This document shows positions 1 to 64,000 of a DNA stretch of 64,000 nucleotides, in pieces. Made by a program: the position numbers and the translations under genes. Position 1 is the first letter of the stretch; every line of letters begins with the position of its first letter. The DNA is taken from the IMG/VR virus record IMGVR_UViG_3300009500_000012. The stretch is one strand, 5' to 3'. The notes beneath the pieces are model-generated. The model had not been told where the DNA came from and searched no databases. It was given only the letters and a program-made list of their open reading frames with translations. This DNA comes from an uncultured virus (IMG/VR IMGVR_UViG_3300009500_000012). Its lineage: Duplodnaviria > Heunggongvirae > Uroviricota > Caudoviricetes.

Positions 1-212
1 TGAACATTTTGGACAAACCAAGAATGAATCGCATTCGCTTTACGCCAATAAGCAACAGTCACTTCGACATAAATGCTAGGCGTAGACTTCTCAAGAAGAT
101 GAGTCATGTTGGATGCTTCTAAAACAAGAGGAACCATCTTCTTGTCTGTCTCACTTGAGAACTCGTAGTTCGAGGCGTATTTTTCCGCCATGAGGTACAT
201 ATCTAATCCCAT
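1..212 (-). CDS. Conserved phage protein (MGLDMYL...YWRKANAIHSWFV), runs off the window edge
   Basis: Manual translation from ATG at 212; TTGCAA-17-TATAGT promoter ends 6 nt upstream. Confidence 0.8.
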   Translation of the reverse strand, partial: MGLDMYLMAEKYASNYEFSSETDKKMVPLVLEASNMTHLLEKSTPSIYVEVTVAYWRKANAIHSWFVQNV

Positions 213-283
213 GTACGTACTATATCAAAACCTGTAAGTTATTGCAAATACATACATGCGCGTTCAATTTATTATATTTATGA

Positions 284-319
284 AAAAAATCAGCCTGCTT
301 ATTAGGCAGGCTGCTGTGT
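284..319. terminator. Intrinsic terminator hairpin CAGCCTGC/GCAGGCTG
   Basis: Inverted repeat with A-run on + (U-tail on -) just after ORF 320..1051. Confidence 0.75.
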
Positions 320-1051
320 TTACAACTTCTCAGTTTTGATAAGGTCGTTTTCGAGAAGAAGTCTCAAAACTTCCGGGAGAGGTTCTTCACCTTCATAGGC
401 ATTTAGAGGGTCCCCAGGAGTCTTGAAGCGAGTATACAACTTCTCATAATTAGACTTTACATTATTAATTTTACGAAGAAAGAAGGTTTGAAGATATTTA
501 TTTTCCCAAATAGTGGCGTCTACATTGTAGATTGCATTTGAGTATTCGTTGTTAATATACGAACTCAAAATTTGAGTGGCATTATCTTGAATATCTGCCC
601 CATCCATTTCACCATCATCGCCAAATTCTTCACCCCGCCAGCGAACACTTCCAGAAACTTTATACCCCCAGGGTGTCAAGAAGTTGTGGCAAATGTAGGC
701 AAACCATTCCTTGTATCTGTAGAATTTTTCTCCGCCATCCCATTCAATACCTTGAAGGTCTTGTGTAGGAACCCATTGACACCAAAGGCCAGGTTGAGTA
801 CGAGGAGGTTCATTGTAGTCAATAACGCTAGTTAATATTGCTTCATTAATATCATCGCCTACATAAAATTCTCCATCAATACCTGGAGGCAAATGAACGG
901 CAATTCGAACTTCATCAGGAAGAATAGCAGTTGCTTTCTGACTACGAAACATTCTTCGGGTATCAGCAAACTTTTTTAAATAAAGTGCTTGGTTTTGAGT
1001 TAAAGGTCTGTCTAAATCAAACCGACCACGGAATTGAGTGTCATAACCCAT
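320..1051 (-). CDS. Conserved phage hypothetical protein (MGYxTxF...QPGLWCQW...WDGGEKFY)
   Basis: 243-aa ORF with motifs seen in large-phage hypotheticals. Confidence 0.75.
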   Translation of the reverse strand: MGYDTQFRGRFDLDRPLTQNQALYLKKFADTRRMFRSQKATAILPDEVRIAVHLPPGIDGEFYVGDDINEAILTSVIDYNEPPRTQPGLWCQWVPTQDLQGIEWDGGEKFYRYKEWFAYICHNFLTPWGYKVSGSVRWRGEEFGDDGEMDGADIQDNATQILSSYINNEYSNAIYNVDATIWENKYLQTFFLRKINNVKSNYEKLYTRFKTPGDPLNAYEGEEPLPEVLRLLLENDLIKTEKL

Positions 1052-1398
1052 TATAAATTAAAAACCTTTGCCCTTTCAGGATTTACAGGAAGTTTAATAC
1101 CCTTGACCGTTACATGGATATCTTCAGAGATATCCTGGCAGATAAATCCAGGCGAACAAGGACACGCACAGCCTGCGTAGTGCGACCATCGAATGCCCTT
1201 TATAGGCACATCAATGTTTAGTTGCTTAAAAACCTCTGGAAGAAGTTTTCGGTATTCCTTGTGAGGTTCGACACCCCGAGCCACAAGCATATCAAAGACG
1301 CCTGCGCCTTGTACAAAGAAGTAAATTCGACCATTTCTCTTTCGATAATTGCGCCGATTGGCAGGAGAAAAGAATTTCGCTTTCACAATTTCTAACAT
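1051..1398 (-). CDS. Hypothetical protein (AGCACPCSPGF motif)
   Basis: ORF; leaderless promoter TTGCAA-17-TAAGAT. Confidence 0.7.
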   Translation of the reverse strand: MLEIVKAKFFSPANRRNYRKRNGRIYFFVQGAGVFDMLVARGVEPHKEYRKLLPEVFKQLNIDVPIKGIRWSHYAGCACPCSPGFICQDISEDIHVTVKGIKLPVNPERAKVFNL

Positions 1399-1483
1399 AT
1401 GAGTATCTTACATTATTTTTGAAGTTATTGCAAATGCTGATTAGTCCCTACTACATTAAGAGACAGGTTCAATGTAGTAGAGA

Positions 1484-1792
1484 CTAAATCTTATAAACTT
1501 CTTCGGGACGCACTTCATGGACATAGGACATAGCCCGGCGAACGGTTCTATCCGTTTCGTCCACAAGATGGCATATTGTGAAATGAATGTCTGATTCAAA
1601 TAACGAAGCCTTCAACTTCTGAATCATAGAAGGAGGACCCTGCAACTTCTCTAAGAAGGAGGGTTTTAGTAAGGGCGTGTTAGCCCTATGAGAGGTCGTA
1701 CAGCAACCTCTCCGGCAGCGAAGTTCCTTCTCATATGTTACATCAATATGATTGGGAGTGAGTAATTCGGAATCAACATGTTCTAAAAACAT
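1484..1792 (-). CDS. Hypothetical protein
   Basis: ORF; TATAAT 6 nt before ATG. Confidence 0.6.
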   Translation of the reverse strand: MFLEHVDSELLTPNHIDVTYEKELRCRRGCCTTSHRANTPLLKPSFLEKLQGPPSMIQKLKASLFESDIHFTICHLVDETDRTVRRAMSYVHEVRPEEVYKI

Positions 1793-1819
1793 ATTGACAT
1801 TATATCATATTTGAAGTGT

Positions 1820-2026
1820 TTAGTCAAAGAATGAAGCATAAGATAATTGATAAGAATACCACAGCAATCTGTCCATCTTATCAAGAACTCCTACATTATG
1901 ACCGCGCTTCTTCATTTCGTTGAAGAAGTGACCCTTGTAGCGTTCAGTATCTGTAATGGCATCTTCAACACCAAGTATCTTGGCATCGTTAATAGCCTTG
2001 AATTCTGCTTCAGTAAATTGAGTCAT
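1820..2026 (-). CDS. Hypothetical protein
   Basis: ORF; TAGAAT 6 nt before ATG. Confidence 0.55.
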   Translation of the reverse strand: MTQFTEAEFKAINDAKILGVEDAITDTERYKGHFFNEMKKRGHNVGVLDKMDRLLWYSYQLSYASFFD

Positions 2027-2431
2027 GATTATATTCTATCAAAAATGAACAGTTTAGTCAAAAGCATCCATATTTCGTTTAGGATTACTTGAACGCTTAT
2101 CAGCAGGATTCTTATGATATCCTGTGCCTCTGTTGGCTTTAAAAAAGTCCTGAAGCTCCTCGGGAGTCATTTTATGCTTGCTTGGAGCAGAAGGCTTTTC
2201 AAGTTTGATGACATTTTTATCAGGCTTGACTTTTGGTTCCCACATTTTCCCTTTACCGCCAAGTGAAATAAGTCTGGTTAAAAGTTTCGGTATCATTATA
2301 TCATATCTCTCCAGAAATTGCAATCTTCAATCTATAATAATCAAGAAGAGAAAGAATGGAGCCCTGGTGAGGGAAGGCGGAACCTCACCAGGGCTCTTGG
2401 ACAAGCCTAAGACGGAGTTTGCAGGGTCGTC

Positions 2432-3331
2432 TTAGGCTACGTTTTGTTCGAGAGGTGAACCCTTCCAAGCAATGGGTTTCCAATGCTTAGGATTACCCCG
2501 ACGAGGTTCACAACCGATTGCTTTCAACTGAGCGGATACTTCAGCAGGGTACATACCCAATTCGGCCGCGAACGTACCAACCGGAACCAAGTCTTCAAGG
2601 TGACGCTTGGCCATCTTCTGAAGAGTTTCGTTGTCAATAGTTACAACTTCCTTCTTCATACGGGGAGCCCTATCCTCCTTGGGAGCCTTTTCAACCGGAG
2701 TACGATTCTCTGCCCTTACGGCGCGAGCCTTAGCCAACGCTTCGGGATTCGAATTACCTCGCTTGATGGTTCGGCCCTGTTCCTTCAAGTAGTTTGAGAT
2801 ATAGGTAGGTTGTACATTGTATTCTTTAGAAAGAACCACGACACCGTTACCTTTATCAAACTTTTCAAGGACTTCAGCAAGTTCAGTAGAATCCAGAGCA
2901 AGTCGCGTAGTACGCACTCGACCACGTTTGCCCTTCTCGCCTGTACGTGCAGCCGTTCCCAAATTCTTTTCTGCGGATTCATTTTCAATTGTAGAATCAG
3001 GTTCCGAAATCCGAGAAGAAGAAGATTTTTCTTGATTCTTATAGAAGGTTTGCCAATCTTCTGCATTCATGAACTTGGTTCCATAACCAGGACGATGTTT
3101 ACAGAAGTTGTACATAAACCCACAAGATTTGCAGAAGATTTGGTCATGACGAGCAATCTCATCAATCTTATCCCAGGGAATCTCTTCTGCAAATAAACCA
3201 ATGCCAGATTGTTCAGAGTAAGGCTTGTTTGCCAACTTGGCAATAGCCATACTTTCTGCAACAGCCGCCTCCAGCATGTCGTTTATTTCTTGAACAGAAA
3301 GAACACTACGAGAAGTATTATTGTTTTCCAT
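2432..3331 (-). CDS. Putative DNA-binding protein, N-terminal CxxC...C-x-H and two HTH-like repeats
   Basis: Repeats LSKEYNVQPTYISNYLKEQG..KRG and FAAELGMYPAEVSAQLKAIG..RRG; TTGACA-17-TATAAT promoter. Confidence 0.55.
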   Translation of the reverse strand: MENNNTSRSVLSVQEINDMLEAAVAESMAIAKLANKPYSEQSGIGLFAEEIPWDKIDEIARHDQIFCKSCGFMYNFCKHRPGYGTKFMNAEDWQTFYKNQEKSSSSRISEPDSTIENESAEKNLGTAARTGEKGKRGRVRTTRLALDSTELAEVLEKFDKGNGVVVLSKEYNVQPTYISNYLKEQGRTIKRGNSNPEALAKARAVRAENRTPVEKAPKEDRAPRMKKEVVTIDNETLQKMAKRHLEDLVPVGTFAAELGMYPAEVSAQLKAIGCEPRRGNPKHWKPIAWKGSPLEQNVA

Positions 3332-3714
3332 GACCAGATTATAGCAAGGTCTTTAAGTTATGTCAAACAACCACTACTGCAAATAGATTATTAATTTGTT
3401 GAACAATAAAGAATCTATCACCAGGTTCTATTTGTTCTTTAAGACAAAAGTTTAAAGATTCATCTAGAAGATTTCGATAGGTTATATGTTCTCCTTCTTC
3501 ATTGGTAACTCCATACCATTTATCTTTAATTCGAGAAGGAACCTTAGCAACTACCTTATGGTCCTTAAATGCTACTTGACCTAACTCGGGAGTTGTTGTG
3601 CGAGGGGTAACATGAAATACAGATTCAAAAATAGAATTGAACCAACCTGGATATTCATTCTCCTTTTTTTGAATCTTAGATTGAATTCTTTTTAATGTTC
3701 TTAGAGTTGAAAGT

Positions 3715-4113
3715 TCATCCATGAGAGCGATAACGCTTGGGAGTAGGAGTATTAGATACCATATGAAAATTCTTATGTTTAGCCCATTCACGTACTAGAC
3801 GTTTACCTTCTGGGTTAGAAGATTGACAACGAATAATATGGTTATCAGGCGTGAACTCGTTATGAAAAAGTTTCTCGTCAATAAAATTCAACACAGGACG
3901 AATCGTATCATCCCCGCCTAAATCATGGTCCAACCACAATTCAGAAATATTAGGCCATTGTTTCTCTATGAAATCAATAGCAGCCTCACTTGATTTAGCA
4001 TGGATGACTAACTTTCCATCATAAGAATTCTGATAGATTCTATCATCATCAATTACTAAAATAAGTTTTCGAGGCAAAATAGTATCGGCGAGAAGGTTCA
4101 TAACAAATAACAT
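3715..4113 (-). CDS. Cyclic-phosphate-processing receiver (cREC)-like protein
   Basis: LVIDDDR, LWLDHDLG and SSNPEG motifs. Confidence 0.7.
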   Translation of the reverse strand: MLFVMNLLADTILPRKLILVIDDDRIYQNSYDGKLVIHAKSSEAAIDFIEKQWPNISELWLDHDLGGDDTIRPVLNFIDEKLFHNEFTPDNHIIRCQSSNPEGKRLVREWAKHKNFHMVSNTPTPKRYRSHG

Positions 4114-4179
4114 TGTAGCATTTCCAAATAGTTATTTCAAGTAGTCCCTACTACTCTATAATAAATAGAACATCAAATG

Positions 4180-4403
4180 AAAAAACCGAGGTCATGACTC
4201 TCGGTTGTTCCACGCTCTTGTACTTCGAACTTGCACCGTGATGCTTACGCTGTATCACCCTTGCCAGGGTTCAAGCGTCTGCAATTTACCATCCTAAACA
4301 TTCGGAGGCTGTGCCAGCCCGGCCAATTTCATAACACGCATGGCCCTGACGTATCCGTTCAATACCCCACAGAAACTGAACGGACAAGTGTTTCTGTTTC
4401 GCA
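4180..4403 (-). ncRNA. Putative ~225-nt structured ncRNA
   Basis: TTGACA(4437-4432)-17-TATTAT promoter, multiple helices, terminator AACCGAG/CTCGGTT+U6. Confidence 0.6.
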
Positions 4404-4433
4404 TCTATATAATATCAGATGCAGGGTGTTTTG

Positions 4434-4811
4434 TCAAACCTTGGGGTTAAGAATTTTGATTCGAAGAAGAGTGCCGTATACAAGTTCGAAGCGATATTCT
4501 TTTTGTGCTTCGTTCAAACGAGCAAGCAAAGCAGGCAGAGTAACAAGACGAGGAATCGCATTCGCTTCTTGTGAAGAAGGACCAGGAACCCAAACGAATT
4601 TATCTTTACCAGCACTCTTCACAGTACCAACATTTTTAATGGGACCGAAGAGATATTGAATGACCCGAATGATTTGTTTACGGTTATCAATACTAGAATT
4701 AATGTTTAGGACATATTGCCCATTCTTTTGTTGGACAGTCTTTTTAAAAAAATTACCGTCTAAAGTATGAGCATTAACAGAGGACGAATCAATAGTTGAA
4801 GAAGTATTCAT
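4434..4811 (-). CDS. Hypothetical protein
   Basis: ORF with leaderless promoter. Confidence 0.6.
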   Translation of the reverse strand: MNTSSTIDSSSVNAHTLDGNFFKKTVQQKNGQYVLNINSSIDNRKQIIRVIQYLFGPIKNVGTVKSAGKDKFVWVPGPSSQEANAIPRLVTLPALLARLNEAQKEYRFELVYGTLLRIKILNPKV

Positions 4812-4865
4812 ACACCTATCTTAGAAGAAGTTTGCAAGTTTTGTCAATTATTACTTTAAAAAATA

Positions 4866-4941
4866 TGGTAGGGCTAAGAGGATTCGAACCCCTTCCTCAA
4901 GCTTAGAAGGCTCGCGCGCTGTCCCATTACACCATAGCCCC
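4866..4941 (-). tRNA. tRNA-Arg(TCT)
   Basis: Cloverleaf, loop CT-TCT-AA, TTCGAAT T-loop, ACCA end. Confidence 0.9.
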
Positions 4942-5090
4942 GCGCCTACTGTTTCTAAAATTTTCTATTGTGAAAAGAAATGGGACGAGGATTACCCTTT
5001 ACAAAATGCCCTTCTGCATGAACAGGACAAGAAATAACAATTCCTCCTTCAGGAATTACCATTGAAAGAGGTTGACCAGCAGTACATTGA

Positions 5091-5312
5091 TTAACCATTT
5101 TTATCTTTCCCTTCAATATCTAAGATAGAGAATAAATGAATTTCTTGAGCAGTAAACATAACCAGGTAAGTAAGTTCACGACCAGGAACACTATCTGCGT
5201 ACTTCGCAAAGATGGGGCGAAGGGCCTCTTCAACTTCACGGGAAACTTCGTGGGCCTTCTTAGTCCAATCCCTTTGACGAGGCCCGGTAAAAACACTTTC
5301 GACAATATCCAT
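5091..5312 (-). CDS. Hypothetical protein
   Basis: ORF; TTGACA-17-TAGAAT ends 6 nt before ATG. Confidence 0.6.
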   Translation of the reverse strand: MDIVESVFTGPRQRDWTKKAHEVSREVEEALRPIFAKYADSVPGRELTYLVMFTAQEIHLFSILDIEGKDKNG

Positions 5313-5357
5313 GAAAGAATTCTATCAACTAAATTTAGTTATGTCAAATAATAATCA

Positions 5358-5434
5358 TGGTGGGCCTGGTGGGACTTGAACCCACTTAAGTCTGCTTAAA
5401 AGGCAGCGGCGTCGTCTACTTCAGCTTCAGACCC
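5358..5434 (-). tRNA. tRNA-Lys(TTT)
   Basis: Cloverleaf, loop CT-TTT-AA, ACCA end. Confidence 0.85.
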
Positions 5435-5450
5435 ATAAAGATTTTTGATG

Positions 5451-5906
5451 CTAAGAAACTACATGAATTTTGCATCCATTACAATTCTTTTTTCTGCATC
5501 TTGGTCTTATTTTTCTATTGTTTTTATTATACTCTTTATAAAAATTCTTACAAATTTCACATCGACAATATTTGTAAGAACTTATAGTTCCATGAATATC
5601 TTTACCTTTTACTTCTTGAAATCCTTTTTCTAAAATTGTTTTCGTATTATGACAAGGTTTACAAAGTAATTGACATTTTTTACATTCTTCAACGGCTTTG
5701 TCATATGCCATTGTATTTAATTGTGCTATAGTAAATGATTTAGTATTAGGGTCAATATGGTCAAATTCTAATTGATTTACTGAACCACATACCATACATT
5801 TACCTCCAAGCAATTCTATTAACTTGGCACGTTTTTTATGATATTTTTCGAGCATATACTTACGCATGTACTCGTTATAAAATTCTTTATTATCTCTTTT
5901 TCTCAT
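5451..5906 (-). CDS. HNH endonuclease
   Basis: LGGKCxxCG...LEFDHIDP...CQLLCxxCH. Confidence 0.9.
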   Translation of the reverse strand: MRKRDNKEFYNEYMRKYMLEKYHKKRAKLIELLGGKCMVCGSVNQLEFDHIDPNTKSFTIAQLNTMAYDKAVEECKKCQLLCKPCHNTKTILEKGFQEVKGKDIHGTISSYKYCRCEICKNFYKEYNKNNRKIRPRCRKKNCNGCKIHVVS

Positions 5907-5948
5907 ACTTATATGATAGTTAAGTATGATTTGCTTTTTTATAAAAAT

Positions 5949-6027
5949 TGGTGAGTGCGGAGAGACTTGAACTCTCTAAATCTCCGACTTAAAAGGACGG
6001 GGCATGGACCACTTTTGCTTCGCACCC
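5949..6027 (-). tRNA. tRNA-Lys(TTT), second divergent copy
   Basis: Cloverleaf, loop CT-TTT-AA, ACCA end. Confidence 0.8.
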
Positions 6028-6081
6028 ATAACCATTGATTATAAAAAAATCATATTTTTAAAGTTTGAAATAAAGATTTTG

Positions 6082-6155
6082 TGGGCATTGCTGGATTTGA
6101 ACCAGCGCGCAACTCGTTATGAGCAAGCCGCTCTACCAGACTGAGCTAAATGCCC
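6082..6155 (-). tRNA. tRNA with CAT anticodon, likely Ile2 (lysidine type) rather than Met
   Basis: Loop CT-CAT-AA; body resembles bacterial Ile2; CCA not encoded. Confidence 0.8.
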
Positions 6156-6163
6156 AGGAAAAT

Positions 6164-6239
6164 TGGTCCTGCGTGAGAATTTTGCAATCTCAACCCCCGC
6201 CTTATAAAGACGATGCTCTAACTTTTGAGCTAACGCAGG
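6164..6239 (-). tRNA. tRNA-Ile(TAT)
   Basis: Loop TT-TAT-AA, ACCA end, atypical T-loop TGCAAAA. Confidence 0.75.
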
Positions 6240-6459
6240 ATGATTATTAGTTTATCAAGTTTTCAATGATTACTTCAAACAATTCCTACAAAGCAGGAGG
6301 GCTCCCTGTACCTTCATAGTTTTTACACATTCTTTGCATGGACTAACTCCACATCTATCACATCGTAGAAAGAGTTTCATTGTAGGCTTTCTACATAATT
6401 TACATATCTTCATCTGTTGCTAGTCTAGCAAGTCTTCTTATGTAAAGTCAATTAACTTA

Positions 6460-6936
6460 TTATGCTGCTTTTAAATATGGCTGTCTATTTTTCTTGGTTG
6501 GTCTAGGTTTGGCTTTATAATATTGATAATTAACTTTACATTGTTTTGCTCTTAGGATTAGAAGTTCTCTATCTACAAATGAATACCTTTCTAATAAGTC
6601 CATAAATATAGATACAAACTTTGGTCCATGATTTGTTCTTCTACCTGCTAAAGCATGAGCTACTTCATGTAAAACACACGCTCTATTTAGCATTTCCTTT
6701 GGAATATTTATTGCTGTAGAAGTTCCCCAAGAGTTAAATGCTGTAGCGATTAAATCTTTACCATCTTCTGAATACTCATCATAGAAAGTTAAACTCCAAG
6801 GTTTTGTATAGCAGTAATCATCAAAGATGTTGCATATTAACTTGAATGCTCTCTTCTTAGATAATTTAGGATTCCATATTTCATCTTCGAGTGCCCAATC
6901 AAAGTTGTACACTCTATGTTTTTGATAATCTCTCAT
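6460..6936 (-). CDS. SprT-like zinc metalloprotease
   Basis: VLHEVAHA...HGPKF. Confidence 0.75.
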   Translation of the reverse strand: MRDYQKHRVYNFDWALEDEIWNPKLSKKRAFKLICNIFDDYCYTKPWSLTFYDEYSEDGKDLIATAFNSWGTSTAINIPKEMLNRACVLHEVAHALAGRRTNHGPKFVSIFMDLLERYSFVDRELLILRAKQCKVNYQYYKAKPRPTKKNRQPYLKAA

Positions 6937-6984
6937 CCTGTAATATTAGCAAATACAAGTTAGATTATCAATTTATAAGTAAAA

Positions 6985-7221
6985 TAAAAATGGCCTGGTC
7001 ATTTTAACCAAGGCCACATATCTTATAAAACAAATAATAAAAATCTAGAACGCAGAGTGGCCTCCTGCGCCAGATAATGATTGTTTGTTTCTTTTTATAT
7101 TGATATGATTCATTTTAAAAATTGAGGTTCCACGACCCCGGTCTGCACAGGTATGTGATATAAAGATTTGAATTCTCGGTTGGTCATTGATTTCGACACC
7201 AGCCGAGAATTCCTTGACTCT
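6985..7221 (-). ncRNA. Putative small RNA (or mini-ORF transcript) with three GC-rich hairpin elements
   Basis: TTGATA-17-TATACT (7256-7228); terminator TGGCC..GGCCA+U-tract. Confidence 0.4.
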
Positions 7222-7314
7222 TTTTATAGTATACAACATTTTCAGAGTTATATCAAGTAGGAGACTCATTTACGGATAAATGAAAGACTCCTAATCAATA
7301 TATTTTTTTTATTG

Positions 7315-7809
7315 CTATACGCGATAGATAGCAACCGAGACAGTTCCACCCGCTTTTAGAAGTTGCTTGACAGCCCAAGACATATCAAGAATTCTAGAAT
7401 TAAATGGACCTCTGTCCCAAATTTGGCAAGTTGTGCTTAATCCATTTTTGAGATTTACTATTCGGATTATTGTTCCAAAAGGTAAATATCTATGGGCACA
7501 CATTGCCGCGTAAGTGTTAAAGCGGCGACCGCTTGAGGTACGAGCGCCTTGGAAACCATCGCCTACTCCATAATAAGAGGCGACACCTCGTTGAATAAAT
7601 TTCCCAAGAGAAAGTTTGTTCAACACTTTTGACACCAACGCAGTTTGTGGCTTTTGTTCCTTCTTCCTCTGAGATACAAACAAACCTTGGCCTGTATGCA
7701 TCCTTTGAAAGAAAGTATCGTCTGCTTTTGCTGGATGAGATAACCCGAATATCATCATCAAACATAGGACCAGAGCGAAAGCCTTTGCTGCTGTTTGTCT
7801 GAGCATCAA
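7315..7809 (-). CDS. rlpA: RlpA-like (DPBB) lytic transglycosylase with signal peptide
   Basis: GVASYYG, AHRYLPFGT, DRGPF...ILDMS. Confidence 0.9.
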   Translation of the reverse strand: MMLRQTAAKAFALVLCLMMIFGLSHPAKADDTFFQRMHTGQGLFVSQRKKEQKPQTALVSKVLNKLSLGKFIQRGVASYYGVGDGFQGARTSSGRRFNTYAAMCAHRYLPFGTIIRIVNLKNGLSTTCQIWDRGPFNSRILDMSWAVKQLLKAGGTVSVAIYRV

Positions 7810-8226
7810 TGACTCCTTTCATCAGGTCATTCTTTCATTATAGAACATTCCATCAGTTTTTGCAATGAATTGTAATCTATAATAAATTAAACAGAGTCAC
7901 ACTTTAAATGCAACTCTGTTTTCTATTTAAATAATAATAAATTTAATAACAATCTTCAGAATACGTTTCTGACCACCTTACAGGACCTACAGGGCATACC
8001 TGCCTACGTGAACCACAAGAACATATAGCATCAAATAAATGAGCCCCATTGCGGTCACAATATCCATGATAATTAGATGTGCCATCAGGAATACCCCAAG
8101 CAAGGTTTATATCTAAACCTCTTGACTCAAGATATTCCCGCCAGGCTTTTTCTGAAGCTTTATGATTATGCTTTTTCATAAAGCAATTCTACTAAATTGA
8201 GCGAGTTATTACAAGTAGTAGTAGTC

Positions 8227-8784
8227 TTATACTTTTTCTTCTTGTTGTTTCTTCAAACGAACTTGAAGGTAACCATAGATACGGTCTGGGAAAACTTCGA
8301 TATTCTTCACAACTTTGTCATCCTTCAGAGGAGCGACATACAGTTTGCTGGTTTCATCAGTAATGATTTTTTTCTTTTTGAAGTCATGACGAATTAAAAT
8401 AACATTCGAATTATTATTCCACTTCGCTGTGGCATTTTGCATTTCTTCTAAAACAATATCAATCGGACCTTGAAAGGTGTAGAAGATATCGTCATACTCT
8501 GTATTGATTTCACCAGCAGCGATTAGTTCAGCATAACGTGCTTCATCGAAATTATGTTCTTTAGTCATTTGCTCGATAAAAGCATCGCCATTTTCAAGAG
8601 CAAGTAACACTTCATCGCGGAGCAAGTTCACACGACCCGCAAAAGGATGGAGAACAGGACGCCCTTTTTGTTTCTTCTCTTTTTTGTCGAGAGAAACGAT
8701 ATGCATATTTGTAGTTGTTTCCAACACAGGAGCAGAGTCCTGATTATCGTTAGATACTAATTCTTCTTCAATAACTGCGGTCAT
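8227..8784 (-). CDS. Hypothetical protein
   Basis: 185-aa ORF with upstream GAAGGA SD. Confidence 0.7.
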   Translation of the reverse strand: MTAVIEEELVSNDNQDSAPVLETTTNMHIVSLDKKEKKQKGRPVLHPFAGRVNLLRDEVLLALENGDAFIEQMTKEHNFDEARYAELIAAGEINTEYDDIFYTFQGPIDIVLEEMQNATAKWNNNSNVILIRHDFKKKKIITDETSKLYVAPLKDDKVVKNIEVFPDRIYGYLQVRLKKQQEEKV

Positions 8785-8956
8785 GTAAGACTTTCTTCCT
8801 TCAGTAATATTATTAGTAGTGATAGTGATTTATTTTCTAAAAATTATTAGTTCTTGTGTTGTTATTGTAGTTAACAACATCTTGTAATTGTTATTCAATC
8901 ATATGAATATCTACATGTCAATAACTAACAAACCTCTTTAGATATATGTTTTATTT

Positions 8957-9598
8957 TTAAATAAGTAAACCTGCATATTGCAATACTTCTAAATAATCAT
9001 CTGGATAAGTACGATGTATTTTGTCGGCATATTTTATTAAAAGATTTTCTCTTTCTGCTTTTTTTAATTTTTCTGCTGAAAAGTCAATCATCTTCACAAT
9101 GCCAGTTGATTTTTCAATGATGAAATTTTGTTCGTGATGGTCCTTACAATGAACCATACCTACTTGACAAATCCGCTTACATAATTCATCCATCTGCTTT
9201 AAGATAGGAACAAACTCAGAAGAATTCCATCCAACAGAAAAAGCAGACATTTTATTATTTATTAATTGAGGCTGAAGTTTGATACCAAGATTTAAAGCAT
9301 AGTCATATGCGGTCACACCATTTATATGATGCATCCATATGATGGGAAGAAGATTATTCGAATAGCCCCTCTTGGGATATTTTATTTTTGCTTGACCACA
9401 AGCAATAGGAAGAGAAGACCTTCCTTCTAAAATATCGTAGGCCAAAAGATTTATAAGATATTCGTCCTGAGCCTTCTTTATAGAAGGAGACTTCAATATC
9501 TTCACACCCAATTCTGAATTCAATGAAAGGTAGAATCCATCATAGCCTTCTTTGATTCTTCTATTTTGAAGATTGAACTTACCAATAAACGACTTCAT
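8957..9598 (-). CDS. Protein-kinase-like protein
   Basis: GVKIL, HxxDHHEQNFII catalytic-loop-like segment, IDF. Confidence 0.7.
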   Translation of the reverse strand: MKSFIGKFNLQNRRIKEGYDGFYLSLNSELGVKILKSPSIKKAQDEYLINLLAYDILEGRSSLPIACGQAKIKYPKRGYSNNLLPIIWMHHINGVTAYDYALNLGIKLQPQLINNKMSAFSVGWNSSEFVPILKQMDELCKRICQVGMVHCKDHHEQNFIIEKSTGIVKMIDFSAEKLKKAERENLLIKYADKIHRTYPDDYLEVLQYAGLLI

Positions 9599-9716
9599 AA
9601 TAGAGAAATAATATACCAAACCTTCACAGAGATTCAGCCCTTTCAACTTCGCCTTTCGGACTAGTCTAGCAGACAAGCGAACCCCATGTCAATCAGAATA
9701 TCCCCAGAAACCACGA

Positions 9717-9763
9717 CAAACGTATGTTCGATAAGGAGAGCAACCCAGGCGAACACATATTCG
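9717..9763. promoter_or_regulatory. Two LexA (GAAC-N4-GTTC type) box-like sites
   Basis: CAAAC-GTAT-GTTCG (9717) and CGAAC-ACAT-ATTCG (9750), each one mismatch from CGAAC-N4-GTTCG. Confidence 0.5.
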
Positions 9764-9895
9764 AGTCATAAACTTCTTTGAAAGACTTGATTTAACTTAT
9801 GGGATATGATATAAATGCTGTGGAAGTAAACACAAACGCTTCCTTCAATTCACAAACAACCTCACTATTAAGTGAAAGGATACCAAAACAAAATC

Positions 9896-10204
9896 ATGTC
9901 TACCATCGCAGAAGTCACGAAAAAGCGCCCCGGCCGCGTTCGCACGGCCAACTCGGAACGTATGTCCGAGGCCATGTTCAAGGCGAAGAACGTCCAAGGT
10001 CTGACGCTCCAAGCCATCGCCGATAAGTACAACAAAGACAAGCGCCGCCAGGAAGCGGGCAAAACCCTCACCGCCCAAGCCGTGTATGCCCGTATCAAGG
10101 ACTTCGCAGCCCGTAACCCGGAGAAGGTTGCGGAAATCCTGGGCTCGGTCGAACCGGAGAACGTCGCCTCCGCTGAAACGACCGACGCTCTCGCCGTCGC
10201 CTAA
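9896..10204 (+). CDS. Small basic, possibly HTH DNA-binding protein; GC-rich codon usage
   Basis: GLTLQAIADKYN...AQAVYARIK; AAGGA SD. Confidence 0.65.
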   Translation: MSTIAEVTKKRPGRVRTANSERMSEAMFKAKNVQGLTLQAIADKYNKDKRRQEAGKTLTAQAVYARIKDFAARNPEKVAEILGSVEPENVASAETTDALAVA

Positions 10205-10304
10205 AAAAGTACCACGAAAAGATACAAACTAGGGTTAGTGATAAAACACTAATCCTGGTTTGTTATCTGTTGACAAATAGGTGCATGGTCGGTATACTGC
10301 CCCC

Positions 10305-10499
10305 ATGCCACTCTCTAAACGAGTCCGAGTTTTGCGTAATCTTACCCATGATAATGGATGTAAGAAGGACATACCTCGGCTAACTATATGCAAAACAGAA
10401 CCATCAAAACATCGAATAGGTAATTCTACTTGTCCGGTGTTTTGTCCACATTGCAAAAATATAATGCGTGTACCTAATAGAGCATTGAAACCAGCATAA
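10305..10499 (+). CDS. Small Cys-rich protein
   Basis: TTGACA-17-TATACT then 6 nt to ATG; CPxxCPHC. Confidence 0.55.
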   Translation: MPLSKRVRVLRNLTHDNGCKKDIPRLTICKTEPSKHRIGNSTCPVFCPHCKNIMRVPNRALKPA

Positions 10500-10500
10500 G

Positions 10501-10613
10501 AAAAAATCCTATTGGCTCATATGACTTGCGTAACGCATACCAATAGGATTTTTCCCTTGTTCGGATTATTGCTCCGAACATTGTCGCGGGCGCCAGTAGG
10601 CCATGACCCTACA
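10501..10613 (-). ncRNA. sRNA cassette 1
   Basis: TTGACA-17-TATAAT (10647-10619), hairpins, long terminator. Confidence 0.55.
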
Positions 10614-10677
10614 CCGACATTATAACATAGAACCGAAATTATGTCAAACAATATCCAATTTATAATAGATTGAATGA

Positions 10678-10772
10678 CATAAGAATAGTAGTACCCCAGT
10701 AAATTTACTACCAAGATACTACTATTACTCAGGGGCTATAATCGCCCTCCACCAGTAGTTTCTTATCCTACA
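10678..10772 (-). ncRNA. sRNA cassette 2 (paralog of cassette 1)
   Basis: TTGACA-17-TATAAT (10806-10778), same 5' GTAG..CTACTGG hairpin, terminator-like stem. Confidence 0.55.
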
Positions 10773-10835
10773 CCATGATTATAGCATAGAACCGAAATCC
10801 TGTCAAATAATACCCATTTATAATAAATAAGACTA

Positions 10836-10900
10836 AACACAATAATACCCAGAATTTCTCCTGGGTATTATTGCATCCCGAAGCCCTTTACGGCTACTCC
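10836..10900 (-). ncRNA. sRNA cassette 3
   Basis: TTGAAA-17-TATACT (10935-10907), AGCC/GGCT hairpin and terminator. Confidence 0.4.
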
Positions 10901-10915
10901 ATCTATAGTATACTC

Positions 10916-11548
10916 TTAAAAGAACATACTTTCAACAACAGCAGTTTTCCGAGTTGTGGCAATTCCGTACTTCTGAATCTTCTTCACAAGAGAACGAATT
11001 CGACTCGCCACATATCGAGGGCTTCGATGACTATGAGGATAATTTGCAGGGTCAAATAGATAATCTGCTTGATTTTTGGTAATTCCAAAAAACATTGTAG
11101 CGGCATCAAAGTTTACATAACCTTGAAATTCTACATCAATAGGAGTAACACCTGTAATGCATTTAAAACGAAGTTCTTCTTCATCATACTTATATGCAGA
11201 ACTCCACTTCAATCCTTTAGAAATAAACCAAGGATGAAGGGCAGCAGTTCCTAATGCACATGCACTACTTCCACACTTTAGTTCTTTAACTTTTTTGTTT
11301 GCAATAGCCTCAACAGGAACATAACCAAAACTGCTTAAATCAAAATTTTTAACAGGAATAGAAAGTTTTTTACGTTCCTTAGAAAATTCTTCAAGAACTT
11401 CTGCAAGTTTTAAAAGACGTTGCGGTTTAAAAGGAGTAGGAGCATAATCATTCTTTGTATAAATAAAAGAATGGTTCGCATTACTTGAATAGTAAGTGGT
11501 AGTCTTTTCGCAAGGAATAACTTCGTCTTCAGTAGTAGTAGTCATCAT
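10916..11548 (-). CDS. Conserved phage hypothetical (CGSSACALG motif)
   Basis: ORF; TTGCAA-17-TATACT places the start at 11548. Confidence 0.7.
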   Translation of the reverse strand: MMTTTTEDEVIPCEKTTTYYSSNANHSFIYTKNDYAPTPFKPQRLLKLAEVLEEFSKERKKLSIPVKNFDLSSFGYVPVEAIANKKVKELKCGSSACALGTAALHPWFISKGLKWSSAYKYDEEELRFKCITGVTPIDVEFQGYVNFDAATMFFGITKNQADYLFDPANYPHSHRSPRYVASRIRSLVKKIQKYGIATTRKTAVVESMFF

Positions 11549-11600
11549 ACAAAGAAGTATACCAATGCACTTTAGTTCTTGCAAGTAATACTTAAAACAC

Positions 11601-11920
11601 AAAAACCCTAGTATTTCTACCAGAGTTTTTGTGCAGATGGTGGGACTTTACATACCCACACGTTCGGAGTGAAGAGTTGCCTTTGAAGTACAAATTTCCC
11701 TACTTGCTCTGCAACGAAGCTGCCGCCTCATCAACATCAAATTGTCACCAATCTGATTGACATTCCTACTTAGTATGCCTACTAAGACCCACTATACCCC
11801 TCAAGCACTTGCCCGTCAAAGTATAGTCCAGGGAATTCCGAACTTTACAGGACCTTACTCCCGGCCTTCACCATAGAGTTTTTCGGTCACATCCTAGTTT
11901 ACTTGCCGTCGCTTTCAACC
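11601..11920 (-). ncRNA. Putative ~320-nt structured ncRNA
   Basis: Perfect TTGACA-17-TATAAT (11954-11926), no ORF in the track, many helices, terminator 11601-11630. Confidence 0.7.
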
Positions 11921-12062
11921 TTTTTATTATAGGACACAAACACAGTTCTGTCAACACCAAATCAAAAGATTTTTACCCACAGACTTCTACACACTATCCA
12001 CAAGGAAAAAGTTTAAAATTCTCCTGCTTGCAATTTCTCTTCCCATATCCTATAATGAATGA

Positions 12063-12275
12063 GTTAGCGATAACGGCTTCGTCCGAACGAAGCATCGCTG
12101 AAAGACCTCGATATCTGCGAGTTTACGCTCAATAGTGATTATCTGGTGCTTTCAGGTAAAGAGTGAATTAATCCCTTTAAGGTCGGACTTCATGGGACGG
12201 TTGGTGTTCTTGACCGATAACTCTGGCTCTAGGTTTATGTAACAAAGCTCCGCAAGGAGATACCTACCCAGGTTC
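12063..12275 (+). ncRNA. Putative ~210-nt structured ncRNA
   Basis: TTGCAA-17-TATAAT (12028-12056), nested helices, GCAA tetraloop. Confidence 0.6.
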
Positions 12276-12335
12276 AAAAAAAGAATTAGGTTTTGAGGGT
12301 TCCCTAGCGTAAACAAAATCCTCTTCAATAATCTT

Positions 12336-12482
12336 TAAAAGAAATGCTTGATGGAGCATCATAAATCCACCCAAGGGTTCGACGGGTACTTTACAGAGTT
12401 CCCACTCCAGTAGCTGTAACTACTGCCTTGCTTTAAGCCCTGCGCCACCACACAGAGTAGGTTAGCGGGGCTTCTTGATTTT
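12336..12482 (-). ncRNA. Putative ~140-nt structured ncRNA
   Basis: TAGAAT -10, helices AAGCCC/GGGCTT and CAGTAG/CTACTG, hairpin plus U-tract at the end. Confidence 0.45.
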
Positions 12483-12581
12483 TGTTTCAATTCTATAATA
12501 AATAGAGTATCTTTAAAGAGATACTCTAAAAAATCCTTACTTGACAAAACATACTCAAAACACTATACTAAAAATGGATAT

Positions 12582-12642
12582 GGGACCGCAGCCGATGCGG
12601 CATGACAGGTAAATGTGGGTTCAACTCCCATCGGTTCCACCA
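12582..12642 (+). ncRNA. 61-nt tRNA-like RNA without anticodon arm (tmRNA TLD-like, Ala identity)
   Basis: GGGACCG/CGGTTCC stem, T-arm GTGGG-TTCAACT-CCCAT, ACCA end, own TTGACA-17-TATACT promoter. Confidence 0.7.
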
Positions 12643-12830
12643 TTTGACAGAATCCTTTCTGTATGATATAGTCTAAATGTCTCCTAGTTATGCCAACTCA
12701 AAATTGGTCCCTTGAATGGGATATATAGAAAATAACTAGGTATTCTGGTCCCGGATGATTGTGGGTTACCCATAGGGATGATGAGGAACAACTCGGATGC
12801 ATACGAGCCTCATCCTAAAATTTTAAAAAT

Positions 12831-12944
12831 TTGATAGCTGATGGCAAGCATCGAAGCTGCGACTGTCCTTAATCGGGTAGCAGGTGGAAATCGGCGTAGG
12901 CGGTTCGCTACCGCTGTGAAGGTTCGACTCCTTCCAGTTATCAA
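12831..12944 (+). ncRNA. tRNA-like multi-arm RNA without CCA
   Basis: 10-bp closing stem, canonical T-arm GAAGG-TTCGACT-CCTTC, three further hairpins. Confidence 0.55.
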
Positions 12945-13005
12945 TTAAAACTTCCGGTATGGCTGAATAGCGCCGATTTCTAGAATGCAAGGCGACCATA
13001 CTTCC

Positions 13006-13034
13006 GAAACCCTCATCTTTTGATGGGGGTTTTC
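13006..13034 (+). terminator. Intrinsic terminator closing the RNA operon
   Basis: CCCTCATC/GATGGGGG stem plus T-run. Confidence 0.7.
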
Positions 13035-13078
13035 GTGCTATATTTGATTTAACTTCAACTTCTTGCTATAATATCAAT

Positions 13079-13282
13079 ATGAATAACAACGAAGAACCGA
13101 ATGATTTTGTCAAACCTCTTACTAAAGAACAACTCGCTTCACAAGAATGTTCTTGCGGATGTGGACAAATTGCACTACTTACCCATAATACTATCCCAGG
13201 CTATTTTGCAGACATGGACTGTATCCGTAAGATTATGCCTAATGCAAAATGGACAGATACATGGGTCATAAATGAACTATAA
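13079..13282 (+). CDS. Small Cys-containing protein
   Basis: TATAAT 6 nt before ATG; CSCGCG. Confidence 0.6.
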   Translation: MNNNEEPNDFVKPLTKEQLASQECSCGCGQIALLTHNTIPGYFADMDCIRKIMPNAKWTDTWVINEL

Positions 13283-13519
13283 TCTAAAGGTTGGACCTCC
13301 ATCCACACCCTGTTGATAAGTTATCGGCCTGAAAAAACTTACCAACAAAATAAAAAGACCCTATTTCTTGTTCCGCGACTTGATTTAGGGTCTTTTTATT
13401 TTCAATACTATAATAAATTGTACAAATGGCCAATCAATCTTTTAATAAACTCCTCTTTCCCCGAGTTTTTCTTAGTTTATTATCTTTACCTTTGTTCAAA
13501 TGTATAATAAATTGGTTCC

Positions 13520-13834
13520 TTATTTCCAAGGAAGAACCTTAATACAATTAAGAACCAAATCTAAAATAGAAACTCCCTCCTTACCCGGTTCAAAGGTTGA
13601 AGGTTCTAATCCCAATATTTCCATACTAATTACACGATTCTCTAACCATGTAAGAACAGCCCTTGCTTCCGTGCCAGTAGCAGGACATTCCTTAGCAAGA
13701 GCCTCTAACTTATACTCTTCGGCTATCTCAAATAACAGAGACATATCATCATGGTCAAGAGGCTCACCACACTCACGCATCTGCTTCAGGCGGTCAACAT
13801 GAAATTGGACTTCTTCCTTGGTCATATTTTTCAT
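13520..13834 (-). CDS. Hypothetical protein
   Basis: ORF with leaderless promoter. Confidence 0.6.
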   Translation of the reverse strand: MKNMTKEEVQFHVDRLKQMRECGEPLDHDDMSLLFEIAEEYKLEALAKECPATGTEARAVLTWLENRVISMEILGLEPSTFEPGKEGVSILDLVLNCIKVLPWK

Positions 13835-13879
13835 ATATGCATACTACCAAATCATATTAGTTATTGCAAATCTCATATA

Positions 13880-14440
13880 GGTAGTGGTTTCAATTAAAAT
13901 ATAATAAATTGAACAGATTTAAATTAATTTATTATAAATTCAATCACATTTTCCGCTTTCCAATATCATCATCCCTCGGCCTGCGGCCTCGGTGGTTATT
14001 AGATTTAAAATATAATAATATAAATTTAAAAACCCTGGGGGTCAGTATTTTTAACTTTATTAAACTGGGGGTTTTAATTAAAAACCAGGAGATTCTAAGC
14101 GACCCTATTTAAAATCCGCTCGCTTCGCTCGCTTTTTTGGCAATTTTTAGTATTAAAAAAAGTCTGTACCAGAACGAAGAAAAATTAGTTGTTCCACTCT
14201 CCTCCATTTTATGGGTAAAATCTACCACCGTGTTCCACCTATTTCTACTTGAATAAATATATCCTCTATTACAGACATGAATACGGGAGTACGCGGATGC
14301 GCCTGTGTTACAGCGCGTATATAGATATATGTATACGTACCCGTTTTAAAAAACTTTTTCGCCTAATTTTTTTGGGTTTTTATTTTAACTACTACTTTTT
14401 CTTCATATATTTAAGATTTTATTTGTATCAAAGAAAATAC
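13880..14440. other. Gene-free AT-rich region with hairpins; candidate origin or packaging site
   Basis: No credible ORF; GC-rich hairpin motifs embedded in AT tracts. Confidence 0.35.
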
Positions 14441-14762
14441 ATTTTAGTATCTTTTTTTAGGTGTTGTTGAAAGCATATCATTATATAGAAGTTCTTTTTG
14501 TTCTTGTTGTTGTTCAAACAATTCTAGTCTTTGATTAAAGATAACAATTTCTTCTTCAAAGATAAAGTCTTTAATGCTTTTGAATGTAAATAGTTTTATT
14601 TCTGTGTTTTTATTTTGGTTACGTGCTAAAATGAAATAGGTGTATATATCTTCTTCTGAGGAAGCTGCTCTATGAAAGTTCCATCCATTATTTTGTGTTA
14701 AAGTGTTAATAGAGGAGAGGAAGTCTGTCATTACTGTTACTTGTTCTAGTGTCATGATATTA

Positions 14763-15083
14763 TTATCTTTCATCTGGTATTTCTATTTGAAAGTTAAAGG
14801 GATGTATTATTGCATGTTTATTAGCATAATGGAAATATTCTTTTTGAATAATACTGTCATAGGAAGATACAAATTTTTTCATTTCTTTAGTATTAGAAAA
14901 AACATCGCTCTTGTTTATATCAGGAGTAATCAACATAAAAAAGGATATATTAACTGAGACAATTCTTTTTATATTATTTTTATCTAATTCTTTTTGAATG
15001 GCAATAGCAAGTGGACATTTCATAGAATCGCTTTGAATGCCTTTATCTATATCTTCTTGTGTAACATTAATTTTTAAAAGCAT
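14763..15083 (-). CDS. Conserved phage hypothetical (INVTQEDIDKG...CPLAIAI)
   Basis: ORF; paralog at 28.1-28.3 kb. Confidence 0.7.
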   Translation of the reverse strand: MLLKINVTQEDIDKGIQSDSMKCPLAIAIQKELDKNNIKRIVSVNISFFMLITPDINKSDVFSNTKEMKKFVSSYDSIIQKEYFHYANKHAIIHPFNFQIEIPDER

Positions 15084-15267
15084 TATTATTAATGAATAAT
15101 CCTTGTTTTAAAGAGAAATTATTGGGTCATCATTGTTGTTGTCATCATCATTCTTCTTCATTGATTATAGCAGAAGAGATATTTGGAGTCTATTTCTTTC
15201 TTATAATGAAATTGTCTTAGGTATAGTCCTAAGTAGTAGTATTTTTTAAGAAAGGTATTCTATTATC

Positions 15268-15906
15268 GTGGATACAAAGAAGTATAAAGATAATGATTGG
15301 TCTATTTCTCATTGTTTGGAACATCTAAATGAACTTCGAGCGCCAGATTTAATAGACAAAACATTACGTACAAAAAGATTAAATGACTTGGGTGTAAAAG
15401 AATATGTATGGTGGACAAAAAGTAAAGGTCTTTGGTATAGGCATTCTGTAGGATTTGAAAATGATGAAGAAGAAGCATCTACTCAAATAGTTCATGATGC
15501 ATCTTATAGTGGTGGAAATGATACTCCTACAGTTTGTTATTGTAGAGTATTTCAAATAAATAAAAAAGGTATGTGGCTTTATTCTGTCTCAGAAAAAGGA
15601 GATATTACGAAGCATTTTGGACATAAAATTATCAATGGTCCTAATGGTATTTTAAATAAATATTTGATTTACCTTTCAGATATAGAAGAACGAGAACAAC
15701 CATATCAATCTTCTAAAGGTTGGAATATAGTTTCTGTTGCAAGATTTAATGGTTACGGAACATTTAAAACTGAAGAAGAGGCTATTTATTTTTCAAATGA
15801 AATAATAAATCGAAATATTGGTAAACTAAATGAAAAAGTTATTATAAATCTTCATAGATTAATTGAAGTACAAAAACAAAATGAAAAACTTTTTCCCAAA
15901 ACTTAA
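15268..15906 (+). CDS. Hypothetical protein
   Basis: 212-aa ORF followed by a hairpin terminator. Confidence 0.7.
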   Translation: MDTKKYKDNDWSISHCLEHLNELRAPDLIDKTLRTKRLNDLGVKEYVWWTKSKGLWYRHSVGFENDEEEASTQIVHDASYSGGNDTPTVCYCRVFQINKKGMWLYSVSEKGDITKHFGHKIINGPNGILNKYLIYLSDIEEREQPYQSSKGWNIVSVARFNGYGTFKTEEEAIYFSNEIINRNIGKLNEKVIINLHRLIEVQKQNEKLFPKT

Positions 15907-16245
15907 AAAAATAAGAGGGTTAAAAGCCCTCTTTATTTTTAACTTCTAACAAGTTGAACAGTTTTGTGTGGACCTTCTTCAAGTATTTTATTTAGTTTTT
16001 CTACTTGATATTCAAATCCATCCCGTTCTTGATAATCATTGCGGAGTCGAATTATTTGATGTTTTACGGCATAATATGCTTCTTCTTTTGCATTACCAAG
16101 ACCCATTCTAGCAATTGAAAGAATAATATCAAATCCAGGAACATTATCGTTATACTTATTTAATGACCCTGGTGATTTGTTATTTCTAGGAGGTTCTAAT
16201 GGATTTGCTCCTGGTGCATCTGGTTCTGGTTGCCAATTACCCATT

Positions 16246-16803
16246 TTATTTCTTTGCCCTGTAAGTGAGAGAAATTCTGCCTCTCATTTCTCTATTACCT
16301 TTTGGAATTTTATGTTGCCATTCATTTTGAAAACCTGGAGGCATAATGAAAAGACTTCCATTTGCTAAAGTAAATTTATACTTATCAGGAATTTCACCTT
16401 TATATCCAATTGGTCTAACCCAAAGTTCTCTTGGTTCTCCCAAAGATACAACTGCAATAGGTTGTTTTTGATTAATTAATGGGCTATTATCACTATGCCA
16501 TCCAAGAGCCTGTTTTTGATTTTCATAATAATTAAGAAAACACATATTTAAATTGTAACCATACGCTTTATTGATTACACCCTCAATATATTGTACAGTA
16601 ATATGATAAGAAACAGACTCATAAACAGGGGCATCAGGAACACCCTCAATATATTTATATTGAGTTGGTTCATGTGCCATAAAACATTCTTTACGTCTTG
16701 CCTGAACAGATAACCAATCTACTTCTTGTAATAAAGATTTATAGAATGATTTAGCAACATGTTCAACAATAAAGTTTTCTGTATACATAATGTTTTCAAG
16801 CAT
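16246..16803 (-). CDS. alkB: AlkB-family 2OG-Fe(II) dioxygenase
   Basis: LNYY, GWHSD, VVSLG, HKIPK, RISLTYR. Confidence 0.9.
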   Translation of the reverse strand: MLENIMYTENFIVEHVAKSFYKSLLQEVDWLSVQARRKECFMAHEPTQYKYIEGVPDAPVYESVSYHITVQYIEGVINKAYGYNLNMCFLNYYENQKQALGWHSDNSPLINQKQPIAVVSLGEPRELWVRPIGYKGEIPDKYKFTLANGSLFIMPPGFQNEWQHKIPKGNREMRGRISLTYRAKK

Positions 16804-16968
16804 TTTTTTCTTTCATACGTTTTTCTTGAGCAATCCATCTATTACGATGAAAAGTAGAGAGCCCATCTTTGCTTGTAGCAGGAAGCATACAGCATCCATT
16901 GTTAGTATGACGTACAGAGTCATCTTGACAATAGCCGTACTTCCATTTCTCTGCTTCATTTTTCTTCA

Positions 16969-17655
16969 TTAATATTTAATTTTCGTCAAGCCCTTCCAAT
17001 AGCGACGAATATATTTATCTTTTTGATACCAATTTTCTACAAGATTATCAAGAGAAAGTGTTTTACATTTCTTAATAATAAGTTTTTGGGCATCTTTTGT
17101 ATAATATTTTCGGCCTAACCCATCGAGGCTTGAATAAACCATAGACCATCTAAAACCAATATCCATTAAGTTCAAATTTTGAGCTAAACATAACTGAATG
17201 GAAAATGTATTTATTTCTCTGTCCCAAGCACTTTTATATCTGTGTTTCATAAATTTGCTAGGAAGTAGTAAATTCATTCCTAAATTAGGCAAACGCAATC
17301 TATATCGTTCTTCATCATCTAATTCTAAAATATGAGAAAATTCATGAAGGAAAGATTCACTATCGCCATCAGCCCCAGCACTAGGAATCAAAAGTGGGTT
17401 AGTATTATTTTTTGAGCGTAGTTTTGGTTTCAAATAAGAATTTAATTCTGGGTCACCAAAGTTAATAGCAGAATAAGGACGCAAAGAATGCGGTATTTTT
17501 GTATTATCACCAACAATACCAATAGCACTATTCTCAAAAAGTTTCATAAAGAAATTATATGCTTTTACCTGATAATTATCATTTTGGTAAAAGAAAAAAT
17601 CAGCGAGTGCTTCGCCTCGCTTTTCTACTACTTCAGGTGAAACTGGAATATTCAT
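16969..17655 (-). CDS. HExxH zincin-like protein, paralog A
   Basis: LHEFSHILELD...LPNLGM...WDRE. Confidence 0.6.
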   Translation of the reverse strand: MNIPVSPEVVEKRGEALADFFFYQNDNYQVKAYNFFMKLFENSAIGIVGDNTKIPHSLRPYSAINFGDPELNSYLKPKLRSKNNTNPLLIPSAGADGDSESFLHEFSHILELDDEERYRLRLPNLGMNLLLPSKFMKHRYKSAWDREINTFSIQLCLAQNLNLMDIGFRWSMVYSSLDGLGRKYYTKDAQKLIIKKCKTLSLDNLVENWYQKDKYIRRYWKGLTKIKY

Positions 17656-17686
17656 GTTCCTACTATATCAGAAGGTCAAAGTTATG

Positions 17687-18349
17687 TCAAAAAAGAATTT
17701 CTTTACCAAGACCCTTCCAATTATGGAGAATATATTCATTCTTTTGTTGCCAATTTTCTAGTAAAGAATCAATTGATATATTTTTAGATTTATCATAGAT
17801 TTCAGATACTTGACTTGGTTTTGTTGTTTCTAATTTAGTCAAAGTATTTAAGGCAGCATCCATTGAAATTCCTGAATCTTCAACCTCCAGATATTTACAT
17901 AAAGCAAATTGAATTGCTATTGTTTTTGCTTCTCTATCAAAGGCAGTTTTGTAAGGATTTTTAATATATTTTTTATTAATTCCCATACCTAAATTAGGTA
18001 GAGTAAGACGATAGAATTCTTCTTTATCAAGTTCTAGAATGTGACAAACTTCATGAAGTAAATAACGCATAGGCGTAAATTGTCCTGTGCCACAAACTAT
18101 AACAGGATTAGATAATTTTATATCATTAGAGTCTATGAAATCATAATCTTCAAAATGAAGAGGTTTGTAAAATATATTTAATTTGGGGTTTATATCGGAA
18201 GGTTCACAAAGCCCGATAACACTATCTTTAAATAGTTCTTGGAAAAAATTAAATGCTTTAAATTTCATAGGTCCTTGGCCAAACATACCAAGAAAATTAT
18301 GTTCAAGGATTCTTGTTCTTTTATGTATTGTTCGACCAGGGATTATCAT
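17687..18349 (-). CDS. HExxH zincin-like protein, paralog B
   Basis: LHEVCHILELD...LPNLGM...FDRE. Confidence 0.6.
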   Translation of the reverse strand: MIIPGRTIHKRTRILEHNFLGMFGQGPMKFKAFNFFQELFKDSVIGLCEPSDINPKLNIFYKPLHFEDYDFIDSNDIKLSNPVIVCGTGQFTPMRYLLHEVCHILELDKEEFYRLTLPNLGMGINKKYIKNPYKTAFDREAKTIAIQFALCKYLEVEDSGISMDAALNTLTKLETTKPSQVSEIYDKSKNISIDSLLENWQQKNEYILHNWKGLGKEILF

Positions 18350-18741
18350 TCTTTAAGAATATTTAAACTTTCACGAATAAATTTAGCAATTTCTTCAAAT
18401 GTATATCCTCCTGAATCATTTAATCTATGTAAAGCTTGTCCATTAACATAGATTCTATATACATTATCCACACAAGATAGGGCTTCAAGACCTTCCCATT
18501 TAATTTCTTTTTGTTCAGGAATAATTCCCAACCATTTCACAAATTCAATTGGAGGTAAACTATTTATAGAGACATTAATTTTTTCTGCCATAGGTATATC
18601 AATGCTTGCAATTTTGCAACCAACGCCAAGACAACAAAATGATGCTTTATCATTAACAATTTTACAAAGAGTATTTTTGGCTTGTTTATATTCACCAGAC
18701 TCTAGTGCTTCACACCAGGCTAGTACATTTTCTTTGTTCAT
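18346..18741 (-). CDS. CCLGV-family phage protein, copy 1
   Basis: WxxxLxSGxxxQ...CCLGV...LND...F..IA. Confidence 0.75.
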   Translation of the reverse strand: MNKENVLAWCEALESGEYKQAKNTLCKIVNDKASFCCLGVGCKIASIDIPMAEKINVSINSLPPIEFVKWLGIIPEQKEIKWEGLEALSCVDNVYRIYVNGQALHRLNDSGGYTFEEIAKFIRESLNILKE

Positions 18742-19223
18742 TTCTGATTTCTTTCTGGTAATTTTGCAGCCCTACGAATTACACTTGCAATTTGTTTAAA
18801 ATCTTGCTTATTTTCATCATTCAATTGGTGTAGTGCCATACCATCCGCATAAATTATATATTGGTCGTATTCTGATTTAAGGTCGATAACATCCGTACCT
18901 TCTTGAAGAACACATTCTAAACCTTTTTGTTCAAGAAATACTTCATCATCAACTAGTTTGTTTTCAATACCTAACCATCTAATAAATTCAATTGGAACTA
19001 ATCCATAAATAGATGAATTTTTAGATAAATTGTAAGGAATTGATAGTACAATATCATCTTTTGTATGAACCATTGGTATAGGAATATTTGCAACATGGCA
19101 ACCTACTCCAAGACAACAGAATAATTTTTCATTATTAATAATTTGACAAAGAACCCTTTGAGTTTGTTTAAAATTACCTGATTCTAAAGCTTCACACCAT
19201 TTTAGGATATTATGTTTATTCAT
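18738..19223 (-). CDS. CCLGV-family phage protein, copy 2
   Basis: Same motifs. Confidence 0.75.
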   Translation of the reverse strand: MNKHNILKWCEALESGNFKQTQRVLCQIINNEKLFCCLGVGCHVANIPIPMVHTKDDIVLSIPYNLSKNSSIYGLVPIEFIRWLGIENKLVDDEVFLEQKGLECVLQEGTDVIDLKSEYDQYIIYADGMALHQLNDENKQDFKQIASVIRRAAKLPERNQK

Positions 19224-19227
19224 AATT

Positions 19228-19641
19228 TTAACCCCAATAATTTGGGTTTTTATCCATTCTTGCTTTTAAAGACATATAAGTTTTATCAAATTCAATATCA
19301 AGTTTTGTTTTATTTCCAACAATTCTTACACGACGACGCAATTTAGTTTTCTTTCCAAACTTTTTAAGTTTCAACCAAAGATGACTTGCACATGGATAGG
19401 CACGACAATCATTGCCATCATTATAAACTAATTCACGTTCATTAAAATCGGCTTTATATGGATATTTTTCACTAGCATAATCATGAACTTGCGTAATAGT
19501 TTTAAAATTACCATCACAATCTTGTACGGTTTGACCAACATAAAATTTCTTTGCTTTTTTCAGCATAAGAAAATCTCGTTCTCTTTGAAGAGAGTCAAGA
19601 CTTGGATGTGAACTACGTTTTTGATTAGAACGATAAGACAT
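19228..19641 (-). CDS. Hypothetical protein
   Basis: ORF in a tight operon. Confidence 0.6.
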   Translation of the reverse strand: MSYRSNQKRSSHPSLDSLQRERDFLMLKKAKKFYVGQTVQDCDGNFKTITQVHDYASEKYPYKADFNERELVYNDGNDCRAYPCASHLWLKLKKFGKKTKLRRRVRIVGNKTKLDIEFDKTYMSLKARMDKNPNYWG

Positions 19642-19643
19642 AA

Positions 19644-20108
19644 TTATACCGTAAATGTACCATATCCGAAAGTAAAATTAAAGTCCTCAGACCAATAGCC
19701 ATTAATAGTTTTTGGTTTTTCAACTATTTCATAACTAAAATCTTTGATTTGTGATTTAACCATTTCAAAAAATAATTTTGCTATATCTTCAGAACCAAAA
19801 TACATACTTCCGTTCTCCTCAATACTATTTGAAAAAATTTCAAAATCTACATTAAGAAGCGATTTAAGTTTTTCAACTAAATATTTATCTATTTTATAAT
19901 CTTCATATTCTGTACAAATAGGTTGAATTTCGTGTGGATTTGAAACATCATGTAAGGCAATACAAGATTTTTGAACAGCCTGTAAATAACCTTTTTTTAC
20001 ATCAGGTGCATCATGACTACAATTGAAAATATAAGTCTCATGTTTTCCATGACCATCATTTGACCAATCTCCAATCACAATGTGGTGAACAAATTTATTA
20101 TTTGTCAT
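19644..20108 (-). CDS. Conserved phage hypothetical (IGDWSNDGHGK...FGYG)
   Basis: ORF in a tight operon. Confidence 0.7.
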   Translation of the reverse strand: MTNNKFVHHIVIGDWSNDGHGKHETYIFNCSHDAPDVKKGYLQAVQKSCIALHDVSNPHEIQPICTEYEDYKIDKYLVEKLKSLLNVDFEIFSNSIEENGSMYFGSEDIAKLFFEMVKSQIKDFSYEIVEKPKTINGYWSEDFNFTFGYGTFTV

Positions 20109-20110
20109 AT

Positions 20111-20524
20111 CTATAAACCTTTAGGCGGCAAGCCCGCCGCAAGGCGAATACGTGCAGCAATATAATTAAAATCACGGCGTTTTATATCATTCATTTCAGA
20201 AAGAGATTCACCATCTGCAAAAATATTAACTATCTTTCCTGTTTTTACTATTGATTCTAAACCAATGCCCACTATATTTTCTGTAGTTTCTATTGGTTTA
20301 ATTTCTAGCCAGTTTGCAAAAGAACTAGGTGGCAAACCAGAAACAGAACGAGAACCATCTGATATAATAGGAATATCAATTTCTGCTACTTTACAACCTA
20401 CCCCAAGGCAGCAGAAACCATCTGAATTTGTGTTTGCTTCTTTTCTATATAGGGAACCAGATGCTTGTTGGTATTCTCCAGATTCTAAAGTTTCGCACCA
20501 TTTAAGAATATTGTCTTTGTTCAT
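20111..20524 (-). CDS. CCLGV-family phage protein, copy 3
   Basis: Same motifs. Confidence 0.75.
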   Translation of the reverse strand: MNKDNILKWCETLESGEYQQASGSLYRKEANTNSDGFCCLGVGCKVAEIDIPIISDGSRSVSGLPPSSFANWLEIKPIETTENIVGIGLESIVKTGKIVNIFADGESLSEMNDIKRRDFNYIAARIRLAAGLPPKGL

Positions 20525-20895
20525 AATGTATCCACATTCTTTTCTATTACATCAGCAATTTGTGAGAAAGTATAACCGCCATTATCATTCAATTCTGTTA
20601 ATGTATTATCCTTTGTTGCACCATATGCGGTACTAATACCTGATGCGGTACTAATACCTGCCCATTCTGATACCTGTTTTGGTAAAGCCGATGAATGTCC
20701 TTGATAAACATAATACAGATTATCTTCTAAAATTGGCGGAGGAATAATACCCTCTTCAACCGCAATTTCACACAATACACCGAGACAACAAAATTTATCT
20801 ATACCATTAACAACCTTATGTAAATTTGATTTGCCCTGTTCATATTTACCAGAACGTAGGCGTTTTGTCCACTTTTTTGCGATTTCTTTATTCAT
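20521..20895 (-). CDS. CCLGV-family phage protein, copy 4
   Basis: Same motifs. Confidence 0.75.
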   Translation of the reverse strand: MNKEIAKKWTKRLRSGKYEQGKSNLHKVVNGIDKFCCLGVLCEIAVEEGIIPPPILEDNLYYVYQGHSSALPKQVSEWAGISTASGISTAYGATKDNTLTELNDNGGYTFSQIADVIEKNVDTL

Positions 20896-21034
20896 CTAAT
20901 ATACCTTTTTTTACAAAATTTACAAGCAACTACATTGTTTCTAAAGAGCGGTCCATCCATGTAAATATCTAATGAAAAATGTAAAATGTGTTTTAATATA
21001 AATAAATACCAACCTATTTCATACTTCATTTTTC

Positions 21035-21499
21035 TCAGTCTTTTCCAAACGAATTAAGAGGTGACTTATCGCTTGCAAAGCCGACAAACCTCGACTCGTA
21101 AACACAGTAACCGCCACCTGCAACGGCGGCAATGCACCACGGATGCTTACATTGATATATATTCATTTTCCCGTGCTGGCAAACTGCCCTAACCATTTCA
21201 CGAAACGGTTTACTTGGTGGGGTCTGTGGTATATCGTTGTCAGTAGTATCGGACACCTCTTCGTATGTCGCTGCAAAAATCTCTGGTTTGCATGGATATA
21301 GTTCGCCTTCAACTCCACGAATAATAAAGTCGCCTTTGCTTGCGCGCATGACACCTTCCAGCGTGTCAATACTCAGTTCGCCAAGGTGCGAATTAGTGAA
21401 GTCTATGCGGCCAATGCCCACAAAAGCAAAAACTTCAATGGCATTATCGCCTTTCCATTGAACAGCTTCGATGACGACGGGCTTCTTTCGATATTTCAC
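21035..21499 (-). CDS. Conserved phage protein (KYRKKPVVIEAVQW...TLEG...YPCKPEIF)
   Basis: Widely seen phage family motif. Confidence 0.85.
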   Translation of the reverse strand: MKYRKKPVVIEAVQWKGDNAIEVFAFVGIGRIDFTNSHLGELSIDTLEGVMRASKGDFIIRGVEGELYPCKPEIFAATYEEVSDTTDNDIPQTPPSKPFREMVRAVCQHGKMNIYQCKHPWCIAAVAGGGYCVYESRFVGFASDKSPLNSFGKD

Positions 21500-22063
21500 G
21501 GTTGCGGGCTCCTTTCGGCTGTGTGCGAAGAGTCTTTTAATTCAATAAAGCCTAGCCTCGCAGCCGCGTTGATAACAGATTTGACCTGTTCGATTGAAAC
21601 AAATTCTTCGTCGCTTTGACTCGCGCAATCGTGCGCGCATCCATTCCACGAATTTTCGTCTCCGCAATCGCAAGGAGGTGTCGAAGCTTGAGCATAAATA
21701 TTCGACCACCATGATGTGGTGCCGACCTCATTTCCCATTTAAATTTAACCTATACCTTTTTCATCAAGAATCGCCAAAATATCGTCGGCATATACTGCTT
21801 GTAAATTGCCAAGTTTGCGTGTTTGACTTGGATTGCACAGCGCCTTCACAGCCCCTATCTGCGCCTCAAGTCTGTCTCGGTCTGCTTCGAGAAGTGTCAT
21901 ATCCACAGATTGGGCTTCAAGGTCGGCTTGCGCCTTATTAATTGCCTTTAGAAGAATTGGTACATCGTAATGAATAAGTTGAGCGCCGGTTTGATTTGAA
22001 AAGCCAGCAAGTTTTACATACTCCAGGCGTTTTATAATTTCATCTAAACACTTGTCGTCAAAG

Positions 22064-22489
<426 letters not shown>

Positions 22490-23324
22490 GGTTAACTTGC
22501 ACCTACTTCGCCAGCGACGGGCTGTGCGTATCCACACATACGGTTTCCGCCGTTTACATGAACGTACTCTTCGCGGTCTATGAAAAAAGCTAAACGTATA
22601 GGGGCATGGCAAATTTTGCATAGCACCGGCTGCGACGGCTCGGGCGGTTTTACGATATTTGCTGCAACCCAAAGAGCGTCGGGACTTCCAGGGCATTTAC
22701 GCTTAATCTCTTTCGTGATATGCTTCCGCAGGTCGGTTTCGTGCTTCGTGAGGACGGCGTGCATAACTGCTATTGCATTTTCTGTCGGCTCTGGAAAACA
22801 GCATCCGACTGTGCTGCGATAAAACAACGCCGCTATTCGCGCAGCGCGGCGCTCCTGGTCAGTCATTATTTTTATCTCCAATATTTTCGGAACACTCAAA
22901 GTAGGGCTGAGTAATGTAAGGACCTCTGTATTTATTGGTATAAACAAGGTGTTTGTCATGCACTTCAGCCGAACCACACGGTGCGGGAATTCCGGGACAA
23001 AAATCTAACCCGATTCTACCGTTCAGCCGAAACGTATGCTCTGCATGTATTTCAACCGCTCCGCAGGGCGCGGGGATGCCTGGGCACGACCCGGCATCGT
23101 CGTTATAGCCGTGTGCCGGATGCGGTTCCGTTAATCTCGACGGACACGAAAGCAGCATTTCGTTGACTCCGCCTTTGCCAAAATATTCATCATAGTGTGT
23201 ATATTTACAGCGCCGACACCAACCACCGGGCAAAGCACCTTCGCGCAAACGCAACTGCTTACATTTATCACATTGAATATTACAACCAGATATGTCGCCA
23301 TCCGGCAACCAAGGAGTCTCGTTA

Positions 23325-23753
23325 TCAGCGGCCATCGGTGGACTCAATTCCAAATCGTTGTTTGTGTTCTGGCGTTGAACCGAGGGGTCCAAGAAAATAT
23401 TCTAGCGTCGTATACTCATATGCGCCGCCAGCTTGGCAATCCCATCCGGTGTAATCGCAGCCTGCGTCAAGGAAAACGTGGGTATGACCCTTTTCGGTTG
23501 GTGTTTTAAGCGAAAACAAAACAATCCAATTCGGGCCATCATTTTCACCTTCAGAGTAATAAACAACCTCGGCAAGATTATCCACAAATACTTTTACATC
23601 ATCGCGACAGAACGTGTCATCGCCCCATCCATCGGTGTAGTATTTGTGGTTTCCGTTAAGAGCAATAGCAATGGCGCTTTGCCAATCGTAGTCTTTAAGT
23701 AGTTCAGCGACCGTCATTGCTTCTTCGTATGGTTCAATTGATTCATTCCCCAT
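23325..23753 (-). CDS. Conserved phage hypothetical (EGENDG...AGCDYTGWDC)
   Basis: ORF with overlapping start/stop junctions. Confidence 0.7.
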   Translation of the reverse strand: MGNESIEPYEEAMTVAELLKDYDWQSAIAIALNGNHKYYTDGWGDDTFCRDDVKVFVDNLAEVVYYSEGENDGPNWIVLFSLKTPTEKGHTHVFLDAGCDYTGWDCQAGGAYEYTTLEYFLGPLGSTPEHKQRFGIESTDGR

Positions 23754-24937
23754 TTGTATTCACCTGCGCTAGTAAAACACCATTAATATTGTCGCCAAGC
23801 AGCATTTGCTTACCACATGAACAGACGTAACCACGAACTTCGCGCTTCGGGCGTATAACGTGCTTCAACGCCTGCGCGTCGAGGGCGCGTATTGTGCTGC
23901 AAGGATATTTTTCTTCGTCATGGTTGCAGCAGCGAGGCTCGTCAAGAAACCCCTCGTAAGGATTGTGCAATTCGCGAACACGGTTAATGATACCTTGAAG
24001 TTCAAGAACATGAGCCGCCGTTTCAACTTGAATATTGTGCATCTGCAATTTCTCCTGGATGAAACGGCGAGATTCGACTTCCAATTCGCTAATTCTGGCC
24101 GATGCACGTTCTAGTTCGGCAGCGAGGTCACGAATCAACGACACTCCGTATCCCACATCACCGACGATATCACGGTTTTTGTATTTTATCGCTTCCGCAA
24201 TCAGCGCGGCGGTTTGGTCTTTATTCATGGTTTACCTCCAGTAAGGAAAGTGAGAAACCCATCTGCCTCATCAAGCCATTCTTCTTCACTAATGCCTTGG
24301 CACGTTTGACACCGGCAACCGTACTTACAAAGATACGCGGCGACTTCTTCACGCGATGGCAACGCCAATACCTCTGGAAATGGCTTTTTACACCATCCGC
24401 AAGTTTGACTTTTGACACATTCACAAAACTGTGATTTGTTATTATTATTGGTAGATTCTGCTTGCTTCAGGGCGTCGATAAGTTCAGCAATTACCCATTC
24501 TTTTTCGGGTTTTGGGTTTCGACTTCCATGCGGTGTGAAAAAAGTAACACCTTTAATCATTTTTTGTGCCTTGCGAAGTAGGGCCACATTTTTGTCGTTC
24601 ATCATTAAAACTTTTTAGGGTAGTTATATGGTAATGCTTCAGGATTAAATTCTAGTCTATCTTTGATTACGTTTTGACAACTTTCTAATTCATTAGCAAG
24701 TTTTCTTAAAATTTCAGGTGTCAATAAATCACTACCAAGAATTTTTACCATACGAGTATAGGATGCAAGCGTTAATTCTTGATTTGTATAAGCAAGGATT
24801 CCATCGCCATTGTCCATAAATGTAGTTTCTAAAGATAATGATTCTCCACCATTATCTTTAGGATTGAATACGAAATAATGTTTACCTAAAACTTTACTCA
24901 TAGTTTACTTCCGGTAAGAAATCCAATAATAAAAGTT

Positions 24938-25456
24938 TCAAGATTTTGCTTTCAGTTCGGCCCGAACGTAATTGACACAAGCGACGATGAAGGCGGCGTC
25001 CTCATTACGTAGAATACCGACCGCACCACCCTGTTCATCTTGCTGACCACCGATAACGATGTATGTGGTTTCGTCATCTGAGAGGTAAATAGAAGCGCCC
25101 TCTTCCGAGAACGGCCCACAATACTCACGGGCACCCTCATCGCTAACCCAATTGCCGGGCGTTGCCTCTTCCGACAATTTAGCAAGGTCACATAAGGAAT
25201 AATTCATGTTATGCACCTCCTTGGGAGTTTTGCCGTCGCCGGACTCCCACCCGCACTCGTTGCAGAGAAGAAAGCGGCGACCATCGTTCTCGGCGCAAGT
25301 CGGCGGGGAAGTCCAATGCTGAACGCGACCGTCCATGCACATCGGGCATTGAACCGAATTATGTTGGGCGAGAGCGGCTTCCCACGCAAAGCGCATAGTA
25401 TCATACGAATCGCTTGGGTAAACTGTCTTCTTAAACCAATCGTCAAATGTATTCAT
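24938..25456 (-). CDS. Ead/Ea22-like domain protein
   Basis: ATPGNW...NEDAAFIVA. Confidence 0.6.
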   Translation of the reverse strand: MNTFDDWFKKTVYPSDSYDTMRFAWEAALAQHNSVQCPMCMDGRVQHWTSPPTCAENDGRRFLLCNECGWESGDGKTPKEVHNMNYSLCDLAKLSEEATPGNWVSDEGAREYCGPFSEEGASIYLSDDETTYIVIGGQQDEQGGAVGILRNEDAAFIVACVNYVRAELKAKS

Positions 25457-25487
25457 AGCCCTACGTTACCATAAATTCTTAGTTATG

Positions 25488-25868
25488 TCAAAGTTTATCG
25501 ACGTTTTTTTCTATTAAGACTGCTATATCGTTAAAGCTTATACCCTTGTCATTAAAATAAGCTAAACTTGCACCAACAGATGTGTTTAGGGAACTTATTT
25601 TTCCTTCACAAGTTTTTAAACCAGCCCAATTTTGAACTACAGGTGGCAAAAGAACCGCATACACGTTATTGTCATAAAAATATAAATTATCTTTTAAATT
25701 AGGTTCTTCAATAACTCCTTCTTCTACGGCCATATCTGCAAGGACACCTAAACAACAATAGGTAATAATTCCATCATTTTTCCCAAAACGTTTTAATGAA
25801 CCTCTACCTTGTTTAAATTTACCTGAACGAAGTCTTTCACACCATTTGTCTGCAATCTCTTTATTCAT
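25488..25868 (-). CDS. CCLGV-family phage protein, copy 5
   Basis: Same motifs. Confidence 0.75.
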   Translation of the reverse strand: MNKEIADKWCERLRSGKFKQGRGSLKRFGKNDGIITYCCLGVLADMAVEEGVIEEPNLKDNLYFYDNNVYAVLLPPVVQNWAGLKTCEGKISSLNTSVGASLAYFNDKGISFNDIAVLIEKNVDKL

Positions 25869-28087
25869 TTCTTCTCTTCTCTTTCTTTAAGTTGTGCTTT
25901 AGTTGGCCAATATCTTGGAGAACCATATTTTTCAAATAATTCTGCCATCTTGGCAAAACCTCTTGAACGTTCTTCCATAAGAACATCGTATCCATAATCT
26001 TCGTCTCTTAATTTTTCAATTTCTTTGATTTGTTTTTGCCACCAACTAAAATGAGTCATTACTCCATGTGAAACCAAAAATTCACCAAGCCCAGTTAATT
26101 TAATTGGGCCTTTTTTCTTTTCTTCACTCATTATTATTATTCTTCTTAGTCTCTAAAACTGCATCTGCAATATCCATACATATAACCCAACGTTGGTCTG
26201 CATCCCATTTGGGGGTAATTGGTAAAAGAATTGAATGAACAATTTTTGCAGCATCACTAGCAAGAGATTCTAATTCTATTGCTGATTGGGCAATTTGGTA
26301 TTGAAGCCATTTAGGTTGTTGGTTTAATTTTCCCAATGAATCAAGAGCATTATAAATTTGTTGTTCTATTTCTTCAAAAGTTCCAACTGGAGCAATATCA
26401 AACATTCGACATAACTTAAAATATGCTTCTAAGTCTTTTTCAGGTATTTCGCGTCCGAATTTTGCTTTATATCCTACACGAACTTCATCATCAGTAATAC
26501 GTTTTAAAATTTCCATTTGTTTTCCATGAATCTTTCCACACCAACAAAAATAAGGGTTTAATATAAAATGATGGCCATATCTTTCGAAATGAAATTTTTC
26601 AGGTTTCCCACATTGTGCTGTAGAACCATCTACAGCATGATAGGTTGCTTTGCAATTTTTGTCAATCACATATGAATACATATATAAAATAAACCGAAAC
26701 CTAAAATTCCTAAAACAATTAAAGCAGGAAAAAAACTTAAATATATAATGTCCCAATATTTAGAAAATTTAAGTATTTTTTCCGCATTTTCTTGACTCAT
26801 TTCTAATTGATTGTTATTAATTTTCATTTAAGCAAACTCAATCTACAATTCATAAATTTTAAATCTAAAGAAGCCTTCTTTGCGTTTTGCATACTCAGGA
26901 ACATCCCAAGAAAGAGGGTCATCTTCAGGTATTTGAAGAAATTTATTCCAATCTTCGCTTTTATTTTCTGGTATCACATAATAATGACCAGAATCATCAG
27001 AAACTAATATGTACCATTTATCTTCATTAGTATTCATTTATGCAGGCTAGCTCAAATATTTTCATACATTCATTTAATTTTTCTTCAAGGTATAATTTTA
27101 AAATGTCATCTTCATATTTTTTATTTTTAATGTAAATAAATAATTGAAAATATTCATAATAAGTATCTATGAAATCTTTTCTAATTGTTTTATCATCATT
27201 AAGACCCATAGCATAAGATAAATTATCTAATGCTGCCAATGTTCTTTTGAGATTAGGATTTGTTTTAAAATCTTGCAAAGCCAGTTCTTTGGCAAATTTA
27301 CTATAGTTTATTTTGTCCATTTATCCGCCCCAAGGCAAACATTTATCACAACCTTCGCCCCAACCCATATGAGGTTCATTGCCATGTAAGGGTAATTCAT
27401 ATTCTTTAATTATTAGTTTTAATTTTGAAATTGTTTGTTTATATTTATCTATTTCAGCATTATGTCTAGAATATCTATCTTCTAATAAACAGATTCTGTA
27501 TAGAGTATCTTTAATTAATTCCCTTTGTTCATCCTTAAGATTATCTTCTTTTAATAATTTTTGTAATTTATTCGGAATTTCTTCCTTATTAAATTTAGTT
27601 ACTAAATCCATAAAAGACTGGCTATATTTTTCGACCATTTCATACGCCCATGCACATGAACGTCTTAACATGGTCAAATCAGCAGGAACTTCCCATTCCC
27701 TACCACTATATGATGTGGTTTTTACTGTATCTTGTTTCTTTCTCATAATTATGTGAATAATGCTCCACTTTTATCCAGATAATCAATTATTTGATACATT
27801 GTTTTATCTTTAAATGCAGGAATTACATACGGCTTTTTTGCATTAAAAGTAATAACATGAATTTTCGTTTTACTTATTGATTCTAAATTAGTTGGTAATT
27901 CTAAACTAAAAGTAAATTGTACATTATCGCCAGAACGCATGTAAATAGGTTGTCCACCAGGTAAATCAAATTTATGATTTCCTAAAATAGGGTCTATATT
28001 TCTACGACTTAAAGGTGTAGCAAGATTAATGGGAACAGCAGTAGAACCTGCAATAGCCATAAGACTAACCACAAAAGTATTTCTTTT

Positions 28088-28344
28088 CATGATTCTAAAT
28101 CCTTAATTTCAAAACTAAAAGGTTCAACTGGTTCCCTTTATCAAAACACCATAAAAAATTTTTTGCTATTGGTGGTAAATTTTTTATATAAATTAAAATC
28201 TTTATCAACGATGTAAAAATTATCTAATGAAACGTAAATATCAGCATTTAAAATTTTTTCTTTAATTGCTAATGCTATAGGACAATGCGAAGAAACATGT
28301 CTAGCACCTTCATTAATATGTTTTTTTGTTACTTTAATAATCAT
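28088..28344 (-). pseudogene. Interrupted paralog of 14763..15083
   Basis: In-frame TGA-TAA, then REPVEPFSFEI matching the paralog C-terminus. Confidence 0.45.
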
Positions 28345-28701
28345 ATTTAATTTAAATTATTTATTTGATGTTTTAATTCTTGTAAATCTTTATTGTCTAA
28401 TATAATGAATGGCACTTCAATGTTTTCATCGTTTTGAGTAATTTCACATGATAACACGGCCCATTCTATTTCCGACATAGTATAAGCACGATGCATCTGA
28501 ATTGCTATCTTTCCATATTCGTCTCTGAATATAAGATAGAATGGCTGTTTCTGTAAAGTTTTCTTTTTACTCATTTTTTACAGTTACAACTCCCTAATAA
28601 AGCATAACATATTCTACATTTAGGAAAACGAACGCTCATATAACTTATTTACCTCTTGACCATTAGATTATATAACCATTCGAGTATTGCGATTTCTATT
28701 C

Positions 28702-29067
28702 CTACTTCTTATCTTTTTTCTTTGTATGATAATCTTCAAAATCTTTAAAACTATCAAAAACATATTGAGAATCTTTATTGATAACATTTCTCCAATAATT
28801 GGACATGTCTTTATCTCTAGGTAATTTACAAAGACGTTTAGAAAGAATAGCAAATCCTGCACAAAATTGAACCTTTGAATCAGGATTCATGATTTGATTT
28901 TTTATAAAATCATGGTCTTCATAATTTACTGTTGGATGACAAGGAAAAACTTCTTCATTTAAGATTGCATTTTTAATATCAGAAATAGAATAAGCCCCAA
29001 GCCATCCTGGGGCACTATTCTTTTTAAAAGGACATTGCTTACAAGGGTCTTTACGATTAAATTTCAT
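28702..29067 (-). CDS. Cys-rich protein (PCxxCPF...FPCH...CAG; DUF6283-like)
   Basis: Motif pattern. Confidence 0.6.
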   Translation of the reverse strand: MKFNRKDPCKQCPFKKNSAPGWLGAYSISDIKNAILNEEVFPCHPTVNYEDHDFIKNQIMNPDSKVQFCAGFAILSKRLCKLPRDKDMSNYWRNVINKDSQYVFDSFKDFEDYHTKKKDKK

Positions 29068-29422
29068 TTATATTTTTTATTTTTGTCCGTTCGTAATATG
29101 TGTTTTGTTGGTCTTTTACTATATTTCTTTCAATAACGTCAAAAGACATTTTTAAAACAATATTACTAATTAGCAAACTTAATATACCATATAAAACTTG
29201 ACCCTTAATGATAAAATAGATAAATACAGCCATTCCAATAGGGATTATTAAAAAAGATAAAATAAGATGGCTGAAATATTCTAAGAATGCATAGAAGGAT
29301 ACAAAACAATCAATAAAACTTTTAAAGAGGAATTTTCCAAAATTGGGTTCGAGATAATCTTGTAGTTTCATATTCCTATATTATCATTCATTTTTAGTTC
29401 TTGCAAGTTTACCCGCAAAAAA

Positions 29423-29890
29423 TTATGCAGCAGCAGGAAAATAAAGGGAATATAAACTAGAACCTGATTTTTTAGCTTTATTTTTCTTAAAAAATGAATC
29501 TCCAATTTTATCAAATGGATATAAAGAAATTGGAGGTAAACATTTCTTCTTTTGAAGAGTTTTTAAATGTTTTGATAATTTTGTTCCAATTCCTTTACGA
29601 CGATAACTTTCACTAACAAAAAAGTAAGCAGTATAATACTTTCTTTTCCATTTGCTTTTCCAAAAAAGACACCACCCAACAATTTTATCTTCAATTATAG
29701 CCATAATAACATGACCATCTTTAACAGTTGGCTTTTTATTTCTTAATGCTTCTAAAATGGATTGCATAGAACCTTCATCGCCTAAATTTAGTTGATAAAG
29801 AATTTGATATTCTTTATTTGTTAACTTTAAAACACTTTTTGATTTTAATTTCACAATTATGGCTTTTTCTTTTTCCCACAATAAGAACAA
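29423..29890 (-). CDS. GNAT acetyltransferase
   Basis: FVSESYRRKGIGTKL acetyl-CoA motif. Confidence 0.85.
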   Translation of the reverse strand: MFLLWEKEKAIIVKLKSKSVLKLTNKEYQILYQLNLGDEGSMQSILEALRNKKPTVKDGHVIMAIIEDKIVGWCLFWKSKWKRKYYTAYFFVSESYRRKGIGTKLSKHLKTLQKKKCLPPISLYPFDKIGDSFFKKNKAKKSGSSLYSLYFPAAA

Positions 29891-30002
29891 AATAACATTC
29901 TGGGAATGGCATATCTTATGGTTGTATTACCTGGAATAGGTAATAGCGCGCCTTCCCCTTCATTATCCCAATAAGAATGAAAACCCAAAAAACATAGAAA
30001 TC

Positions 30003-30725
30003 TCATTTTAAATTATATACCTTTACAGAATTTTCTCTACTAGACTGCAATTTTTCCATGAATTCTTTGCGACCTTTAATCATTTCCTTAAAGGCATCTT
30101 GATTTGAATTCATTGCCTCGCTAAATTCATCATATACTTCTCCGCCATCAAATATATGTTTCATCAAAGAAGTATATTTCTCCCTCATCAAATAATAATT
30201 AATGATGGAAATTTCCGGGTCTAATCCAAGACTTGTCAAGTATGGATTTTTAATCAAATCTATTTCTGCCCAACGAGTAATCGCATCTAAAGGAATCTTT
30301 CCATGATAACAACAATTTCCAAGAGACTGAATACTTAATACCCAACCTTCAATTGGATTTTTGTGATTAGTTTTTGTATCTGTAACCATTAGATGCCTAT
30401 AGTCTAATGGATTAGATTCAAGAGTGGCTTCTTTTAAAGAAATATTTTCATGCTTTGTGCGGGTTTGTCCAATAAAATCTTCATCAGGACACAGCCGATT
30501 TTGTCGCAATAAATCAGAATCAATTTCAAAGATAGCACATTTATCATTAGCATTCTTCATCGCACTAATTGCAAAATACAATGCGTATGCCGTCGTCATA
30601 TAAACAAAGCCAGGATGTGAAGGATATTCTTCCCAATTTCCTGTTTGAGTTTCATTGCGAGGTTTTATACCCCATTTAAGAATATGAGAAGCGGCCTGAA
30701 TTGAAGTGCCATGATATAACTTCAT
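30003..30725 (-). CDS. ADP-ribosyltransferase-fold protein
   Basis: LYHGTS...GIKP...VYMTT...YHGKIP. Confidence 0.65.
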   Translation of the reverse strand: MKLYHGTSIQAASHILKWGIKPRNETQTGNWEEYPSHPGFVYMTTAYALYFAISAMKNANDKCAIFEIDSDLLRQNRLCPDEDFIGQTRTKHENISLKEATLESNPLDYRHLMVTDTKTNHKNPIEGWVLSIQSLGNCCYHGKIPLDAITRWAEIDLIKNPYLTSLGLDPEISIINYYLMREKYTSLMKHIFDGGEVYDEFSEAMNSNQDAFKEMIKGRKEFMEKLQSSRENSVKVYNLK

Positions 30726-33700
30726 GGAATTATTCTAACAAGAATTAGATGAATTGTCAAAATCTGTTATTCCTACAGCCTTAGCCGTAGAACAAGGCCA
30801 AAAAGTTGGAAGTGGACATACTGAACAAACAATATCTATTTTGCCACTAACAGCACGTTCTGCTTTAAATGGATGATGAATCTTTTTTATTTCATCAATC
30901 ATTTTTGATTGTTCTAAAATGATTTTAGCAGCATCAAACATCAATGTCTTGGCTTTATAACGGTCATACCAATTCGATTCAATTAAAAGTTCTTGAACAA
31001 TATTTTTATTATTCATTTTTATCTTCTTTAGGTTTATTAATGATTGTAATTTCTATAGGTGTCCAACCACAGATAGATACAATCAAAATAGATGCAAATA
31101 TTGCGTCAGGCCAACTCATGTGTTCCCCTTTTTTCTATTAGCAATTTCTTTGTACATATTACAAATACGACATTGGTAGTTAGAACCATCTTTAGAGCCA
31201 AATCCATTCCAATAAAAACCTTCAGAATGAGTACAGACTCTTTGTAATTCTCGAAATGCTTGCTCGGCGGCGCGTTCCTTTTCTTGCAAAATGATTTTAG
31301 CATTTACTATTTAATCACAAGCCATACGATATACTTTTCTGGCAAGGATTTCTAATGATAATTCCATATTTAAATGCCTAAATTCTTCTTAATTTGGCCT
31401 CATCGCCCCAGTAAAATTTCCAAGAACCAATAACTAACATAGATTTTTTGATTATTGGACGCCAAGCAAATCCTTTTACAGAACTAGTTTGAAACCCAAG
31501 AAATTTACTGTTAATTTCAATTTTAATATCCATTTTTAAATTTAACATCAAATTGATGTAGAATAGCAGCAGCATCGGTACGTGCTTTATCTATGCCGTA
31601 ATATCCTGTACCAATATATTGACGAACATAAAGCAAATTTGTCAATTCTTCTAAAACATCGTCATGTTTAGGTGTACGAGGTTTCATTATACTTGGACAA
31701 TTTTCTTCCATATATTTACATGTATCAGGATATTCACCCTGATAACAATGAGAATCATGTGCATTCAATTTTCTGATTCTTTCATCTTCTTTGCCTTCTT
31801 TATAACCTTTAAACGAAGTTTCGAAATTAATTCTTTAGTAGTCATTATTATTTCTTTTGAAAACCTTCATTAGTGACTATAGGAAACTCATCAGTAGCAA
31901 GCGTTTGATAATTGAAACTTTCTACATGTTGACCAAGATTGCGAGTTTCAGAATTGAAATTAAAGAAAGTTCCAATGGCCTTCATAAGTACATGAGTACG
32001 AATGACTTCTCGAATATCAGGGTCGCATATATAAGCAAGTTGCATTGCAATAGCGCGTTGGATAATGCTTTCTTTTTCTTCTTGAGAGAATCCCAAAGGA
32101 TTAAGAAGCATTTGTTCCAGCGACTTATTTAAAGCGGTAAGTTCTTCATTCATAATCTAGATTGTACCAGAAATTAGTAGTTATAGCAAGCCTTTAATGT
32201 TGTTCCCAAACTGCTACATCAAAACTATTTATAGAAAATACAACTAATGCGAAAACGAATGCAAGACCCCAAAGAATACCAAAACTCAAAAAATGTCCAT
32301 CATATTCCCTAACAAAGCTTTTAAATTTTTCAACAATATTATTTCCGCTATATTTATTCATTATCAATTTTATCTTTCGGACTCAGAGAGCAAATAATCA
32401 TATTAATTTTATCATGCAAGTACCAAGCAAAGGGGTAGGGAATTTTCTTCAAACTATCAAAATTCCCTTCATTATTACAACGGTCGCAAAAAATATCCCA
32501 TTCTCCATCGTACCAACTTTGGGTATAGTCTATTTTATGGCCAAATATAGCACAGTAAACTCTTTTAGGCGTTTCTTTTACAAGATTCATTCCTCTAAGA
32601 ATTGAATCATGGTTTTCAAGCCAAATATCTATATCTTGTTTTGTCATTTTAAAAACTTGAAACTTTCCAATTACTCATAATCTTCTCTCAATATTATTAT
32701 ACACCAACATAGCAAGTGCCATTATCTCCAAAATGAAAAACACCATACAAGTATACGGTGTTTTCAAAAAAATTTCAATTTTATTTTTATTAATTTCTTG
32801 GGTCGTTTAAACCACGAAGTTTCATACAAGCAGGACAAACAGGTACAAGAGATTTAATCTTTGATTTGCCTGTTTTGCTTCTAGGGTGAACAACTTCAGC
32901 GCCCCAGCGTAAATGCATTGCTTTTAGTCTAATCTTACAGCCACAATATTCTGTTGGAATTTTCATAATTATAATCCTTTGAGAGTATATTTCTCTATGA
33001 TTATATGTATGATAGTTAAGCAATTTTGGAACAGATACGATTAATTAACCCTAATTAATCCTATAGTTTATATTCGTTTGCTTCATCATATGATAAAAAG
33101 CAATAATCAGGGTCAATAACTATAATTTCAACAGGATTTTTATTATTTATTTCTACTCTTAAGTAAAGATAATCATTTATAAATTGAAATCCTACGCAGC
33201 GCCCTTCAACAATATCAGGCATTTCAAATTTATCTTTTGGAGGGCAGCAATATAAAGTTTTTGCTGCTGATAAGGCTTGTAAATCTTTCATAATCACCAT
33301 TTCCAAGCATAAGTTTCGTCATTATCTTTTAATGAATCAACAAAATCGTATGCTTCTTCTACGTCAAGAAAAACTTGTTCTCTAGGAACAAATTTAATTT
33401 CATCAGAATTTATTTGTAATTTAAAAATATATTCTTCAAATTCAGGATAGTAAACAGTATTAAGAAAGATAGCCGTTATTACTTCCTGACTATCATTAGC
33501 AAAGTAAACTTCCGTTTCTTTTGGCACACAAATTTTTACTTCTTCTTTTGTCATCTATTTATGCTGCTTTCGATATAATTAAATTGTTAATGCCCAAATG
33601 TCTTTTGTATTTTAATGCTATTTCTTTTGCTATTTCTAAATTAAAACTTACAGAATCATAGCATTTAAATTTATAAATTTCTTTATCTGTTACTTTTCTT

Positions 33701-33960
33701 GTAACAGAATTCTTTATCGTACCAAATGAAGGTTCACTACTTTTATGTATTCCTCTGATATCTATTGCATTGCCTTTATGATTTACTACCCAACCATGCC
33801 AAAGATGATTATTATTATCAAAAATAATACTTTCAAATTCATCTTTCCAAAAAGTAGCCCATACATCAAGATTAGTTAAATCATGAATGGCTATTGCAAG
33901 AAACATGCAATAACCATCAAGATATTTTTGAATTTCTCTATCAGTAGGACGTTGAATCAT

Positions 33961-34572
33961 TTAAGCGTATTCTATATCACTTAAAAGATTCATTTTTGAC
34001 AAAATATTTTTTAATTCTGATTCAGAAGAATTGATAATTTCGGAAAGCGGGAATGACTTAAGAATATTGACACCATAATATTCTTTATTTTGTCCATCTT
34101 TGTAATAATCATCAGGTGGAACAGCATAACGACCTTGACCATTTGGTGACTTATTAAATCCTTTATAAAATTCAAGTACACCTTCATCCAGATTAATGAT
34201 ATACGCATATTCACAAAAAAGACTATTAAATAGAAAAGTTCTATTGTCAATCATGTACTTTAGACCGTCATAAAATGCATTCAAATCACCCTGAGCGTCT
34301 CTAAGAAGAACATACCATTCTTCAACGTCTCCGCTTGAAACCTTTAGATTTGCCCATTGAAATGTTTCTTCAATTTGTTCTGGAGTAGGCTTAATTTTAT
34401 CATCAACAACAACAATTGAAGAAGCCAAATTTTTAAGTTCGTCAAAACTTTTTGATTTTGATATAAATTCTAAAACATCCCATCCTAAACCATCAGGATA
34501 AGAGTCGAAATGATTATAAGTAACTTTATCTATACCATCAATGCGAAAACCGTATGCACCGCGAGTACCCAT
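33961..34572 (-). CDS. Conserved phage hypothetical (MGTRG...YNHFDSYPxGLG)
   Basis: Motif pattern. Confidence 0.75.
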   Translation of the reverse strand: MGTRGAYGFRIDGIDKVTYNHFDSYPDGLGWDVLEFISKSKSFDELKNLASSIVVVDDKIKPTPEQIEETFQWANLKVSSGDVEEWYVLLRDAQGDLNAFYDGLKYMIDNRTFLFNSLFCEYAYIINLDEGVLEFYKGFNKSPNGQGRYAVPPDDYYKDGQNKEYYGVNILKSFPLSEIINSSESELKNILSKMNLLSDIEYA

Positions 34573-35457
34573 TATTAATACTTTCTTTCTAAAAAGTTTA
34601 TTAGTAAATCTGAATTATAAGATTTAAGTCTACGAAAATTAATATTTATTAAAATTAGCACATTTACAATAATACAAGCAAATTCTAACAAAGAAAACCA
34701 GAAATTATTCTTTGACATTTGATTGATAAATCCACAATAACATAAAATTGATGCTAAAATGTTTATTGGATATATTGCATATCCATTTTTTAAATTAATA
34801 ATCATTATTATTCATTTCGTTTCATTAGCGAGCCAGAGTCCACCCCAGCGATTAAAACCCATGCTTTCTGCACTATGAATTAAAGCAGTAATTTCCCCTA
34901 AACTATATTGTTTATCTTCAATAGTTACAGAAATGGATTTACGAAGAGAAATAATCTTTTTTAACTCTTCGTCATTTAAACCTTCTCCATGAAAAATTTT
35001 ATCCAGAAGAGTGTTTACATTCTCTTTTTTGGTATTCATACCTAAATGCTATCATTTTGAATTGGTTCTGTCAAATCTTTATGTTCAGGAACCCAACCTG
35101 AACACTCCCATCCGTCCCAACATTCACAAACTAAATCTGTTCCCCGAGCATGATGGTCGGGTCTTGTGGCATACAAACCAGACCATCTACCTTGGTGAAC
35201 TGGGCATTTCTTTGTTCTTGGTTTTTGTCCGCCATACATTGTTCTACCAAGCAAGGAAGATTTTTGAATAGCCAACATCACAATATCTAATGCTTCAGGT
35301 AGTTCTTTTACTTGAGGATAAATTACTTGTTTGGGCTCTAATTCGCCATTTTTGATTTGTGTTTCAATCTCTGCATAGGTGGATTTAATAATTGCAGCCC
35401 ATTCATAGAGTTTATCGCAATATTCTTTAATACTATATTTTTTTTCTTCCATGATAT

Positions 35458-35868
35458 TTAACGCCACCTTGTAAATATAAATTTAAAATAAAGAAATAGA
35501 AATCTGAAAAAATTAGCAAGTGCAAAGAAAGCAATAGGTGCGCCTAAAGCTAAATCTAAAATTTGAATGATATTTGCGAAACTTCCTTGTACTGTTGCTT
35601 CACAGGTATTTGGGCAGGCTATAAAAATTGGTGCATTTCCAGGGCCAAACCATGCCCAATGACTTGCAAACAGAATGCCAACCATCAACAACATTATTGA
35701 TGCTCTTGCAATCCATTTTTCAGTTATTCTAGAACCAAATTTTAAATCTAAATCCCAATCCAAATCTACGGCGGCTTTAATTAAAGATTTTTTGTACTTC
35801 CTAGGTTTTTCGTTAGAATAGGCATATCTCATTTCAGAACCATTACTAATTTCATAACCATGACTCAT
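35458..35868 (-). CDS. Two-TM membrane protein, SxxTxxW[IV][AG]R family
   Basis: SRITEKWIAR plus two hydrophobic segments. Confidence 0.7.
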   Translation of the reverse strand: MSHGYEISNGSEMRYAYSNEKPRKYKKSLIKAAVDLDWDLDLKFGSRITEKWIARASIMLLMVGILFASHWAWFGPGNAPIFIACPNTCEATVQGSFANIIQILDLALGAPIAFFALANFFRFLFLYFKFIFTRWR

Positions 35869-36159
35869 TTAAAATGAAACCTCAAAAGCCCATTTTAAAA
35901 TCTTAAATAAAAAGACAGGAATAAAGTAAAAAACAATAAACCCTAAAGAAACTGCACTAAAACTAAAAACCAATGCATCTATTGGTATTGCGAGAATATG
36001 TAAATACAAAGGTAGAGCATTGATATTATCAAAATAAACTTTATTAGTAGGCGGTCCAATAACAAAAAATGACCAACAGATTCCATAAGTTAGCATTAAC
36101 GCTGAAATCATTAATATTAGTCTGCCTATCCATTTTTGAGTCAAATAACTTACTTTCAT
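35869..36159 (-). CDS. Two-TM membrane protein, same family
   Basis: SYLTQKWIGR. Confidence 0.7.
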   Translation of the reverse strand: MKVSYLTQKWIGRLILMISALMLTYGICWSFFVIGPPTNKVYFDNINALPLYLHILAIPIDALVFSFSAVSLGFIVFYFIPVFLFKILKWAFEVSF

Positions 36160-36698
36160 AGATTGATTATATCACTTCTAAGAATCTAAGCAAGACTTTC
36201 GTCCAACTTAGATTGTGCTTCATTTAAAATTTTATAAACATCATTTAATTCTTGTTCTTTTTGAGTAATTTTATTCTTGATTGCCACTATTTGTTGCTCT
36301 AAGGCGGAGGGATAATCAAGGAAAATTTTATCATAGTTAGCAATAGCATCAAAATGAACTTGCATAAGATGATGATTTATTTTGTTTTCAATATCTTGTT
36401 TAATTTTCCATGATTGTTGTGCAGAATGCAAATTATAATCATAATGATATGGATATTCACCCATAATCATGAGCGTAGAATGAGTATTATTATTGATAAT
36501 CTCTTTTACAGTAACAATATGAATTAACATATCGGTATCGTCACAGTTATAACAATACGATTCATCGAAACCGTGATATTCATGAATATCACCACAATAG
36601 TAAATAGTATCGCCAACCTTAAGATTGGCAAATTTAGCCGCTTTTTCTTCAAAAATCTTTTGGCGAATTTTAGGATTCATTCTTGACATTATATATTT

Positions 36699-37076
36699 TT
36701 AAGCGACTTTTGTCAAATACTTATTTTCTTGCAAAATGTGAAGGACTTTTTTCTTGTGTCTATCCCAAAATTCCGAAGGTTTTGCTGAAAGCAAAGTTCT
36801 AGAAGTATTACAGAAGTAATGAGTAATTCTCAGATTTTTTATATGAGAACAACCACCTTTATAAACTTCTAAAATATGGTCAATAGAAGGAGAACAAGGA
36901 TGGGTGTAACTTATGTTTTTTAAGCCATCAACTCCATCGAACATCACTTTGAAACCACAGATACCGCAATTATCTCCGTATGTTTCTCTTATTTTAAGAA
37001 TGCGAGAAACATATTTACCTTTGATATTTTTGCGTGGTCCACTACAAATAACACAAAACTCTTGGTAATTTATCAT
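36699..37076 (-). CDS. HNH endonuclease-like protein
   Basis: CGICG...SIDHI...GG...NLRITHYFCN. Confidence 0.8.
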   Translation of the reverse strand: MINYQEFCVICSGPRKNIKGKYVSRILKIRETYGDNCGICGFKVMFDGVDGLKNISYTHPCSPSIDHILEVYKGGCSHIKNLRITHYFCNTSRTLLSAKPSEFWDRHKKKVLHILQENKYLTKVA

Positions 37077-37153
37077 AAAAATATGTTACAATATTCACCA
37101 AGAAAAGTCAATTTGTAAAATAAAAAGAAGACCGATTCGGTCTTCTTTTGGAT

Positions 37154-37732
37154 TTAACTTTCGATTTCAAAAGATGCATAACAAGCATATTTTTTATCGA
37201 AAACAAATGGATAAGGGTCTGTCGATGGCGGATTAAATTCTGAACTAAGCAAACTTGAAAATGCAGAATCAACAGCAGTTGCTATTGCTATTTCAGAAGG
37301 TCCCGGAATATACCCGAAATTTGAAAACACCTTAACATTATTAAACCAAGGCAAGGTATATGTTCCATCAGCATTTTGACTGACTCCATATGCTGATGGA
37401 AGAACTGCTTGATAAAGATTTAAACAACTTTTATGTAACCAATATGCTAATTCATTAATTCCTGTTGCTTCTGGTGTACCATCTGTTTTAACTAAACGAA
37501 TTTGTGCATTAGAGGATTGGATATCATCTAATCTACGTAAAAAATCATCTGATGCAATAAATTTAAATCCACCGGCCTCAATAGTATAATTGAATAAAGA
37601 TAGAAAAATTGGAAAAGCAGGTATATCAGCATTGGTATCTGAATAAGTTCCACCATTACCTGGAGAAGTGTTTCTTATATAGAAATATTTTGACGTAAAT
37701 ATTTGCGAACCTGGTTGAATAGAATATGCCAT
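37154..37732 (-). CDS. Hypothetical protein, possibly a virion protein
   Basis: Lys-poor, S/G/A/P-rich composition; GAGGA SD; own terminator. Confidence 0.5.
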   Translation of the reverse strand: MAYSIQPGSQIFTSKYFYIRNTSPGNGGTYSDTNADIPAFPIFLSLFNYTIEAGGFKFIASDDFLRRLDDIQSSNAQIRLVKTDGTPEATGINELAYWLHKSCLNLYQAVLPSAYGVSQNADGTYTLPWFNNVKVFSNFGYIPGPSEIAIATAVDSAFSSLLSSEFNPPSTDPYPFVFDKKYACYASFEIES

Positions 37733-38703
37733 TTTAAAATATCCTCAATAAAAGGATTGAAGTTTCATATTTAATATTTATGCAATTCTATATCTTAACG
37801 AAACTTTTTCTTCCAACGTTCTTCCCATTCTTGTCTTTCTAATTCATCGTATTCCTCTTTAATCCAAAAATAAAGTACGGTAAGTGGTAATATACCTCCC
37901 ATCAATATACAAAATACCCATGCAAATATAGTGACAATCAGATGACCGATTGCTCCGTTATGTGCTAGAGATTTAATACACCAATCCAATATATAAATGA
38001 AAAGAAATGTTAATCCTAAATAAATTCCAAACGACAATGCCTGTTTAAATCTTAACCAAATTGCTTTAAAAACTAATCGCATTTAAATTTTTCTTCTGGT
38101 TTTTTAATGATTTTATTTGGTGAAACTAAACGTTCATCTATATAATTAGAAGATAATTCTCTTCCACAAATAACGCAATACTCACGTTCATAATAAGTAG
38201 TATGATGACTACCATATTCATCTTCCCAATATTCATTTATTATGCCACTAATTTTTTCCCAATGTTCACATAAACTATACCAAAAATATTTTTCTTTGTA
38301 TAAATGTGTTAATTGTTTTTTAGTTAGTGCAATATCATCATTGTTATACTTTTTTAGTGTATTACAAATACCTGAGTATTGATGTTCCCAATATTCTTTA
38401 GTCATTCTTCTATTTTTCTTTCTAAAGGAGGAACCGAAGATATTGGTCCCTTAGTTGTTGGCATATATGGTGCTTTTGCTGCTGGACCTTGATGACCTGC
38501 TGTATTTCTTACAATTTTAGGTGTTTCTGTAAAAGGTGAGCCATCCCAACCACAATTACTACAACGGCCATTTACAAGAATTCGAGCCTGATGATAAGAA
38601 GGAAGATACCGAGATTTACAAGTTCTTGCTAACATCATTATGCATATAATTGAATAAACAAAGAAACAACCCAAAACTATATCAACAATAATTTTTAATG
38701 TAT

Positions 38704-39147
38704 TCATTGCAATTTATTAGGGTCATAAGGAGCAATTACTATTTGTGCTTTTTCTAATTGAACTTTGCCATTCTTTGCATAAAGATTCCAAATGTCTCCA
38801 TTTTCTTCGCCTTTACCATGTAAACAAAAAATAGCATCTGGATATTTTTTAGAAAATTCCTTTAAATTATCTTTATAATTATACCATTTTGAAGCACTTC
38901 TAGTTTCTCCGTCATATTCAAGTGCATATTCTGCTTCTTCATAATCTCCTATAAATTTTTTGATAATATGTTCTTCAAGAGAATCGTCATTTGAAGATAT
39001 ACGAAGAATTTTAGTCCCACAATTAGAACAGAAGTTCCCATCTGAAACATAAGCGTAACAAGATTGACATTTAGTGATTTTAGATAAATCTTTAGGATTT
39101 ACATTACTTACATCAATGCTAAGAGAATACGATGTATAATAGCCCAT
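38704..39147 (-). CDS. Conserved phage protein with a double zinc-ribbon insert
   Basis: MGYYT...CxxC..CxxC...KWY...GEENGDIW. Confidence 0.7.
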   Translation of the reverse strand: MGYYTSYSLSIDVSNVNPKDLSKITKCQSCYAYVSDGNFCSNCGTKILRISSNDDSLEEHIIKKFIGDYEEAEYALEYDGETRSASKWYNYKDNLKEFSKKYPDAIFCLHGKGEENGDIWNLYAKNGKVQLEKAQIVIAPYDPNKLQ

Positions 39148-39649
39148 TTTCTATCCTTTCTTAGTGATTATATCTTTTATTCCAGAGAAAGTCAAATTGA
39201 CTATCATCTATGTAAAGGAGATTATATGACAGAAGAAACGCTTCCTCCATTTGGAGAACTTGGAGGATTTAAAGGTCCAAAAAAAACTCTTCCAGAGTGG
39301 GCAACATATTGTCCTACAAGAACAAGTAAAAGAGGATTTAAAGTTCACAATAATCGTGGTAATGCTTTAAATGCAATGAAAACACATCTATTTGGAGTTT
39401 TATATCATTTTGAAGATAATGAATGGCGTGAAGTTTATAGAATAGAAAAAAATCAATTTTCTAAATATTATAAGTATGCTACGGAAGAATACTATACTCA
39501 ACCCCATCTTCCTAGAAATTGTCAAAGTTGTAATAAAGAACTCATGCAAAAAGATTGGAGTAGAAAAGGTCAAGAATTAAGTCATAGAAGCTATCTTAAA
39601 TGGTATCATCAACCTTCAATTCATTTAAAAATTGTATGTGGAGATTGCA

Positions 39650-40048
39650 ATGATAAAAGATAAAGATATAAGTGCTAATGAATATCAACGCATTTCTTTA
39701 TCTAAAGCAGGAAGAGAAGAATCTACTCCTAAAGAAAGACTAGCTTTATCATCACTTGGTTTGGCTGGCGAAACAACTGAATTTTTTGAATTAGTTGAAT
39801 CTTCTTTAGGTATGATGAAAGCCGCTGGTAAAATTTGTGACGATACAAAGAAACACGTTTACCATGACCATCAATTAGATAAAGAAAAAGCAATAAAAGA
39901 ATTAGGAGATATTGCTTGGTACTTACAACATGCTTGCACCGCACTTGGTGTATCTTTTGCAGAAGTATTATTGGCTAATATAGAAAAATTAGCAAAAAGA
40001 TATCCCCGAGGGTTTAATGCCGAAGACTCTATTAACCGTAAAGATTAA
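39650..40048 (+). CDS. mazG: MazG-like NTP pyrophosphohydrolase
   Basis: LGLAGE...KELGDIAWY...NIEKLAKRYP. Confidence 0.9.
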   Translation: MIKDKDISANEYQRISLSKAGREESTPKERLALSSLGLAGETTEFFELVESSLGMMKAAGKICDDTKKHVYHDHQLDKEKAIKELGDIAWYLQHACTALGVSFAEVLLANIEKLAKRYPRGFNAEDSINRKD

Positions 40049-40437
40049 TAGAGTTTTAAATCAAACGTAAGTTCGTCAATATCTTCGGCCCAATGAGGTC
40101 CAATTGCAACAACAGTATGAGTTGGAATCCCATTGAATTCTGTAAGACCTGAATCAGTAATTAAAACTGCATTAAGGTCTTTTTTCTTTGCTGCATCATA
40201 AATAGCAAGGAGAGCCGCTTCACTATCTACAGAAAGAGTGATTTTTTTAAATAGACCCTCATCCCATGCTTTAAATGCTTGATAATGTCTATCTTCAGCA
40301 TTCCAACCATTGTAATATTTAAAAACCACTTGTTTATATGCAGCCAAAGAAGCATGAGCGCCTTGGGCAATCTCTTTACCTCGACGCATTTTGAGGTCCT
40401 TGCGGACAATAATTACTTGTTTAGCATTTTCGTTCAT
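40045..40437 (-). CDS. pth2: Peptidyl-tRNA hydrolase Pth2
   Basis: KQVIIVRKDLKMRRGKEIAQGAHAS...DSGLTE...T..AIGP. Confidence 0.92.
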   Translation of the reverse strand: MNENAKQVIIVRKDLKMRRGKEIAQGAHASLAAYKQVVFKYYNGWNAEDRHYQAFKAWDEGLFKKITLSVDSEAALLAIYDAAKKKDLNAVLITDSGLTEFNGIPTHTVVAIGPHWAEDIDELTFDLKLY

Positions 40438-40470
40438 ACGTCCCAATCTTAACATCATTATGTAGTGTTG

Positions 40471-40758
40471 TCAATCTTTATTATCTCTAGCCCATTCATA
40501 TAATTCTTTAATTTCTGAAAAAATAAAAGCAAAAAGAACTGCCAAATAGAATGCTACTACAAGATAAGCAAGGATTGTGCTACCCCATTCAAGTAGATAA
40601 GCAAAATAATTCATAGAACCATTCTTCCACATTTCATTTTGTGAAGCCTGCCACCAAGGTTTATGCAAGAACCATGCCCAACCTAAAAGTAAACCAAGCA
40701 ATCCATATGGTAAATAAAAGATTATTCTAGCAATCCACTTATTAGTTATTGTACTCAT
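40471..40758 (-). CDS. Two-TM membrane protein, same family
   Basis: STITNKWIAR. Confidence 0.7.
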   Translation of the reverse strand: MSTITNKWIARIIFYLPYGLLGLLLGWAWFLHKPWWQASQNEMWKNGSMNYFAYLLEWGSTILAYLVVAFYLAVLFAFIFSEIKELYEWARDNKD

Positions 40759-41094
40759 TTTATGACCGAACAGTTTTAGAAGATAAAGGGGTATTACTTG
40801 GTAATGATGCAATTATATTTTTATTATTTTCTTCATTAAGTTGCCCTAAAGCAATTAAAGATTTATTTTGTGCATCTTGAGCAAGAATTAATGCTTCTTG
40901 AAGTTTATGAGCGGTTTCAAACTGCGTTAATTTTGTTTGAACTTGGGCACGAAGTAAATCTTGCTTTGTTTGTTCTTGGTCAATTTTACTTCTAAGAATT
41001 TTCTCTTTTGTTTGAGTCCAATGCAATTGCAAATCTCTGAAAGCACACCCTGTAACAACAAGAAAAAAAAGACTTACTGTTAATTCAATAAAAA

Positions 41095-41361
41095 TCATTT
41101 AAGATTCCTTATAACCCAAGAAACAAATTTGATACTAAACTTGATTAAATGTGGTGCAACAAAATATAAGAACAAAAATGCGCCAGTCATTAAAAATACT
41201 ATTTGAAAAATAGAAGCCCATGCCGATGCATCTTTTGCCCAAAAAGGCGCATTATCAAAATAAAGCCAATACAAGAAGTATACAACTACAAGACAAAAAC
41301 TTCCTGCTATGCTTCTGGCAATCCATCTGGCAGTAGTTTTACTGATGGGTGATTTTGTCAT
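41095..41361 (-). CDS. Two-TM membrane protein, same family
   Basis: SKTTARWIAR. Confidence 0.7.
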   Translation of the reverse strand: MTKSPISKTTARWIARSIAGSFCLVVVYFLYWLYFDNAPFWAKDASAWASIFQIVFLMTGAFLFLYFVAPHLIKFSIKFVSWVIRNLK

Positions 41362-41638
41362 TATTATCTAATTCTTCTGATGCCCATTTAAATAGAGAAA
41401 TTAAAACAAGTATAATTAATACACCTACTGCAAGTCCAATTAACATTAGTTCAATAGATTGAATATATTCTTGCCAATACTGATAACTAGATGTAAATAA
41501 TCCATCTTTAAAAACACTTGATGGTGATTTAAACCAAATTATATAAACGAAGAAATAAAGCAAGCCAAAAATAGGAACGATATTAAAAAGACTCATAATT
41601 ATTCTTGCTACCCAAAGACGGGTAATCTGACTAAACAT
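41339..41638 (-). CDS. Two-TM membrane protein, same family
   Basis: SQITRLWVAR. Confidence 0.7.
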   Translation of the reverse strand: MFSQITRLWVARIIMSLFNIVPIFGLLYFFVYIIWFKSPSSVFKDGLFTSSYQYWQEYIQSIELMLIGLAVGVLIILVLISLFKWASEELDNNDKITHQ

Positions 41639-41942
41639 TCTTAAGACACCACGCAAGAGATTTAAAAAATCCAAAGATTAATGCTATTACTAAGAAAAAT
41701 CCAAATAATATACATTCAAAACCTTGTGCTACCAATTGGCCTGGTGCATCTTTAGAAGACATTATTTTAATACAAGCATCAGTAATATTCCATCCTATAT
41801 GACAAGACGAAAATAGACTGTAATCTCCTGTAAACCATGTAGCCAATACAACTTCATAAAAACCTATACCCGCTGGAACGCCCAATAATATCATTAAACC
41901 TGCTCGGGCAATCCATTTTTTAGTAATTTTGCTCATAACCAT
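41631..41942 (-). CDS. Two-TM membrane protein, same family
   Basis: SKITKKWIAR. Confidence 0.7.
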   Translation of the reverse strand: MVMSKITKKWIARAGLMILLGVPAGIGFYEVVLATWFTGDYSLFSSCHIGWNITDACIKIMSSKDAPGQLVAQGFECILFGFFLVIALIFGFFKSLAWCLKNV

Positions 41943-41944
41943 TA

Positions 41945-42199
41945 TTATTTATTTTTCCATGACCAACGAAATAGTTTATAAATTAACCAAAAAATCCCAC
42001 CAAATAGACCTGCTACAATCGTATACAAAATTTCTAAATCAGCAAATCGGAAAATTCCAGCAATCGCATTCATTGGTTCTGAACAACCAGAATTACACAA
42101 TGCAAAGGACCAATAACTAATCCAAATAAAGGATAAGATGGGTAGCGAAAGAATAATCCTTGCTACCCATTTTTTAGTAGGACGACTTACTTTTACCAT
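41945..42199 (-). CDS. Two-TM membrane protein, same family
   Basis: SRPTKKWVAR. Confidence 0.7.
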   Translation of the reverse strand: MVKVSRPTKKWVARIILSLPILSFIWISYWSFALCNSGCSEPMNAIAGIFRFADLEILYTIVAGLFGGIFWLIYKLFRWSWKNK

Positions 42200-42800
42200 T
42201 TAATATCTTGAATCACCTAAACGAACAGATTTTACAACAATATCTTCAAGAGATTCAAAATAACCTATCCAAGGTGGCCATAATTCAAATTTATTTCCAC
42301 TTTCAGTTGTTAAATAAAGAAGACCAGAACTCGAATAGTTATTGCGTTGTGCTTCATAGTGGGCACGAATTGCTTTAGCGTTCTTTTCTGCCGCTTCATG
42401 CGTTTGATAAAGACCAATCAATTCAATGTTGCCATCATCATGACCAAATGAATCTCCCGTTCCATAAAGTACATATAAAAGATAGTAGTCTTTATCTCGT
42501 ACAACTTCAAAAGGAACTTCTAAATCTTTATATCCTTTTTCTTCTACAATTTGAATACCACGAATATAATGCGTAGTCATGGTATTGTCTCTGTCCCAAT
42601 CATCACTTTCGTCCGCATGTTCTGTAACAAAAGTTTGGGATTCATCAATAACACGAATCGGTGTAAACTTGATTTCTTCGTTAGTCTTTTTCATAGTAGT
42701 TTTATTTTACCACTTCAAATCAGTAATGTCAAAAGGAGAACATTTACAATCTACCTTACATATAATCTATATATATGCTTTAAAAAAAGGAGTTAAAATT

Positions 42801-43118
42801 ATGGAATCATTTAATGGTGGTATCTTACCCGAAGGAAATGTAGTTGTCAAATTTTTTGCAAATTGGTGCGGCCCGTGCAAAATGCTCGGCCCTAGACTTG
42901 AAACAATTTCAACAGAATTTTCAGATGTAAAATTTTTAGAAGTTGATGCCGATAAATCTGCTCAGTATGTTGCCGAGAATAATGTTCATGGATTGCCAAC
43001 AGTTGCATTTTTTAAAGATGGCAAAGAACAAAGCAGATTAATAGGCTTAAAACGTATGTCTGATTATGAAGATGAAATTAAAAAATTATTAGGAACTTTT
43101 GAGTCCAAGAGCGAATGA
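42801..43118 (+). CDS. trxA: Thioredoxin
   Basis: FFANWCGPCK, GLPT; AAGGAG SD before ATG 42801. Confidence 0.93.
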   Translation: MESFNGGILPEGNVVVKFFANWCGPCKMLGPRLETISTEFSDVKFLEVDADKSAQYVAENNVHGLPTVAFFKDGKEQSRLIGLKRMSDYEDEIKKLLGTFESKSE

Positions 43119-43990
43119 ATGATAATCAACAGACTTTTCAAGTTCTAACATTAGTTGACTAACTTGTTGAAGAGTTAATGCAATATTGACTTGAAATAAA
43201 GAATCACCATATGGCGTGAGTTTTAAATTATTAAAAGTAATTTGAACTGCGCCATTATTATTTTCAGGTGCATCGCTTAAACCATATGCACTAACCGAAG
43301 TATCATCAGTATGGTCAAAAACAAAATCACCTACAGCATGAAGTGAATCTAAAACATCTTGATAAGTTTGACAAAGATTCAATCCACAGTCATTATCAGG
43401 GCAATCGCATCCTTCATAGGTTGGTTCATCATACTCTTCAACTGTTTCTAGAGCATTTGGATAAATATTAACTTCGGAAGCATTAATTGTGATTGACATT
43501 TAATTCCTTTATCATTTGAGAGGCTTTTTCATCATCATAGCCTAACAAACAAGAAAGGTCAATTTTTCTTTTAATTATTTAGGTCAATTTTCTCACGTTT
43601 AACTAATTCATAAATTTTGTCTTTATGACAATAAGCTTTGCCTTGGTATGCAAAATTAGCGATTTCATTTTCATGAATGCAACAATTCAATAAACCTTGT
43701 TCAATTGCTTCAACAAAATGATATCCATTAGAACAAAAAGTCATTGTTCTGTTTGCATTATTAGTACCATCAACCCAAGGTCTTTTACATGTTGAACAAA
43801 AAGTTGCTTGCATTTGCGAAACAGATACTTGATATTGTAGGCGATAAAGTAAATCAATTAATTCGCCTTCTAACCACATCAAAATCTTAGCACGTTGAAC
43901 AATAGTATAGGGACTTCCCTTCATTGCAATCAATGCAAGGTCTTTAAGGTGCCCTAAAGCCGCAGTTATTTTTGTAATAGCATCTTGCAT

Positions 43991-44854
43991 TTAAAGTTTT
44001 TGTTTATCTTTCTTAATGACTGGACCTTCACCACGGCCCCATTGTCTAAGTTCTTCTAAGGTGAACCAACCATAATTGTATTTTTTCTGGTCAGAAGGAT
44101 TCAACCAAAATTTAATTTTCCCATCTTGGTCATACTTCGGAGATAAAGCAAAGTAAGGTTTACCACCATAGTATTTTGGAACGTTTTGAGCCAGATAATT
44201 TTCAATTCCGCTATCTTTAACTTCTTTAAGAAGTTTAGCATAAAGTTTATCTGATTGAATAAGTTCCTGTTTATCTTCTTTGGAAACCTTAGATACAATA
44301 ACCATATTAAGGCCCGTCAAAGGTGCAGTATTAAAAACAGAAGTCTTGACTCCAAAAGCAACATCTTTGTTTTTAAATGCATTAAAAAGTTCATGAAGAA
44401 AAGATTTATATTCTTCGTCTCTAGCGAGAATAGCAAATGAATTATTGGACCAAGAAGCTGCCATTTTAGAGCGTTCATAATCTTTGGATGAAGAATAAAT
44501 ACGAGGAAACTCATTCAGTTTTTTAATACGTTCGGCACGTTCTTTGTCAGAAAGAATAGACCAATCAAAATAAGTATCAAAAATCAAAACTAAATCTGTA
44601 TGTTTTGATTTTTGAAGAGTTTCATAATCAACTTCCCAATAAGTATACTCGAATAAATGCAATCTTTGAGGGTCAAATACTGTAACTTGGCGATTTTGTA
44701 TGCCAAAACCTTTATCATTTTTTATGCCAAAATAGTATTGAATATCTTTAATTCCAAATTCATGTTCAGCAACGAAATCAGCACCTAAAGAAATACCATA
44801 GGTGGTTCCATCTTCATATTTGATAAGTCCTTCGCCTCTACTAGACTGTCGCAA
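43991..44854 (-). CDS. Conserved phage hypothetical (LGADFVAEHEFGI...FWLNP...GWFT)
   Basis: 287-aa ORF with GGAG SD. Confidence 0.7.
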   Translation of the reverse strand: MRQSSRGEGLIKYEDGTTYGISLGADFVAEHEFGIKDIQYYFGIKNDKGFGIQNRQVTVFDPQRLHLFEYTYWEVDYETLQKSKHTDLVLIFDTYFDWSILSDKERAERIKKLNEFPRIYSSSKDYERSKMAASWSNNSFAILARDEEYKSFLHELFNAFKNKDVAFGVKTSVFNTAPLTGLNMVIVSKVSKEDKQELIQSDKLYAKLLKEVKDSGIENYLAQNVPKYYGGKPYFALSPKYDQDGKIKFWLNPSDQKKYNYGWFTLEELRQWGRGEGPVIKKDKQKL

Positions 44855-45366
44855 GATTTACTCCTTCGAGATAAGTTATCATGGAGTTATTCTACCATTC
44901 TTTAGAAGTTACTGCAAATGGAAAAAGAGGAAGTGATTTTTTAATCCTTACTTCCTCTAAATTTTATGACCACTTTAGGACTAACCAAATAATATAAAAT
45001 TGCTTCTTGGTCTGAATAATAATCTAAAGTTAGATTTGAAATAACCTTCATTTGTTCTTCTGTAGCAGCAATGTGTACAGGTATCATTCTTTCCTCAAAC
45101 AATTCGCCATTAGGACTAACCCATTGGCCTTTTGAAGGTGCCATAATAGTAAGACCATTTGTAATGGCCCTAACCTTAACATCCCAAACTTTATGATATC
45201 TTTTTCTATATGGCCTACCATTATTCCTAACAGTAGGAACAAAGATGCACCACATGGCCAATCCCAAGTCATTCATGATATATGTTTGTATATCATATTT
45301 AATTAGTTTTTGCAAATAAAGAACATATAATAAACATTATACTCAGATTAAGAAGAGGTATTTACA

Positions 45367-46071
45367 TTGAAAAAAATTCTATCGTTTCTATTTGCAGCAA
45401 TCCTATTATTTTCATTAGGTTCTACATCCAATGCCCAGCAGGAAAGTCCTGCAATAAGAATGGCTGAAAACATAAGCGTTACCATTCTTGGTGATGGTAG
45501 AACAGTAAATTCTGAAACAAACGAAATTAATTTATTTAAAGAAAGACCTTATTGTTCTGGGTTTGTATTAAAAACCTTTGGAACAAAACAAGTCATCCTA
45601 ACTGCAAGACATTGTTTGGTGATTCTTAGTTCTGAATTTTCAATTATTGCTAAAAAAGTACATTTCTTTGATGGAGATATAGGTATAGTCAAAAAAATGT
45701 ACGCTAGCCCCGATGATGATTTTGGAATATTGCTTGTCGAATCAAGACACAAACATTTTGTAGAAGCCAAATTTGCAGATGTAAAATATATATCTCAACC
45801 TTTGTTCTTATTTGGCAATGCTAATGGTATTCCTTGGTCTTATTCTTCAGCAGTATCAATGAATGGTAATGTTGAAATTGAAACTGGTGATGGTTATTTA
45901 ATTCAATTAGAATCGCCATCTGGATATAATGGTGATTCAGGTTGTGCGGCTTTTGATATGGAAGGTAATGTTGTTGGAATTACTGTTTATAAAACAGACA
46001 ATGCAATTTTTATTGTTCCTAGTTCACACATTACCAAAATAACAAATCAATTAAAATACAAGAAACATTAA
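45367..46071 (+). CDS. Secreted trypsin-like serine protease
   Basis: Signal peptide, CSG, LTARHC, GDSG. Confidence 0.85.
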   Translation: MKKILSFLFAAILLFSLGSTSNAQQESPAIRMAENISVTILGDGRTVNSETNEINLFKERPYCSGFVLKTFGTKQVILTARHCLVILSSEFSIIAKKVHFFDGDIGIVKKMYASPDDDFGILLVESRHKHFVEAKFADVKYISQPLFLFGNANGIPWSYSSAVSMNGNVEIETGDGYLIQLESPSGYNGDSGCAAFDMEGNVVGITVYKTDNAIFIVPSSHITKITNQLKYKKH

Positions 46072-46683
46072 TTATTTTGTATTCATTAATTCAATAAGTT
46101 CTATTTGAACTTGTAAAACAGTTTTAATATTTTGATATGCTTCAGATTGTTCGGGGTAAAGTTTTCTAGCAGATTTTAAAGCCGGAAGAATATAAGTTTT
46201 AGTTTCATCTATATAAGACATTTGCTTTTCAGATGTAAAAACACCGCCCATAGTTTGATGATTATGAATTCTATCGGCACCTTTTGCGATGGATGCAATA
46301 GGACTTAAACTAATTGCTTTATAATAACTTTCTTTTGGTTTTTTAGTACCATCCGAAAATTTATTAGTCATTAATTCAATTTCAAAAGCAATTTTTTCAC
46401 CAAAAATATTTTTTACTTCTTGCAAAGAAAATTCAGTATCTTCAACCAAATCATGTCCAAGAACACAAGTTAGAGTTTCTTCAGGATACATAAGATTAGG
46501 TAAAGTACGAACGTAGTTCGCTTGTGAAATTTGATGTTGATATTCAGGCATAACACCATCTTTACGAACACCTGTATGATACTGTAAGCCAATATCCATC
46601 ATTCGTAAGGCTCTATAATAACCACGACCTTCTAACCAACCTCTAAGGTTAACGCGGGTCGATTCATAATTTTGATTTCTCAT
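46072..46683 (-). CDS. HD-domain phosphohydrolase (RelA/SpoT hydrolase, Mesh1-like)
   Basis: H.G..RK...Y..H, HDLVEDT, K.ADRIHN. Confidence 0.85.
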   Translation of the reverse strand: MRNQNYESTRVNLRGWLEGRGYYRALRMMDIGLQYHTGVRKDGVMPEYQHQISQANYVRTLPNLMYPEETLTCVLGHDLVEDTEFSLQEVKNIFGEKIAFEIELMTNKFSDGTKKPKESYYKAISLSPIASIAKGADRIHNHQTMGGVFTSEKQMSYIDETKTYILPALKSARKLYPEQSEAYQNIKTVLQVQIELIELMNTK

Positions 46684-47087
46684 GTTATTTTCTCATCAAT
46701 CTTCTATTATCAAAAGTTCTTTTAGGATAAATTTCGTTTAAAATGCAATTGTGTTCTTTTAATATTGTATAATATCCGCATTGATGACAACGCTCTGTGC
46801 GACCTAATAATCTTGCAAAGAAATTAAAGAAAATTTGTTCTTCTTCTAATGGATTTTCAAGACGAATCTTATTGTAAGCTAACCAAATAGACTTAGCACC
46901 CGGTCCAAGTTGAACCAAATTGATTGAATTATTGTTATTTATCCAGTTAGATTTAAACTCCTCTGTATGTTGTTTGCCATGCTCATACAATTCGTCTAAA
47001 GCAACCAATAAATCGTGGTTAGCCATACCACTACTATAGCACTAAGAGATAGTAAATGCAAATTTTGTCAAGTGCCTTTACAAATTC

Positions 47088-48164
47088 TTAATATGGGTCG
47101 CGATTTGGTCCAGGATTACCTATTTTATTGACATTTTCATCAGAAGGATACCATCCGTTTTTCCAAAAAACTCTATCCTTATTTACATGGCCTTTACGAA
47201 CATATTTTGCAAGGCTAAACCTAAATTGTCCATAATCAAAAGAATCTGCAACTCGAACAACATAACCTTCATGTCTATCTTGAAAAGGCTTAAAAGATTC
47301 TTTAACTTTTTCTTCATCCCAAATATCATCATAGATAACAGGAACAGTTACTAAATCAAGTAACTCTGCAAATTCAACTGTATCATCCCAAGAAAGTGCT
47401 TGGTTCTTATCATTCCAAATTGAAAACAAATAGAAAAAAGATTCTAAATTAGAATATCGAATGGAATGATAAGCATAAAGATTCTCACCACATAATCTCA
47501 TCCCAGATGGAATATCATAAGCGATTCTACCATGAATATTTCGCACATGAGATTGACTAGGGTGTGAATCTCCATCTAAACTACGAGCATGAATTGCATT
47601 GTTATACATCGTAGTATTTTCACCATCTAATTTCAAAGTGACAATTACACGACGACCTACAAAATGGTCACAATTTTTTAATGCACGGTCATCTTTTGTC
47701 ATTCCAGGCGACCAAGGTAAATGAAAACTACGAGGATATTTAATTTTTGTTTCATACAGATGAAGGACCTTTCCTTCTTTTAAAATTCTCTGTACAGATT
47801 CATCGTAAAAAAGTTCGCCTTTTGAACGAGTACCATTACCATTAATAATATCACCCCATTTTGTATAAACGTTATCATCATACAAATGAGAAGGCAAAAC
47901 AATATCTTTTATTCCAATTTTTTCTCTTAAATCTTCACAAGAAACAAGAGTTTGTTCTGCCAATCTATGACAAGCATTACATACAGAAGCGCCATTATCA
48001 ATGAAATAACCACCAAATTCTTCAGGTTGATTAAATAATCGCCTTTCAATTATATGATGGACCTCGGTAGCAGGTTCTTTTTTACAGTTAACACAAATAC
48101 CGCCATCCCTTTCGAGACAGCGTTCTCTGAATTCAGTACGTGTTAACAGTTGTTTATTCTTCAT
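47088..48164 (-). CDS. HNH domain-RNA ligase fusion
   Basis: N-terminal CxxC/HHII/CxxCH; KYPRSFHLPWS, KLDGEN, EGYVVR, AKYVR. Confidence 0.85.
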   Translation of the reverse strand: MKNKQLLTRTEFRERCLERDGGICVNCKKEPATEVHHIIERRLFNQPEEFGGYFIDNGASVCNACHRLAEQTLVSCEDLREKIGIKDIVLPSHLYDDNVYTKWGDIINGNGTRSKGELFYDESVQRILKEGKVLHLYETKIKYPRSFHLPWSPGMTKDDRALKNCDHFVGRRVIVTLKLDGENTTMYNNAIHARSLDGDSHPSQSHVRNIHGRIAYDIPSGMRLCGENLYAYHSIRYSNLESFFYLFSIWNDKNQALSWDDTVEFAELLDLVTVPVIYDDIWDEEKVKESFKPFQDRHEGYVVRVADSFDYGQFRFSLAKYVRKGHVNKDRVFWKNGWYPSDENVNKIGNPGPNRDPY

Positions 48165-48514
48165 TATCTTTGGAAAATTCGACTTCTTTTATCTGAATTC
48201 CTTTTATTCCGTGCGTTTAAATACAGCATCATCAGGAACATCAATTTCTACAAGCATAGAATATTCATGTTTTCTGGAAATTCTAATGGGCCAATTAGGA
48301 AAATTAGTTTCTTCGTCTCTTAATCCAATTGCAAAAGACCAACAACCATCATAAATGACAGAAATTTTTAGTCCTGCCCAGTCTGATTGAGAAGTAACTT
48401 CAAAGGTCCCCATGATATTCTCATGAGAATTTGATGGATTAAATTCATCTGTTCCTTCTAATCCATCAAATTCCATAAGGTCATCACTTTGACCATACAT
48501 TGTTAAAGTTTTCA

Positions 48515-49621
48515 TTATTTTGGCAAATCTTCTTCGAGTCTAAAACCTTTACCTCTACCGAAACGAGGTACTTTTCTATCATCTGTAAAACCATTAAATT
48601 CAACAGTAAGCATTTTACCAATATATTTATCGGCTTCAAGAAGATAGCGTTCTTTTTCTGATTGAGTACATTTAGGTGTCACATCAAATTCTTCACCTCT
48701 TGAATCAACACAAACCCAAATAGCAGCCTTTTCAAATTTACCTTTACCAGTTTTAACTCCAATAACTTTAAATTCACCATCTTGAAAGGCTTTAACTTTC
48801 AACAAATCATACGAACGATAACCGTAAGTATATTGTCCTTCCCATAGACGAACAATGCCACCTTCATAACCTTGTGCTACAGCATCATTATGAGCATCAT
48901 ATACGCCTTGTTCAGAAGTGCAAGTATAAGTAGGAACAAGTTTAACTTTGTCAAATTTATTAAAGTTATTAGTATAAAAATCACTTAAAGCGGCAAAACG
49001 TTCTGTCCACGAAAGAGAATCTTCACCGTTAACCATTGGCATATCATAAACATGATATTCTAATTTTGCAGTATCAGGTTGATTACGCTTAGTCCAACTC
49101 ATTAAGTCTTGAAAATCCTCACCATGAATATAAAGTTCCCCATCAAGAATACAATCTTTGGGTAAGAATTTTTCAAGTTCACGGTTAATGTGTTGTGGAA
49201 CTAACCATTCTCTAGCACCACGCGATGTAAGAATTACCTTATCTCCATCCCATCGAGCAAGAGCGCGAGCGCCATCTAATTTAGGTTGGAAATCACATGG
49301 ATAGACAACATTTTTATTTTTGCGCTTTTCAAAATCTTGGGCCAACATTGGCTGAATTTCTTCTTCCTGGGCCTCCGAAGGAGAAAGGCTATACTTCCGG
49401 GTAACTTTATGCTTATGCATTGCCCTAGCCTCTTTAAGGGCCTGTTCTGAAGCAGTTGTAGCGTTTGCTTTACCTGTATTTTTAGGAGTTGCTTTCTTTA
49501 CAGAAAGAACTCGTTTACCATTTACTTGTCCTGTATCACTATAAATGGTATCACCTTCAACCCAAATTTTCCAACTGTAAAGCGCACCATTTTTCCCAAG
49601 ATGATAAAGTTCAGGAAACAT
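48515..49621 (-). CDS. lig: ATP-dependent DNA ligase
   Basis: PMLA, QPKLDGAR, LDGELY, EGGIVR, LLKVK, OB domain. Confidence 0.92.
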   Translation of the reverse strand: MFPELYHLGKNGALYSWKIWVEGDTIYSDTGQVNGKRVLSVKKATPKNTGKANATTASEQALKEARAMHKHKVTRKYSLSPSEAQEEEIQPMLAQDFEKRKNKNVVYPCDFQPKLDGARALARWDGDKVILTSRGAREWLVPQHINRELEKFLPKDCILDGELYIHGEDFQDLMSWTKRNQPDTAKLEYHVYDMPMVNGEDSLSWTERFAALSDFYTNNFNKFDKVKLVPTYTCTSEQGVYDAHNDAVAQGYEGGIVRLWEGQYTYGYRSYDLLKVKAFQDGEFKVIGVKTGKGKFEKAAIWVCVDSRGEEFDVTPKCTQSEKERYLLEADKYIGKMLTVEFNGFTDDRKVPRFGRGKGFRLEEDLPK

Positions 49622-50831
49622 ATCTAATTTTCTCCTTTTTTAAAATAAAGCGTTAAAATTAACAGGACAAGTATAAATATGCCAAATAAAATCACCACCA
49701 GATTCTTTTACAATGGTTAATTTTTCAGCAATTTTTGGAACTTTAAATGGTGTACCTGTGCCAACAACAAAAATATAATGTGCATCAAGTTCTTCTTTAG
49801 GCTTGAAAGTCACATTATCAACAGGAATGCGAGCGTAAATCCTAATAATATCATCAGGAGTACCAAATTTTGACCAATCATTTTGGCTCTTGGCTCCAGA
49901 AATAACTCCACCTTTTGGTATTTCGATGATATTTTGAAAAGGATATCCTACACCATCGAACTCTGTTTTGCGTTCAATCGGCTTTATGACATATCCCCAT
50001 TCAACATAAGTTATGCCTGGATAGGCTCTTGGTTTGCTCATGCATGTATTATAACAATGCAGAATAGTTAAGTCAAATTATTGGCTTAATTACTAAAGAA
50101 ATTTCGTTTTTCTAGTTCTAAAATATTATTATGAACGTTTTCAAATTTTACCGTTTTATTTACTTCAAGTTCTGACTGTGCCAACATGTTGGCCCAACGC
50201 AATCTGTTTGTATACAGACAATCTTCATTACCAAGTTCTTCTGGAGTTAGGTCAATATTGAGTTTGATTCCATGAGTTAGAGCATCCTGCCAACTTTTTT
50301 CTCGCGATTTCCATTGCGATTCCGTAAGGTTATCGGGCTTTGGTGGGACATATGAAAACTCTTGTGCTTCTTTTTCAATAACTTCGTGAAAATCTTCTAA
50401 AAAATTGATTCCTCGTCCTAAAATGTAAATATGATTATTATGAAATATTAAAAGGATGCCAGCAGAAAAATTGGTTTTTACATATTCTTCGTTCTTAGTG
50501 TGCTGGTCAAATAACTCAATTAAAGCATCATAACGATTTTGTATTAAATTTTTATTTATAATAAGCGGAAGACCATCAGCACCTGTGGCTTGCAATAACA
50601 ACTCGGCAAATGTAGAATAAACCCACTTAGAAGTAGTCGTTATAAAGTTTTCTTTCAACGAAGCGATTGCTTCCATGATTTTAGCCCCTTTGCTTTTCGG
50701 ACACCGATAAGCGTCGGGTATGTTTATTTCCATCGGGAATCCTCAAATTACCACTACTATTCTAATGGTAGCAAATACTTGTAATAACTGGAAAATAATG
50801 GTAAAATAAAAAAAACTAGAAAGAAGGAAAA

Positions 50832-52100
50832 ATGACACTCAGTTTTGTGAAAGCCATCGCTGCGGATATTCAAGCAGCCGGTGGTCATGCCTATTATGTT
50901 GGCGGATATGTTCGTGACAACCTTCTCGGTATTCCTTCTAAGGATATTGATATAGAAGTTTATGGACTTTCTTCAAGCATTCTTTTTCAACTTTTAGAAC
51001 GATATGGTTCACCTAAATATGTAGGTGAGTCTTTCGGTGTTATTAAACTGCGCTTGCCTAATGGTCTTGAACTTGATATTTCTTTACCTCGTAAAGAGAA
51101 GAAAAATGGTCGAGGTTACACAGGATTTGACGTTGAACCAGACCCTTTCATGCCAAAATCAGAAGCATGTATGCGGCGCGATTTTACCATCAATGCTATG
51201 ATGAAAGATATTTTATCTGCAGAAATCATTGATTTTTTTGATGGCAGGAAACACCTTCTTGAGACGAAAACGCTGTCTGCGGTTTCGGAACGCTTTGCAG
51301 AAGACCCTCTTCGTGTATTGCGGGCTATGCAATTTGCTGCGCGTTTTAATCTTAAAATGGACGAAAAAACTGTTAACATGTGTTCATCTTTACTTTCTGA
51401 ATTTGATACTATCAGTAAAGAAAGATTATTCATTGAATTTCAAAAATTGATTCTTAAAGGTGCCCCAAATATCCGAAAAGGGTTTGAAACTTTAATTGCG
51501 ACAGATTGGATTAAGGCTTTTCCTAACTTTAATCAATTTGTTCTTAATAAAGGTAACAAATTTTGGGACAAGGTTGAAAAAAGTACAGAATCAATGTATA
51601 TGTTTGAAGATGAAAACCTTGAACGCAAAGATGAAGATTTAATTGTTATTTTCTTTGCTACTTTGTTTTCAAATGAAGAAAACATTGATGTTAAAACTAC
51701 TTTAGAAGAATTAGGAGCGTATCCTGATATCGTCAAGCGGGTTACTCATCTTGCAAAATTAGATGCAAAGCCTTTTAACGAAGAAGATGAATCTTCCGTA
51801 AGAATTTTTGCTTCTGAAATTCATCCTGCTAATATTAATGAATGGTATGCAATCCATTTTAATGATAAAGGAAATGAACATCTTTCAGATTATATTCGTA
51901 AAATTGCTAAACAGAGAGGCATTTTATTCAAAAGAGAATCACCAATTTTAAATGGTGATGACCTGATTGCATTTGGTATTCCACCGGGCAAAAAACTTGG
52001 TAATTTTTTAAAAATTGCTTATATTGAACAACTTAACGATAGATTTAATAATCGTTCGGATGCTCATGAATGGTTGAAAAATAATACTATCTTGGAATAG
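50832..52100 (+). CDS. cca: CCA-adding tRNA nucleotidyltransferase
   Basis: VGGYVRD..DIDIE, RRDFTINAM, EDPLRVLRA..FAARF. Confidence 0.92.
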   Translation: MTLSFVKAIAADIQAAGGHAYYVGGYVRDNLLGIPSKDIDIEVYGLSSSILFQLLERYGSPKYVGESFGVIKLRLPNGLELDISLPRKEKKNGRGYTGFDVEPDPFMPKSEACMRRDFTINAMMKDILSAEIIDFFDGRKHLLETKTLSAVSERFAEDPLRVLRAMQFAARFNLKMDEKTVNMCSSLLSEFDTISKERLFIEFQKLILKGAPNIRKGFETLIATDWIKAFPNFNQFVLNKGNKFWDKVEKSTESMYMFEDENLERKDEDLIVIFFATLFSNEENIDVKTTLEELGAYPDIVKRVTHLAKLDAKPFNEEDESSVRIFASEIHPANINEWYAIHFNDKGNEHLSDYIRKIAKQRGILFKRESPILNGDDLIAFGIPPGKKLGNFLKIAYIEQLNDRFNNRSDAHEWLKNNTILE

Positions 52101-53467
52101 AAAATAAAGGTATTATTACTTGAAAATCAACAAGTAATAGTCCAATCAAAACCATTAATGAAGGTGTTAAATAATAAATACTATCTATCACCTGTTGATT
52201 GTTTTTTTCGTTCAATCCTTTTATCAACATTTCAAGAGGAAAATATACCAAAAATAACGTAGCAAATGTTGCAAATAAAACAATGAAAATAATTAAACTA
52301 GCCATGTTTATGATTATAACAACTTAGATACCGGATTTGCAATATCTCTTCGTAAATGTTACCATAAATGCATGGAATATCCAGAAGCAGATTTAAAACG
52401 CCCCTTACTAGAACCCGAAGATGTTGCTCGGAGAGTAATTGAGGAAAGTATATACCCAATTCTGAAAGAAGCAAAAATTGTTCTCATAGATTTCTTTGCA
52501 AATAAAAGTAATGATGTATATGAAGAAGAAAAAGGACTTACATTAACAGCAAAACAACGCAAATTACGTTTTGACCACATCAAAAGTAAAGCGATGCAAG
52601 AGTTAATGTAAAAAAGAGACAGTTGAAAAGCTGTCTCTTTTTCATTCTTTGCGTTTCTAAACTATCGTTTTAATATAGCTAATTCGAATTCTTTTTCTTT
52701 GATAAGTTCATCTTCTGATAACCATTCAATGTTTATGATACGTTCTATTCTTTTAGAATCTTTATCAGGTTCTACTTCTAATGGATAAGTTTGGCCTTCA
52801 AAAATTAATTTATCACGTAAACTACTAGGCATTCTATCTCCGCCCTTGTGATTAGAGATTTCATACTTATAAAGTTTTAAGACTTCTTGATTTGTTAAAT
52901 CACTTGGAATAATATATTTTCTTTCATAAACTCTAAAATCATAATCTTCTGTGCTTTTAAGTTTTGCAGCATTAGGAGAATAACTTTCAAACCTTTTAGA
53001 CCATGTAGATAATTGAACTTGAGACATTAGTTTATCAGTTTTTTCTTTAATAGCTAATTTTTTTAAATTAGAATTAATTAATTCTTCCATTTTTTCTTTT
53101 GGGATTGGTTCGTTGTTTGTAATATGATAATCCCAAATTCTGTATTGAAGATGTTTATCAATGTCAGGAATCAATGGGCTTACTTTATCAGATAAAAATT
53201 CTTCCGTACTTTTATACGGTAAACTTCTTAAAAAAGTAGAAGCCTGTTCTTCTGAGTTTTGAAGAATTTTAGTATGATTTTGTTTAATTGTTTTAAATTG
53301 TCTTAAGTAAAAACCTAAGAAACCTGCTATAATGATAGCAAGTGTTGTAAGTATTATATAAATAATAAAATCACGCACCTTTCTATAATGCATCTACCAC
53401 TTGATTGTATTTGACAATTCTGGAAAAAAGTGGTATATATAAAGTATACAACAAACGCTAAAAAGAT

Positions 53468-54088
53468 ATGAAAAATAATAACAAAATAGTAGTCACAAGG
53501 CATTTAGACCTTATTAATCTCTTATCAGATATGGGTTTAGTTGACGATTCAACCCCTGTGCTACTACATGCAAATGCAGAAGATATTACAGGTAAAGATA
53601 TTATTGGAGTTGCTCCACCTAAACTTGCTGTATATGCAAATTCTGTAACTGAGGTTCCTCTTTCAATTCCTAAAGATTTAAAAGATATGTGGGATGGAGA
53701 ACTTCCGTTAGAAGAACTAAAAAAATGTGTTATTGGAGAACCTGTAACTTACAAAGTTGAAAAACTTAATACACGCGAAGATTTTTCAGAAGCAATTATC
53801 ACAACGAGAGCGGCGACTTTTCTTCAATATCTAGTACGAGAAAATATTATTGAACGTCGAAGCAAACAGCATCTTGATGCTGTAGATAGACAGTTTACCT
53901 TAAAAGAAGAAATAGAAGGAAAGCCAGTTTTAGGTCATTTGCCATATCATTTGGCTCAATATGCACTTGATGTAACTTCTTTGGTTAATTTGTATCCATA
54001 CGAATTACGTGCTAAGATGCATACATATGAACTTACAAAACAATATACACAAGGATTGTTTACATATAAAGTAAAACAGATGGACTAA
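53468..54088 (+). CDS. Tandem Csx16 (VVA1548)-like domain protein
   Basis: Two repeats of (V/I)xTR(H/A)...I.GK..(I/L)G..P..LA...TYKV. Confidence 0.65.
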   Translation: MKNNNKIVVTRHLDLINLLSDMGLVDDSTPVLLHANAEDITGKDIIGVAPPKLAVYANSVTEVPLSIPKDLKDMWDGELPLEELKKCVIGEPVTYKVEKLNTREDFSEAIITTRAATFLQYLVRENIIERRSKQHLDAVDRQFTLKEEIEGKPVLGHLPYHLAQYALDVTSLVNLYPYELRAKMHTYELTKQYTQGLFTYKVKQMD

Positions 54089-54864
54089 AAATCCATCTGT
54101 TTTAATTTATTAATCACTTCTTCAGCAGTAATTGTTTCTACACATTTATGTATACGTATTGCATTTGGGTGTACACCCCAACGACCTTGTAATTCTAAAA
54201 TTAGATTTAAGGTGTCAACGGCAAAACTTATATGAGATAATCCGGTCACAACTGAAAGAACTAATCTTGCTTTTGATATTATGTAAGCTACTTGAGGCAA
54301 CGGTAAATCAAATATTATATTGCAATTTTTTTCATTTATAAATGGTTCATCATGTTTTGATGTTCCCATTAAAGCGAATCTTAAATTTGGAAATGCTTTG
54401 ACTAATTGTATCCATTTTTCATTTTGCCATTTTTGTTCTTTTGGTAAAGAACGGCTAAATGGGGCTAAAATAATATCATAAGATTCATGCTCTATAGGGT
54501 CTAAATTTAGTGCTGCTTTAGGAGCAGCATTTGGAATTGGTAAATCAAAAAATGGAAAGTGTGCCTGCGACATATAATAACGGTCGGGATTAGAGGCTAA
54601 TCTAAATGCACCTTCTAAATCAAATCGGTATTTTGTAATATAAAAATCAGGTTTATCTACTCTTACTATGTTGTAATCTTTAGAAATTAAATCAAATAAA
54701 TATTGATTGTTTGCCGAAGCTATTACATTTAGTTGCTCGTTTTTTGATAGTTCCATCATTACGGGAATCGACCCTACGAAATCACCAATAAGTGCGATAT
54801 CATTTTCTATAATCATCTTTAATATCCTGTAATGGTATTTATAAATGACAAGATATTTAGTCAT
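54085..54864 (-). CDS. GT9 (heptosyltransferase-like) glycosyltransferase
   Basis: IGDFV...P, K.W...W..L, VTGLSHI. Confidence 0.75.
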   Translation of the reverse strand: MTKYLVIYKYHYRILKMIIENDIALIGDFVGSIPVMMELSKNEQLNVIASANNQYLFDLISKDYNIVRVDKPDFYITKYRFDLEGAFRLASNPDRYYMSQAHFPFFDLPIPNAAPKAALNLDPIEHESYDIILAPFSRSLPKEQKWQNEKWIQLVKAFPNLRFALMGTSKHDEPFINEKNCNIIFDLPLPQVAYIISKARLVLSVVTGLSHISFAVDTLNLILELQGRWGVHPNAIRIHKCVETITAEEVINKLKQMDF

Positions 54865-54932
54865 TCAATTTGATTATAGAAAAAAGGACTCCTGATATAA
54901 TCAGGAATCCTTTTCTGTTGCTAAAGTTTTAT

Positions 54933-55388
54933 TTAGAAAACTCTAGTAGTTAAACTAACTCCAACGAAACGGTTAGATTTTGCACCAGGTACATCCACAG
55001 CGTTATTAATTACTGCATTAGATTCAACTAAAGGAAGAGTACCAGCTTCGGCTGTTACACTAGTAGAACGAGAAAGACGATAAGTGCTTCCTAAATCATA
55101 AGTGTAAACATTGCCATAAAAACCATTAACTACAGAACCAGCACCGCGAGTTACATTCGTTCCAGTTTGGTCTGTGAAAAATGACCATTTCTTGTTCAAG
55201 TCTAGAATTAGACGGGCTGATAAGGTGGTAAGATTGATTTGATTCTGAAAGACGTTGTTTTCAGCAGCATAACCACCTGTTACATCTAAATGAACCGCAG
55301 GGGTTGTTTCGTCAGCCATAGCAACGACAGGTGTACTTACAAATGCAACTGCTGCAAGAGCAAGTACGGAAAGAATACGTTTAAACAT
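54933..55388 (-). CDS. Exported small beta-barrel-like protein
   Basis: Signal peptide, alternating beta pattern, C-terminal Phe. Confidence 0.55.
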   Translation of the reverse strand: MFKRILSVLALAAVAFVSTPVVAMADETTPAVHLDVTGGYAAENNVFQNQINLTTLSARLILDLNKKWSFFTDQTGTNVTRGAGSVVNGFYGNVYTYDLGSTYRLSRSTSVTAEAGTLPLVESNAVINNAVDVPGAKSNRFVGVSLTTRVF

Positions 55389-55562
55389 TAAATATTTAAT
55401 CTCCATTAAAGTTCATATTTATTTACAAGTTCTATTTGTCGAACTTGCTTACCTATGAATTATATAACAGTCCAATTAGTATGTCAACATCTTCTAGATT
55501 TGGCCGATGTGTTTTTTAGTTTTTTCTAATATAATTTAATGTTTTCAACAAATATTGGCCGA

Positions 55563-55709
55563 TTATTTGGCCGATGCTACGAATTTACAAACAGTAGTTC
55601 CACATACAGAACATTTGCCTTTTTTAGCTGAACGACCGTTCTTTGTAACCGTGTCTACAACATCTTTTGCTGGTTGTGACTTTTTACATTTGACGCAATA
55701 AATTTCCAT
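55563..55709 (-). CDS. DUF5679-like zinc-ribbon mini-protein (48 aa, not in the ORF track)
   Basis: MEIYCVKCK...KNGR...KGKCSVCGT. Confidence 0.8.
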   Translation of the reverse strand: MEIYCVKCKKSQPAKDVVDTVTKNGRSAKKGKCSVCGTTVCKFVASAK

Positions 55710-55825
55710 TTTAATAATAAACCTTTCAAGATAAATAAAAAGAACTCATTAGTTCTTTCAATACATATAGTATATAAAGTAATGAGTTGCTTTTATTAGT
55801 ATTTTAGAAATTTTCTTTTATTACA

Positions 55826-56512
55826 TTAAAGGCCATATCTTTTAAGATTATGAACTGCTGCACGTAGCCTTTCCCAATCAATACAATTAGGTAAATTGTA
55901 TGCAGATGCTACTTTACCTTGATTATTACCTTTAGGATTATTAAATGGCGTAACATATTTATCAATGATATTTTGTTTTGATTTTTGAGAATCATGACGA
56001 CGAGGTTGATAACCTGGCATATTTGTTTGCTCAGGAGTAAGTAAACGGCGTCTTGGACGTTTGCCTTCCATAAATTCTTCAGGAAGATGAACTCTATTTA
56101 AATCAAGCGTATCGTGGTTATCATCGTTTTCGTTTACCCATGCTGTTGTAGCATAAGGAGTCTTTTTATCAATTCTAATAGGCATAACAACGTCTCTTCC
56201 ATCGCCATGAGGACCACGCATTACAACCTTTGTTAAATCATTTCCGTTATGTTCTACCTCAACTGGTCGAAATCCTGAATCTGGACCAGGAAATTTACCT
56301 TGAAGGCTAGGAATAGACATAGGATTAACAACTCCACGTTGTTCGGAACGCTCTTTAGCATGATTAGAAAAAGCCAAAGGTTTACCACTATTTTGACTCA
56401 TAAAATCATTTAGATGTTTATTAACTTTATCAGGTATTCCCGTTTTTTCATTAAAACGATAATCTTCTGGAATTGACGATTGACCAGGAATTATACCCAT
56501 ATCTCTTGGCAT
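55826..56512 (-). CDS. Hypothetical protein with a DUF4258/RelE-like core
   Basis: FSNHAKER..RG...TTAWVN..D.H.TLD. Confidence 0.45.
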   Translation of the reverse strand: MPRDMGIIPGQSSIPEDYRFNEKTGIPDKVNKHLNDFMSQNSGKPLAFSNHAKERSEQRGVVNPMSIPSLQGKFPGPDSGFRPVEVEHNGNDLTKVVMRGPHGDGRDVVMPIRIDKKTPYATTAWVNENDDNHDTLDLNRVHLPEEFMEGKRPRRRLLTPEQTNMPGYQPRRHDSQKSKQNIIDKYVTPFNNPKGNNQGKVASAYNLPNCIDWERLRAAVHNLKRYGL

Positions 56513-57537
56513 ATTAGCATACCTCTATTTAGATTAATCCAAATAAAGAATATGCTATTAGTCAAATATTTTTAATACAAGCTCTCTAATATGTTTACAG
56601 GAAAGACAACCACCGTCTTGCCCGCCGCAAGTTTTATGTCCATCATCGTCATCTACATAATCGCCATAAAATCTTTTTACAAGGTTAGCTAATTTGACTA
56701 AAGCCTCATCAAAAGTAGGAGCGCCACAATCTAACTCCCAATCATGACTTCTATTTTCACGACAATACATTTCAGGATAAATTTCTGCTTGCCAATTTTC
56801 ACGATTGGCATTCAATTCTTCTTCCAAATCGCCATCATAGTGTGCAGGACCAAATTCTAGCCATACTTCCGTAAAAGTACGTTCTTCTTTGGGAGCATCA
56901 GTTGTGCCATGTTTGTTGACCAAAACATAATGCACAAATAAATCTCGTTCAATAGCATACCAAAACATGTGAGGGTCTTGATAAATATAAACATCGCCTG
57001 GTTTTTCAATAATATAAGGCTTTTGATAATCAGCAATATTTTCTTTTTTGACTAACGTGCGATAAGGCAAACGAAACTTTGGATGATTCCTTAAGAACCA
57101 CCATGCTTCATAAGGGAAGAGAATTTCGTCTTTTGCTTTTAATTTAGGAGGCTTTTTCTTATTACTCATATCTTCTTATGTAGGCTTTTGGGCCAGAAAT
57201 CTTTGGAAAATCGACCTTGCTTTTTCTTTATTTTAAGAATGTATTTAGAAGTATCAAAACATCCACATGAAGAAAGGTATGTATTAGGTATTGTATTATA
57301 CTTTCTACATTGTTCATAATGTTCCCCACCATTACGTAGAGGTAGCCATTCTTCTTTCAAAGAATCTTTCCACCTTACTAATCCAAGATGTAAGATGACT
57401 TGCTCACCATGAGAATCAAAAGAACAAGGACGAAAATCTTCATCAATTATTTCATATGCAGGTTTTTTAGCCTCCATAATGGAATTGCGAATATTTTGAA
57501 GTTCTTGTTCTTCCATATTATTCCTAAATTATTTAAT

Positions 57538-57622
57538 TGGCAGGGGAGGTGGGACTCGAACCCACGAAGCCCAAAGGCGACAGTTTTGGAGACTGTTGGA
57601 ATAGCCGCTATCCGACTCCCCT
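57538..57622 (-). tRNA. tRNA-Trp(CCA) with a long variable arm
   Basis: Loop CT-CCA-AA, A1-U72, G73, CCA end, extra hairpin GCC-TTTG-GGC. Confidence 0.85.
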
Positions 57623-57821
57623 ATGCAATATCTATATTAACATCTTATGCTAGAAATGTCAAACTAGCAACATTCATCTGTATCTTTTGTTTGATGAATA
57701 TTAAAATCATTAGAATAAATTGTTGGTAAATGTATTTCAAAAGAGGTTGTTTCAGCAATATAATGGCTTAAAATCTCATTTATTTGTTCTGCTAAAATTT
57801 TATTTTCTTCCATATCATGTC

Positions 57822-58205
57822 CTATTTATTATATAGTTTATCGTAAAAATTAATACCATGTTTTTGTATGACATATTTAAGAATTGGTGCCATTTCTTTT
57901 CTGCGTAAAATTGTTAAAGGATGAGGAAAGTAGCGATACTTCGCATGTGTTCTCGCTACTTCTCTACCCTTAACTTCAACATAACTTCCATCTACTATGA
58001 AATCAGGAATATAATTATATATTCTGTTTCTAAAAGTATAAGGAAATTTCTTTATGTTTCTTTCAATTTTTTTACCTTGGTCCTCACACCAAATTACATA
58101 TGCAAGTTCCCAGGAACTATCTAAAGACATTCCTTTATAAATGCCTTTATGAAATCTGGACTTTTTCTTTTTGCGACGAACAATTTTTTTAATTAATCTT
58201 TTCAT
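57822..58205 (-). CDS. PD-(D/E)xK endonuclease
   Basis: DSSWE...YIPDF...VEVKG. Confidence 0.8.
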   Translation of the reverse strand: MKRLIKKIVRRKKKKSRFHKGIYKGMSLDSSWELAYVIWCEDQGKKIERNIKKFPYTFRNRIYNYIPDFIVDGSYVEVKGREVARTHAKYRYFPHPLTILRRKEMAPILKYVIQKHGINFYDKLYNK

Positions 58206-58228
58206 GCATAATAAATATGCAATTAAAA

Positions 58229-58588
58229 TTAAACTGGTTCTTGTTCGGTTCTCATTTCGATTGGTGCAGTTTCAGGGTTGTATTTCCACAATTTAAATTT
58301 AGACAACACACTTCTTTTGTTTCTATTTGAGAGCGCCTCTGTACAAATTGAAGAATAACCCATATCATTGTCAGGTTCAAAGAACTTAGTAAATTTAATA
58401 TCATTTTCTGAAAGAAGTCTTTCTACATCAAAAAGTTCTTCTTCATCCTTGACACCAATCATTACTAAATTATAGTGAGGATTATCAGTAAATAAACGAC
58501 CTGCATCCAAGGCAGCATGAATTCCTTGCACCATCTGTTGGGCAAGAGAAATATCCTGTCGGATAAAAATATATGTATATGTTCCCAT
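58229..58588 (-). CDS. Divergent Pth2-like protein
   Basis: YIFIRQDIS..QQMVQGIHAA...FFEPD...SICT. Confidence 0.75.
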   Translation of the reverse strand: MGTYTYIFIRQDISLAQQMVQGIHAALDAGRLFTDNPHYNLVMIGVKDEEELFDVERLLSENDIKFTKFFEPDNDMGYSSICTEALSNRNKRSVLSKFKLWKYNPETAPIEMRTEQEPV

Positions 58589-58690
58589 TTTCTTTCTTTC
58601 ATTGAATAAGTGATAAAGTTTAACAATGAAAGAAATCAAGGAGGTCGTGAATGATTGTTCTATAACATTAAAAATTATTAAACTCCTTTA
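58589..58690 (-). promoter_or_regulatory. Leader mini-ORF M-L-amber-NNHS-RPP-stop plus occluding hairpin
   Basis: ATG TTA TAG AAC AAT CAT TCA CGA CCT CCT TGA (58668-58636); TTTCTTTCATTG/CAATGAAAGAAA stem. Confidence 0.65.
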
Positions 58691-60382
58691 TTAATAATCA
58701 GAAAAATTAACTTTGATTTTTTCAAGTTCCTCAATGCTCGGACATTCTTCTGGAAGAACATCACATTCATTTTCAGGACTTACTTTTAATAATTTACCAG
58801 TCTTTTTATCATGTAATTCGCTTACATTTGCATCACAACTTCCTGAACAGGAACAACCAGAAGAATAGCAATAGAATACTACCCCATCTTTATCAATTCC
58901 AATACCTGAATAGGAATGATTATTCCATCCATAATCTTCATTAGAAATTTCCTTAACAATGACTAATTTTTTATCATTGAAAGAACTTTCTGGAAGCGTT
59001 TGATAGTTTTTCTTAACGAATTTAAGTATGTTATTCATTTTTGTTTATTCTTGTAATTTCGATTATTAATGATAGACCAACTATATTTATTATGCTGAAA
59101 ATTCAATATATCTAATGTTCTAAAATCTATCTTAGGAAATATTTGAAAATTTCCATTTTCAAATTCTTCTTCAGTCGGTGTACCAAATATTGGTTTATCA
59201 TCTTTGTTTACCCAGCACAATCTATTACCATTGCTATCATGATTAAAAACAATATAACCTGGCTCTAAACCATGTCCACAACACGCGCTACTTACTCCTG
59301 GCAAAATACCTAGACAACCATCTGCGCCATCTTCAATACCGCAAAAACCATCAAATTTTTCTTGCTTTAGATGACAAAAAACACAAGTTCTATCACCTAA
59401 AATAGGACCAGAAAAACCATACTCTACAGGAGTTAAATCCTCACACCATACGTATTCGCCAAATCTTTTGCCTTTTACAGGCTTAATTTCAACATTTAAA
59501 TCTTTAGCGTTATGAGCGAAAACACCTCCGATAATTTCGGCATCTATATGTTTATGATTTTCGTCAAAACAAATCATTATGCGGATTTCTTTTCTACTAC
59601 TTTTTGCATTGCTGCTGCCAAAAGTTCTGCATTAACTTTATCTAACCCTTTACAAACCGATTGAGAACGCATTTCAAATTGTTCTTTTTCAAAATCATAA
59701 GATGCAGACCAGCCATGTTTGTCCGACCAATGTTCGAAGTTTTGTTCTTTTAATTTAAATTTAACTTCGCTTTGAAGCAATCTACAAAGGGAATAAACTT
59801 CTCTAAAAGTAAGAAGTCCTTTGCCTTTACCACTCTTAACCGGCAAAAATTTTTTTTCTTCAACATGGTAAAATAACGTCCATGTTTTTTGGTCCGCATT
59901 TGCGACAAAATAGGATGGCATTTCAGCCGGATATTTACGTGCTAGTGCTGCGAGTTTCACAATGCTCCTTAAAAAAATCTTCTGCTTCTTTTTCTAATTG
60001 CTCTTGCTTTTTTAGATACTTTGCATCCACCTCGAAAATAAATACCTTAGCACCATCACCTTCTAATTCAAGTTTGTAATTTCGTGCTTCATCATATGTC
60101 ATTTGTTCAGATTCGAGAGGTAACTCAGAATGACTACCATTTTTCCCGGTTGGTGGATAGATTTTAAGATAATACATTTGAGTTATCTTTCTTAGCAGGA
60201 GCAGAAATTCCACAACTTTTGCAAAAAATCCAAGGCCAATTCTCTGCTGCATATTTTCTTTGAACGCCAGCAATAGAATAAGTTCCCGTTTTTTGTATAG
60301 TTAAACGCATTTCAATTTCTAAAGTTTTATTACTACATTGAGGACAAGATGTTTCTTTAATATCCATAATATCCATTTATTA

Positions 60383-60453
60383 CGCCCTGCACAGGAATCG
60401 AACCCGTACCTCCCAGATTAGAACCTGTTATGCTCCCACTACACCAGCAAGGC
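60383..60453 (-). tRNA. Atypical tRNA, anticodon CTA (amber) or TCT (Arg)
   Basis: Good acceptor, D and T arms; anticodon arm CAGG-TTCTAA-TCTG; CCA not encoded. Confidence 0.6.
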
Positions 60454-60531
60454 ACTCCATAAACATCATATCATTCTGCTAATGATTAGTCAAACAGGAA
60501 GGCAGGACCAACCTACCTTCCTGTTTAAGTC

Positions 60532-60987
60532 TTACTTAATTAGTTGTTCTAACTCTTTAAGTTTTTGTTTAACTTTTTCTTTAACTTCTGGACGAAGCGT
60601 GATGACAAATTCAGGAAGTCTTGTAGGCTTTGCAGCATAGAAGGTTCCATAAATATCTTCATATTTTTCTCTTGAACTATATACAATATTATTTGTTAAA
60701 ATATAATAGTTGTATTTATTATCTTTGCTATAGGAAAAAGCATCTGATAATTCATTGATTGCTTTTTGCAATTTCCAGTATTTATTTCGACCTTGAGCCG
60801 CATATCCCTGAATTCTTTTTTCAGTTTGTAAGGGCTTCCAACATTTTAAAACATCTTTATCAGAAATAATTAACCATAAAAGATGATTCCATGAATGACC
60901 AGGAATTTTCTTTTCAAGATATTTCTTGATGGTTTTTTTGTTTTTAAGATATTCTTCTTTAGTAAGAGTATATTCTTTAATTTTCAT
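60532..60987 (-). CDS. Hypothetical protein under the second amber leader
   Basis: 151-aa ORF, GGAG SD. Confidence 0.7.
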   Translation of the reverse strand: MKIKEYTLTKEEYLKNKKTIKKYLEKKIPGHSWNHLLWLIISDKDVLKCWKPLQTEKRIQGYAAQGRNKYWKLQKAINELSDAFSYSKDNKYNYYILTNNIVYSSREKYEDIYGTFYAAKPTRLPEFVITLRPEVKEKVKQKLKELEQLIK

Positions 60988-61100
60988 TTAATTTCTCCAA
61001 TTTAAAATAATAAGTGTTAAAGTAGTAGTAACTTAGATTAATTTAAATTGGTTAATTAAGGAGGTCGATTAGCGGTCTACAACATTTATGATTGTCCTTA
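60988..61100 (-). promoter_or_regulatory. Leader mini-ORF M-L-amber-TAN-RPP-stop plus occluding hairpin
   Basis: TAAGGA SD; ATG TTG TAG ACC GCT AAT CGA CCT CCT TAA (61085-61056); CCAATTTAAA/TTTAAATTGG stem. Confidence 0.65.
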
Positions 61101-61104
61101 AAAT

Positions 61105-61194
61105 TGGCGGAAAATGTGAGAATCTAACTCACGAAAGGCTCATCACCTCCAGGCGTTTTCAAGACGCTTTCCTCGTACATGCCGGACATTTTCC
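61105..61194 (-). tRNA. tRNA-Ser(TGA)
   Basis: Loop CT-TGA-AA, long variable arm, GCCA end. Confidence 0.85.
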
Positions 61195-61216
61195 AAAATT
61201 TATTTTTTCTTTTTAT

Positions 61217-61306
61217 TGGAGGAATCGGCGAGATTTGAACTCGCGACCGTTTTAAGACGGTGTTTCCTTTCCAGGGAAATGGTTTAAGCCGCTCACCCAC
61301 AATTCC
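61217..61306 (-). tRNA. tRNA-Ser(GGA)
   Basis: Loop CT-GGA-AA, long variable arm, TCCA end. Confidence 0.85.
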
Positions 61307-61375
61307 TTGTACTTTTAGATTATACCACATTTGTCAAGATGTATCGAATCTAAAGTTAATTAGTATTTTATTAAT

Positions 61376-61651
61376 ATGAAACTTATAGATTCGGACCCTA
61401 ATTGGATTATTTCTGGCGAAAACCGTAAAGGTATGGGTATTATTTTTAATTGCCCACATTGTAATGGTAATATTTGCGTTTGGTTTTCCAATCCTATAGA
61501 TGGAGGACCACCTGCTCCATCTGAAATTTTACCGTCACCTAGATGGGACAGAACAGGTGATAATTTTGAAAATTTGACTTTAATGCCATCTATTAATACT
61601 TTAAATCATTGGCATGGATTTATAATTAATGGAGAAATTATTAATTGCTAG
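61376..61651 (+). CDS. DUF6527-like protein
   Basis: CPHC...W...LTL.PSI...HWHGFI. Confidence 0.65.
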   Translation: MKLIDSDPNWIISGENRKGMGIIFNCPHCNGNICVWFSNPIDGGPPAPSEILPSPRWDRTGDNFENLTLMPSINTLNHWHGFIINGEIINC

Positions 61652-62558
61652 ATGAAGTTACCATCCATTGTGTGTAAGCAGGTTCCCAAATCAATGTATT
61701 TGTATTTCCTGGTGATGTAAAGCATTGCCCAAAATACGATTGACTTCCATTATCTATATTAGATGGTAGAACATCTACCCAATTATTTGAATTTGTAAGT
61801 AACTTAATATTTGAAGATACAATTGTACTTACCATACTACATTCGCCAGGAGTATAATGCGTTTCAAACATATCCCATGACTCACCATTATAGTTATTAG
61901 AAGCAGCGATAGAAGTATAAACTAGTTCCCAATTTTGATTTTTATAGTTATAAATTAAAACTCTTGTTGAATAGTCTTGTCCTAATAAGATTTCTGTTGT
62001 AAATTGTAATGCGCCATTTCCAAAATCTCGCAAATAACTAGAGGCAAATGCCGCATCAATTACTTTATCTGCTCCTGTTCCCCATCCTGCACTACAAAAA
62101 TCATAAGGTCTTAAATCTCTATAGGTATCACCTGTTGAGGTTCTCCAATAATCTGTACTAAATTCAATACAACCTCCGCCAAGTTTTGTAGTTGGAGCGT
62201 AAAGATAATTAACTAAAGAAGAATTTGTTGTAGGATTTAATTCAAGATTAGGGTCTGCACTATTATTTGCATAAATACCAATATATGTTGGACTACTTAT
62301 GAGAAATAAACCTGCTTGTCCTCCATCATCCTGAACTGTAACAATAGATTTAGATTGTTCTGTTCCATATTTAGGACCATTACCTAATGGTAATGATTTT
62401 GGTAGTGGGTTCGGAGTTGATGTGCTAAAACTTGTTTGCAAAAGTAATACAGGCGCTACAGGAGTTTGATATGAACTCGGAGCAGGAGTTGGAACAGTAG
62501 ATGGAACTTGATTACACCCAAATAATACTAATAGGCATAATAAAAATATATTTTTCAT
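61641..62558 (-). CDS. Putative lipoprotein with a beta-rich domain
   Basis: LFG-C lipobox, P/T/S-rich linker. Confidence 0.65.
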   Translation of the reverse strand: MKNIFLLCLLVLFGCNQVPSTVPTPAPSSYQTPVAPVLLLQTSFSTSTPNPLPKSLPLGNGPKYGTEQSKSIVTVQDDGGQAGLFLISSPTYIGIYANNSADPNLELNPTTNSSLVNYLYAPTTKLGGGCIEFSTDYWRTSTGDTYRDLRPYDFCSAGWGTGADKVIDAAFASSYLRDFGNGALQFTTEILLGQDYSTRVLIYNYKNQNWELVYTSIAASNNYNGESWDMFETHYTPGECSMVSTIVSSNIKLLTNSNNWVDVLPSNIDNGSQSYFGQCFTSPGNTNTLIWEPAYTQWMVTSSSN

Positions 62559-63157
62559 GATATAGAATCAAATCTAGATGAATAAGTGAATATTTCTGTT
62601 TTTGAATTTACAGGCGAGTATATATGAAATGGCTTATCAACACTAGAACAATTTGCAGCAGCCGCTTGAAGCGCAATCATTATTTTTCCCCAAGGCTTAC
62701 CAAGATATTCTTTTTGTAATGCGTACAAAGCACCTAATGCATATGAAGACCCCGAACCAACAGAAGCATAAGGTACAATAGATTCAGCCACTTGATAATC
62801 TGAAAATATAGTAAATAATCGACCTTGATAACCTACAAGGAAAACTCCGCCTTCTTCTTTGTCTTTTTCTTTTGAAGCAAATCCACCATCTTTTAATTTT
62901 TCTCTAACTGCTTCAACAAAATCAGTTACCATATATTCAAAAGTATCCTGATTTTCTTTTTGTTTAGGAATTTCCAATTTGTATTGAAGAAGTTGACCCA
63001 TCCTAAAAGATGTAGTAAATCCGATTACAAAATCATCCTTTAAAAAGATTTTTTTATCTTTCCTAGAAGTTATTCGTCCATTATCAGATGTTCCAGCACT
63101 ATCTGCGCCCATATAAACATCTTTGTTGTCATCTATAAATCCAACTATACAAGTCAA
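62555..63157 (-). CDS. HslV/proteasome-beta-like Ntn hydrolase
   Basis: MTCIVG...GADS...KIF...VGSGS..ALGAL. Confidence 0.8.
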   Translation of the reverse strand: MTCIVGFIDDNKDVYMGADSAGTSDNGRITSRKDKKIFLKDDFVIGFTTSFRMGQLLQYKLEIPKQKENQDTFEYMVTDFVEAVREKLKDGGFASKEKDKEEGGVFLVGYQGRLFTIFSDYQVAESIVPYASVGSGSSYALGALYALQKEYLGKPWGKIMIALQAAAANCSSVDKPFHIYSPVNSKTEIFTYSSRFDSIS

Positions 63158-63630
63158 AATGAAATATACCCCGTTTCTTCCTTTTCTTTTAAAAATCCAG
63201 GTAAATCTTTTATAGGATTTTCTTCTTTGTAATCAAAAGACTTACTGTGATTATGTCCCCAATCTAATTCAACATCAATTCCGTCATGTTCCCATAACAT
63301 CTTGACTCCATATGGTCGAAGATAATAACCAAATGATTGAGTTGCTTGCTTCTTTTTATCAGAATAAAGTTTATATTTTTCGCTTTTAATTTTAAATTCT
63401 GCTTCAATTTCACGAACAGTTTTATCAGGAAAATCTTTATAATTTGGAGAATATCCAGGATATTTAATTTCTTGAGTATTTTCCCAATCTTTTAAAGCAT
63501 TAAGATAATCTTGTTGTGCTTTTTCAGCAGCAAGTTCTAATTCTTCTTTTGTCCATTCATCTGGAATCCAGACATATGTTCCTGCATCATGTTCATTGCA
63601 ACGAATATGAGTAATTCTTGCTACTTTCAT
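63154..63630 (-). CDS. Hypothetical protein
   Basis: ORF overlapping the next gene's start. Confidence 0.6.
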   Translation of the reverse strand: MKVARITHIRCNEHDAGTYVWIPDEWTKEELELAAEKAQQDYLNALKDWENTQEIKYPGYSPNYKDFPDKTVREIEAEFKIKSEKYKLYSDKKKQATQSFGYYLRPYGVKMLWEHDGIDVELDWGHNHSKSFDYKEENPIKDLPGFLKEKEETGYISF

Positions 63631-64000
63631 ATTTTAACCTTTCCTTTTAATTCAATAATCAGCATTATTATTTGACTCGCTTTCCATTCATACTGCACAC
63701 ACAAATACTGCGGCAACCTGAATTTAAGTGTGGTTCATCTACATGATGAACGCCATGACACTCGTAGCAGAATTTATATGGAGATAGGCTTTCTGCTTTT
63801 CGTAGTGCTTCACCACCATCGAATTTTGGATGCGCTACAACTACTGCTCGTTTCCAAGCATGATTGCGAAAAGCACACGTTTCATCAATGCGATTGCATC
63901 CGGCAGGTTTTCCACAGCACAACGGATATTTCTTAGCCGTAGATTTGAACCCAATATGATTAATTTTTTGTAATTTCATGCTCTAACCTCTTCCTTTGTT

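What the first reader, a model, noticed from the sequence alone, without database searches (positions are those of the whole stretch)
10500..13040. Island of about ten structured non-coding RNA elements
Seen: about 2.5 kb with only one credible protein gene, but seven near-consensus sigma70 promoters with 17-bp spacers (-35 boxes at 10647, 10806, 10935, 11954, 12028, 12541, 12644). Each leads into GC-enriched, helix-forming sequence, and most units end in terminators. Inference: a dedicated phage RNA repertoire, perhaps decoys, antitoxin-like RNAs or scaffolds.
Basis: partly seen in the sequence, partly recalled or inferred. Interest (0 to 1): 0.78.

Follow-up and report, generated by a model that had tools for sequence, protein, structure and literature searches.

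The report
Phage island of non-coding RNA genes
A gene-poor stretch of a large uncultured phage carries strong promoters that make several non-coding RNAs, including one abundant, previously undescribed 300-base RNA and two transfer-RNA look-alikes, but what they do is still unknown.

Summary
All seven promoters sit at the stated coordinates with 17-bp spacers, but four are on the minus strand and three on the plus strand. Window 11603-13078 is the longest ORF-free stretch of the window, and its GC is 44-46% against 34%.

I count nine promoter- or terminator-bounded pieces, B to J. They are not equally credible.
- Unit E (about 325 nt, minus strand) is real. Three metatranscriptomes from three studies each hold one 100%-identical contig covering only E. 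E folds better than shuffles on the sense strand only. It is the best-conserved part in a DNA relative and matches no Rfam family.
- Unit G (61 nt) is an anticodon-less tRNA-Ala/tmRNA-like minihelix with G3:U70, A73 and CCA. It resembles the TLD-only tmRNA of phage DS6A but fails that family's specific features.
- Unit I is a weak tRNA-like RNA.
- B and C are paralogous promoter-hairpin-terminator units.
- F and H are weakly supported. D and J are probably only terminators.

No divergent homologues were found, so covariation could not be tested. Function is inferred, not shown: mimicry of the translation apparatus or decoys.

Verdict: a new variant of a known kind, with moderate interest (0.55).

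The parts
10497..10612 (-). Unit B: a roughly 115-nt small RNA. It has a 5' hairpin (GUAGG..CCUAC), a second hairpin and a 19-bp terminator hairpin shared with the convergent gene 10305-10499.
   Evidence: A 12/12 promoter lies at 10647-10619(-). Fold z is -5.4. The unit is kept in the DNA relative X3 at about 90% identity. No RNA contig covers it.
10619..10647 (-). Promoter of unit B (TTGACA-17-TATAAT).
   Evidence: It is part of a 68-nt duplication shared with the promoter of unit C (family D1, 78% identity).
10660..10771 (-). Unit C: a roughly 110-nt small RNA. It is a paralogue of B in its promoter and its first ~20 nt, has a long 19-bp hairpin, and lacks a clear U-tract.
   Evidence: A 12/12 promoter lies at 10806-10778(-). 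Fold z is -3.8. In relative X3 the stretch 10687-10936 is replaced by 86 other bases (table 5), so C is strain-variable.
10833..10900 (-). Unit D: a 20-bp hairpin plus U-tract. It is most likely just the terminator of the protein gene 10916-11548, not an RNA gene of its own.
   Evidence: Terminator 10878-10835(-). Fold z is -7.1. Its promoter at 10935 matches only 10/12 and lies inside the ORF's 3' end. The unit is absent from relative X3.
10916..11548 (-). The one protein gene of the island (210 aa from the ATG at 11548). It appears leaderless, and its function is unknown.
   Evidence: Promoter 11584-11556(-) with 9/12 matches plus an extended TG. One relative at 71% identity. No Pfam match; phrog_889 at E 3e-4. 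The structure model was unusable, pLDDT 36.9.
11595..11920 (-). Unit E: a roughly 325-nt multi-helix RNA ending in an intrinsic terminator (stem about 11632-11597, followed by a U-tract).
   Evidence: A 12/12 promoter lies at 11954-11926(-). One 100%-identical contig appears in each of three RNA runs from three studies, covering only 11622-11908. Fold z is -5.5; the core alone gives -3.0 on the sense strand and -1.0 on the antisense strand. Identity in relative X3 is 96.7-98.6%, against 85-91% for the flanks. No Rfam hit at E <= 10.
12028..12056 (+). Promoter of unit F. It lies back-to-back with the promoter of unit E.
   Evidence: 10/12 matches, 17-bp spacer.
12063..12495 (+). Unit F: a roughly 430-nt ORF-free unit running from promoter to terminator. 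It has a strong 5' hairpin (12064-12101) and a terminator at about 12445-12490. The evidence that it is a structured RNA is weak.
   Evidence: Fold z is -1.8 for the whole unit and +0.3 to -2.0 for its parts. Relative X3 keeps 11978-12238 at about 91% identity, but its sequence diverges after 12238 (table 7). No Rfam hit.
12541..12569 (+). Promoter of unit G.
   Evidence: 11/12 matches. The transcription start is expected near 12576, about 6 nt before the mature 5' end of G.
12582..12642 (+). Unit G: a 61-nt tRNA-Ala/tmRNA-like minihelix. It has a 7-bp acceptor stem with G3:U70, A73 and an encoded CCA, a 4-bp D-like hairpin, a 13-nt linker and a T arm. It has no anticodon arm.
   Evidence: Rfam tmRNA model ends: 26.5 bits, E 4.4e-8, below the gathering score of 47. 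The last 28 nt are identical to the ssrA 3' end of Acholeplasmataceae and to a phage tRNA-Ala. Model R1 of TLD-only mini-tmRNAs scores it 34.3 bits, no better than ordinary tRNAs.
12644..12672 (+). Promoter of unit H. Its -35 box starts 2 nt after the CCA of G.
   Evidence: 11/12 matches, with TG.
12679..12830 (+). Unit H: a roughly 150-nt RNA or leader. It has a 9-bp closing stem around an anticodon-arm-like hairpin (7-nt loop CUCAAAA), followed by two further hairpins. Support is weak.
   Evidence: Fold z is -1.8. Kept in relative X3 at about 94% identity. No Rfam hit. At a lowered threshold, ARAGORN calls a tRNA-like element on the opposite strand.
12834..12943 (+). Unit I: a roughly 110-nt tRNA-like RNA. 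It has an 8-bp acceptor stem (GAUAGCUG/CAUUUAUC-type pairing 12834-41 with 12935-42), a canonical T arm, a 5-bp/7-nt hairpin (loop UUCGCUA) and extra hairpins. It has no encoded CCA.
   Evidence: ARAGORN calls a 'tRNA-Ala(cgc)' at 12870-12942 with a mismatched acceptor stem. Rfam tRNA-Sec: 21.4 bits, E 0.085-0.62, below the gathering score. Fold z is -1.5. The pairing is read from the sequence.
12945..13035 (+). Unit J: a 3' trailer hairpin plus the terminator of the G-H-I transcript.
   Evidence: Fold z is -2.7. The terminator hairpin lies at about 13003-13030 and is followed by a U-tract.

Best explanation
This is a real, early-type RNA module of an uncultured myovirus of at least 172 kb.

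**Layout.** Host sigma70-type RNA polymerase starts at two back-to-back consensus promoters (11954-, 12028+) and at five more promoters. All of them lead into ORF-free, GC-enriched DNA.
- Leftward: unit E, a roughly 325-nt multi-helix RNA closed by an intrinsic terminator. E accumulates to high levels. One leaderless protein gene follows, and then two paralogous ~110-nt small RNAs (C, B).
- Rightward: unit F (~430 nt, poorly supported), then a G-H-I-J transcript. The usual tRNA-processing enzymes would release G and I from it. G is a 61-nt anticodon-less tRNA-Ala/tmRNA-like minihelix with CCA, and I is a ~110-nt tRNA-like RNA.

**Shown.** The promoters, the lack of ORFs, the RNA-level accumulation of E, the stronger folding of E's sense strand, the tRNA-like architecture of G, and the identity of G's 3' end to a bacterial ssrA end.

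**Inferred.** G carries the alanine identity marks (G3:U70, A73) and would be charged by AlaRS. It would then act as a mimic or decoy of tRNA/tmRNA acceptor ends. One route is titrating SmpB, as shown for a TLD-only molecule. Others are binding EF-Tu or soaking up enzymes that attack tRNA 3' ends. This fits the phage's own CCA-adding enzyme, two RNA ligases and Pth2. E is most likely a stable protein-binding scaffold or sponge RNA; its target is unknown.
For: - **Promoters.** All seven are confirmed: 26 sites against 11.4 +/- 3.2 in shuffles. Six of the 19 sites with at least 11/12 matches in the 64-kb window fall within 2.4 kb.
- **ORF-free stretch.** It is the longest of the window at 1,476 nt; the next is 553 nt.
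- **Unit E as RNA.** In 3 of 3 RNA runs laid (three studies) there is a single 100%-identical contig of 246-274 nt, lying wholly inside 11622-11908. Nothing else of the 3.2 kb is covered. Five RNA runs listed hold 6-8% of the words, which is the size of E.
- **Unit E fold and conservation.** The core gives z -3.0 on the sense strand (0 of 200 shuffles fold as well) and -1.0 on the antisense strand (28 of 200). In the DNA relative X3, E is 96.7-98.6% identical against 85-91% for the neighbouring coding and non-coding DNA.
- **Not leaderless ORFs.** The ATGs after the G and H promoters sit at the 5th nt after the -10 box. The phage's leaderless genes have it at the 7th nt, or the 8th in one case.
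- **Unit G.** It has a 7/7 acceptor pairing with G3:U70, A73 and CCA. The tmRNA model ends match at E 4.4e-8. Its 3' 28 nt equal an ssrA end.
- **Precedent.** A TLD-only RNA exists in phage DS6A, and a TLD-only molecule inhibits tmRNA (passages read in PMC4131195 and PMC11915505).
- **Gene context.** The phage carries a CCA-adding enzyme, RNA ligase-HNH, a second RNA ligase, Pth2 and a cREC_REC domain.
Against: - No divergent homologue of any unit was found, so no covariation supports any fold.
- The RNA evidence is from assembled contigs. It gives no strand, no ends and no level, and it covers only E.
- F, G, H and I do not fold better than shuffles (z -1.0 to -1.8).
- G scores no better on a model of TLD-only mini-tmRNAs (34.3 bits) than ordinary tRNAs of the same data set (20-35 bits). 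It lacks the GG..UCGAC loop and helix 2. SmpB titration is therefore an analogy, not a finding.
- An insertion of AT after 11680 in the relative falls in a predicted helix of E.
- Unit C is missing from the relative, so it is dispensable.
Confidence: 0.6

Rival explanations
1. The stretch is a regulatory junction, not a set of trans-acting RNAs. Divergent early promoters are followed by terminated leaders, so E would gate the 210-aa gene and F would gate the tRNA-like cluster. The transcripts would be by-products of attenuation or insulation, and E would be merely a stable terminated leader.
For: E ends in a terminator directly upstream of the gene 11548-10916, and the E-gene arrangement is kept in the relative. 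F ends in a terminator directly upstream of the G promoter. F folds no better than shuffles.
Against: The downstream gene has its own promoter placed for a leaderless start, and G and H also have their own 11/12 promoters. E is more conserved than the gene it would regulate. No riboswitch, T-box or leader family matches at E <= 10. E accumulates on its own in three RNA libraries.
Confidence: 0.2
2. G, H and I are decayed tRNA genes or recombination scars. In particular, G would be an attP-like copy of the host ssrA 3' end used for integration, not an expressed RNA gene.
For: The 28 nt at 12616-12643 are 100% identical to the ssrA 3' end of three Acholeplasmataceae genomes. Identity blocks of this kind are typical of phage attachment sites in tRNA/tmRNA genes (established knowledge). 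Another mini element (L112) sits between two coding regions like an att core. H and I are not canonical tRNAs.
Against: - No integrase or recombinase was found: 0 of 99 ORFs of at least 170 aa tested, and no PF00589 or PF00239 match in the 130-kb record. The genome is incomplete, so this is not a full exclusion.
- G has a complementary 5' acceptor strand (7/7) that an att core does not need, and an 11/12 promoter whose start lies about 6 nt upstream.
- The gene content is that of a large virulent-type myovirus.
- H and I are kept at 91-95% identity in the relative.
Confidence: 0.08
3. The island hides small protein genes, either leaderless micro-ORFs or short ORFs inside E, F or I, and the 'RNAs' are their messengers.
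For: This phage uses leaderless starts widely. ATGs follow the G and H promoters, each opening a 12-codon frame (read). A 35-aa ORF at 12841-12948 overlaps I, and small zinc-ribbon-like genes flank the island at 10305-10499 and 13079-13282.
Against: The two ATGs sit at the 5th nt after the -10 box, not at the 7th or 8th as in the eight leaderless genes of the window. No ORF of at least 65 aa exists in 11603-13078. The ORFs inside E are at most 43 aa and mostly antisense. The 12-codon frame after the G promoter runs through the acceptor stem of a tRNA-like fold.
Confidence: 0.07

Closest known systems
TLD-only ('CDS-less') tmRNA of mycobacteriophage DS6A, and the mini-tmRNAs I found in IMG/VR phage contigs
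   Same: All are short phage-encoded RNAs of about 60-83 nt, made of a 7-bp acceptor stem with G3:U70, a T arm and a tRNA-like 3' end, with no tag reading frame. G hits the two ends of Rfam's tmRNA model in the same way as DS6A (26.5 against 43.2 bits). Its 3' 28 nt equal a bacterial ssrA end. A TLD-only molecule inhibits tmRNA, perhaps by titrating SmpB (passages read in PMC4131195 and PMC11915505, citing Mao et al. 2009, which I could not read).
   Different: G lacks the GG..UCGAC D-loop analogue, the covarying helix 2 and the GGAC junction. These features define the 11 aligned mini-tmRNAs and DS6A. G has instead a 4-bp D-like hairpin and a 13-nt linker, as does L071 from a 395-kb phage contig. 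On model R1 it scores like an ordinary tRNA.
Phage T4 tRNA region with species I and II stable RNAs
   Same: Both are phage clusters of small stable RNAs of unknown function lying beside tRNA-type genes and made early or in the middle of infection. In T4 a ~1.75-kb primary transcript is the precursor of eight tRNAs and the species I and II RNAs (passage read in PMC2330249).
   Different: Here nearly every unit has its own consensus promoter, the units lie on both strands, the cluster holds no canonical tRNA (those lie at 4.9-6.2 kb and 57.5-61.3 kb), and E is larger (~325 nt). There is no sequence similarity to any phage record.
Large phage-associated structured RNAs (GOLLD, ROOL) and other abundant metatranscriptome RNAs
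   Same: Like them, E is a long, multi-helix, GC-enriched non-coding RNA carried by a phage near tRNA-type genes, and it is abundant in environmental RNA. This comparison is recalled from my own knowledge. A GOLLD fragment beside tRNAs turned up by chance in L045.
   Different: E is about 325 nt, compared with about 600-800 nt for those RNAs. It does not match GOLLD, ROOL or any of the 4,227 Rfam models at E <= 10.
tRNA-Ala acceptor minihelix / mitochondrial and plastid CDS-less tmRNA
   Same: All combine acceptor and T-arm helices carrying G3:U70 and A73, the marks AlaRS reads. That rule is recalled from established knowledge. CDS-less tmRNAs of ~65 nt in plastids and mitochondria are described in PMC11915505 (passage read).
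   Different: G is phage-encoded, driven by its own strong promoter, and has its CCA encoded. Charging was not tested.

Membership tests
tmRNA, TLD-only form (Rfam RF00023 ends; DS6A type) | 7-bp acceptor stem with G3:U70, discriminator A73 and a CCA end | tested here: met
   GGGACCG pairs with CGGUUCC, followed by ACCA at 12582-12642.
tmRNA, TLD-only form (Rfam RF00023 ends; DS6A type) | T arm with a GGUUCRAnUCC loop directly abutting the acceptor 3' strand | tested here: met
   GUGGGUUCAACUCCCAU. It is identical to the ssrA of Acholeplasma oculi from UGGG to CCAU.
tmRNA, TLD-only form (Rfam RF00023 ends; DS6A type) | D-loop analogue GG..UCGAC on the 5' side, helix 2 and a GGAC junction before the T arm | tested here: not met
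   These are present in 11 of 11 aligned IMG/VR mini-tmRNAs, with 6 covarying pairs, and in DS6A. In G the helix-2 columns are marked as non-pairs and the loop motif is missing (alignment).
tmRNA, TLD-only form (Rfam RF00023 ends; DS6A type) | Scores above ordinary tRNAs on a family model and above Rfam's gathering score | tested here: not met
   On R1, DS6A scores 51 bits and G 34.3 bits, while ordinary tRNAs of the window and of L155 score 17.7-34.9 bits. On Rfam, G scores 26.5 bits against a gathering score of 47.
tmRNA, TLD-only form (Rfam RF00023 ends; DS6A type) | Alanylation by AlaRS and binding of SmpB | not testable with these tools
   This needs in-vitro charging and binding assays.
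Canonical tRNA (Rfam RF00005) | Cloverleaf with D arm, anticodon arm (5 bp, 7-nt loop), T arm and acceptor stem, scoring above the gathering score | tested here: not met
   No RF00005 hit at gathering in 10500-13040. G has no anticodon arm. ARAGORN calls I a tRNA-Ala(cgc) only with a mismatched acceptor stem and a 4-bp T stem. The best Rfam hit for I is tRNA-Sec at 21.4 bits against 47.
Any described RNA family (Rfam 15) for units E and F | Match to a covariance model | tested here: not met
   No hit on E or F at E <= 1 or at E <= 10 when only 911 nt were searched. The three hits at E 6-9 lie outside E and F or at their edges and are noise.
Phage attachment site (attP) in ssrA | Identity block to the host tRNA/tmRNA 3' end, together with an integrase gene | tested here: inconclusive
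   The identity block is present: 28 nt at 100%. No integrase or recombinase was found in 99 ORFs or in the 130-kb record. However, the genome is incomplete.
T4-type tRNA / stable-RNA cluster | Small stable RNAs co-transcribed with tRNAs and released by tRNA-processing enzymes | not testable with these tools
   G has no terminator and is followed at once by the H promoter, and G-J share one terminator. Processing itself needs RNA end mapping.

The most novel reading that the evidence does not exclude
Unit E would be the founding member of a new class of abundant, phage-encoded structured RNA, either a protein-binding scaffold or a ribozyme-like RNA. It would work together with a set of anticodon-less tRNA look-alikes (G, I, perhaps H). 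The purpose would be to protect or re-tool the host translation apparatus against defences that attack tRNA ends or stall ribosomes. On this reading the island is an RNA-based counter-defence cassette, and its promoter-plus-RNA units come and go between strains.
Probability: 0.2. Interest if true: 0.8.

Novelty: new variant of a known kind. Interest (0 to 1): 0.55.

Why it matters
Phage-encoded non-coding RNAs beyond tRNAs are few, and most have no known role. Unit E is an undescribed ~325-nt RNA. It is the only part of this phage region that three independent environmental RNA data sets assembled, so it is probably one of the phage's most abundant products and a tractable target for function studies.

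The tRNA-like units add to evidence that phages carry cut-down tRNA/tmRNA mimics. My scans show that TLD-only mini-tmRNAs are common in phage contigs, not a curiosity of one mycobacteriophage. They also show a second, anticodon-less tRNA-Ala-like design, seen in unit G and in L071. If these RNAs are decoys for tRNA-directed defences or for ribosome rescue, that would be an RNA-level counter-defence strategy.

Tried and rejected
**Homologue hunts that gave nothing usable**
- blastn of the island against 50,697 phage records: no match.
- Protein-anchored searches of IMG/VR with the 210-aa gene, alone and as a 2-sequence alignment: only the same contig.
- The same alignment against GTDB genomes: none.
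- A 17-mer from E in IMG/VR: the same contig, plus a chance hit inside a coding region (L005).
- A 20-mer from E in metagenome contigs: one identical contig, L007. The same 20-mer in GTDB genomes: none.
- The island against 3, 301 and 401 genomes around Acholeplasma: only the 28-nt ssrA end.
- This scan's own notes searched by sequence: nothing.
- The 210-aa protein has one relative, P0002 at 71% identity on a 1,653-bp contig. I could not fetch its DNA.

**RNA cover**
- F, G-J, B and C had no RNA contig in the three runs laid. This is not evidence of absence, because tRNA-sized RNAs are usually lost from such libraries and contigs drop rare molecules.

**Other attempts dropped**
- ARAGORN at a lowered threshold called a permuted tmRNA at 12755-12942 with the tag DGKHRSCDCP. 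I rejected it: the tag is atypical, and Rfam's permuted model gave no hit.
- The structure model of the 210-aa protein had pLDDT 36.9 and was unusable. The protein atlas gave only unnamed viral clusters.
- My complementarity scan for sRNA targets returned only the units' own antisense strands through a flaw in the script, and I dropped it.
- The phage tRNA cluster shows no close similarity to Acholeplasmataceae tRNAs.
- A 25-mer for a tRNA-Ala without CCA has no match in GTDB.
- No tandem or ToxI-like repeats in the island.


Full report
**Where the window lies.** Window bases 1-21643 are identical to the end of a 130,281-bp IMG/VR record (handle G001). The rest of the window runs on beyond that record, so the phage genome is at least 172.6 kb. 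It is a myovirus-type phage. Pfam finds a tail sheath, a Mu-like portal, and a 1,212-aa tail protein with SLT and M23 peptidoglycan-cutting domains. It also carries RNA and translation repair genes:
- an RNA ligase fused to HNH (47088-48164)
- a DNA ligase
- a CCA-adding enzyme (50832-52100)
- a second RNA ligase
- a peptidyl-tRNA hydrolase Pth2 (40045-40458)
- a cyclic-phosphate-processing receiver domain (3715-4113)

It has at least eight canonical tRNAs in the window, all outside the finding. No phage in the INPHARED collection resembles the island at the DNA level. The best protein match to the CCA enzyme is 32% identical.

**Checking the observation.**
Those at 10647, 10806, 10935 and 11954 are on the minus strand; those at 12028, 12541 and 12644 are on the plus strand.
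- The region has 26 promoter-like sites against 11.4 +/- 3.2 in shuffles. In my scan of the whole window, 6 of the 19 sites with at least 11/12 matches lie within 10270-12672.
- Window 11603-13078 is the longest stretch of the window without an ORF of at least 65 aa on either strand: 1,476 nt, against 553 nt for the next longest.
- GC is 44-46% in units E, F and G-J, against 34.1% for the window.
- The genetic code looks standard, because the rest of the window is densely coding under table 11.

The layout is two divergent arms leaving the back-to-back promoters at 11954(-) and 12028(+).

**The units.** I name them B to J.

Minus strand:
- E: 11920 to about 11595.
- The one protein gene: 11548-10916, with its own promoter.
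- D: 10900-10833.
- C: 10771 to about 10660.
- B: 10612 to about 10497.

Plus strand:
- F: 12063 to about 12495.
- G: 12582-12642.
- H: 12679 to about 12830.
- I: 12834-12943.
- J: 12945-13035.

Fold z-scores against dinucleotide shuffles:

| Unit | z |
|---|---|
| B | -5.4 |
| C | -3.8 |
| D | -7.1 |
| E | -5.5 |
| F | -1.8 |
| G | -1.0 |
| H | -1.8 |
| I | -1.5 |
| J | -2.7 |

In B, C and D the score comes largely from 19-20-bp terminator-type hairpins. D is best read as the terminator of the protein gene, because its promoter matches only 10/12 and lies inside the ORF. J is the trailer and terminator of the G-H-I transcript. B and C share a 68-nt duplication (78% identity) that covers the promoter and the first ~20 transcribed bases, including a small 5' hairpin.

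**Are they hidden leaderless genes?** This phage often places an ATG exactly 7 nt after the -10 box, and 8 nt in one case. Eight promoters show this, including 10270, which drives the small zinc-ribbon-like gene 10305-10499. The ATGs after the G and H promoters are at the 5th nt and open only 12-codon frames. The E, F, B and C promoters have no ATG at the start point. Hidden small genes are therefore unlikely, though not excluded.

**Unit E is a real and abundant RNA.** Eleven public runs hold part of the region. Five of them are metatranscriptomes from four studies, each holding 6-8% of the sampled words. I laid three of them, from wetland, moss and plant samples in three studies. Each gave exactly one contig (274, 246 and 254 nt), 100% identical, with its whole length inside 11622-11908, and nothing else in the 3.2 kb. 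DNA contamination would cover the flanks as well.

The contigs fit a transcript from the 12/12 promoter (start near 11920) to the intrinsic terminator (stem about 11632-11597 plus a U-tract). Contigs cannot show strand or ends. Without the terminator, the core folds with z -3.0 on the minus strand (0 of 200 shuffles as good) but only -1.0 on the plus strand (28 of 200).

In a diverged DNA relative (run X3), E is 96.7-98.6% identical, while the neighbouring protein gene is 85-90% and the other non-coding parts are 90-95% (table 8). No Rfam model matches E or F, even at E <= 10 with only 911 nt searched.

Against the predicted fold, the relative has an AT insertion after 11680, inside one predicted helix.

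**Unit G.** G reads GGGACCG-CA-GCCG AUG CGGC-13 nt-GUGGG UUCAACU CCCAU-CGGUUCC-A-CCA. It has a perfect 7-bp acceptor stem with G3:U70, A73, an encoded CCA, a T arm and a 4-bp D-like hairpin, but no anticodon arm. Rfam's tmRNA model aligns its two ends at 26.5 bits (E 4.4e-8), below the gathering score.

Two papers report a precedent. [quoted passage not shown] I located the DS6A element at 28478-28560 (43.2 bits).

Two capped IMG/VR scans for short acceptor/T-arm RNAs gave these results:
- In the GGGA-start scan, 2 of 122 matches had a 7/7 acceptor stem. One was a true mini element (L071, from a 395-kb contig) and the other was part of an ordinary tRNA-Ala.
- In the GGGG-start scan, 20 of 156 matches had a 7/7 acceptor stem. 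Two of the 20 were parts of ordinary tRNA-Ala genes, and most of the rest were classical TLD-only mini-tmRNAs.

Eleven of the classical ones align with an invariant G3:U70, a GG..UCGAC loop and a helix 2 in which all six pairs show compensatory changes.

A covariance model built from those eleven scores DS6A at 51 bits and G at 34.3 bits. That is no better than ordinary tRNAs in the same search (17.7-34.9 bits), and G's helix-2 columns do not pair. G is therefore not a classical TLD. It shares a different, anticodon-less tRNA-Ala-like design with L071: acceptor stem, 2 nt, a 4-bp hairpin, a 13-nt linker and a T arm.

**G's 3' end and the attP rival.** The last 25 nt of G occur exactly in only three of the GTDB species genomes. 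All three are Acholeplasmataceae, and in each the match is the 3' end of ssrA. The identity spans 28 nt. An unrelated viral contig has an ordinary tRNA-Ala with the same 3' end.

A block of this kind could be an attachment site. Against that:
- No integrase or recombinase was found in 99 ORFs of at least 170 aa or in the 130-kb record.
- G has the complementary 5' strand that an att core does not need.
- An 11/12 promoter is placed about 6 nt upstream of G.

The host link is only a lead. The phage's tRNAs are not close to Acholeplasmataceae tRNAs, and its SLT/M23 tail protein argues for a walled host.

**Units H, I and F.**
- I has an 8-bp acceptor stem, a canonical T arm, a 5-bp/7-nt-loop hairpin and extra hairpins, but no CCA. 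ARAGORN calls a poor tRNA-Ala(cgc), and Rfam gives a sub-threshold tRNA-Sec hit.
- H has a closing stem around an anticodon-arm-like hairpin but has no database support.
- F runs from a promoter to a terminator but folds no better than shuffles. Its 3' half is replaced in the relative.
- G has no terminator and abuts the H promoter, so G-H-I-J probably form one precursor that the usual tRNA-processing enzymes would cut. This is inference.

**Mechanism.**
- Shown: a promoter-dense, ORF-free module; accumulation of E; the tRNA-like build of G and, more weakly, of I.
- Inferred for G: it carries the alanine identity marks and would be charged and handled like a tRNA acceptor end. It could act as a mimic or decoy for SmpB, for EF-Tu, or for enzymes that damage tRNA 3' ends. 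The phage's CCA-adding enzyme, RNA ligases and Pth2 point to the same arena.
- Inferred for E: it is most likely a stable protein-binding scaffold or sponge.

I put 0.6 on 'a genuine set of phage non-coding RNA genes acting on the translation or defence interface'. Within that, I am much less sure of any named target.

**Comparison with what is known, and novelty.** The closest analogues are:
- the T4 tRNA region with its species I and II RNAs (passage read in PMC2330249)
- the DS6A-type TLD-only tmRNA
- large phage-borne RNAs such as GOLLD (recalled; tested negative by Rfam)

The island differs from these in giving nearly every unit its own consensus promoter, in lying on both strands, in holding no canonical tRNA, and in E having no family. 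I rate it a new variant of a known kind, with interest 0.55. The main limit is that every homologue I could reach was identical, so no fold is backed by covariation.

Noticed in passing
window 1827, 3366, 5347, 10270, 17690, 30760, 36716, 50076 (promoter -35 positions): At eight near-consensus promoters an ATG lies exactly 7 nt (8 nt in one case) after the -10 box. Many early genes of this phage therefore appear to be leaderless mRNAs.
   Followed up: partly
window 12616-12643; L139 601-628, L138, L140: The last 28 nt of unit G are 100% identical to the 3' end of the tmRNA gene of Acholeplasma oculi and two Acholeplasmataceae MAGs. These are the only exact hits for its last 25 nt among the GTDB species genomes. 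That hints at the host lineage. However, the phage tail protein carries SLT and M23 peptidoglycan-cutting domains (L129:408-4046), which does not fit a wall-less host.
   Followed up: partly
IMG/VR loci L160, L164, L170, L192, L203, L221, L222, L233, L244, L251, L256 (each about 151-217): TLD-only mini-tmRNAs of 60-67 nt are common in phage contigs. They have an acceptor stem with G3:U70, a GG..UCGAC loop, a short covarying helix 2, a T arm and CCA. In a capped scan, 20 of 156 pattern matches had a perfect acceptor stem. The 11 that I aligned show compensatory changes in all six helix-2 pairs.
   Followed up: partly
L071 401-464 (395-kb IMG/VR contig): A second anticodon-less tRNA-Ala-like minihelix has the same build as unit G: a 7-bp acceptor stem with G3:U70, 2 nt, a 4-bp hairpin, a 13-nt linker, a T arm and CCA. 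It lies just downstream of a tRNA.
   Followed up: partly
G001:C1:103078-103195 (L134 3078-3195, minus strand), outside the window: The same phage carries a 118-nt tRNA-like gene with an encoded CCA and a 40-nt insertion that extends the anticodon arm. ARAGORN calls it tRNA-Thr(tgt) with an intron, and Rfam tRNA scores it 44.9 bits.
   Followed up: partly
window 9872-10204 (+): This 110-aa ORF has 59-61% GC in a 34% GC phage, so it is probably a recent foreign acquisition. It has no Pfam or PHROG match.
   Followed up: no
window 10687-10936: In the diverged relative (run X3), unit C and hairpin D are replaced by 86 unrelated bases, and a separate X3 contig carries only the duplicated promoter segment 10650-10685. 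Promoter-plus-small-RNA cassettes therefore seem to be gained and lost between strains (tables 5 and 7).
   Followed up: no
window 3715-4113, 40045-40458, 47088-48164, 50832-52100, 53468-54088; L132 11970-13106: The phage carries a group of RNA-repair and translation-related genes: a cyclic-phosphate-processing receiver domain, Pth2, RNA ligase-HNH, a CCA-adding enzyme, a second RNA ligase, and a protein with a Cas_VVA1548 domain.
   Followed up: no
L045 1-314: A GOLLD RNA fragment (90 bits, cut by the contig end) lies directly upstream of two tRNA genes in an unrelated viral contig.
   Followed up: no
L155 3450-6800: An unrelated 47.5-kb viral contig has a dense array of tRNAs. Among them are several short (53-63 nt) hits to the mini-TLD model, which may be further cut-down tRNA-like genes.
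   Followed up: no
   Followed up: no

Follow-up and report, generated by a model that had tools for sequence, protein, structure and literature searches.

Several described systems use the position or the fate of a ribosome on a short reading frame as a regulatory signal. The release factor 2 gene prfB is autoregulated by an early in-frame UGA, which senses RF2 and is escaped by a +1 frameshift. With drugs, amino acids or secretion as inputs, leader-peptide attenuation of the ermC, cat and secM-secA types works through stalling by the nascent peptide, and the TnaC leader ends in Pro-stop. The two-codon minigenes of phage lambda promote peptidyl-tRNA drop-off.

In phages, stop-codon recoding has been reported to time the expression of late and lysis genes (Borges et al., preprint 10.1101/2021.08.26.457843), and the accessible portion of that preprint does not contain the words 'leader', 'peptidyl' or 'hydrolase'. 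PTH2 has been described in jumbo phages, with the release of peptidyl-tRNA in the course of ribosome rescue as its proposed role (Iyer et al. 2021, PMC7824862). Many large phages have suppressor tRNAs for which no target is known, as the abstract of a genome note (PMC9022506) states. Literature searches, which mostly covered journals outside subscription, returned no paper on a leader device gated by a suppressor tRNA.

The window analysed here, a stretch of 64,000 nucleotides from an uncultured virus of the Caudoviricetes (IMG/VR record IMGVR_UViG_3300009500_000012), contains two such candidate leaders on its minus strand (Table 1). A preliminary description had reported two mini-ORFs with SD sites, followed by hairpins of 12 and 10 bp; all of these are in place when the minus strand is read, and the SD spacings of 14 and 9 nt were reproduced in the same way. 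Each leader is a short ORF that carries its own SD and precedes the gene that it is proposed to regulate. Leader 1 has the plan M L TAG N N H S R P P TGA, with the gate TAG at 58662-58660, and its SD overlaps the 3' end of the preceding gene, which has its stop codon at 58693-58691; leader 2 reads M L TAG T A N R P P TAA, with its gate at 61079-61077.

Table 1. Features on the minus strand around the two leaders (window coordinates)
Feature	Position	Strand	Description	Basis
PTH2-like gene	58229..58588	-	119 aa; behind leader 1	profile searches and AlphaFold model
Hairpin 1	58593..58635	-	perfect 12-bp stem (58635-58624 with 58604-58593), 19-nt loop	
Leader 1 ORF	58636..58668	-	ATG TTA TAG AAC AAT CAT TCA CGA CCT CCT TGA	
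Leader 1 SD	58683..58688	-	AAGGAG; 14 nt 5' of ATG	direct reading
tRNA gene	60382..60454	-	CUA in anticodon loop	ARAGORN, Rfam, alignment
Sigma-70-like promoter	60465..60493	-	TTGACT, 17 nt, TATGAT, with TG; 5' of the CUA-type tRNA	scan
Likely terminator	60494..60524	-	GC-rich hairpin then TTTG; after the 151-aa gene	direct reading
151-aa gene	60532..60987	-	no family; behind leader 2	
Hairpin 2	60997..61051	-	10-bp stem (61051-61042 with 61006-60997) plus inner and outer pairs	
Leader 2 ORF	61056..61085	-	ATG TTG TAG ACC GCT AAT CGA CCT CCT TAA	
Leader 2 SD	61095..61099	-	AAGGA; 9 nt 5' of ATG	direct reading

We consider it likely, on the comparative sequence evidence set out below, that each leader is a nonsense-suppression sensor that switches on translation of the gene behind it. 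Ribosomes would initiate at the leader ATG and encounter the TAG at codon 3. Where release factor 1 wins, they would exit 24-27 nt before the hairpin and leave the binding site of the next gene paired (OFF). Where a suppressor tRNA decodes the TAG, be it the CUA-type tRNA of the phage itself or another, 6-7 further codons would be translated and the ribosome would arrive at the real stop of the leader, which adjoins the 5' arm of the hairpin. A ribosome at this distal stop, possibly held there by a slow Pro-Pro-stop, would then melt the 5' arm and free the binding site (ON), and the output of the PTH2-like enzyme and of the 151-aa protein would be proportional to the level of TAG suppression in the infected cell. 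The preliminary description had already interpreted the leaders as readthrough switches, and the comparison with other loci supports this interpretation through the conserved plan, the match between gate and anticodon, the behaviour of the post-gate codons and the predicted SD-masking fold; readthrough itself and its ON polarity are what we infer from them.

The SD-ATG distance of 14 nt in leader 1 is far for efficient initiation and counts against the switch; in the leaders of relatives this distance is 3-9 nt, compared with 9 and 14 nt in the window. A scan of the leaders against Rfam returned no family, the one sRNA match (19 bits, E 0.64) being noise. Two other readings of the leader DNA were discarded. 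The blocks common to both leaders could be read as a sigma-70 or phage promoter, and the promoter scan gave no support; the reverse strand of the motif forms a perfect SD (AAGGAGGT), and the only frame behind it is one of four codons or one antisense to a tRNA-like element.

The two leaders had at first been taken to differ in their DNA, which proved wrong. Three DNA blocks are common to both, namely AATGTTRTAGA, CGACCTCCTTRATT and ACTTTAWCACTTATT, the last of which lies in the loop of the hairpin, and because no further exact copy of these blocks was found elsewhere in the window, leaders 1 and 2 are paralogous copies of one element and not independent inventions. The spacer from TAG to CGA differs between them by exactly one codon, and the reading frame is therefore preserved. 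The expectation by chance was assessed over a genome of 172,638 bp, obtained by joining the window to IMG/VR fragment G001, which comes from the same phage, stops at about window position 21,643 and does not reach the leader region; no exact copy of CGACCTCCTTRA, the block searched in G001, occurs there. The scan sought ATG, 1-3 codons, TAG, 2-8 codons and Pro-Pro-stop, and found this pattern in 3 of 95 mini-frames gated by TAG (leaders 1 and 2, plus an antisense match at window position 57456), against 0 of 187 TAA-gated and 0 of 94 TGA-gated control frames. A scan of viral contigs for ATGTTRTAG...CGACCTCCTT gave five matches, all inside coding regions or on an SD of the opposite strand, and these were dismissed as chance.

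A chance likeness, or decaying remnants of a duplicated stretch without function, would fit the presence of just two copies in the genome and DNA blocks common by descent. However, the difference between the TAG frames and the 281 control frames taken together, the one-codon indel that preserves the frame and the presence of this plan, with unrelated sequence, in 32 of 35 clusters make this reading extremely unlikely. Searches of named phages for DNA relatives of the region found none and returned tRNA matches only. Among the sequencing runs, none of RNA is listed for this DNA, and run X2 is identical to the window. Run X3, a related soil contig, covers leader 2 and its gene only, its homology stopping at 61098, the 5' edge of leader 2; 0 of 23 differences fall inside leader 2, which is little informative with about 1.3 expected. 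The joint 58259|60542 in X3 was set aside, as 30 letters at the contig end were its sole basis.

The genome of this phage uses the standard code. Long ORFs cover 0.88-1.00 of its first 60 kb under this code, reading TAG as sense raises the cover no further, and within the window TAG terminates 16 minus-strand ORFs that are 80 aa or longer; genome-wide TAG recoding of the code-15 type is thus absent. Other TAG-gated gene starts in the genome do not exceed background (TAG 2, TAA 9, TGA 3), and the coding density of the homologous loci likewise shows no TAG-specific gain.

The preliminary description had made its proposal dependent on conservation of the motif at homologous loci, and the motif is conserved there, as would be expected of a leader that is translated and depends on readthrough. 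Of 35 clusters, 32 have a gate, an in-frame stop placed early (31 of 34 before L070 was added), and upstream DNA is absent from the three clusters without one. The clusters are not phylogenetically independent. Three types of gate were counted (a leader ORF ahead of either the PTH2-like gene or a two-gene operon, a stop among codons 3-7, and an in-gene stop), many of them read by eye from the upstream sequence or found by in-frame regular expressions, and four are weak: L024, L027, L059 (no SD) and L050 (the contig begins inside the leader). Queries with single proteins for further loci added one new locus.

Leaders directly before PTH2-like genes follow the same plan with other codons. The closest relative, L029, whose protein is 65% identical, has MHT*ATTRGP*, its Arg and Pro codons being AGA and CCG against CGA and CCT in the window. 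The others are MTR*INEPP* (L001), MK*VLNNSPP* with prolines CCG CCG (L002), the same leader with a synonymous change of AAC to AAT (L044), ML*ITKPP* with CCG CCT (L030) and ML*VHKQSP* (L031). In the operons of geneX and the PTH2-like gene, the leader MM*(V/I)Y(F/L)(N/D)S(S/T)* recurs in nine clusters (L003, L019, L020, L023, L043, L045, L056, L057 and L058), with the variant VFEDSS in L026, in which Ser is encoded by AGT where others use TCT. Further operon leaders are MQ*VLNNGPP* and MK*ILNNGPP* (L021 and L028), ...*VRN(K/N)SPP* (L036, L038 and L053), IYNNSPP (L047) and MM*VLNRSP* (L070). The codons after the gate vary as coding sequence does, with 16, 4 and 20 minority letters at the first, second and third codon positions. 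The Pro-Pro-stop of the preliminary description does not extend to the whole family, and a large subfamily ends in Ser-Ser-stop; since this subfamily lacks Pro-Pro-stop, any role of that ending in stalling at the peptide level is not general.

The gate may also lie within the gene. TAG occurs at codons 3-7 of the PTH2-like gene itself in L022, L033, L039 and L054, and in the cultured phages Serratia BF, Yersinia fHe-Yen9-04, Acinetobacter ME3 and Ralstonia RsoM2USA; the N-terminally gated gene is unannotated in BF, fHe-Yen9-04 and RsoM2USA, and in ME3 the CDS is annotated from after the TAG. In six clusters TAG falls inside the PTH2-like domain, at two recurrent alignment columns, and none of the 47 copies of the PTH2-like gene is interrupted by TAA or TGA. 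In every leader and in-gene gate the reading frame continues unshifted past the stop, and passage requires no change of frame, which differs from a frameshift of the prfB type.

The position of the gate bears on a further explanation, in which ATG-NNN-TAG acts as a drop-off minigene that releases peptidyl-tRNA and so links the leader to a need for peptidyl-tRNA hydrolase. In its favour, the stop comes after two sense codons in each window leader, and a PTH2-like gene follows leader 1. Across the family, however, the gate is found anywhere from codon 3 to codon 7, the pre-gate codons show no conservation (L, K, M, TR, HT, KKL, RTSKL, KPFA), and drop-off leaves unexplained both the conservation of frame and peptide beyond the gate and the match between codon and anticodon. 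This link, which the preliminary description had also drawn, gained no support from the variable gate position and pre-gate codons, and it is very unlikely.

A suppressor tRNA gene on the same strand lies beside 26 of the 35 clusters, and the gate codon matches the neighbouring anticodon in 24 of 24 cases: TAG with CUA in 22, TGA with UCA in L050 and TAA with UUA in L059. Under random pairing, both rare gate types would match with a probability of about 1/550 by hand calculation. The tRNA of the window (Rfam tRNA 41.5 bits, gathering score 29) is probably an amber suppressor; it aligns with tRNA(CUA) genes beside PTH2-like genes elsewhere and has U33, CUA and A37. Its anticodon stem is irregular, with two non-standard pairs, and can be drawn with a 6-nt loop or with a 7-nt loop and two mispairs; the D stem is weak, and ARAGORN assigned a 6-nt anticodon loop and the identity '???'. 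These irregular stems may mean that the tRNA is impaired, in which case the gates would be shut or reliant on another suppressor. The likely terminator between the 151-aa gene and the tRNA promoter was not listed by the consensus scan.

The apparent imperfection of this tRNA would suit a sensor of RF1, switched ON by near-cognate readthrough when host RF1 is depleted or blocked in infection; readthrough is moreover set by the ratio of suppressor to RF1, so that the leader cannot distinguish the two inputs. Against RF1 as the main input, the gate becomes TGA beside a UCA tRNA and TAA beside a UUA tRNA, and TGA is not read by RF1. An RF1 sensor is compatible with a suppressor sensor, the two not being exclusive, and as the explanation of the leaders it appears unlikely.

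Predicted folds place the SD of the downstream gene in a hairpin. The 5' arm of hairpin 1 follows directly on the TGA of leader 1, and its 3' arm ends 4 nt before the PTH2-like ATG (58588) and spans the -16..-5 zone of that gene (dG -11.4, z -2.7), with 12 of 12 SD-window bases paired, which none of 100 shuffles reached. The 3' arm of hairpin 2 overlaps the GGAG that precedes the start codon of the 151-aa gene at 60987 (dG -10.8, z -2.8; 9 of 12 bases paired). Among 25 leaders, 24 have at least 6 of 12 SD-window bases pairing with the zone -15..+16 around the leader stop in predicted MFE folds, whereas 100 shuffled sets of 25 leaders gave a mean of 4.9 and a maximum of 9 with such pairing. The predicted SD-masking hairpin begins at the stop codon of the leader in 24 of 25 leaders, so that, in these MFE predictions, a hairpin that hides the regulated SD would be reached by the leader ribosome. 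In the best-sampled subfamily the masking helix has 86% of its cells paired, compared with 51-73% when slid; covariation in this subfamily was not significant (85 of 500 shuffles were as good), and RNAalifold on 12 leaders gave no consensus structure. Because of these two null results, the structural case comes down to one architecture being predicted for different sequences, each an AT-rich RNA folded singly by MFE.

Such folds could also belong to an element of RNA alone, in which the SD-masking hairpin is opened by another signal (a protein, temperature or a small RNA) and the mini-ORF is a by-product of the anti-SD, since CCUCCU reads Pro-Pro and UCUUCC reads Ser-Ser. RNA pairing had been mentioned as an added or alternative role in the preliminary description, and it holds for relatives, the last leader codons forming the SD-pairing strand in many of them (L019, L036, L038, L053 and L057); in the leaders of the window itself, most of the pairing falls to the strand after the stop. 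The loop motif common to both window copies is likewise needless for a switch based on readthrough. Yet Pro-Pro-stop is kept off the pairing strand, with CCG or CCA, in L002, L044, L030, L021 and L028; the three post-gate codons lie outside the helix, vary mostly at the third position and keep V/I-Y-F/L; in 24 of 24 clusters the ATG is followed first by the stop codon of the suppressor; and the same gene family is gated inside its coding sequence without a leader hairpin. An RNA-only element is thus quite improbable, and the suppression sensor is retained as the preferred reading.

The gene behind leader 1 had been called Pth2-like, a name borne out by the PTH2 fold of an AlphaFold model and consistent with matches of the family profile. 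As a lone query, the window protein has no Pfam match at E<=0.01 and no PDB match at E<=10, and it falls under Pfam's own cut-off for PF01981, which is matched by 36 of 44 family members at E<=1 (best 6.2e-8). A PDB search with the family profile retrieved peptidyl-tRNA hydrolases at E 6e-5 and 0.037. The model (pLDDT 94, pTM 0.86) was compared by Foldseek, and PTH2 chains make up 11 of 13 matches at E<=0.001 among the matches listed (TM 0.55-0.73), with the PTH2 chains 2zv3, 3erj, 1q7s, 1wn2 and 1xty at the top with probability 1.00. The product is thus predicted by modelling to have the PTH2 fold. The family comprises 2,414 representatives. Tyr6, Arg10, His24 and Asp73 are its invariant residues, and in the profile alignment the Gly-Lys stretch of the solved enzyme stands opposite a gap.

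The 151-aa protein has one relative, with 90% identity; none was found among viral contigs, an Atlas search gave no lead, and its own structure model is poor. Comparison of its profile with that of geneX was not significant (probability 0.5%, E 0.11). GeneX itself has no Pfam family, no Atlas lead and no relatives found in named phages; its model is good (pLDDT 87.6) and all-helical, and the fold search with it gave no match at E<=0.001. The window pair belongs to a widespread phage module of leader, geneX, PTH2-like gene and suppressor tRNA, which is split in two in the window, each half with its own copy of the leader.

As a purpose for the whole, it is possible, though doubtful, that these four components form a self-measuring 'code-switch' circuit in phages of standard code, in which the leader would gauge stop suppression and set the level of an enzyme acting on the aminoacyl- or peptidyl-tRNA of the suppressor itself. 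The circuit could work as a homeostat, or as a bistable late switch through translation-dependent transcription of the tRNA gene behind the operon, and, if true, it would represent a regulatory stepping stone from a standard-code to a stop-codon-recoded phage. Even as a simple sensor, the module would be the first dedicated target for phage suppressor tRNAs, its gate codon co-varying with the anticodon, and would add nonsense suppression as a new input to the class of leader-peptide switches. The in-frame gate would explain why a conserved PTH2-like gene is unannotated in cultured jumbo phages. The control and tolerance of stop readthrough by phages, and the onset of recoding, become testable questions, and a portable natural switch keyed to a suppressor could serve genetic-code-expansion work.

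Compared with known systems, the proposed device resembles attenuators in that a short ORF carries an SD of its own and often ends in Pro-stop, and in that ribosome position would control an SD-hiding hairpin, but its input would be readthrough of an early stop, and its gate codon tracks a tRNA anticodon. With prfB it has in common an early in-frame stop used as a gauge, whereby the outcome of decoding sets the amount of a translation-related protein. However, prfB has no separate leader or hairpin, whereas the phage gate would be passed by suppressor readthrough, often in a leader ORF followed by a hairpin that masks the SD, and would lead to a PTH2-like enzyme as the product. The PTH2 proteins treated by Iyer et al. 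(PMC7824862) appear to be of the same enzyme family and are likewise from large phages, although the accessible text makes no mention of suppressor tRNAs, in-frame TAG codons or a leader. In the system of Borges et al., to judge from the available part of the preprint, in-frame stops similarly tie expression to a phage-encoded suppressor tRNA, but through a genome-wide change of code that affects many late genes, whereas here the code is standard and one small module is gated by a leader and a hairpin.

Both mini-ORFs of the window, leader 1 and leader 2, were found with exactly the sequences and positions reported in the preliminary description, together with the SD-like sites and hairpins, and the minus strand carries every gene in this part of the window. 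Each hairpin has its 3′ arm over the ribosome-binding zone of the gene downstream. The DNA of the two leaders had been considered different, which proved incorrect: AATGTTRTAGA, CGACCTCCTTRATT and the loop motif ACTTTAWCACTTATT are common to both, no further exact copies of these blocks occur in the window, and the spacer from the gate (the early in-frame stop codon, TAG in both leaders) to CGA is exactly one codon longer in one leader than in the other. On the strength of these shared blocks, the leaders are evidently copies of a single element, not two inventions. The motif ACTTTAWCACTTATT stands in both hairpin loops (58605-58619 and 61009-61023, minus strand), has AAACTTTGCAC as its counterpart in the loop of the closest relative, L029, and is not required by the switch model.

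Features of the leader region of the window
Feature	Position	Strand	Remarks
Leader 1	58668-58636	minus	M L TAG N N H S R P P TGA; SD-like site at 14 nt
Hairpin behind leader 1	stem 58635-58624 with 58604-58593	minus	perfect 12 bp
tRNA with U-CUA-A in anticodon loop	60382-60454	minus	ARAGORN, Rfam
Hairpin behind leader 2	stem 61051-61042 with 61006-60997	minus	10 bp
Leader 2	61085-61056	minus	M L TAG T A N R P P TAA; SD-like site at 9 nt
Odd tRNA-like element	61108-61195	minus	upstream of leader 2

Window positions 1-21643 are identical to the final 21.6 kb of an IMG/VR fragment of the same phage (G001, 130,281 bp, rated 78% complete), and the window therefore adds ~42 kb to the phage genome, bringing it to 172.6 kb or more. 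The other 108 kb, contributed by G001, were searched for CGACCTCCTTRA only, and no exact copy was found. In the joined 172,638-bp genome, an early TAG followed by Pro-Pro-stop occurs in 3 of 95 frames (the two leaders and one antisense match), and an early TAA or TGA followed by Pro-Pro-stop in 0 of 281. The sequence ATG CAG GTT TTT TAG CCT CCA TAA at window position 57456 (plus strand) fits the leader pattern and was taken as chance because it is antisense to the gene at 57166-57516.

The genetic code of the phage is the standard one, without general recoding. The first 60 kb of the genome are covered by long ORFs to 0.88-1.00, with no gain in cover there from reading TAG as sense, and in the window TAG is the stop codon of 16 minus-strand ORFs that are 80 aa or longer. 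TAG-specific ORF gain was absent from the other loci examined, and no other TAG-gated gene starts above background were detected in this genome.

The gene behind leader 1 had been termed Pth2-like, and this assignment is favoured by family matches, profile and predicted fold. The window protein searched alone gave no matches; its family comprises 2,414 representatives (E≤0.001), with Pfam PTH2 touched by 36 of 44 members, and the family profile recovers solved peptidyl-tRNA hydrolases. The structural model (pLDDT 94) matches chiefly PTH2 among its best-scoring structures. For the 151-aa gene that follows leader 2, a single relative and no family are known. Most of the other loci contain an upstream gene, geneX, whose stop is overlapped by the PTH2-like gene and for which no match was found in Pfam.

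IMG/VR and JGI metagenomes supplied loci encoding relatives of the PTH2-like protein: the first three scans gave 46, L070 was added as a new locus, and together they form 35 clusters at 95% identity. The leader motif is conserved in these homologous loci, with the same plan in other codons, and 32 of the 35 clusters are gated by a leader, early-codon or in-domain stop, the gates being called partly by hand; the ungated clusters (L035, L055 and L060) are contigs without upstream DNA. In L029, L001, L002, L044, L030 and L031, a leader built like those of the window immediately precedes the PTH2-like gene; where geneX is present, the leader precedes geneX. Further loci carry TAG at codons 3-7 of the PTH2-like gene itself, with a good SD upstream, or within the PTH2-like domain, at two recurrent alignment columns; neither TAA nor TGA interrupts any of the copies examined. 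Four cultured phages have an in-gene gate: Serratia BF, Yersinia fHe-Yen9-04 and Ralstonia RsoM2USA, where the gene is unannotated, and Acinetobacter ME3, where the annotated CDS begins downstream of TAG. BF and ME3 contain an annotated suppressor or CTA tRNA. Klebsiella phage RaK2 shows no gate.

L039:1630-1750 carries a double gate, in which a tRNA(CUA) and ATG TCG TAG are followed by an in-frame terminator-like hairpin with a T-run, and then by a second ATG TCG TAG that opens the PTH2-like gene; readthrough would take ribosomes through the terminator stem, possibly a transcriptional version of the gate. In Stenotrophomonas phage RAS14 (L067, OP752703.1 88311-89096), a longer ORF carries the PTH2-like domain as its C-terminal part, and an in-frame ATG AAA TAG precedes the annotated start.

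Of the 35 clusters, 26 include a same-strand suppressor tRNA gene, often located 30-200 nt downstream of the PTH2-like gene, and wherever both are visible (24/24 clusters) the gate is the codon read by the neighbouring tRNA. Twenty-two pairs are TAG with CUA, L050 combines TGA with UCA, and L059 TAA with UUA. The latter two are good but imperfect key cases, since the L050 contig starts inside the leader and no clear SD precedes the leader of L059. The gate of L018 is TAA, and no tRNA is visible within its available DNA. At L020:3455-3528, the slot of the sister loci's tRNA(CUA) holds a tRNA called Arg(tct) by ARAGORN, which may be an expanded-loop suppressor variant because its 9-nt anticodon loop contains CUCUAAA.

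The codons beyond the gate show the variation pattern of coding sequence. In an alignment of 12 MM* subfamily leaders, which precede geneX-PTH2 operons, variation across the six post-gate codons amounts to 16, 4 and 20 at positions 1, 2 and 3; a single leader encodes Ser by AGT where all others use TCT, and Leu is CTT or TTA. Arg-x-Pro-stop is kept between the window (CGA..CCT) and L029 (AGA..CCG), and L002, L021 and L028 share the peptide (V/I)LNN(S/G)PP with differing Val, Leu and Pro codons.

Twenty-five leaders were folded singly, from the ATG up to where the next gene begins. In 24 of the predicted folds, at least 6 of 12 SD-zone bases pair with positions -15 to +16 around the leader stop, versus a mean of 4.9 and a maximum of 9 such leaders when the upstream part was shuffled (100 sets). 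The pairing sequences are not alike between subfamilies: the anti-SD strand consists of the two final codons of the leader (CCU CCU or UCU UCC) in some, and of the stretch directly after the leader stop in the window. The MM* helix is kept (86% of cells paired versus 51-73% when slid); its covariation was not significant, and RNAalifold returned no consensus structure.

On mRNA, a ribosome reaches about 11-13 nt beyond the P-site codon. A ribosome stopped at the gate would lie 24-27 nt from the first paired base in the window and about 15 nt in the MM* subfamily, and should be unable to open the helix because this distance exceeds its reach. With readthrough, the A site would end at the distal stop, covering the 5′ arm and freeing the SD. 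In-gene gates would have the same polarity, with no protein made when suppression is absent; output of the PTH2-like protein, and likewise of the window's 151-aa protein, should therefore follow suppression proportionally. The proposal that TAG readthrough opens the hairpin and switches on the downstream gene gains support from independent comparative evidence, namely the gates, codons, tRNA match and predicted hairpins.

Weak points of the switch reading are that gates were assigned partly by hand and that the tRNA of the window (60382-60454) is imperfect. For this tRNA, ARAGORN read a 6-nt anticodon loop and assigned no identity; its Rfam score is 41.5 bits, the anticodon stem containing two mispairs. 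It can be aligned with tRNA(CUA) genes adjoining PTH2-like genes elsewhere and is probably an amber suppressor, of uncertain fitness. Behind the 151-aa gene, a GC-rich hairpin with a T-run is followed by a sigma-70-like promoter and then the tRNA. One soil-metagenome contig (run X3) joins window 58259 to 60542; such a junction would be in frame and would lack the PTH2-like gene, leader 1 and this tRNA. The join may be an assembly artefact, as only 30 letters at the contig end support it.

Other tRNA genes surround the leaders. A tRNA-Ser(GGA) gene with a promoter is located upstream of leader 2. The odd tRNA-like element, missed by both ARAGORN and the Rfam gathering search, has a 7-bp acceptor stem, a T arm, a long variable arm, an encoded CCA end and a Ser-like anticodon loop CUUGAAA (anticodon UGA), and matches the tRNA-Sec model weakly (33.5 bits versus a cut-off of 47). 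A tRNA-Trp(CCA) at 57538-57622 (minus strand; 85 nt, long for its type) has its own sigma-70-like promoter at 57662-57634, and a tRNA-Trp likewise follows the PTH2-like gene of L029.

Such control may possibly serve peptidyl-tRNA recycling when readthrough drives ribosomes to message ends, feedback acting on the suppressor itself, or a late switch. Beside the first option may be set the phage-encoded tmRNA genes near the leader-geneX-PTH2-tRNA operon in L003, L020 (permuted type), L021 and L026, about 2.4 kb upstream of the PTH2-like gene. With the late switch may be set a conserved ATAAATA, which resembles the T4 late-promoter consensus and occurs 30-39 nt (once 52 nt) upstream of 13 of 25 leaders versus 51 of 1,429 background windows; leaders 1 and 2 are without it.

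PTH2 genes in phages have already been noted (PMC7824862), and in-frame stops in recoded phages have been proposed as timers (10.1101/2021.08.26.457843); the accessible parts of these two sources mention no leader and no link between PTH2 and a suppressor. A full-text literature search for the device, with subscription journals mostly outside its scope, found nothing. The stops proposed as timers belong to recoded phages, whereas the phage of the window uses the standard code. Judged from sequence comparison, the element appears to be a new variant of leader-peptide control, with nonsense suppression as its input.
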